From NCBI GenBank assembly GCA_964016885.1, contig OZ024742.1, positions 34,658,001 through 34,722,000 on the forward strand: DNA of 64,000 nucleotides, in the 5' to 3' direction. Source of the stretch: Eledone cirrhosa. Its lineage: Eukaryota. The notes beneath the pieces are model-generated. The model worked only from the letters and a program-made list of their open reading frames with translations, was not told the DNA's origin and did no database searches. The first letter of the stretch is position 1. Each line of letters starts with the position of its first letter. A program made the position numbers and the translations under genes. Shown here in pieces: positions 1 to 64,000 of this stretch.

Positions 1-31
<31 letters not shown>

Positions 32-33
<2 letters not shown>

Positions 34-166
34 GTAAAAGAGTCAGGACCCCGACGGCTGAGCTCCGACCGTTTGACTCCTTTCCAATATTACCCACTCT
101 ACTACCCTAAATATCGAGGAATCTGGTGCGTTATGGTCCACTTGGTTTCTTACCACACTTTCTTTG

Positions 167-170
<4 letters not shown>
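32..170 (+). mobile_element. Family A element with partly deleted hairpin
   Basis: CCCCGACGGCTGAGCTC plus tail TTACCCACTCTACTACCCTAA...TTACCAC in (TA)n. Confidence 0.75.
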
Positions 171-203
<33 letters not shown>

Positions 204-1412
204 AACATGTGTACACACTTCAATAGCATTCACTTACCTGTACAGGTAAGTGATTATACATATTTGTGAACACCCTATATATATGTGTGTGTGTGTTTGT
301 GAGCATATGTGTGAGTGCGCGTTCATTTGTGTTTATTGATTGTTTATATTACGTATCTTAGTGGCTCCACAAAATAAGTAGTGAGATCGATATGATGACT
401 AATCCCCATCAATGAAGTATGGCCAGATTGTAACAACTAAAACAAGCAAAAGAAAACTAATGTACGGGAAATAAAGTCAAAAGACTGCTACGTAAATATT
501 TATTCTTATGAAAATAGCAAAAGCTGTTTCTCATATAAGTACAACGTCAGAAATTCAGAGGGAGGGTTGTACGGGTACTTTATTTTATCGACCCCAGATG
601 AATGAAAGGCCAAATTGAGCTCAGCGAAGCTGGCAATCAAAGCTTAAAGAGTGGGAAGACAATACTGCGAGGTATTTTTTCCACGCTCTAACGATTCCGG
701 CTCTCCGCCAACTTATAACACAGCCGACTACGGGAGTCAAACCACGCATTGGCTGTATTAAAAGACTATGCTCGGGGCTTATACGCGTCATACGCTTACA
801 CATATCATTTAGAAAATACATTGCACACCTATTACGCAGCGAGTGTGTGTATGTGTATATGTGCGTATAGGAATAACTTCCTTGCCAAGGACGATTGTAC
901 TAGTTTATTGATCAACGGACCAAGCTGTTCGTGAAATTAATCTATAATATGCTGAGCATTCGACAGATATGTGTACCCTGTCTGACGAAGCTCGCTCTTT
1001 GAATTATAGATGCAACTCATTTTTCCTAACAGAGTGGAGTGGAGCAACGTGAAATATTGTAGATTGTTCACGGGCGCAATGCACCACTAGGAATCGAACT
1101 CCTAACATTACGGTCGTAAGGCAATCACCTTAACCACATAGCCATAGCCACACGTTTTCACGGTTGAATAACATTCCAAAATCTAATAACTGCATATACA
1201 CATTTACAGATACAAAGCATATACACATGCACACATACAACTCAAAACATCCACATCCACACATACAATAACATCCATATCTACACATGCATGCATACAT
1301 AATCTACCTAGTTGATGTTGTGTAAATTCCAATGAGAGAGTCTTGTGTCTATGTTAGAAACCGACTCTCTCTCTCTATTGGGAAACAATTTGGGAAATTA
1401 TAAAACCAGAAG

Positions 1413-1468
<56 letters not shown>

Positions 1469-2346
1469 CCCAAATCTCATTTTATTCTTTCTTTGAGATA
1501 CCTACGTATTAGAGACAGTTAACTTTATGCTCCATCATTGTTTAGGCTGATTCAGACGGGTTCTGGCTGCTATCTCTAGCATTGATATAAACCGCTTATA
1601 TTGTCCAAATACATTGAGTAGAACATTTCCATACAGTAATTCAGTGTTGTGTCACGATGCTTCCCCATGTGGTCTACTAACGGCATGGTGTATATGATAT
1701 ATATTTTCAACTTGTCCCTTTGGGTGGAGTATATTCTTATGATAATTCAACGACACATCACATCGGCCACCATATAGGATCTAACAGTGAAATGGTATTT
1801 ATGATATATTTTCAACTTTTCCCCTCATTCTTATGAAGAATTCACTTCCCGATGAAGAAATTTCAATTCTTCCAACCTTGGTTATTCCAACGTCTTCGAA
1901 TTCCCGATGGTGTAACTTGATTTTCAGAAACAATGGTTGGACAATATATAAGTTACATTCACTTTCTTTTAGCTGATTTGACTTATATACCCTACCCGCA
2001 AAATGAGATTTGGCCTTATATTTTAATGATTCTCTGAGGAGATAAGTGATTTATTAAGTTATTAATGTATCTTGTCCTTTCATTGAGATGCCTACCGGTT
2101 AGAGACAGTTAACGTTACAGAGTTATACTTTAATATTACATTCATATATATATATATATATGTGCGTGTGTGTGTGTGTGTGTGCGTGTGTGCGTGTGGG
2201 TGTGCATATATATATATGCATACGTATATATATATATATGTATATATATACATATACATTTACATATATATATATATATATATATACGTATATATATATA
2301 TATATATACACATATATATATATACGTATATGTATATACAACAGGT

Positions 2347-2450
<104 letters not shown>

Positions 2451-2604
2451 CGAGCCAGACAATTAGATATCGCGTAGTACGTCTGTGTGTCTGTGTATGT
2501 ATACATACATTTGTATTTATATATATATGTATATACATACATACATACATATATACATATGTATATTCATACATATATACATATATATATATGTATATTT
2601 ATAC

Positions 2605-2788
<184 letters not shown>

Positions 2789-3299
2789 AATCAAAAGCAA
2801 TTTTCACTCTGAAATTCCAATTTCTCCAATAGCACTACATTAGTGCAGTATCGTTTTTTTTATGAAGCTTCCTTTTTTCTATCAGGCTGACATTTCTATT
2901 TCCAATCACGTAGAAGTATTGACACCTCTTGATCGATTCCAGCAGCTCGTTTTAGAACACTTCGTATCTATGACAGGTTGTGCAGCTGTTGTTGTGATAG
3001 CTCTAACATGATTGTTGTCTACTTAATAGGAATGTCTAACCTCAATCGCGAATCAGGAGTCCTTCCTATCAAAGATATTAACATTTTATTCGACATGAAT
3101 CGGTTTTAAAGGTCACCGTTTGTAGCTATTCCATGACCTTATACTTCTTTCGTTTTTCTGTAACCCCATTTCCACCAATATGAAAGTAAAAACTTTTTTA
3201 TATACATAAATATCGATATATAGATATAAATATATAGATAGATGTATAGTATATGCATATAAATATATAAATATATGTATATGATTATGAATATGTATG

Positions 3300-3382
<83 letters not shown>

Positions 3383-3444
3383 TATATATATACACATATA
3401 TATATGTATAGTATGTATATATATATATGTATATATGTATGTAG

Positions 3445-3950
3445 CATATTGTTTTGTTTTTCATCCATTGAATAAGAGTAAGGAAATTTGATTGAAGGCA
3501 TGTCCGGTCTCCCACTTCATTTATGACCTTCTGGAGCTTGGAATCATCTGCAAGGATTTTTATGTTGCTGTGCTTGCTGATGTCGATAATGTCATTGATG
3601 TAAGCATTTAAGAGAAGTCGTCCCAGCACAGTACTTTGTGGGACACTACTACTAACTTTGGCTGGGCTTAATTTTACTCCGACTACATGTTGGGGTCTCT
3701 TTGTCAGGAAATACATTATCAATTGCAGTAACTTTCCAGAGACAGCAATGCTGGATAGTTTTTTCAGTAGGATGTTGTGATCAAGCCTGTCAAATGCCTT
3801 GCTGAAATCAAGGTATATAACATCAGTGTTGGAGATCTCTCCCAAAGCTCTTAAAATGACATCAAAGTGATACAGGAACTGCTTTAGGCAGTCCCTTATA
3901 TTACGGAAGCCATGTTGTTTGGAGTTCAACAGATTGTTGGCCTCCAGAAA
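3445..3950 (-). pseudogene. Non-LTR retrotransposon (CR1/L2/Jockey-group) reverse transcriptase fragment
   Basis: QHGFR, DVIYLDFSKAFDRLDH, VPQSTVLG, YIND and LADDSKL motifs. Confidence 0.88.
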
Positions 3951-4068
3951 GTAAGTTATTCGTGATCTGACACCGTTTCATGTACCTATATTTGTACCGA
4001 TATTTGGGGTGTGCGTTTGTGTCTACATAGTATATATATATATGTATATGTATAAATATCTGTATATG

Positions 4069-4165
<97 letters not shown>

Positions 4166-4222
4166 AAATAGTAAAAAGGTAAACAAATACAATAGAAAAT
4201 GCTGGAGGAATATTTTTAGTAT

Positions 4223-4630
4223 TGTAGTGACCTACATTCCGCGGGCTCACATACATTCTCTGTGCGTGATTTGGCTCAGTTCAGCCAATCAGCGCCAGTA
4301 GAAGAGGATATATCCCTACGCGCCCTGAGGAAGAAATTCCCCGCGAGGATTTGAAGAATCTCTCTTGTACCAGAAACTTCGAACCAGCAACACGCATAAT
4401 GTAACGGTGAGATATTGCACCCTAGCCTCGCCGGCTTTTCGGCGCAATGGCACATTCCCTTTTGTAACCTCTTTTTATCTGTAACTTCAACCATATAAGT
4501 TAACAAACATTGTTTGTACTACATCAAAAATAAACATACATTTCATCTCTAATTTCTGCTGTTGAAATCATTATTATGTTACTCGTGTCTCAGTAACATC
4601 TATAATCCATGCTGCTGGAATTGGCGACCT
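4223..4630 (+). mobile_element. Possible LTR remnant with PBS-like TGGCGACC
   Basis: Starts TGTAG; has CCAAT (4286), AATAAA (4529) and TGGCGACC (4622). The canonical CA end is not clean. Confidence 0.3.
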
Positions 4631-4963
4631 GACGAAAGGAATATTGTAAATACTAAGATGGTAAATAGATCGAGGGACCTTCCCTCACGTCTATGTCGAC
4701 AAGATAATCCAACGAGAATACTATCACTTACCACACTGGCAACTCACGACTTCATACTGCTACTCAGTTAAAGTATCATATCAAAACATTTATTTATAAA
4801 GTGCGGAAACCCCCACTTTATAAATAAATGTTTTGATATTATACTGAAAAAATCCCTTCAACACTTTCCACTGTATTTTTTTAACCTTTTTACTATTTCT
4901 TTATATATATCAACTCGTGTGTCACTTTTCTACATTCCACACACACACATATATATATACGTG

Positions 4964-5052
<89 letters not shown>

Positions 5053-5053
5053 T

Positions 5054-5155
<102 letters not shown>

Positions 5156-5159
5156 ATAT

Positions 5160-5850
5160 ACGTGGAAAAACTAGAAATAGGAAAACATACCGTTAATACA
5201 TGTTTATTTAAAACACCACCTCCGTACGTTTCGCCCGGATGGGCTTCTCAAGGGCATAAATAACTAAAAAGTGTTTCTTACATGGCCCGGAAAGTGTTTT
5301 GGGGGGTAAGTTCACGTCAGAGTTCATTCTTCGCAAAAAAGCGTGTTTTGATTTTGCAGTAGGTCAAGGGAGGTAAATCTGGCCAGTGTTAGGGCAGTCT
5401 TTCCCGGACAAATTTTTTATCCGTTACAAGATGTGGTTACACCCTTACCATTGTCGATACGCACAGGGTCAGGTAAGCAACGGTTATTTTGAGACGTTTG
5501 TTTTCTTCACCTGCCCGCCTGGGTCATTTGAAGCTGGGTCTGGGATGCATGGTTAGTTTCCGGATGATTTTTGCAGCGCCTGCCCACCAGGGTGTTAAAG
5601 CTTGTTGCAGGGAGACCCGGTATACGGTTTCACTCCTCATCCTTATCACATCTGAAGAAGGATATTTTTAAGCGATGTGTACATCTTATCGTCGTTTCAG
5701 CTCTGCTGTTGATGAGCTCGTGGGGTGCCGTTATGATGTGGTAGAGCTCCATGAGGCAAAGATCGCACTTCCTCTTGAAGTTGTACGGTGCAGCCCTGCC
5801 GACAATATCCCAGTGCGTGGAGAAGCTTATGTTTAAGTCTTTTAATGATA
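5160..5850 (-). mobile_element. 3' end of a different, GC-richer PLE family inserted in (TA)n
   Basis: ORF 5630-5890(-) has WDIVGRAAPYNFKRKCDLCLMELYHII...INSRAE...CTHRLK, the PLE endonuclease C-terminal signature. An HHR-like motif lies at 5221-5255. Confidence 0.8.
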
Positions 5851-6354
5851 TATATATAACGTGCAAAATGATTACGTATTCTATAAACATGTGTTCCTTT
5901 AAATCAATCCCCGGTCAGACTCAGCGTGACACATTATTTGACAACACTAAAACTATGAATTACTTGTAGATTGCATCAGACAGTTTTTCACGCAGTTTCC
6001 ATCTACCAAATTTCACTCACCAGACGTAAGGCTCTGATACATATTCGCTCAACATGTTATGCAATGGGCTCAAAGAAGGGAGCCTATTGTTTGGTCTTTT
6101 AATTGCTGATACCATCTGCTGGTTGCAACTCTTGACAGTAGTTTCACATTATTTCTGATGACAAGAAGCAGGATTTGATCTTAAAATGCACAGAGCCGGA
6201 ACAAATACCGCAAAGCACCCAATCCATCCCGCCACGCCAGGACTGGTAGTTTTAAAAACTACCACTCGACTGCAAAATGATGAATAACAAAGTTGTCCTA
6301 GGTGGGATTTGAACTCATAATGTCGGAACAAAATATCACTAACAACTCTGTCAA

Positions 6355-6720
6355 ACCCTTTTTTTAGGGGGCGGGAGTTAAATGTGGAATTCTTCAACAA
6401 TGATTTACTTAATGGGCTGATAGCCTCTATACTTAACATTTAAACCACTATCAATTTACACCCCATTTATTTCTTGAATGAGACAGACACGCTGGATAAT
6501 GGCATCCTAACAACTTCAGTAATTATATTATCACTTTTACGAATCATCTATATTTTTGGTTTGTGGTGTTTTTTCACGGCTTTAATAGAGAACTCTGTTT
6601 CTATGGGGGAATTGTCACTAAATTCCTTCATATTAATCTTATTTTCACTGTCTGCCAATTTACTGTACCACGCTATTGTGACATAATCAAACTATTCATT
6701 GGTATTGCTTTCACAAAAAT
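6355..6720 (-). pseudogene. Possible degenerate piggyBac transposase C-terminus
   Basis: The minus strand has CHYPAC.SHSR..CK...EEFH-like remnants followed by an AGGGTT end. Confidence 0.22.
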
Positions 6721-7293
6721 ACGTTAACAGTACATTTATATAAAAACAATAAAAACAACAACAAAACTAACATATGTGATAATATATAATAAATAGCCGT
6801 TAGATATTGTTTTATTTCCTTTGTTTATTCTTTACACTAAATAAAAACTACATATTTTAAGACATTAAAAACAGAGATTGCCTCCCAACGGACTCCAAAC
6901 TATAACTTGCCTATTATGATATATATATATATTTATATAACTGGAACGCAAAACTTAACAATGTTATCTAGACATAGAGAAAAACATATGAAGCTATAGA
7001 CTTTAATTTAATTAACGGGCATTGTTGTCATTTCGATCAACCAATTGCAAAACAGAAACAAGTTATTTTATCATCTTTATGCGACAGGCAATATCCTCAA
7101 AGTATTGAATTCGCAAAAGTAATGATTCACAATGTTTTGGTGTGTCTCCGTAATGTAATAATTGAGAGTATATATTTAAAAGGAGAGAGCGAGAGTCTTT
7201 GTATTCTTTTATGTATACATTTTATGCAGAGCTCCCCTCCACCCACACATCCACACCCATACACACACACACACACACGTACGTATATATATG

Positions 7294-7324
<31 letters not shown>

Positions 7325-7354
7325 GTATATATATGTATATATATATACATATAC

Positions 7355-7452
<98 letters not shown>

Positions 7453-7699
7453 ACATATATATATATATATATATGACTATATATATAAATATATATATAT
7501 ATGTAGATAAATTATTTCTGAAGACAGCATATATATGTGTAGGTATGTATATTCCCTCTGATAGTTTGTAAAATTGTTACATAGATCTATATGATATACA
7601 TACCAACACACACACATATATATCCTAGAAACGATCGTAAAATGATGAATTTGTTAATATAAGGAACTGTTTCTTTCTTTTTATTCATTGTTTTTATTA

Positions 7700-7834
<135 letters not shown>

Positions 7835-8100
7835 GCGAAAGAAAGAGAGAGGGATAGTGAAAAAATTGTGTGGACGTTAGAAAACGTTCTATACAGTTCA
7901 CGTTATATAAGGGGTATGATAATAAAGTTGCGGGTTCGAAAAGCGCACCTGGTATATATATAAAAAAGGATCTTTATATCATGTACAAAAAATTGGTGTT
8001 AGCATAGCTTGCGTTTTCAGATTTTCAAAGACATTTCTCAGTAAGTTTAATTGTCCATTCAATCAGATTTTTGCTCGCTGTTTTATGATTGCGTGGTTTG

Positions 8101-8196
<96 letters not shown>

Positions 8197-8469
8197 ATAA
8201 GTATCGTCTTCCTGTCTTCCTCCGGTTGCAACGTTTTTTGAAATATACAGTTCTGCGTTTACAGATTGACTTTGTTAGTTTCAGAAGATCCCGTTAAGGG
8301 TGAAAGCAGCGATTCTTTGCTTAAACTTTAATCTGTTATTTTAATAAATATTTGCTCTACGATTCTTACATATTTGATATATATTTATCCTTATCGAGCC
8401 CTCTTTGGATTTTAAATTTATTATTATTATTATTATTTATTATTATTATTTCAAATTTATTATTATTAC

Positions 8470-9033
<564 letters not shown>

Positions 9034-9040
<7 letters not shown>

Positions 9041-9405
9041 ATATTAAATAAATGGAAACTATATTTATAAAACCATATTTATTCTATTATATATATTTCA
9101 ATGGTACCTAAACTTTGGTACGCTCTCATCGGATAAAATTCAAAATTTATTTTATAAATATTGTATTTTAACGGTTCAAGTTTTTCGTGGATAGTACTTT
9201 GTATTTTATCTGATGAGAGCGTAACAAAGTTTTGGTGCTCTTGAAATATATATAATAGAATAAATATGGTTTTATAAATATAGTTTCCATTTATTTAATA
9301 TCATTGAATATTATTCTCCAGAAAACTGTCGAGTGCTTCTAATCAGTTATAAACATATATATTTGTTTTGTTGAATTACCAACAAATTAAATATCCCTTT
9401 TTCTT
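9034..9405 (+). mobile_element. Short family B fold-back element (PLE terminal repeat only)
   Basis: 9034-9150 is inverted to 9200-9306, followed by a ~95-nt tail. Same termini as the giant palindromes; flanked by (TA)n. Confidence 0.82.
9202..9262 (+). ncRNA. Type I hammerhead (family B)
   Basis: TATTTTAT-CTGATGA-GAGC..GCTC-TT-GAAA-TATATA-TA-ATAGAATA. Stems differ in sequence from 51804 but pairing is kept. Confidence 0.68.
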
Positions 9406-9528
9406 ATATATATATATATATATATATGTGTATGTATGTATGTAAAAGCTAAACAGAAATAACAACACAATCGGTACAGTATATGGAAGGGATATATTAG
9501 GTTGACGCTTGATATAGCAGGAAGAGGG

Positions 9529-9564
9529 TCTTAACGTTTCGGATGCTAGTCCTTCATCAGAAGA
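9529..9564 (-). ncRNA. Minimal hammerhead; a degenerate copy of the same repeat lies at ~62371-62406(+)
   Basis: Minus strand TCTT-CTGATGA-A-GGA(CTAGCA)TCC-GAAA-CG-TT-AAGA. Confidence 0.58.
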
Positions 9565-10047
9565 AAGAATGAAAAATAAGATAGATTGAGGGGACGGGCG
9601 GATTAGAATTGGAAAATTACAGGTCCATTCATGTTCGGTATCAGGACATATGAATAAATTAAGGTATAAAACACCGCTCTTTATTACGACTTAATTCTTT
9701 TCCGTCCAGCCCGCATTGTCGTGGCTTTCAAAGTTCGAACTATATATATATGTGTGTTTGTATGTGTGAGTGCGTGTGTGATAAAGTTGTTAGAATTACG
9801 AATATAATGCATGGTGTTATTCGTATCAGCTCTTTGTCCATTGTGTTCAAACATTACGAGAGCAAATTTACCTGTCGGATTTGATACTATGAAGAAACCC
9901 AATTCTCCATGTAATCATCTTCTCCAACACTTCTGTCTTTCATTTGCTTCACGTGTTAATTACACACACACACACACATATATATATATGTATATATATA
10001 TGTGTGTGCGTGTGTGTGTGCATGTATGTGTGTGTAGATATATATAG

Positions 10048-10113
<66 letters not shown>

Positions 10114-10215
10114 GTATATATATATATATTTTATTGATAAATTCAAACCCAAGCTAAATGAACAATAATAACGCCTAGGGGTATTACTTCTACTACCACT
10201 ATGACCACGACCACT

Positions 10216-10251
<36 letters not shown>

Positions 10252-10349
10252 AATAATAATAATAATAAAAGTGATGTTGATGGTGAGGATTAATAGAAAA
10301 TGCTATTTTCATCATTTCAAAAAGCAAAACAATTGATACGTTGGGTATG

Positions 10350-10500
10350 ACTATTGGTCGTTAGCATGCTCAACCAGCCGTGACGCTTAAACCAATCAGC
10401 TGTAGTAATTCAGTGAAACTACACACTGATTGGTCGAAATACAGTTTACAGGGCTTTGCATTCTGGAGCCACTTTTCTCTGTATAAAATGTATAAAAGGT
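10350..10500 (+). promoter_or_regulatory. Candidate Pol II promoter: three CCAAT boxes and TATA box
   Basis: ATTGG 10353, CCAAT 10392, ATTGG 10429 (spacing ~38 bp); TATAAAA at 10482 and 10491. Confidence 0.45.
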
Positions 10501-10560
10501 AGGAAATTTACCCATCTCATTACAGTTGAAAATTGCAAACTCGACTGTCACCACATATCA

Positions 10561-10599
10561 TGAACCTGAAGATTGCGAAAGCATGAAAGTACTTGTTCA
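10561..10599 (+). ncRNA. Minimal type I hammerhead ribozyme
   Basis: TGAAC-CTGAAGA-T-TGC(GAAA)GCA-T-GAAA-GTAC-TT-GTTCA: perfect 5-bp stem I, intact core, palindromic GUAC loop III. Confidence 0.8.
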
Positions 10600-10925
10600 A
10601 TTAACACTTAGAATTTAATATTCTATCATACTATTTCATTATAATACCATTATATATATTTTAAAGGATTGTAAATAAAACGAGTAAATCAGACAAAGTT
10701 GGAATTCCTCTTATTAATATGTATATATATATATATATATATTGGTAAACGGAATAGAAAATGCTGACAAATTGTTCACAGTGAAAAATAGTTTAATTCG
10801 GAATAAGTGAGAATTATTAATTGTATTGGTTAGTATTCAGTTTTGGTTTCAAGTTTTACCGGTTGCGCATTTCTAATGCTTTTCAAAAATAATTTTGAGA
10901 TAGAGCGTCCGTGATGTTTGCTCTG

Positions 10926-10957
<32 letters not shown>

Positions 10958-10982
10958 GTATATATATGTATATATATATATA

Positions 10983-11049
<67 letters not shown>

Positions 11050-11342
11050 CTTAAAAAAATTAACAAAGAGTGGACAAGACAATGAACGAAAGGAAGACAA
11101 AACGAAAAACAATTCTTTCATGGAGAAACCTTAAAAGTTATTTAAATAAAATAAAAATACAAACAAAAGAGGACAGACAAAACATTAATTTTTAGCAATT
11201 AAGTAAAAGAATGTTCACATAGAATGTCATATGACCTCAGGGAGAAAGTGTGGTTCTTTTTACAGCACGAGAGTCTCATGAACGAAACGAAGGAAAGTAA
11301 GAAAAAAGGCAAGAAGAAGAAATAAGCAGTCGGGTCCTGAAT

Positions 11343-11430
<88 letters not shown>

Positions 11431-11437
<7 letters not shown>

Positions 11438-11681
11438 GTCCTTCATCAGTGATCTTCCAACCTTCATTGGTATTTCATCGCTTTAAAAATCATATGTATA
11501 GAATAAGAAAATGCGAAGTAGTTTCAGATGTTAAAGTTCTTTAATGATAATGGTGTGATACATATTTCAATGACGATAGTGCCCATGCATTTCCGTGTAC
11601 TCAGTGCTGTGACATCATCAAACAGCTTCTTACATAATAAGGTTATGTTCCCAAGGCAATCCAAATTGAATCGACAAGGCT

Positions 11682-11744
<63 letters not shown>

Positions 11745-11902
11745 AGAATTGAGTGCTGCGTGGTTGCACATGGGTTACATATGAATAAAATTAGTCCTTC
11801 ATCAGTGATTTTCCAACCTTTATTGGTATTTCATTGCTTTAAAGCGATGAAATACCAATGAAACTTGGAAAATCACTGATGAAGGACTAATTTTATTCAT
11901 AT
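11431..11902. repeat. Direct + inverted repeat element in (TA)n
   Basis: AAAATTAGTCCTTCATCAGTGAT...GCTTTAAA occurs at 11431 and 11787; the second copy folds back perfectly around TTTAAA (11780-11902). Confidence 0.7.
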
Positions 11903-11915
11903 ATATATATATATA

Positions 11916-12158
11916 TAGTGACGAAACATAAGTCAATTACATGAACTCATAATCCTTTATTTACTGTATATATATTTCGATGATAGCCATTCAATGGCTA
12001 TCATCGAAATATATATAGCAGTAAATAAAGGATTATGAGTTCATGTAATTGACTTATGTTTCGTCACTATTATATCTCCGGAACTTATATCTTCGTTGAG
12101 TGCTCCCTATCCGCAAACTGAAGTACTGGATTTTACCAACACTTACTCTTTCTTGCTT
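11916..12158 (+). mobile_element. Family E fold-back element (hairpin 11916-12070 + tail)
   Basis: About 75-bp near-perfect stem centred at GCCATTCAATGGC; tail with TTGAGTGCT...TTACCAAC; (TA)n flanks. Confidence 0.78.
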
Positions 12159-12222
12159 ATATATATATATATATATTTATGTATATATTGTGTCTCTCCC
12201 CCTCTATCTCTCTCTATCTATC

Positions 12223-12330
<108 letters not shown>

Positions 12331-12422
12331 TATATATATATATATACATACATATATGTATGTATATATATACATGTATGTATATATATACATACATATA
12401 TGTATGTATATATATATATATA

Positions 12423-12490
<68 letters not shown>

Positions 12491-12536
12491 GATAGATACA
12501 TGTATGTATATATATATATACATATATATGTGTGTG

Positions 12537-12601
<65 letters not shown>

Positions 12602-12662
12602 TATATATATATGTATAGATGTATATATATTTTTTCAAAAGCCTTAATATGTTTTAAGACAT

Positions 12663-12759
12663 TGTTTACTGATGAAGTTTTGGCGTCTTAATATATTATC
12701 TAATCATCTTAATTAATATATATTAATATATATGTTGAAACGAAACCGCTGTATAAGCA
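12663..12759 (+). ncRNA. Type I hammerhead with long AT-rich loop II
   Basis: TGTTTA-CTGATGA-A-GTTT...AAAC-GAAA-CCGCTG-TA-TAAGCA; 6-bp stem I and a GUA cleavage triplet. Confidence 0.6.
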
Positions 12760-14051
12760 CGAATGTGTATGTGGAATTATATTTCTATTTCAAAATGTAT
12801 TTTTCTCTTGCAATTCTTACTTTAATATACTGTAAATGTTTACACCTAGATATGAATTTGAAAAAATGAAGCTCTTCATTATTGTTTGAGTCTATATAAT
12901 ACTTGAGTTAAGTTGTAGGATATCCGAAATATATTTATTTTAGTCCTTTCTTGTATTATTATGTATATTACATTTGTAGGAAAATTTGTGAAATAAGAAA
13001 CAAAATCAGAGGCGTTACTTTTTAAATTATTCATCCATTAACTCAATATTATTTTACACTTGTTTATATAATGAAAATATTTCTGCAGTGAATAGTCGTT
13101 GTTATATTTTTTTCTTGTTTAGTTTAATTTTCCTCAAAAATTAATCAAGCAGAAACTTCGTCAGTTAAATTTGTTTGTATAACGAAGAAAATATTTGCAA
13201 GATATTTTACAAATATTGACATTAATCACATTATTAGTATTATTATTTCCGCGGTGGATTGTCAGTATCGGTAGAGGGTCGGACGCCATGCTTTGACGCA
13301 TAGAGCTACGCTGGGTCGAAAAAATCGACTTCCCCTCACCTTGAAATTGCTGGCCTTGTGCCTATACTAGAAATCATAATTATTATTATTATCGTTTTTG
13401 TTGTTGTTTATCAGCAGTAACGCCATGTACGAGGAGATAACAATTTAGATGTATTTTCAGACTCGACAGTACATAGATGTAGATTTGGTTATGTAATATA
13501 ATAATATATTGGTGGGCATAATAAGACGTCTTCCAAAATAATAAGATAACCTAGAACTTTGTAAGAAATGTGTGCCAAGACACTCTATTCCAATTTTACA
13601 TTTTCTGGTTTTGATATATTGCAATGTTTTGTTGAAGATTATAAATTGCCAGCTCAGCAGTTTTCCTGGTTCCTTGTTGTTGTTTTTTTGCTTGTTTGTT
13701 TGCTTTTTATTTGATAATTCCTCTTCTAGTCGCTATTCAATCAGTTCACGTCTTGACATTTGATACTCTATTCTAAACTTTCAAATAGTTTATAGATTTC
13801 CGCTTTGTGTTGATTGATTATATTCAATCTTATTCCAGATCAAAATGGAATTGGGTTTAATGTGAGGCCACCAGACTGAACTTGTAAAATGAATATTGCA
13901 ACTATTCAGAACTTTAAAATAAGCTAATTAGATGCTGAAATATATTTTTAGGTTCTGTTCAGTTTAGCATTTGTGAAATGGAACAGAAAAATCATAAGGA
14001 TATTTTTCAGTCACTACACAATATTTTAATTGGCATGTGTGTGTGTGTGTG

Positions 14052-14310
14052 ACAGCTCACGCCTATGCAGGTTTAGCTGGCCTCCTTCAAGGTATATCTC
14101 GTTGGAGGTGACTTGGGTAATTTAATGATAGGGAGTTCTATCATCTATTTAATGATAGGGAGTCCTATCATCTCATTTCTACAGCTGAGTAAACTGGAGC
14201 AACGTGAAATAAAGTGTCTTGCTTAAGGAAACAACACATCACCCGGTCCGAGAATTGAACTCACAACCTTTTGATTGCAATCCCAATGCTCTAACCACTA
14301 AGTCATGCGC
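14052..14310 (-). mobile_element. tRNA-derived SINE, family 1
   Basis: Reverse complement of 62012-62255. Confidence 0.8.
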
Positions 14311-16380
14311 ATAGATTGATATTACCAAGATTACAAAACAAGTTAGTGATATATGCAGGTACATCACCATTTCTGGTACTCTTGCTTCCAGACCCATGTC
14401 ATATTATCCTCTTTCTGGACTAGATACTAATTGACTGGAAACATTATGAAGCCAATGGCAGTATCGGTAGAGAGTCGGACACCATGCTTTGGTCCCTTTA
14501 TGATCTGAGTTCAAATCCCGCCGAGGTTAACTTTGCCTTTCATCCTTACGGGGTCGATAAAATAAAGTACCAGTAATACACTGTGTAAATGCTGGCCTTG
14601 TGCCAAAAGTAGAAACAATTATGAAGCCAAACACAGTCTCCTTAACCCCAAACTATAATGATATGAAGGCAGAAATGTTTAAAATTTAATCCAACATCAT
14701 GCACTAATCTCCTTGCTTGAATTTACTAATATAGTGGTTGCGGGAAATTCAAGAGCCCGCCCATAGTTATGTATAGATTACCAGAACTATCGGAACATCA
14801 GTTGCCGAAAAATCAGTAGTGCGACTGCGTAGCCTGTTATATAATATAGAGCCAGTGTCATGATCACCACACAGTACTGCCACTTGAATTTTATCATCTG
14901 AATCAAAACTTGTGGCTTATATGAATATGAAGCTATACTCCACAACGTTAGATTCGTCAGATTCAATTTCTAAAAAAGGAATATTTATAAATGTTCATTT
15001 GCACAATGTAACAATATAAACCGGAGTTAAGTTTTATGATCACATGATGATTCCCTTCATCGCTTCTTGGAGTTTTTCTCGTTATATTCGATTGATACAA
15101 TATACTCTACAATTTGTATTGAAACCTATGTTAGGTATGTTTATATCTGTATGTGAATGTGTGTAATATTTGTAATACATGGAACGTAATTTTATGTAAT
15201 GTAATGGAAGGTATTGTATTTTATGCAATGTCTGCAATGTAATTTATTATGCAGTGTAATTTTCTGTGAATTCTTACAAGCAAAATAAGAGATCATTATT
15301 GAAGAAAGTACACAATCAAACATTTGTATGTATGGACCCGTAACACATAATAGATATCTTACAGAGAAGTGGAGAGGGGAAATGAGAAAGAGATATAGCG
15401 AAAGAGCCGATCACAGCGACCTCGAATGGATGAAATGCAAAGTTGATATTGGTGGGATTTGAACTTAAAGTGCAGACAGCCGGACGGCTGTCCGACGTTG
15501 TAACGACTCTGATAATTCGCTGCCTATATATACCATCAAATAGATAGTCGATAAAATGAAATTCCCTAACATCCCAATTTACCGTTGCCATGCCTTCCAT
15601 TCACTATCGTACCAGCATCCAAGAACGAGGGAAAATCTAATATACATAGAGTCGGGTGTTTTGGCACACATTTAAGTGCTAGGTAGTCTTAGTCTTATCT
15701 CGTCTGATCAGAGTGGTGGATTGGTAGAATTGTTAGAGCGTCTGACAAAATGTTTTTCAGTATTTGTTCCGACTCTTTATGTATTGTGCTCAAATGCTAT
15801 CTAGATCACCTTTGTCTTTTAATTTTCTAGGGGTCAATAAAATAAAGTACAAGCGAAGGACTGTGTCGATATAATCGACTTAATACTCCACCGCACCAAT
15901 TTGCTGACCTCGTGTCTAAATTGGCAACCAGTATCTCTAATTACCTTTTATCGCCCCCAACAATATATTGTTATACTAAATGACCATTGTGAAGGAGAGT
16001 GGTTTAGTGGTTAGCATTTGTGAGTTCGATTCCAGGTAACGGGTTACAACCTTGAGCAGTTCACCTAATTCTACGTTGCTTTAGTACACTGAGCTAGAAA
16101 ATATACCTTATACCTGTGAATCAAAAGTTTAGTCTTGCCACTGAATCGCTCTGAGGATCACGTTAAGGGTACACCCGTGTATGGCATGGTTAACCCCATG
16201 CATGTTAACCACACGTGCGAACTGTTCCATTGATCAAAGAACTGGAACACGCCGTCAGAACTGATGGAGATCCAACCCACATAATCAAATTTACATAAAA
16301 AATACTTGATTTCCTCATCGGTCAAGATAGAAATGCGTTTAAATCTGTATATTCCCATTCAGTTCGTCCCTGCTGAATAA

Positions 16381-16411
<31 letters not shown>

Positions 16412-18844
16412 ACAAATAAATAATGTGATTCAATATCGATAGTTGAACATTCTTTTACAAATATTTTTTTCTTCGTTATATAAATAGACCTAACTGGTGA
16501 AATTTTTGGTTCATTGATTATGATGAGAAAACACCAGATGATAATCTACACTAAAAAAATGCCTTACAGTCAGTCACGTTATATCTTATAAAATATAATG
16601 AGCACACGGGAAGAAAAACAAAGGTCCCGTAGAGGCCAATAAAGTGGACCTCTATGTAATCGCTCAACCTGCTAGAAATTGCAGACAATTTTTATTTAAA
16701 TCATATACCACAGGATTTACCCTTTCTTCACCATATTTCTAATGAAAAACTACCTATAATTTTCAAATAATCAATAATTTGAAGGATTTAGTAATATATC
16801 TTTCTCGATATTTAACTGTTGGGAAGATAACAAAGGTCCTACATAAAATTAGGATGACTGGTTTTAGATAAATATAAACACATGAAAATAAACAATTTTC
16901 TACAGTTGGACCTGAGGCAGTTTAAGGTAGTTTCGGGCAGTTTCAAGCAGTTTGGTACCAAAAGGATTATGTATCGATATGAATAGCATTCGAGTATCAA
17001 TACTCTCCATAAAATGACTGATACAGGATGTTTACCTTCTCATGACTGTCCAAATAGCCGTGAAACGAATAAAACAATATCCTATGAATAATAGAATAAT
17101 TTTCACGTTTGTTTACGTTTTCACAGCGAGGCTTATGAACCAACATTAAAAATACCTTTGATTTTCTAGCATAAATTAGGTACAGATAATGATTGCTGGC
17201 TAACTAGCCGCTAGCTAGTAATTAGATATATTGGTGTTAGCTGCATTGATAGGTCTGTGGGTAGGTAAATAAATAGCTAGTTAGCCAGGTTGGTATGTAG
17301 GAAGGGAGATTGGTATATATACATATAGAGATGTAAGAAAAGCTTCATAAAAAGATGAAGGAAATTCATTAAGAACTATTTTTAACTATACATAAAGGCA
17401 TACATACACATATATGTGCGTGCATACACATATACATTCTTGCATGCGTACATACATGTTTTCCCATTCAGACAGGCAAAAAGATATATTTGTTAGTATA
17501 TACACATAAATACTCGTACATACACCATAAACAATGCACGATAAATAACATTATCAAGAACCTAGTAGATTGTGACTTAGGGAAAATTGCTAAAAACATA
17601 AATCACGAACTAATCAAAAGCGAAAGCAATAATACTGATATAGGACTGTCGCCATTATAGGGACATACAGCATAAACCTACAAAATAAAAATTAGTGAAG
17701 GATACAAAAAACTCAAAACAGAACAGTTCATAATAAAATCATACAACTTCATTATTTCTACATCAACAAGTCAATAAATAAAAGAACAATTAGGACATGA
17801 TAGAAAACTTATTAACTTGATGCTATCCGTGGTTGATCCAGTTATTAAGGAGCATCTAGCAGGGTCAGAAGCTCCCAGTTTCGGTGAATATTGAATGCCT
17901 TATTATATTGTATTGCAATTACCAATCACCAACAGATCGATCGAAATGGTAACACACAACCAAAATAGATTTCCTCTTTCTTTCTAACAAAAACATTGAC
18001 ATACTATGGAAGAATCGGAAAGTTTGAAGCTATTATTATATGCAAAGTTATTAAGAAATTCATGAACCACCTGCTGCGGATTGATAAGAGACTATCTAAA
18101 ATATGTGGGAGCTGCTGACCAAAGACGCTTAATGGTAAACTAATCAAATGCAAACTACGAGCAGTAAGTCAAAGGCATTGTTATCTTAAGAAATTTTAAG
18201 AATGTTGGACTATCATCAGCAGCTTGCATTAAACCCACAAACTGTGTATCACAGCATAACATGTTGTACCATCAATGCTGCAGATTCTCCATTCCACAAT
18301 TATCTGGTGACATTCAAAAGATGGTGAAGTTGGAAAGGCTTGAAGAGAATATGTATGGTGAACTAACACGGAACTTACAGCTCTTCTATCGTGGCTTTAG
18401 ATTACCATTTGTGCCTATTTGTCTCGAAGCACTCGACTATAAATTTGCACAAATGCTTGTAAATTTTGTTGGTTTTGTAAAATGAATAAAGGAAACCGAC
18501 TCACACCTTTCAAATCCAATCAATTAATGGTAGAGTGAAGATTTGTAGAATATTCTAAAGATTCTTCATTTCAGTTCACAAGAATAAACATATTCACAGA
18601 ATCATATATGTGCATATGACATACACACCTCCACTGGTGTATAAAAAGACGTGTACATCCCATAATATATACATATGAGTGCTAGCATCTTTTATACGTA
18701 CACCTATATATATATATATGCATATATTGAGTTGCAATCACATATTCCCGAAATTCTGGGTCAATATTACCTCAAACAAAGCTTTGTCACTTTATCAAAA
18801 AACCAACTTCATAGAATAATTGCACAAAGAAAGATACATACAAG

Positions 18845-18939
<95 letters not shown>

Positions 18940-19484
18940 CAGCGTGTATATTGTTTTATTTTAAGATGACTTCCCTTTACCCTTTGGGGGCAGCGTGTAT
19001 TTTTTCTTTGAGAGAACTGATGGATTCTAATCTACCAGTCTCTTCTTAGCGCTGAGGGAGACCATCACTTTTCTGTTAATGTCGATATAATTCTTATATC
19101 GTTATTGACTGGGCATCCACTGATGAGTTTATAAGAGCCCGCTTGTGTATAAAACTATGGATTATATACAAGTTTCTACATAACCTGGAATTTATTTATC
19201 CCAAATTGTAGAAATCTTATAACTAATCGGCAGATTAGTTATAAGATTTCTGGAAGAAATGAGATATTTATTTAATAATGTCTCATATAAAATAATACAA
19301 CCAATTATCCACGAAATACTGATTAGTTAGCACCCCAAACACTAAATTGGGATAATACTTAAGTATATCCTAATGTTTGTTGAGTTAGATGGAGTTGGTC
19401 GGAGTATCGCTTAAGGCTTTCTCTGTTTATGTATTGTATATATATATATATATATAATATATATATATATAATATATATATTAA

Positions 19485-19682
19485 TTATTAAAATAACATT
19501 AAAGTTTAAGCAAAGAATCGCTGCTTCAGAAGATCCCGTTAAGGGTGAAAGCAGCGATTCTTTGCTTAAACTTTATTCTGTTATTTTAATAAATATTTGC
19601 TCAACGGTTCTTGTATATTTGATATATATTTATCCTTATCGAGCCCTCTTTGGATTTTAGTCTTCAAATTTATTATTATTAC

Positions 19683-19739
<57 letters not shown>

Positions 19740-19913
19740 ATATTTTAACTTTAATTATATCTCATATAAAATAATACAACTGGCTTTCCACAAAATACAT
19801 ATAGTTAGCACCCCAAACACTAAATTGGGATTATACTGACGTATGACCTAATGTTTGTTGAGTGAGATGGTTACCAGTCGGAGTTTAGCTTAAAGCTTTC
19901 TCTGTTATTGTAT

Positions 19914-19959
<46 letters not shown>

Positions 19960-20380
19960 TAATAATGAATTTGAAGACTAAAATCCAAAGAGGGCTCGAT
20001 AAGGATAAATATATATCAAATATATAAGAACCGTAGAGCAAATATTTATTATAATAACAGATTAAAGTTTAAGCAAAGAATCGCTGCTTTCACCCTTAAC
20101 GGGATCTTCTGAAACTAACAAAGTCAATCTGTATAAGTCAGTAGAGTGCTCAACCGAGGGAGCCAAATAGTAATAATAATAAATTTGAAGACTAAAATCC
20201 AAAGAGGGCTCGATAAGGATAAATATATATCAAATATATAAGAACCGTAGAGCAATTATTTATTAAAATAACAGATTAAAGTTTAAGCAAAGAATTGCTG
20301 CTTTCACCCTTAACGGGATCTTCTGAAACTAACAAAGTCAATCTTTATAAGTCAGTAAAATACTCAACCGAGGGAGGCCG
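19485..20380. mobile_element. Cluster of family C elements (hairpin copy 19485-19685; tandem minus copies 19955-20165 and 20170-20380)
   Basis: CAGAAGATCCCGTTAAGGGTGAAAGCAGCGATTCTTTGCTTAAACTTT...ATCGAGCCCTCTTTGGATTTTAG. Further copies at ~8255-8470, 25270-25360, 32470-32620, 34710-34860 and 63175-63300. Confidence 0.8.
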
Positions 20381-21050
20381 AATTTGCTTGCAAACCGCCA
20401 GAGATTCGATTTTACTAAATTTCCAATTATATTATTCTCCTAGATTTAATAATTAACTAAGTAATTTAATTAGACAATTCTGTTGATTGGTTAATTATTT
20501 GTGTTTGTTTTATAACATCTAGTCGAGAGCTTATCATGATGATTAGCGGAAATTAAAATATTTCCTTTGTCTAACATTTTGAATGACCCGCCAAAAACCG
20601 GGGGTTATTTCCCTTACTGGAATTAACACGTGACAGCTATAGATACGATACGCTGCATCTAGCAGCAACATTTAGCCTATCACCCCTGTTCTGGGTAGAA
20701 CGAAAACCTGTTGAAAAACTGAATCCTCTGTTCGATCATGAATACTACGAGCTTGCCAGTCACGTAAGTCTGATATTTGATTTCGGATTCAAAGAAACAC
20801 TCTAAACGTATAATTGTTTGATTTGTCCAGGTGTATTTTTCTCAACCTGATTAGTTCTATCGTTACTTTGGTATATTATTGTGTGTTAGATTTTGCCTAC
20901 CACAATGTTCGATTTGTCAAGCTATTTAAACGTATGTTATTACTCTAAGGACCTACCTTACGAGTGCTTTGGTAACTCATCATTTCATAAGAAGGCCGAA
21001 TTTACTTGCAAACCGCCAGAGATTCGATTTTACTAAATTTCCAATTATAT
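20375..21050. repeat. Element with ~55-bp direct terminal repeats
   Basis: GGCCGAATTTRCTTGCAAACCGCCAGAGATTCGATTTTACTAAATTTCCAATTAT occurs at 20375 and 20994. Confidence 0.68.
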
Positions 21051-21303
21051 ATATATATATATATATATGGTGGCCTATGTATGATTGAGTGGTTAGAGAA
21101 TTGGATACACAATCTTGAGGTTGTGAGTCCGATTACTCGACCGGGTGATGCGTTATGTCTTCGAGCAAGACACGTTATTTCACGTTGCTCCTTCTACCTG
21201 CAGTTGCGACCGATAGATAGTATTAGCTGGAAAGACCGACGAAAACATTGTTTCCTCGGTCCGATTTGACGAAAGTCGATCGATCCAATATTTATATATA
21301 TTT

Positions 21304-22140
21304 ATACAAATATAAATTAGCGAGAATCGTATTTCGGCTATTGGAAATTAGCGAAAAACAACTCCCGAGATGTGTGGCAAGCGCTCAATAGATTCTAACG
21401 AACCAGAGCTACAACATACGTTAAAAGGCCAAACACAGTGAGACGATGGTTAAACCATTATGCGCACAGCCAGAGAAACGACCAAGTAATTCGGGCCAAA
21501 CAAAATTAAAAAAATATGATTGAAAAATTTACCCGAACCCCTGGATGGTTGGTGAAAATCCAGCATTTGGGTTTCTGCGACTCCTAAATCAAGTACTGTC
21601 CGCTTAGACAAATAATGTTAAGCTTTTGGTAAGATGATTGAACAAGGGCGTCACTTTTTCAACAGGCTTTTAGTTCAAGTACCAGGCCAAGGATTGACCG
21701 TTACCAATACCCACGTGGGGCTCGACAAGGGAGACAACCCTTATTTTGGCGGATGAATTCAGTAAGTGTTTTATTATTGCAAAATTGCAAAATATCACAA
21801 AACGAATTAAGTTCTCAACAGAATGGTTTTAAATTAACAAAAGCTATTCATCAGTCAATAGAATCAACTAGAAAAATCAAGAAAATTAACTGGTCAATAG
21901 CTAGAGTCTGGAGATTAATACAAATATAAATTAGCGAGAATCGTATTTCGGCTATTGGAAATTAGCGAAAAACAACTTCCGAGATGTGTGGCAAGCGCTC
22001 AATAGATTCTAACGAACCAGAGCTACAACATACGTTAAAAGGCCAAACACACTGAGACGATGGTTAAACCATTATCCGCACAGCCATAGAAACGACTAAG
22101 TAATTCGAGTCAAATAAAATAAAAAGAATATGATTGAAAA
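21304..22140. repeat. Element with ~220-bp direct terminal repeats (21304-21525, 21918-22140)
   Basis: ATACAAATATAAATTAGCGAGAATCG...ATATGATTGAAAA is duplicated at high identity around a ~390-bp core. Confidence 0.75.
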
Positions 22141-22197
22141 ATGTGATTGTAAAATTATATATATATGTGTGTGTGTGTGTGTGCGTGTGTGCGTGTG

Positions 22198-22289
<92 letters not shown>

Positions 22290-22601
22290 TGTGTATGTAT
22301 TGAGAGAGAATGAAGTTTTATGCATATTGGAATTGAAAAGTCATGTGAAAGGAGTGGTACCTGGGTATATTTATAATTTGGAAAAGAAATAGCTTTTCAA
22401 CGATTGTCATTTGCATACATCTATTAAATATACACGCATAGACTATTTTTTTATTTTCCGTAAAGTATAGTGTGTATGCGTGGTACGTGTTTCTTTTTCT
22501 TATATAAATGTTTAAGAGATATGTGTACAGTTTTGTATATGTTTATGTGTGTGAGAATGTAGATATGTGTTCGTATATATATGCATATATATATACATAT
22601 A

Positions 22602-22646
<45 letters not shown>

Positions 22647-22827
22647 TTGAGACTAGTAAAATGAGGTATCCTCTTGATAAGTCGGCAGACCTCGCAAGGA
22701 CTCTATATCTTTATGATATATTGTTTTTGTTTATGCCACGAAACTACGTAGTCGAGGAATTTAGGAGCAGTTTAGGTATGATACATTTTATTACTAATTA
22801 TATCTAAATGTTTCTTCTCTCTTCATA

Positions 22828-22904
<77 letters not shown>

Positions 22905-22978
22905 CATATATATACATATATATACATATATATATATATACATATATATACATATATATACATATATATATATATATT

Positions 22979-23046
<68 letters not shown>

Positions 23047-23339
23047 TGTATGTATAGTATATTTAGCAATATAATAACCCATTATATTTATAAGTTGTGT
23101 TGGCCGAATTATGAATGTTGAATATATGTTAGCTTAACGTTAACTGCTTCAACACAGATTTTTAATTACGATAAAGATGAGTATATAAACGCCAAGTAAC
23201 ACAATAGACAGGAAGTATATAGGTCTAAATACAGCAGTATGTTAGGTGGAGTGGAGGGTATAGGGAGGTGTTAAGAAGGGTTAAATATTTTACATAAGCT
23301 TGAGGATATTTTCCTATTTATTTATTTATTATTATTATT

Positions 23340-23645
23340 TGGTAGTATCGGTAGAGACGCCATGCTTTGCAGCAAAGAGTTTCGTCCCTTTATGTTCTGA
23401 GTTCAAATCCCGCCGAGGTTAACTTTGCCTTTCATCCTTACAGGGTCGATAAAATAAAGTACCAGTAATGCACTGAAATAATTGCTGGCCTTGTGCCAAA
23501 AGTAGAAATAATAATTATTATTATTTGTTACAAATCCCGTCGAGATTAACTTTGCCTTTCATCCTAACGGGGGTCGATATAATAAAGTACCAGTAATACA
23601 CTGGGATAATTGCTGGCCTTGTGCCTCTTGTAGAAACAATTATTA
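23340..23645 (+). mobile_element. SINE family 2, two adjacent copies
   Basis: Same core. Other copies at ~570-720(-), 13250-13380, 14455-14620, 15420-15520(-), 15710-15930, 34370-34620(-) and 46395-46570. Confidence 0.8.
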
Positions 23646-23929
23646 TTTGTTACAAATGTTATGCTACCATATTGGAGGTCTTGTTAACTTAATAAGATCC
23701 ATGGGATGTGAAGTGGTTTCAACTTGTGGCCTCCTGTGATAACCAGAAACTCAAGACACATTTTGAACTATACAGCAAGCTTTCAAGTTTTCGCTTCTGG
23801 TGTTCAAACAAGTGTTTGGCTGTAATATATTCTTCAAAATAAGCCACCTCCTCGTTCTTGGCTGCACATCAACTGTTCCATCAATCTAGGATCTATTCCT
23901 TCCTGCAATCGTCTAATATATATATATAT

Positions 23930-24745
23930 ATAAATGGAAAAAATGAAACGAAATTTCATTTCTCACTCTTAGCACGGCTGTTACTTAAATATAAGTATGT
24001 ATACGTACATAAATATATGTATACAGACGTACAGTAGTATGTATATATATACATACATGCACACATATATATATGTACGTATGGATTTACCAAGCATTTA
24101 TTATAATGCTCGGTTTGTTTGTCAGTGTTGAACAAAAGGGCAACGATGGTTGCTAAACACTGTACGGCTTAATTCGGGATGTTTGTTTACAAGCAAACTG
24201 AGCATTATAATAAATGCTCGGTAAATCCATACGTACATATATATATGTGTGCATGTATGTATATATATACATACTAGTGTACGTCTGTATACATATATGT
24301 ATGTACGTATACATACTTATATTTAAGTAACAGCCGTACTAAGAGTGAGAAATGAAATCTCGTTTCATTTTTTCCATTTATCGTTTTCGGTGCGCCCGGC
24401 CGATTAACTCACTCGATATGCAAATTAGGCTGCTCAGCCGTTAATATGCATAAGGAAAGTATATACTTTCAGACGTTCAATCATCTGGCAGGAAGCTATA
24501 CGGTGATGACGATAGCTAATAAGCTTGAAACTAGTACATCGTTCCTTTGTCAGTGTTGAACAAAAGGGCAACGATGTTTGCTAAACACTGTACGGCTTAA
24601 TTCGGGATGTTTGTTTTCAAACAAACCGAGCATTATAATAAATGCTCGGTAAATCCATACGTACATATATATATGTGTGTGCATGTATGTATCTATATAC
24701 ATACTATTGTACGTCTGTATACATATATGTATGTATGTATACATA

Positions 24746-24750
<5 letters not shown>
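23930..24750 (+). mobile_element. Family D: ~1.5 tandem units of a 428-bp HHR repeat preceded by an inverted partial copy
   Basis: GTCAGTGTTGAACAAAAGGG recurs at 24121 and 24549, and 23930-24120 is inverted to 24190-24380. HHR at 24501-24541 has C3 mutated to A. Confidence 0.82.
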
Positions 24751-24833
<83 letters not shown>

Positions 24834-25061
24834 TTTATTTTCAATTATATTTCATTTAAATCTATCAATATATCTATGTATTTATTTATCGATCTTTCTA
24901 TCTATCTATTTATCCTTCTCTACATGCATATATATATAAGCAAATCAATTATATTTAACCCTGCTAACCCAAGCATCGAGCGCACCACGCTTCGGCTTTG
25001 GGCATTTAGTATTCTGTATCGCTCCTCTTTGTACCTCTCTGTTTCTTACGATACTTTAACA

Positions 25062-25161
<100 letters not shown>

Positions 25162-25355
25162 TATATATATACTTATATATATATTGTTATACTTTCGTCA
25201 TGCTGCCAATAAAAGCACACTCACCTGTTGGCTTTCACTTCACTTTATTATAAAACAAATAGAATCACATATTTGCTCTACGGTTCTTATATATTGGATA
25301 TATATTTATCCTTATCGAACCCTCTTTGGATTTTAGTCTTCAAATTTATTATTAT

Positions 25356-25398
<43 letters not shown>

Positions 25399-26296
25399 GA
25401 GGGGGGGTGCATTTGTCTGTGTATTTGTGTGTGTGCGTGTGTATGTGTTTGTGTGTGTGTGTTCGTGTGTGTGCTTGAGAGAGAGAGAGTGTCTGTGTGC
25501 GTCCGTGTGCGTTTATTTTTTATTACTGTCGTTTCTGTTGTATTTTAGACTCAACGTAAACTTGGTTCGAGCAGACATGCAAAATGTTCCTAGCCAGAAT
25601 CGTCCCGCTGCTATCATTTTCCTATATCACTTCCTACTTATTTCAAGAATGCAGGGTGTAATTTGGGGAAGATTTGACTACTACTTCTCGCAGTTCGAGT
25701 GAATACGTTGAACCATTTTTGTTGTTGTTTATCTTGTATCTTTTCGTTGCTTTTATTTTTTTGTTTATTTTTAAGAGAAAAAAAAAACAATAAATGATGC
25801 GTGTTTTTCTAATGCTTTATCTTCCTGCTTGAAATTTCTTTAATCGTTCACGTCAAAATTCATTCGGTTTTGAGGAAATAGTTTCGCCATTGTGTCTGGT
25901 ATTATTAATCTGCTAGGGTATCCGCTACTTGTGTGCGTGCAATGTTTACAAAACAATGCAGTATTATTATTAGTTAGTTGCTAGGGTGTTGTTGTACTAT
26001 TTGTGAGTGGAATGTTACAAAGAGACAAAATATATTGATAGTTGCTATGAGGCACACTTTTTTGTGTGTATGGTATTAGTTTGCTATAAATATGATTCCT
26101 ATAACGACACTTCTGTAACTCCAGGGAAACGTCAGTCATAACAGTTTGGTTAAGAGGTTTGTCTTTCAATCACGTGATTTTGGAATCAATCCTATTGTAG
26201 TACAGCTTCATGTGTCGCTTGACCTTTATTTTGAGTGATACATTTTTGGTAAAAGCTTTGATAAAATTGAATATGTATGTATATATATATATATAT

Positions 26297-27215
26297 AACG
26301 AAGGAAATGTGGTAAAGAACCAGGTGGACCATAACGCACCAAAGTACTCAATACTTAGGGTAGTAGAGTGGGTAATAGGAACGAGTAAGACCCCGACGGC
26401 TGAGCTCAAGCCGCTTCGACGGCTAATTCTGGACTAAATGGAAATTTATCCTGGTATTTGAATAGCCGAGCTTCTCAAGGGGTAATTCCATATATGGTCA
26501 AAGTGTTTGTCACAGGGATTGGTCAAAGTTAGTAGTTGAGACATAATAATTCTATGATGACAAATTAGTGGGGGGAAGAGGTAGCTAAACCTGCCAGTAG
26601 GAGAAAGAGGGAGATGGGGTGGAGTAGACCCATTCATGCGTTGGTAGTGCCGGCTACAGCTGGACGTGAGGTCAAAGAAGATACTAGGGAGTGGGAGGGG
26701 GAGGAAGTCGAAACAGTAGGTAGAACAATGAAGGGTAAAAATATAAAGAAAATACTGAGAGTGTTAAAAAGCGAATAAATGTAAAAAAAAAAAAATAAAC
26801 AATTTCTGGTTACTACGACCTTTTTAACACTCTCAATATTTTCTTTATATTTTTACCCTTCATTGTTCTACCTACTGTTTCGACTTCCTCCCCCTCCTCC
26901 TCCCTAGTATCTTCTTTGACCTCACGCCCAGCTGTAACCAGGCACTACCAACGCATGAATGGGTCTACTCCACCCCCTCTCCCTCTTTCTCCTACTGGCA
27001 GGTTTAGCTACCCCTTTCCCCCACTAATTTGCCATCATAGAATTATTATGTCTCAACTACTAACTTTGACCAATCCCTGTGACAAACACTTTGACCATAT
27101 ATGGAATTACCCTTTGAGAAGCTCGGCTATTCAAATACCAGGATAAATTTTCATTTAGTCCAGAATTAGCCGTCGAAACGGCTTGAGCTCAGCCGTCGGG
27201 GTCTTACTCGTTCCT
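26297..27215 (-). mobile_element. Longest family A fold-back element (tail 26297-26376, arms ~26377-26772 and 26820-27215)
   Basis: About 395-bp inverted arms (mirror ORFs 26446-26637 and 26916-27146), a family A tail and (TA)n flanks. Confidence 0.85.
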
Positions 27216-27439
27216 ATATATATATATATATAAGCTTGTCTTTATTGACTTATATCGAGACAGACAAATTGTATTCACTTTAATTAGTTTATTTCATTAA
27301 TAGCTAACTTTGTCTGTTACAATGCAAACACGTTTTGTGTTTATCATATATTTTAATGTATTTAACTGCTCGGAAATGCCCCTTTCTTGGAGCTGATTTA
27401 TTGTAAACGACTGAGAGTTTAATCTCAAATTATAATATA

Positions 27440-27487
<48 letters not shown>

Positions 27488-28074
27488 ACCAGTCTTCTTC
27501 TGTAGGATTTCTACCACCGGCTCAACCCCGATTCAATTCGCCGTGACCAACCTCTTGACTTTTCCCAAAACTTTTTCTCTTTCAGTCTCCGATTTTTTAT
27601 TTATTTTTTTGTTAATGATTTTTTTTGTTTATGATTTTTTTGTTTATGATTTTTCTGTTTATATTTTACTGCCCCCCCCCCCCCCCCCCACTCTCAAGCG
27701 TGAACCTAATACTAACACTTTGTATTGCAATCTTCGTTATTGTTTTTGTTTTCTGTTTTAACTTTTATATATATATATATAAACGGACATTAGACAATAC
27801 ACCCTTAAATACATACATAGATATATATGTGTCTGTGCATAGAACAATAAAAAACACAGGCGTAGGTAGAACAATCTAAGTCTGACATCTGTTTTTTTTA
27901 TTGTTCTATGCGCAAACACATAGATGTAAATGACTCTGTAACCTGAACGAATTTTCTTCGAGGATACCCTAAGCGGTGATCACCTACCATAAAAACTATT
28001 GGTCACACTTCGCTGCGACCTTCCTTCCAAGGACACATTGAATTTTAACAACTTTATCAGCCTCACCACAATTA

Positions 28075-28131
<57 letters not shown>

Positions 28132-29185
28132 TGATTTCTACGCTCCAATTTTGTTATAGTCCAGAGCTCAGCCGTCGGGGTTCTGACTCTTTCCCTATAT
28201 ATGTATATGAGGTGTGTGTTGCTGCAGATGATGTGAAAGAGAGTGAGAGAAATATGTATGTATATGTGTGTACAGATATTTGTGTGATGGCAATTAAGAA
28301 AAGTTAAGCTTGCCTTTTGGAGTTGATAAAACCAGTCAAAATACAGCGTCAATATAATCATCTTACCCACTTTGATAATGGACCATATGACCGCAGTCTA
28401 ATAGTTAAAAATAGTGAAAGGATAGAAGTTAAAGATATTTGTCTTATCAATTAACGATTTCTTACCTGCTGACTAGTTTAATTTTGTATTTTGTAATATA
28501 GTTCCTTGAAATAGCTCTGTAGGGCTGCCGTGGGAGGGGGATTGCGGGAAGTTGGGGGACGCCTGACCGGAAGCAGGGAAACGGGGGTGATCGTGAAAAG
28601 CCCTCTCTTAGCTGAGGGGGATATAGAGCTACCGTGGGAGGAGGATTACCGGAAGCTGGGGGACGCCTGACCAAAAGCAGGTGGACGGGGGCGACTCGAA
28701 ACATCAGGCCGTGAACAGCCCTCTCTTAGCTGTTGGCCCTGCAAGGTGACGGGTGTGCGAAGACAGACGCTAGTGGAAGTACCCCACGTGGAAGGTTGGA
28801 ACCAGCGATAGAGAGACGCAAAGTAAGTCCGAATGCCTCCGGCTACAAGCTCATAGTAGCAGCTTCATAAACTGATGAGAAAGTGTGCTAATCGTTTGTC
28901 CATTGTAACAGTGGAGTTATGGAGTTTACATATGGATTAAGTACATTACATAAGTTTAATATAATTAACAAACATCTAAATAAAGAAAGAGAATCTTTAT
29001 TATATTTCAAAATAAACTAACCTCAAGCACAATGAGAAATCTTTATTTCTACAGAGATTTCTGTACATTTTTCAATCAAGAATTTTGCAGATGTTCCATT
29101 GTAGTTCATATGACACGCACACACACATACGCACATGTATGTATTTTTGTATGTATATGTATATATAGACACACACACACATATA

Positions 29186-29428
<243 letters not shown>

Positions 29429-29435
29429 TTATATA

Positions 29436-29686
<251 letters not shown>

Positions 29687-29742
29687 GCATTAGAACATGA
29701 TGTAGTGTTGATATGAATATCCCATATGGGTTCCTCTTCCCC

Positions 29743-29833
<91 letters not shown>

Positions 29834-29854
29834 CGTGCATGTGTGTGGAGTGTC

Positions 29855-30430
29855 CAAGGCAAATTGCAGAGCAGTGGACACGTCCTATATGAGGAATCTT
29901 AATCCGATAAAATGGTTCAGGTCTAAGGAGACCAAGGAAGAGGCCGTGAATATCTGACGCCTCTTCCACATTTAAAAAATCATCTCGGTTATCTTGAATG
30001 TCAGTGTGGGTTGAAACAGTCTTGTTCCGTTTTGTAAAATGTATTTCAGAAACCCTAACAATGGGAGTGTCAATAGACTTTATCTGACGTCAATTTTAAT
30101 ACCACCACCTGGACATTGTTGTTCTTTAGCAAAGTACTCTCAGCTGCAAGCATTAAGGGTCATGTCTATTGTTTAAGGATTCCTTTCTCCCTACATCTTA
30201 CCATTGCGCTCTTTCTTTAAGAAAAACTCATTCATCTGTCGCCCAATATAACACCACGACATGGCTTGTGGGTACCTTAAACAGAATCCACTCTTCTACC
30301 AGCATTCAGGACAGGTTTCCGGTTTGGTGATATCTGCCTCTTTTTAACAAGATTGGTGCTCTGAAAATAATCACGGTCACTGCTGTTTCTTCCTTGACAA
30401 ATTTGTGTAAACAAAAAAGCCAACATCAAA
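29855..30430 (-). pseudogene. Possible highly degenerate Tc1/mariner transposase
   Basis: The minus strand resembles SPDLN (TCTCCT-AGACCTGAAC) and GGIK motifs across frameshifts. Confidence 0.25.
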
Positions 30431-31185
30431 TAATATGTCCCATACCAGACTTGAATTGATAAGTACTGGGGGGCGATATGTTCAACTAAATCTCTTTGAA
30501 GGTGATGCCCTAGCTCACCTTAAAATTCATTCGGTTTTCAGGAAATAGTTTCGACATGTTAATAACTGAAACCAGTAAGAGAAGAAATGTGTATGAGACT
30601 TGAATTTCCAGCGTGGTTTTGATTCACAAATCTCTGAGCTTCGAAAGTCTCGTCCATAACTTGAAAACAAGACTTGATAAATATCATACTGAGTGAGTGA
30701 AAAAATGTTTGTTATATGGAAATACATAAAACAAACCTATGCTAAACAGACAGCGGTACATAATCATGCAGAGAGGGAGAGAAAGAGCAAGAGAGAGAGA
30801 GAGAGAGGGGGGAGGGGTTAGAGGGAAAGGAAGATAGAAGAGAGAGGAGTGTAGTAATGCAAAATACAACACAAGCAGGTACACGTGTATTTGTGTACAA
30901 TCAGCTGAAAAAGCGCAGCGAATAGACAGAGAGCAGCAGAAAACTGAAAGAAAATATGTGGGTTAGCATTAAGTTAGAGTATCGGTTATATTTAGCATTT
31001 ACTTACATATTTCCCTATTGTATTGTGGTCAGTCACACAGTATGCTAATTATCAGAATACGTTTATGTTATTGCACATCAAATCATAATCGCACACATTC
31101 AATAAATATATATGTAAGTACATGCAGATGTACCTGTGTGTGTGTAATGCCTAGATGTGCGCGTATACACATACACACACACACA

Positions 31186-31238
<53 letters not shown>

Positions 31239-31312
31239 TGCAAAGAAATACACAGACACATGCGAATACATGCATATACCCATATATATCCCTGAATTTG
31301 ATCTTTATAATG

Positions 31313-31377
<65 letters not shown>

Positions 31378-31381
<4 letters not shown>

Positions 31382-31548
31382 AAAAGAGTCAGGACCCTGA
31401 CGGCTGAGCTCCGTTCGGATCTAGCTGTTGAAACGGCCGGAGCTCAATCGTCGGGGTCCTGACTCTTTTCCTATTACCCACTCTACTACCCTAAGTATTG
31501 AGTACTCTGGTGCGTTATGGTCTAACTGGTATCTTACCATGCCCTCTC

Positions 31549-31631
<83 letters not shown>

Positions 31632-31820
31632 AGTAAGTAAGAACCCGACGGCTGAGCTCAAGCCGTTTCGACGGCTAATTCTGTACAGAATTAGCCGTCG
31701 AAACGGCTTGAGCTCAGCCGTCGGGGTCTTACTTACTCCTATTACCCACTCTACTACCCTAAGTATTGAGTACTTTGGTGCGTTATGGTCCACCTGGTTC
31801 CTTACCACTTTTCCTTCGCT
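31378..31820 (+). mobile_element. Two family A hairpin+tail elements (31378-31553, 31628-31820) in one (TA)n tract
   Basis: Each has a ~45-55 bp stem and the shared ~80-nt tail; they are separated by (TA)n. Confidence 0.85.
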
Positions 31821-31871
31821 ATATATATATATATATATATATTAGAGAGTGACAGAGAAGAGAGAGAGAGA

Positions 31872-31961
<90 letters not shown>

Positions 31962-32860
31962 AATTATGTCTTTGTAACCTTGCATTTACATAGGTTCTAC
32001 TCCATCTCTCTCTTAACATGTATATATGTTTGTGTGTTTTATATAGACATATGTTTGTCTCTAGTCACGGGTATTTGCACATTTCTATTAAAAGCTTCTC
32101 GTTGTTACTTCCTAATTAGCCAAATCTTTTATAGCCTTCTGAAGTCCAGTTTCTCAAGATTAGCACTGAGACAATTAATAGCATAGTCAACTGTCCTAAT
32201 AATTTTAGCGTTACATCTAAAGCTATAGACTAACTGAAGTAATTGCGGATTTCTTATAGATACTTTTCTTTTTTTACTCATCTTTAATATTGTTAACAAC
32301 GTCTAATTTCCATTACTGGGCATACTTTATTTTCTTTATCCTAGAGCATTATGTCTGACCTGTTTATGCATAGATAGATGGCATTGTAGGTGGCACATGT
32401 GAGAGCTAAAGTGAATCATATCGTCGGGGTTAATTCAACAGTCTGCATCGGTTTTATGTGCACTCGTATGGTTAAGGGTGACAGCAGCGATTCTTTTCTT
32501 AAACTTTAATCTGTTATTTTAATAAATATTTGCTCTAGGGTTTTTATATATTTAATATATGTTTATTCTTATCGAGCCCTCTTTGGATTTTAGTCTTCAA
32601 ATTTATTATTATTACTATATATATACCGCCTTTAAATATATATATATAATCGGTTATACTAAATATACACTGTGGATACAATGCATGTCTATTCCACTGC
32701 AGTTGTTTTACATCACTTAGAGGCTGAAGAGAGAAACAAGCTGTGTTCTTTAACCAGCTAACGGATTACGTCTACCTTCAATAAAAACGAATGGGTCCAT
32801 TTGAGAGTCTTCTAAACAGTTTCCGTCTACCAAATTCCAATAACAAGGCTTTAGCCTCAC

Positions 32861-33183
32861 CAGAGACTATTCCGTTGCAAGTATTCGGGTAATGTCCTTA
32901 CCTCATCCTACAATCTCTGAGGCCCTGAAAATGGGCCTCGTGCACTCTCTATTACAATAGGATAAAAATGTACATAACACATGAATACACATACATACAT
33001 ATGCACATATGTGTGGGTGTGCGTGTGTGCATATGTATGTGTACTCATGTATTATGTAAATTTTTATCCTATTGTAATAGAGAGTGCACGAGGCCCATTT
33101 TCAGGGCCTCAGAGATTGTAGGATGAGGTAAGGAATCCTCAAAGGGAAGACATTAACCGGATACTTGCAACGGAATAGTCTCT
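32861..33183. repeat. ~320-bp fold-back (MITE-like) palindrome
   Basis: CAGAGACTATTCCGTTGCAAGTA... is inverted to ...TACTTGCAACGGAATAGTCTCTG; no clear TSD. Confidence 0.72.
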
Positions 33184-33234
33184 GATACAGAAGGAGAGCG
33201 AAAAAGAAAGAAATGAAAAATAGAAGTTAAAGAA

Positions 33235-33299
<65 letters not shown>

Positions 33300-34667
33300 A
33301 AGAGAGAGAGAGAGGGGGGGATAAGTGTGAAATATGTAACAATTAAAAATAAATTGTATTTTAAATATAAAGAAAAGAAAACGTGAATATGCCAAGACAG
33401 AGAGAATGGGCAAATTGGAAGAATAAAGTAATTAACATGAATGACTAAAATTAATGAAGATGAAAATATAATTACATGAGAAAAGAAAGGCCCAACGTAT
33501 AAAGGAATGTAGGGAGACATACAGACGGAATTAACGAATACAAGAATGAACAAAATATAGAATTGTGAATGAATAATTTGCATGAATGATGAAAACTGGT
33601 GAAGTATATGTATAATCTCATCGTGCTACAGAGGTTAACGCTAGAAACGTATCTACGGATGTATGAGTTTACTGGTCGGGAGAACGAATATAAAAACGAA
33701 CGAAATAAATGTATAGGGGAATAAAGGAATGAACAATTCTCTTAATAAGCAAGCGAAAGAAAAACTTAGGCTAACTGACGAGGAAGCCCCTACGGAGATG
33801 CTTAACATGCTAGATAAAGCAACAAATTCTTCCTCGCTTCATATATACATGCAACCTGCAACGTTTTAGGAAAGTACACATTTGAATATGTAATCTTGGG
33901 TACGAATGTGTCTTAGAAAAAAGATGGAATGGTCACGGACGGTTTGCTTGCTAAATCAAGAAATGGTTGGTGCTTAACTCGTTGGGATATCTTTGACTAT
34001 ACCTTTGTCTGCATAATCAACACAGGTTGGTGCTAAACAATACCGGAACTCTCGAGCCAATAAAACAAAAACAGGACAGTCATGGTTGGAATATACTTGG
34101 TCATAGGTCTAAGTGATCAAACTAATTTGGGAACGAACTGACGCCACTGACAATACCACCACAACAACACAAAACTGCACCACCACCACCACCACCACTA
34201 TCATCAACAACAACAACAACAATAATAAAAAAACAACCTTACGAATGACCATTCAAATTCACCAAATAAACATAAGGAATGAACATTGAAATCTTAAAAT
34301 GAAAGAAAACTGAATGAACGAAGGAACGAGTGGGCGAATGAGTAACAATATAAATGTACAATAATAATAATAATTGTGTCTACTTTTAGCACAAGGCCAG
34401 CAATTACTCCAGCGCATTACTGGTACTTTATTTTATCGACCCTGTCGGGATGAAAGGCAAAGTTAACCTCAGTAATAATAATTGTTTCTACTTTTGGCAT
34501 AAGGCCAGCAATTTGAAGGGATGGGAAAGTCGATTAAATCAACCCCAGTGCATTACTGGTACTTTATTTTATCGACCCCTTAAGGATGTAAGGCAAAGCT
34601 AACCTCGGTGGGATTAGAACTCATTAGAGTTTGGTAGAAGTAGTAACACAACAGTTCGTTCACCATA

Positions 34668-34707
34668 CCGAGAACAATTATTTCACCTTAGCGGATCTTC
34701 AGCTCGG
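34668..34707 (-). ncRNA. Minimal type I hammerhead ribozyme (family F)
   Basis: Minus strand CCGAG-CTGAAGA-T-CC(GCTAA)GG-T-GAAA-TAATTG-TT-CTCGG. Confidence 0.72.
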
Positions 34708-34879
34708 ACTAAAATAACAGATTAAAGTTTAAGAAAAGAATCGCTGCTTCACCCTTAACAGGATCTTCTCTATTTGCTCTACGGTTTTTATATATATTTA
34801 TATTATCCTTATGGAGCCCTCTTCGGATTTTAGACTTTACATTTATTATTATTACTATATATATATATATATATATATA

Positions 34880-34967
<88 letters not shown>

Positions 34968-35330
34968 GGCGTTCGTGTATGGGCGCTCGTGTATGTGTGT
35001 GAAGTTAAAACGTCATTAGCAATATAACTGTCTTATTTTATTTGAAAGATACAACATTCCTTCCCATATATCGATAGCTCGGCCTTATGGTCCTTATACA
35101 CGACAAAACAGGAATGAACGTGATGGAGAGGATGGATTAGTAAAAGGAACGAAGGACGCAATGAAAGACTTATGAACTGAATGAAGAGATGAAGGAGAGA
35201 ACGAATGAACGAATTTATGAATGAATTGCTTGATGAATGCATAAATGCACTTTTAAGAATTCGAAATTCTCAACTAATACTATTTATATAATGGAGTACA
35301 TGAGACTTGGTGTGTATTACTTAAACCAAC

Positions 35331-35415
<85 letters not shown>

Positions 35416-35426
35416 GTAGCAGCAGT

Positions 35427-35473
<47 letters not shown>

Positions 35474-35485
35474 TAGTGATGATGA
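35331..35485. repeat. (TAG)n/(CAG)n trinucleotide microsatellite
   Basis: Seen directly in the sequence. Confidence 0.95.
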
Positions 35486-35629
35486 TAAGCGCTCATAAAT
35501 ACAATAAAATAACCGTTTAGTACAAGTGGTGTTTACAGCGGTAGAGTTGATAGTGTTGATGATGATGCTTATATTTTTTAGTCGCAAGGGCTCTCAAGAT
35601 GTTTGGGGCGTTACAAAATCACAATTCTA

Positions 35630-36241
35630 ACGAAAACAAGAAACAATAATTGTTTCTACTTTGGGCACAAGGCCAGCAATTATCTCAGTGTATTACTGGT
35701 ACCTTATTTTATCGACCCTGTAAGGACGATCGGCAAAGCTAACCCCGGTGGGATTAGAAATCAGAACATAAAGGGCCATAGCTCTATGCTGCAAAGCACG
35801 GTGTCTGACGCTCTACCGAGTCTGCCAATCCACCTCCCAAGCAACAACAATAATAATTGTTTCTACTTTTGGCACAAGGCTAGCAATTATCCCAGTACAT
35901 TACTGGTACTTTATTTTATTGACCCCGTAAGGATGAATGGCAAAGTTATCCTCGGCGGGATTTGAACTCAGATCATAAAGGACCGTAACTCTATGCTACA
36001 AAGCATGGCGTCCGACCCTCTACCGATACTGCCAATCCACCGCCCTTCTGAAAACAAGAAACAATAATTGTTTCTACCTTTGGCACAAGGCCAGCAATTA
36101 ACCAGTGCATTACTGGTACTTTATTTTATCGACCCCGTAAGGATGAAAGGCAAAGTTAACCTCAGCGGGATTTGAACTCAAACCGAAAAGGGACGTAACT
36201 ATGCTAGAAAGCATGGCGTCCAACCCTCTACCGATACTGCC

Positions 36242-36245
<4 letters not shown>
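35630..36245 (-). mobile_element. Three tandem copies of SINE family 2
   Basis: About 205-bp units with B box GAGTTCAAATCC and core TTTGCCTTTCATCCTTACGGGGTCGATAAAATAAAGTACCAG on the minus strand. Confidence 0.82.
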
Positions 36246-36279
<34 letters not shown>

Positions 36280-36720
36280 GGGTAATGAAAGAGGGTATGC
36301 CTGCTAATTGATATGTCCGTTCCAATAGACAAGAATCTATCTATAAAAACATTTGAAAAATTGAGCAAGTATAAGGACCTGGAGATAGAATTTGGAAAAA
36401 TGTGGAAATTGAGAACTAAAACAATACCAGTGGTTGTAAGCGCTCTAGGAATGATACCTAAGGGGTCTAATGATTACTTATCGCAAATCCCAGGAAACCC
36501 GCGTATAGGAGAAATACAAAAGATAGTACTAATGGGAACTGCCCATATACTAAGGAAGATTCTGTCAATATAAGTACATCACAAGTCTAAACACCTAAAG
36601 ACGCATGTGTGAGTATGTATGTTCTTTCTTGAACATGGCGGACCTTGTTGTCTCTTGAGGTCACTGGTTGTGACTTGGTGATAACTCGTATGAACATAAA
36701 GCAAGATAAATGCAACTATA
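36280..36720 (+). mobile_element. 3' end of R4/Dong-clade LINE (restriction-like endonuclease C-terminus + 3' UTR) in (TAA)n
   Basis: SVPIDKN...EKLSKYKDLEIE..KMWKL...IPVVVSALG...IQKIVLMGTAHILRKIL; (TAA)n on both sides. Confidence 0.8.
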
Positions 36721-37490
36721 ATAATAATATAATAATAATAAAAAAAATTATTGTGTACAGTGCTCAAGTGCACTACAACACATCAAAAGTGCATGTATAG
36801 CAAATAGAATAATATACAAATGTCAGGGAAGTGAATAATGTATGAGTCATGATATACATGTGTGCGTGTGTATAGAGGGGGATATCAGGTGTAGTGTTGG
36901 CGAATCTCAGGAAGCATGCAATTTTTTTCATGGTACTCCCTGTTTGGGTTTTTAGAGGTTGGCAGGTCTGCCTTTTATAAAATTTACTTAAGGTGGGTCA
37001 ACACCTCACTTACTGATTTTTTTTTAAATCTTAATTTGCCACAAGGGGAAATGAGGGGAAATGTTCGAGGCAGGTTACAAAATGTTGAGTGTAGGATTGA
37101 AATTTAGCGAAATGAAATGAAAGGCAAAATTAAAATAGTAAAAGGTCCCATGAGGAGGACTGTCACTTTGGACAAGCTAAGGAAGCGCTCAGATCTAGGA
37201 TTACTTTTAGGAATATCCTAGATACGAAAGGCATGTGTCATTTCACAGCTGCCATTCCCCATATGGAAAAAGGTCAATTTTTACGAGCCATGGTCACCAT
37301 TTTCACCCATTTTGCCAAAATAAAAAATTTCTAGAGGACAGCAACTCACCCTTACCCCCCCCCTCTCTCTCTCTCTTCACCTTATTCTCTACTGATAATA
37401 ACAATGAGAAAAATTGGTTTTCCTTTTAGCAACAACTTCAACACAATTTCGCAAACGTTTCATTAAAACATCTCAATATCTTGAGTGTAT

Positions 37491-37587
<97 letters not shown>

Positions 37588-37612
37588 TACACACACACAT
37601 ATATATATATAT

Positions 37613-37912
37613 GTAACGAAGGAAGTGTGGTAAGGAACCAGATGGACCATAACGCACCAGAGTAGTCAATACTTAAGGTAGTAGAGTGGGTTATATATAT
37701 ATATATAGCAGTAGATGTGACATAATCACAGCTTAAAACATTCATAGCGAGACTTAAATATAGTTATTATACATAAATATATCATATATGCCTACATAAA
37801 CACCTCTTTCACCGTCTTTCTCCCCTCTCTCTCTCTCCATCTCTCTCACTCACACACTTTCTCTCCCCCTCTCTCACCCCTCTCTCTCTTTCTCTTTCTC
37901 TCACTGTATACA

Positions 37913-37953
<41 letters not shown>

Positions 37954-38143
37954 CGAAGGAAAAGTGGTAAGGAACCAGGTGGACCATAACGCACCAAAGT
38001 ACTCAATACTTAGGGTAGTAGAGTGGGTAATAGGAACGAGTAGGACCCCGACGGCTGAGCTCAAGCCGTTTCGACGGCTAATTCTGGACTCCAGAATTAG
38101 CTGTCGAAACGGCTTGAGCTCAGCCGTCGGGGTCCTACTCGTT

Positions 38144-38146
<3 letters not shown>
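37613..38146 (-). mobile_element. Family A tail-only copy (37613-37692) and full hairpin copy (37951-38146)
   Basis: Reverse complement of the family A tail and hairpin; (TA)n flanks. Confidence 0.82.
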
Positions 38147-38193
<47 letters not shown>

Positions 38194-39061
38194 TATTGAA
38201 GTTTCCGTTGAAAATTGAAAAAGTCATTGGAGTGAAGAGTGCTCTATGTAAGTACCAGAGCTAAATTTAATGTATAATAAACAATACAATATAATTACCT
38301 CATTACCAGAGGTTTCCCGAATAAGACGAATACAAGAAACGTCCTCATTCGTTCGTCAGACAAGGCAGTTTAAAACATAGTGAAATATTTGAAAAATCTC
38401 CTCAAGAAAGGCAAAAGTTTAACGGGCAAAAAAATATATAAATAAAAGCAATGTAAGAGATATATAAAAATAAAATAAGGAAATATAGTTAGGGTATGTG
38501 TATAAATGTGTGTGTATCCACTCACAAATGTATATATGTGTGTATGTACAAATGCATGTGTATAGTGAAAAAATGTGCGCGTAAGTACATATATGAGGGC
38601 AAACATATCAGTGTATGTGTGACCACAAATACGTATATAATATATGTTGAAAAACAAATTGTAAGATAATAGAGTTAACGTCCATCCAGACGTTTATATA
38701 TATATCCTGCGTCGCTATGACGATGATTGTTACAGTTGTTTCATTAACCTGCTCATGCAATTGATGTGTAAGTGGCTCAGCATTCCTAAGACACATGTAA
38801 CCTTCAGCTAATTCCGAAAAGAATATAGTGTGACACTAGGTTTAACATGGTTACCCCATTGAAATATACGTATAACTGATTTTTTTCAAATTGATTTGAT
38901 TGGAAGAACGTAATATAGATTGTCGTCCAAAGACACGGTTGGTAAATCGATCTCTCTTTTCGATCGGGAGCCTAACACAGCTTAACCACTAAGCCACGCA
39001 ATTTCACACATTATATATACACATATACATATATCTGTGTATGTGTGTGTGTGCGTGTATG

Positions 39062-39097
<36 letters not shown>

Positions 39098-39102
39098 CGC
39101 GC

Positions 39103-39146
<44 letters not shown>

Positions 39147-39368
39147 TATTGTATTTAATAGATATAGATATAACAGAAAGAAAAAACTGACAGGCTGGCT
39201 CCTTAATGCAGTTGTGTCTTATTTATATTATGTGTAAATATGTATTTATAATATGATTTCCTTCGAATGAAACAGTTCTAGTCCAGTAGAAGCCATTTCT
39301 ATATTAAATATTTATACTCTGCCATGTATTGAGTACCTTACTTACTATGGTTACCCCCGATTAAACCC

Positions 39369-39442
<74 letters not shown>

Positions 39443-39642
39443 GATGACAAGAGTATGGACCCCGACGGCTGAGCTCCGGCCGTTTCGACAGCTAGATCCG
39501 ACCATTCGGATCTAGCTATCGAAACGGCCGGAGCTCAGCCGTAGGAGTCTTGACTCTTTTCCTATTACCCACTCTACTACCCTAAGTATCGAGTACTCTG
39601 CTGTGTTATGGTCCACCTGGTTCCTTACCACACCCTCTTTGT

Positions 39643-39645
<3 letters not shown>
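39443..39645 (+). mobile_element. Family A hairpin+tail element
   Basis: CCCGACGGCTGAGCTCCGGCCGTTTCGA...TCGAAACGGCCGGAGCTCAGCCGT plus tail. Confidence 0.82.
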
Positions 39646-39700
<55 letters not shown>

Positions 39701-39805
39701 GATACATACACGCGCACACACATACACAAAAATATATATGTGTGTGTGTGTATGTATATATATGTATGTATATGTGTGTGTATGTGTGTGTGTATGTGTG
39801 TGTGT

Positions 39806-40115
39806 GAAGGAGCGGTCTAGTGGTTAGCCTATTGGACTCACAGTCGTCAGTTCAATTCCCCGTGGGGCGTTATGTCCTTGAGCAAGACACTTTATTTCAC
39901 GTTGTTCCAGTCCACTCTGCTGGCAAAAACGAGTTGTACCTGTAATTCAAAGGACCAGCCATGTCACATTCTGTGTCATGCTGAATCTCCCTGAGAACAA
40001 CGTTAAGGGTATGTGTCTCCGTGGAATGCTCAGTCACTTGCACTTTAATTTCACAAGCAGGCTGTTCCATTAATCGTATCAACTGGATCACTCTTTGCCG
40101 TAACCGACTGAGTGT
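39806..40115 (+). mobile_element. tRNA-derived SINE, family 1 variant with a different 3' part
   Basis: TAGTGGTTAG head and CCTTGAGCAAGACAC core. Degraded relatives at ~900-1150(-), 15988-16240(+), 21068-21230(+), 38715-39000(-) and 43585-43782(-). Confidence 0.75.
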
Positions 40116-40119
40116 TCGC

Positions 40120-40178
<59 letters not shown>

Positions 40179-40281
40179 GTGTAGGAGCGCGCGCGCGTAT
40201 GTGTGTGTGTGTATATACATTTATAAACAAGAGGAATAAGTCAACATTTCATAATTTACTTCTTTCATTACCGTCCAATAT

Positions 40282-40425
<144 letters not shown>

Positions 40426-40736
40426 TTTCCATAGATGTATATGTATGTATACATGTGTATATATATATGTGTGTGTGTGTGTATGTTCGTATGTGTATGC
40501 ATGTAGGAATGAATGTATGTTTACATGTATGCATATATATATGTAAGTATGCATGTATGCATGTATACTTATAGAAATGTAAACAAACAAACATATAGAC
40601 ACAAAGCAATGAATGAACGTAAATATAATATATATATATGTATATATATATATATACATACATACATATATATATATATACATATATACATATAGTTATA
40701 TATATATATATTATATATAGATATATATATATATAC

Positions 40737-40802
<66 letters not shown>

Positions 40803-40827
40803 ATAAATATATGTACATACATATATT

Positions 40828-40882
<55 letters not shown>

Positions 40883-40889
40883 TATATAC

Positions 40890-40954
<65 letters not shown>

Positions 40955-41862
40955 AATTATTGTTATACTTTGGGAGGGTCATGTTGCCAATAAACAAATT
41001 CAGAAACGAAATATAAACAATTAATTAATAAAAAATAGGTAACTGACCATTTTTTGAATCCTGCATTGTGGCACGTAGATAGGACGATATAGAAAAGAGA
41101 TGAATAATAAGAATAATAATAAGAATAGTATAGGAACATATATAAGGGTAAGAGGAGTCCATGAGCTGACATTGCTGTATATACATCCCAGCTCGGCGAC
41201 GTTTCATAAGAAAATATTGAAGTATATCCAAACATTGACTTGCCTAAGCTGGTTACTAGACTGGGCCTTGTATCACAAACATACACACACACACACACTC
41301 TCACATACACCCTTACACTCTCTCTCTCTCTATCTCTCTCTCTCTGTCTCTATCTCTCTCTCTCTCTATCTCTCTCTCTCTCTCTCTCTCCCTCTCTCTC
41401 TCTTTCTTTTTCTCTTATTTCCTTACAAACACATTATTGTGCACATACACGTAACCGCATCCACAAACATACACACACACAGACACTCCCTTCCTCTCAC
41501 TCTCTATCTCTCTCTCTCTATTTCTGTCTCTCCCCTCTCTCCCCCTTTCTGTCTCTCCCCCCTCTCTGTCTCTCTTTCTTTCTTTCTTTCCCACTTATTT
41601 CCTTACAAACACCTTAGTGTGCACATACACGGAATCACATCCACACATTCGTATTATATAAGGAATAAACGATAGGTGCATGTATACAATTGTCTAACAG
41701 TACTTGAGTGTGTGTGCGTTTATTTGTGTGTCTATGTGTGTGTGTGTGTATGCGTGTATGTGTGTGTGTATGTGTGTTTCTATGTTTATGTCTGTCTATG
41801 GGGATTGTATGCGTTTTTATGAATGACTCAACGGGAAAGATGTGTATTTGCTTACATGTGTG

Positions 41863-41904
<42 letters not shown>

Positions 41905-42173
41905 CATCGCAAACACTCTCTGCCTCACTTAGTTAATTTCGCAGACACTCTCACACATACACATGCATATACACACATGCATATACACACATGCATACCC
42001 CTATACATGCACATGAGGTATACACGATATATGTGCATGCGTATAATTATGTAAATCTGCGTGTACTTATATGTAAGAGCGTGTTTATGATTTTCTGTTA
42101 ATGAAAATTTATGAATAAGTGATTGGTTTATTTGCTTACAAATGTACGTATATACGCATGCACACATATCCTC

Positions 42174-42252
<79 letters not shown>

Positions 42253-42254
42253 TA

Positions 42255-42448
42255 TAGGAAAATGTTTAACCCCGACAGCAGAGCTCAAGCCGTTTCGACG
42301 GCTATTTCTGGAGTCCAGAAATACCCTTCGAAACGGCTTGAGCTCTGCCGTCGAGGTTAAACATTTTCCTATTACCCACTCTACTACCCGAAGTATTGAG
42401 TACTCTGGTTCGTTATGGTCCATCTGGTTCCTTACCACAATTCCTTTG

Positions 42449-42451
<3 letters not shown>
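42255..42451 (+). mobile_element. Family A hairpin+tail element (a deleted relative is at 45549-45680)
   Basis: GGAAAATGTTTAACC...GGTTAAACATTTTCC plus tail in (TA)n. Confidence 0.82.
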
Positions 42452-42512
<61 letters not shown>

Positions 42513-42580
42513 GTAACATAAATTCCCGCCGTTGTTATAAAATTTCTTAATAAAAAACGGCGGGAATATATGTTACAACC

Positions 42581-42612
<32 letters not shown>

Positions 42613-42639
42613 TAATATATATATATATATTAACTTGAA

Positions 42640-42707
<68 letters not shown>

Positions 42708-43361
42708 TATACATATATATATACATACACTTCCACACATATACACACGTCTTCACACAAACACACGCACATATAAGATATATTTGATGTTTACAATTGT
42801 GTGAGTGTAAGCGTATTTATGTGTGTGTGTCTGTTTTTGCATATTTATGAATGAGTGAACGGAAAAATGTGTATATGTATATAAGTGTGTGAATATGTCA
42901 TATATGTGTATGTGTTATACATCCAAGATTGAAGTTATATATATTAAGAGCGTGTATAATTAGTTATATATTCAGTGAATATATTTCTGGGGCTCCGCCT
43001 CGAGTCGATCATATCAACTGTAGTACTTATTTACGGGGCATAAATGCAGACAGACACATATGTAAACACAAACACGAATGTAGACACAGACAGATAGACA
43101 TAAAAGAGATACACACACACACACACACACATATATCCCACCCACAGACACACACACATGCACACACACACACACAAACATATATATCCCCCCCACACAT
43201 ACACATGCACACACGCACATATATATATCGCCCCTACACACACACACAAACACACACTGATATATCCCCCCCACATACTCACACACATGCGCATACACAC
43301 ACACATATATACCTCCCCACACACACACACATATATATATGTGTGTGTGCATGTGTGTGTA

Positions 43362-64000: not shown

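Follow-up and report, generated by a model that had tools for sequence, protein, structure and literature searches.

Promoter-like CCAAT/TATA module upstream of a type I hammerhead motif in a putative solo pseudo-LTR of a Hydra-clade PLE from Eledone cirrhosa

Background

The closest described counterparts of the locus reported here are the type I hammerheads of Hydra-clade PLEs, e.g. Penelope-3_HM, Penelope-5_HM and Hydra-1_cRog as tabulated in PMC8557442 File S2, which show the arrangement CUGANGA-U ... U-GAA, a U·U mismatch at the base of stem II, a TGC/GCA stem II, U17 and a short tail leading into (TA)n, in elements with a linked ORF. Hydra-clade PLEs favour insertion into (TA)n (PMC8557442 File S1), a Hydra family is known from O. 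bimaculoides (PMC8557442), and Octopus vulgaris has numerous PLEs with recent activity (PMC13282606). The minimal hammerheads of metazoan PLEs described by Cervera and de la Pena (2014, PMC4209133) have a short helix I, a long helix II and a palindromic helix III, are presumed to act as dimers and are mostly single dispersed motifs of truncated PLEs; their standard form retains the G10.1-C11.1 pair after one extra nucleotide.

Related promoter arrangements have been described in Penelope elements and in a plant retrozyme. In the Drosophila virilis Penelope pLTR (pseudo-LTR) the promoter is internal and TATA-less and is accompanied by an intron (416-491) that begins 46 bp past the start site (PMC2377424), with the ribozyme at 496 (PMC4209133 supplement). 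The Penelope pLTRs of Adineta vaga, which also occur as solo copies, contain a putative TATA box and Inr, and no CCAAT boxes are seen in them as presented in PMC3846280. The plant LTR retrozyme NbRZ1 has its promoter upstream of the start site and a type III ribozyme, located in a true LTR, that functions in a reporter from one copy alone and strips the 5' leader in vivo (PMC12029980).

Here we analysed 64,000 nucleotides of E. cirrhosa DNA (contig OZ024742.1, positions 34,658,001 to 34,722,000), hereafter the window. A first-pass annotation had described three CCAAT boxes and two TATA motifs directly upstream of an intact minimal hammerhead, read as a solo pseudo-LTR or retrozyme unit whose transcript would remove its own capped leader. 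The locus shares with the Hydra-clade hammerheads the type I motifs listed above and has a putative short tail into (TA)n, but lacks a linked ORF, and its CCAAT cluster has no counterpart detectable by eye in the 3' ends of six Hydra-clade consensus sequences. With the metazoan minimal hammerheads it has in common the short helix I, the palindromic helix III and the presumed dimer, whereas the G10.1-C11.1 pair is missing and helix II is short. As in D. virilis Penelope, only a short stretch separates the predicted start site from the ribozyme downstream of it, a TATA box and an Inr are combined as in A. vaga, and the promoter motifs precede the start site as in NbRZ1; the motifs are of the upstream CCAAT/TATA type and no intron is evident, unlike in Penelope.

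Results

Table 1. Features of the locus and broken PLE frames in the window (positions counted from the first nucleotide of the window)
Feature	Position	Strand	Remarks
(TA)n tract	10038..10129	.	TRF; candidate 5' insertion site, putative boundary
Unique sequence with (AAC)n/(AAT)n	10130..10339	+	possibly the upstream portion of the 3' UTR, membership uncertain; without homologs elsewhere in the 64 kb
(AAC)n/(AAT)n tract	10216-10268	+	inside the unique sequence 10130..10339
CCAAT box 1	10353..10357	- (ATTGG)	imperfect extended consensus; in predicted hairpin 10340-10374
CCAAT box 2	10392..10396	+	full extended consensus; 5' arm of hairpin 10391-10434
CCAAT box 3	10429..10433	- (ATTGG)	full extended consensus; 3' arm of hairpin 10391-10434; at about -88 from the predicted start
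First TATAAAA	10482..10488	+	does not fit TATAWAWR
TATA box TATAAAAG	10491..10498	+	second TATAAAA; fits TATAWAWR
Initiator-like TCATT	10517..10521	+	predicted +1 is A10519; distance to the first T of the TATA box 28 nt
Type I hammerhead	10561..10599	+	Hydra-PLE style; cut predicted after U10594 (CUU triplet)
Stem I	10561-65/10595-99	+	5 bp
Core CTGAAGA; GAA; H17	10566-72; 10585-87; 10594	+	H17 is T
Stem II	10574-76/10581-83	+	3 bp, GAAA loop; base closed by the U10573·U10584 mismatch
Helix III	10588-93	+	loopless 6-nt palindrome AGUACU; 8 nt counting A14 and U17
Putative pLTR 3' tail	10600..10650	+	putative boundary at a short (TA)4 at 10651, 56 nt past the cut
AATAAA	10675		
Broken Hydra-type PLE ORFs	49271-49965; 54432-55418; 55475-56491; 5659-5848	-; -; +; -	thumb region, CxCX5C linker, GIY-YIG

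The hammerhead (Table 1) has a complete core, i.e. C3-A9, G12-A14, A15.1-U16.1 and H17, and both stems I and II. Using a strict hammerhead descriptor, we found two sites in the window (10566+ and 52361-) and none in 300 local dinucleotide shuffles. Its start 63 nt past the second TATAAAA and the predicted cut site agree with the first-pass annotation, which had put the motif about 60 nt away. The term intact minimal hammerhead has to be divided: the type I motif is intact, but the U·U mismatch replaces the G10.1-C11.1 pair and the standard minimal PLE form is not matched. Likewise, the palindrome of helix III is real but longer than the GUAC reported before. Rfam hammerhead models did not match the focal site at the gathering score or at E<=10; across the window Rfam gave 0 matches at gathering, all other hammerhead candidates included, and nine unrelated weak matches at E<=10. 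Four ribozymes aligned with MAFFT gave alignments of too low quality to support a covariance model.

To place the motif, we made our own count over the 26 Hydra-clade rows tabulated by Craig et al. 2021 (PMC8557442 File S2). A U between A9 and stem II together with a U before GAA is present in 14 of the 26 rows, U at position H17 in ten, and the U·U combined with a stem II opening with TGC and ending with GCA in eight. Judged by these rows, U·U and U17 are common Hydra-clade traits without being universal; the U·U also occurs beyond Hydra elements, in the axolotl retrozyme Amex2 (PMC7229834). In all 26 rows helix III starts with AC and ends with GT around a loop of 1-3 nt, compared with the loopless AG/CT found here; the 15.2-16.2 pair, C-G in every row, is swapped to G-C at our locus with pairing kept. 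The 3-bp stem II differs from the usual Hydra-clade form and is shared with Penelope-9_HM and with one locus from a bacterial metagenome assembly, designated L101.

L101 (JAAEPJ010000185.1, 2-337) was obtained in a degenerate hammerhead pattern scan of prokaryotic genomes, which yielded at least 120 loci (about 130 estimated) compared with 104 expected by chance. The full-topology filter was passed by two of the 120 loci listed, L101 and L027. In L101 the same core and a 3-bp TGC-N4-GCA stem II lie about 110 nt past a Hydra-type GIY-YIG C-terminus, and the endonuclease end is 69% identical to P0001 over 64 aa (E 8e-26); it sits on a 1,268-bp contig of a bacterial MAG, probably eukaryotic DNA that was assembled along with it. 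A prokaryotic origin of the ribozyme was rejected, as the numbers from the scan are at chance level, L101 is a PLE end and L027 resembles a chance match in GC-rich sequence. Since L101 carries the same core and the same 3-bp stem II, we read the short stem as a natural form and not as decay. Taken by its sequence traits, the ribozyme element is probably a Hydra-clade PLE end.

The promoter-like module was evaluated against the NF-Y (RRCCAATSR), TATA and Inr consensus sequences. Of the CCAAT boxes, the second and third match the NF-Y consensus in its extended form and the first does not. The even spacing of the boxes (39 nt and 37 nt between pentamers) and the duplicated TATAAAA noted in the first pass were found again, with the addition that two of the three boxes are inverted. 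Three bare CCAAT pentamers are weak evidence alone, being matched in 908 of 20,000 shuffles, and a second cluster of three within 100 nt exists in the window at 2817-2902. The complete layout is rarer. With criteria set post hoc, a TATA box with at least one strong CCAAT box upstream was found in 26 of 20,000 shuffles, the same with an Inr-like site in three, and the layout with two strong CCAAT boxes in none. The layout of the promoter motifs is thus non-random. Moreover, in a window-wide census (rows 1-21, an indexing artefact, and 42174-42248, a (TA)n tract, were dropped) the module was the sole site combining TATA, strong CCAAT and Inr within the 64 kb; the single minus-strand row (4162) has no Inr. 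A strong CCAAT box is absent within 250 nt upstream of all nine other hammerheads of the window.

The hairpin 10391-10434 has a z of -2.95 and was reached in 1 of 200 shuffles. Since the two strong CCAAT boxes are its arms, they are perhaps not independent and may represent one event instead of two. We found no report of CCAAT boxes in PLE pLTRs in the incompletely covered literature, and two 9-nt extended-CCAAT strings gave 0 matches in the Naiad, Chlamys and Hydra consensus files, where line breaks can hide matches. The CCAAT cluster is possibly the one feature unreported so far.

The limits of the element are putative. It is flanked by (TA)n on both sides (Table 1), which is ubiquitous in the window, and two other hammerhead copies of the window end 48-49 nt past their cut, comparable to the 3' tail proposed here. 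The BLAST check for copies and tandem units suggested with the first annotation gave none within the 64 kb: no second copy was detected by BLAST, nhmmer searches with seven sub-parts returned only self and microsatellite matches, and TRF found no tandem repeat containing the ribozyme. The statement that the locus has no fold-back stands insofar as no inverted duplicate of the element was found in the window; the local hairpin around boxes 2 and 3 does exist. As stated before, there is no ORF in the element, the nearest PLE ORF remnant (5659-5848) lying about 4.7 kb away on the opposite strand; a missing ORF would be expected after 5' truncation. Scanning 150 of about 196 filtered short frames for host exons gave two sub-cutoff Pfam matches only.

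A tRNA-derived SINE with a hammerhead, as in Schistosoma, was considered and rejected: ARAGORN predicted 0 tRNA genes, i.e. no polymerase III head, with the caveat that a decayed tRNA head could escape it. Beyond the cut, the minus strand of 10600-10700 shows a faint likeness to the main hammerhead family of the window (see below), tail to tail with the focal element, but without significance in nhmmer (E 7.5). With two references, 3-4 of 2,880 control windows attained its alignment score of 52; with the other two, 399-467 of 2,880 did. Should this putative remnant be genuine, its helix III would account for the (TA)4 at 10651, which would then be no target site.

Folding computations bear on whether the ribozyme could act alone. 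The monomer with stems I and II is at -5.0 kcal/mol and closure of helix III raises this to +0.3, a cost of 5.3 kcal/mol; within the predicted transcript the pair probability of stem I is 0.33-0.42. The catalytic dimer was computed at -15.4 kcal/mol, whereas each monomer is at about -5. In the MFE dimer, at -18.0 kcal/mol, the catalytic-dimer helices are joined by A14-U17 pairs. In these models helix III closes only in the dimer, which together with the palindrome supports the dimeric cleavage implied in the first pass. Among five helix III palindromes of the window (10588, 52332, 34674, 51852, 9534) the best partner was in each case the palindrome itself, with computed duplex values of -1.7 to -4.8 for self and -0.6 or weaker for cross pairing in the five families. 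The modelled duplexes suggest that dimerisation is family-specific through the helix III palindromes.

The predicted leader, from A10519 to the cut, is 76 nt long, near the ~70 nt given before, so that the geometry of leader removal holds. A lone copy would be unlikely to shed this leader efficiently, because helix III needs the dimer and CUU is a poor triplet, ranked last among NUH triplets (PMC8879150). Published tests suggest weak activity: cleavage of a single S. mansoni min-HHR was undetectable (PMC4209133) and eight of nine Xenopus dimers did not cleave (bioRxiv 10.64898/2026.07.22.740005). The Anolis PLE ribozyme required protein, insertion in vitro proceeded without it, and RNA-seq showed no ends where it would cut (PMC11167929).

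Overall, the window consists of AT-rich DNA of animal type, dense in microsatellites and short interspersed repeats, and contains ten hammerhead candidates, three of which (10566, 52361, 34702) share U·U and U17. A relaxed-core scan added nothing and recovered just four of the ten. The main hammerhead family, in which helix II is long and the palindrome is AUAUAUAU, is located at 9210+, 43999-, 47447-, 51812+ and 57829+, with two decayed copies at 53164-53001 (-) and 9145-9030 (-). It marks Hydra-type PLE 3' ends, often as inverted fold-back pairs (47343-51916; about 53000-57900; 8979-9311). The broken Hydra-type ORFs (Table 1) carry CxCX5C, CxxC and CxH motifs and are about 36-44% identical to unnamed database proteins; Pfam recognised none of five Hydra-type frames. 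Main-family ribozymes lie 1.3-1.8 kb past the ends of these ORFs, which go with a different hammerhead family than the focal one. Because 3' UTRs in the window can be long, an ORF-less end of 400 nt is unsurprising.

Several further loci were recorded. A second U·U/U17 hammerhead, at 52320-52460 (-), has a loopless ACUAGU and is preceded by the octamer ATGCAAAT at a distance of 88 nt and by TATATAA at about 45 nt, so that a promoter-like module again precedes a ribozyme; its downstream tail recurs at about 23900-24800, 58000-58170 and 63300-63780. Other hammerhead candidates are of the U·U type with an imperfect palindrome (34702-), of the long-helix type (38359-) and of the classic minimal type with G10.1-C11.1 and ACGU (9560-). 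A decayed reverse transcriptase piece at 3285-3977 (-) matched Pfam RVT_1 (E 1e-8) and did not match the Hydra-PLE profile. A GGT/GAT-type trinucleotide repeat of about 2.6 kb at 58600-61250 has extreme GC skew and long spurious open frames. In addition, an abundant short repeat (26271-26435, 31304-31842, 37488-38191, 39426-39800, 42181-42506, 45516-45705), without a hammerhead in our scans and often forming palindromic fold-backs between (TA)n tracts, possibly represents the ends of another PLE type.

Discussion

We consider the locus to be, with somewhat better than even confidence, the solo 3' end (pLTR) of a 5'-truncated Hydra-clade PLE or of a non-autonomous derivative, in which the CCAAT/TATA module is likely the element's own RNA polymerase II promoter. 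The solo pseudo-LTR of the first-pass annotation is thereby supported and, through the U·U/U17 rows and L101, narrowed to the Hydra-clade type. Rather unlikely is a chimera, in which a Hydra-PLE hammerhead with a short tail landed just downstream of CCAAT and TATA motifs that belong to an unrelated host promoter or to a DNA element rich in hairpins. It agrees with the absence of the module at the other hammerheads, the location of the CCAAT boxes within two hairpins and a region packed with unrelated repeat ends (hammerheads 9210, 9560 and 10566). However, the window's only full promoter site is on the same strand as one of ten hammerhead cores and precedes it by 47 nt (Inr) to 75 nt (TATA), an adjacency expected by chance in about 1% on a rough estimate; neither (TA)n nor a duplicated target site separates promoter and ribozyme, and the frames scanned contained no convincing host exon. 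The retrozyme part of the first annotation received weak support. A monomer of a tandem non-LTR retrozyme making circular RNA would fit the 300-520 nt size, the low GC and the absence of an ORF (PMC7229834), monomers often occur singly, and pLTRs are the source of retrozymes (bioRxiv 10.64898/2026.07.22.740005). The line between such a monomer and a solo pLTR is in part a matter of naming; nevertheless the ribozyme lies outside any tandem repeat of the window, lacks a second copy there and is of the PLE type, not of the canonical 6-bp/4-bp type, and we regard this origin as distinctly unlikely.

Domestication of a single-copy unit, with a host promoter and a ribozyme conserved in the transcript in order to limit expression or to yield a short capped RNA, seems very improbable. 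The core positions are all intact, 15.2-16.2 are swapped but paired and the promoter layout is clean, yet a young insertion explains the intactness equally well, monomer cleavage is predicted to be poor and neither a downstream exon nor an ORF was found. CCAAT and TATA motifs are typical of LTR promoters, and with the AATAAA at 10675 they recall a solo LTR of an LTR retrotransposon, with TG...CA ends and CCAAT/TATA in U3, that bears a hammerhead. This last explanation is hardly credible: just four TG...CA pairs with flanking repeats of 4 bp were found, none of them convincing and two of low complexity, and there were none with 5-6 bp, and LTR retrozymes have type III ribozymes.

For the preferred reading, a truncated Hydra-clade PLE end, the life cycle could be as follows. 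In the parent tandem arrangement, transcripts of the next copy would start in this pLTR at about 10519, as pLTR promoters of tandem PLEs transcribe the following copy (review PMC6765202). According to published models, cleavage would occur only when two copies of the family pair through their AGUACU palindromes; in one transcript spanning two pLTRs the ribozymes would pair and a unit-length RNA would be released. Because the ribozyme needs a partner, the capped RNA would usually remain whole and translatable. Sequence from either side of the cut is present in the genomic copy, and the template would therefore have been uncut or circular RNA, reverse-transcribed into (TA)n with 5' truncation to leave an ORF-less copy. 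With one ribozyme per RNA, a solo copy would need a partner in trans, and a lone copy would at most yield read-through RNA into the flanking DNA that is rarely cleaved.

Conclusions

A start site just upstream of a ribozyme is not new, as Penelope and NbRZ1 have such sites, and solo pLTRs and a TATA box with an Inr within a pLTR are likewise already published. Single hammerheads of truncated PLEs number thousands in invertebrate genomes and there are ten candidates in this window alone, so that the locus as it stands carries little weight. The standing of the CCAAT cluster depends on its conservation among copies. Should other copies retain the CCAAT/TATA block, a PLE would have a promoter of the upstream type, in contrast to the internal TATA-less promoter of Penelope, the one dissected case; upstream promoter elements are perhaps later arrivals (Schostak et al., PMC2377424). 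More speculatively, and in our estimate unlikely, the locus could represent an undescribed Hydra-clade family with an LTR-style NF-Y/TATA promoter in its pLTR, whose solo copies give capped RNAs that are decapped only when transcripts of the same family meet. If true, the family palindrome would gate cleavage as a self-recognition code, akin to the dimer-initiation sites of retroviruses. Furthermore, a compact promoter-ribozyme cassette with a predicted start would be handy for testing in vivo cleavage by PLE hammerheads and their possible dependence on a partner of the same family.
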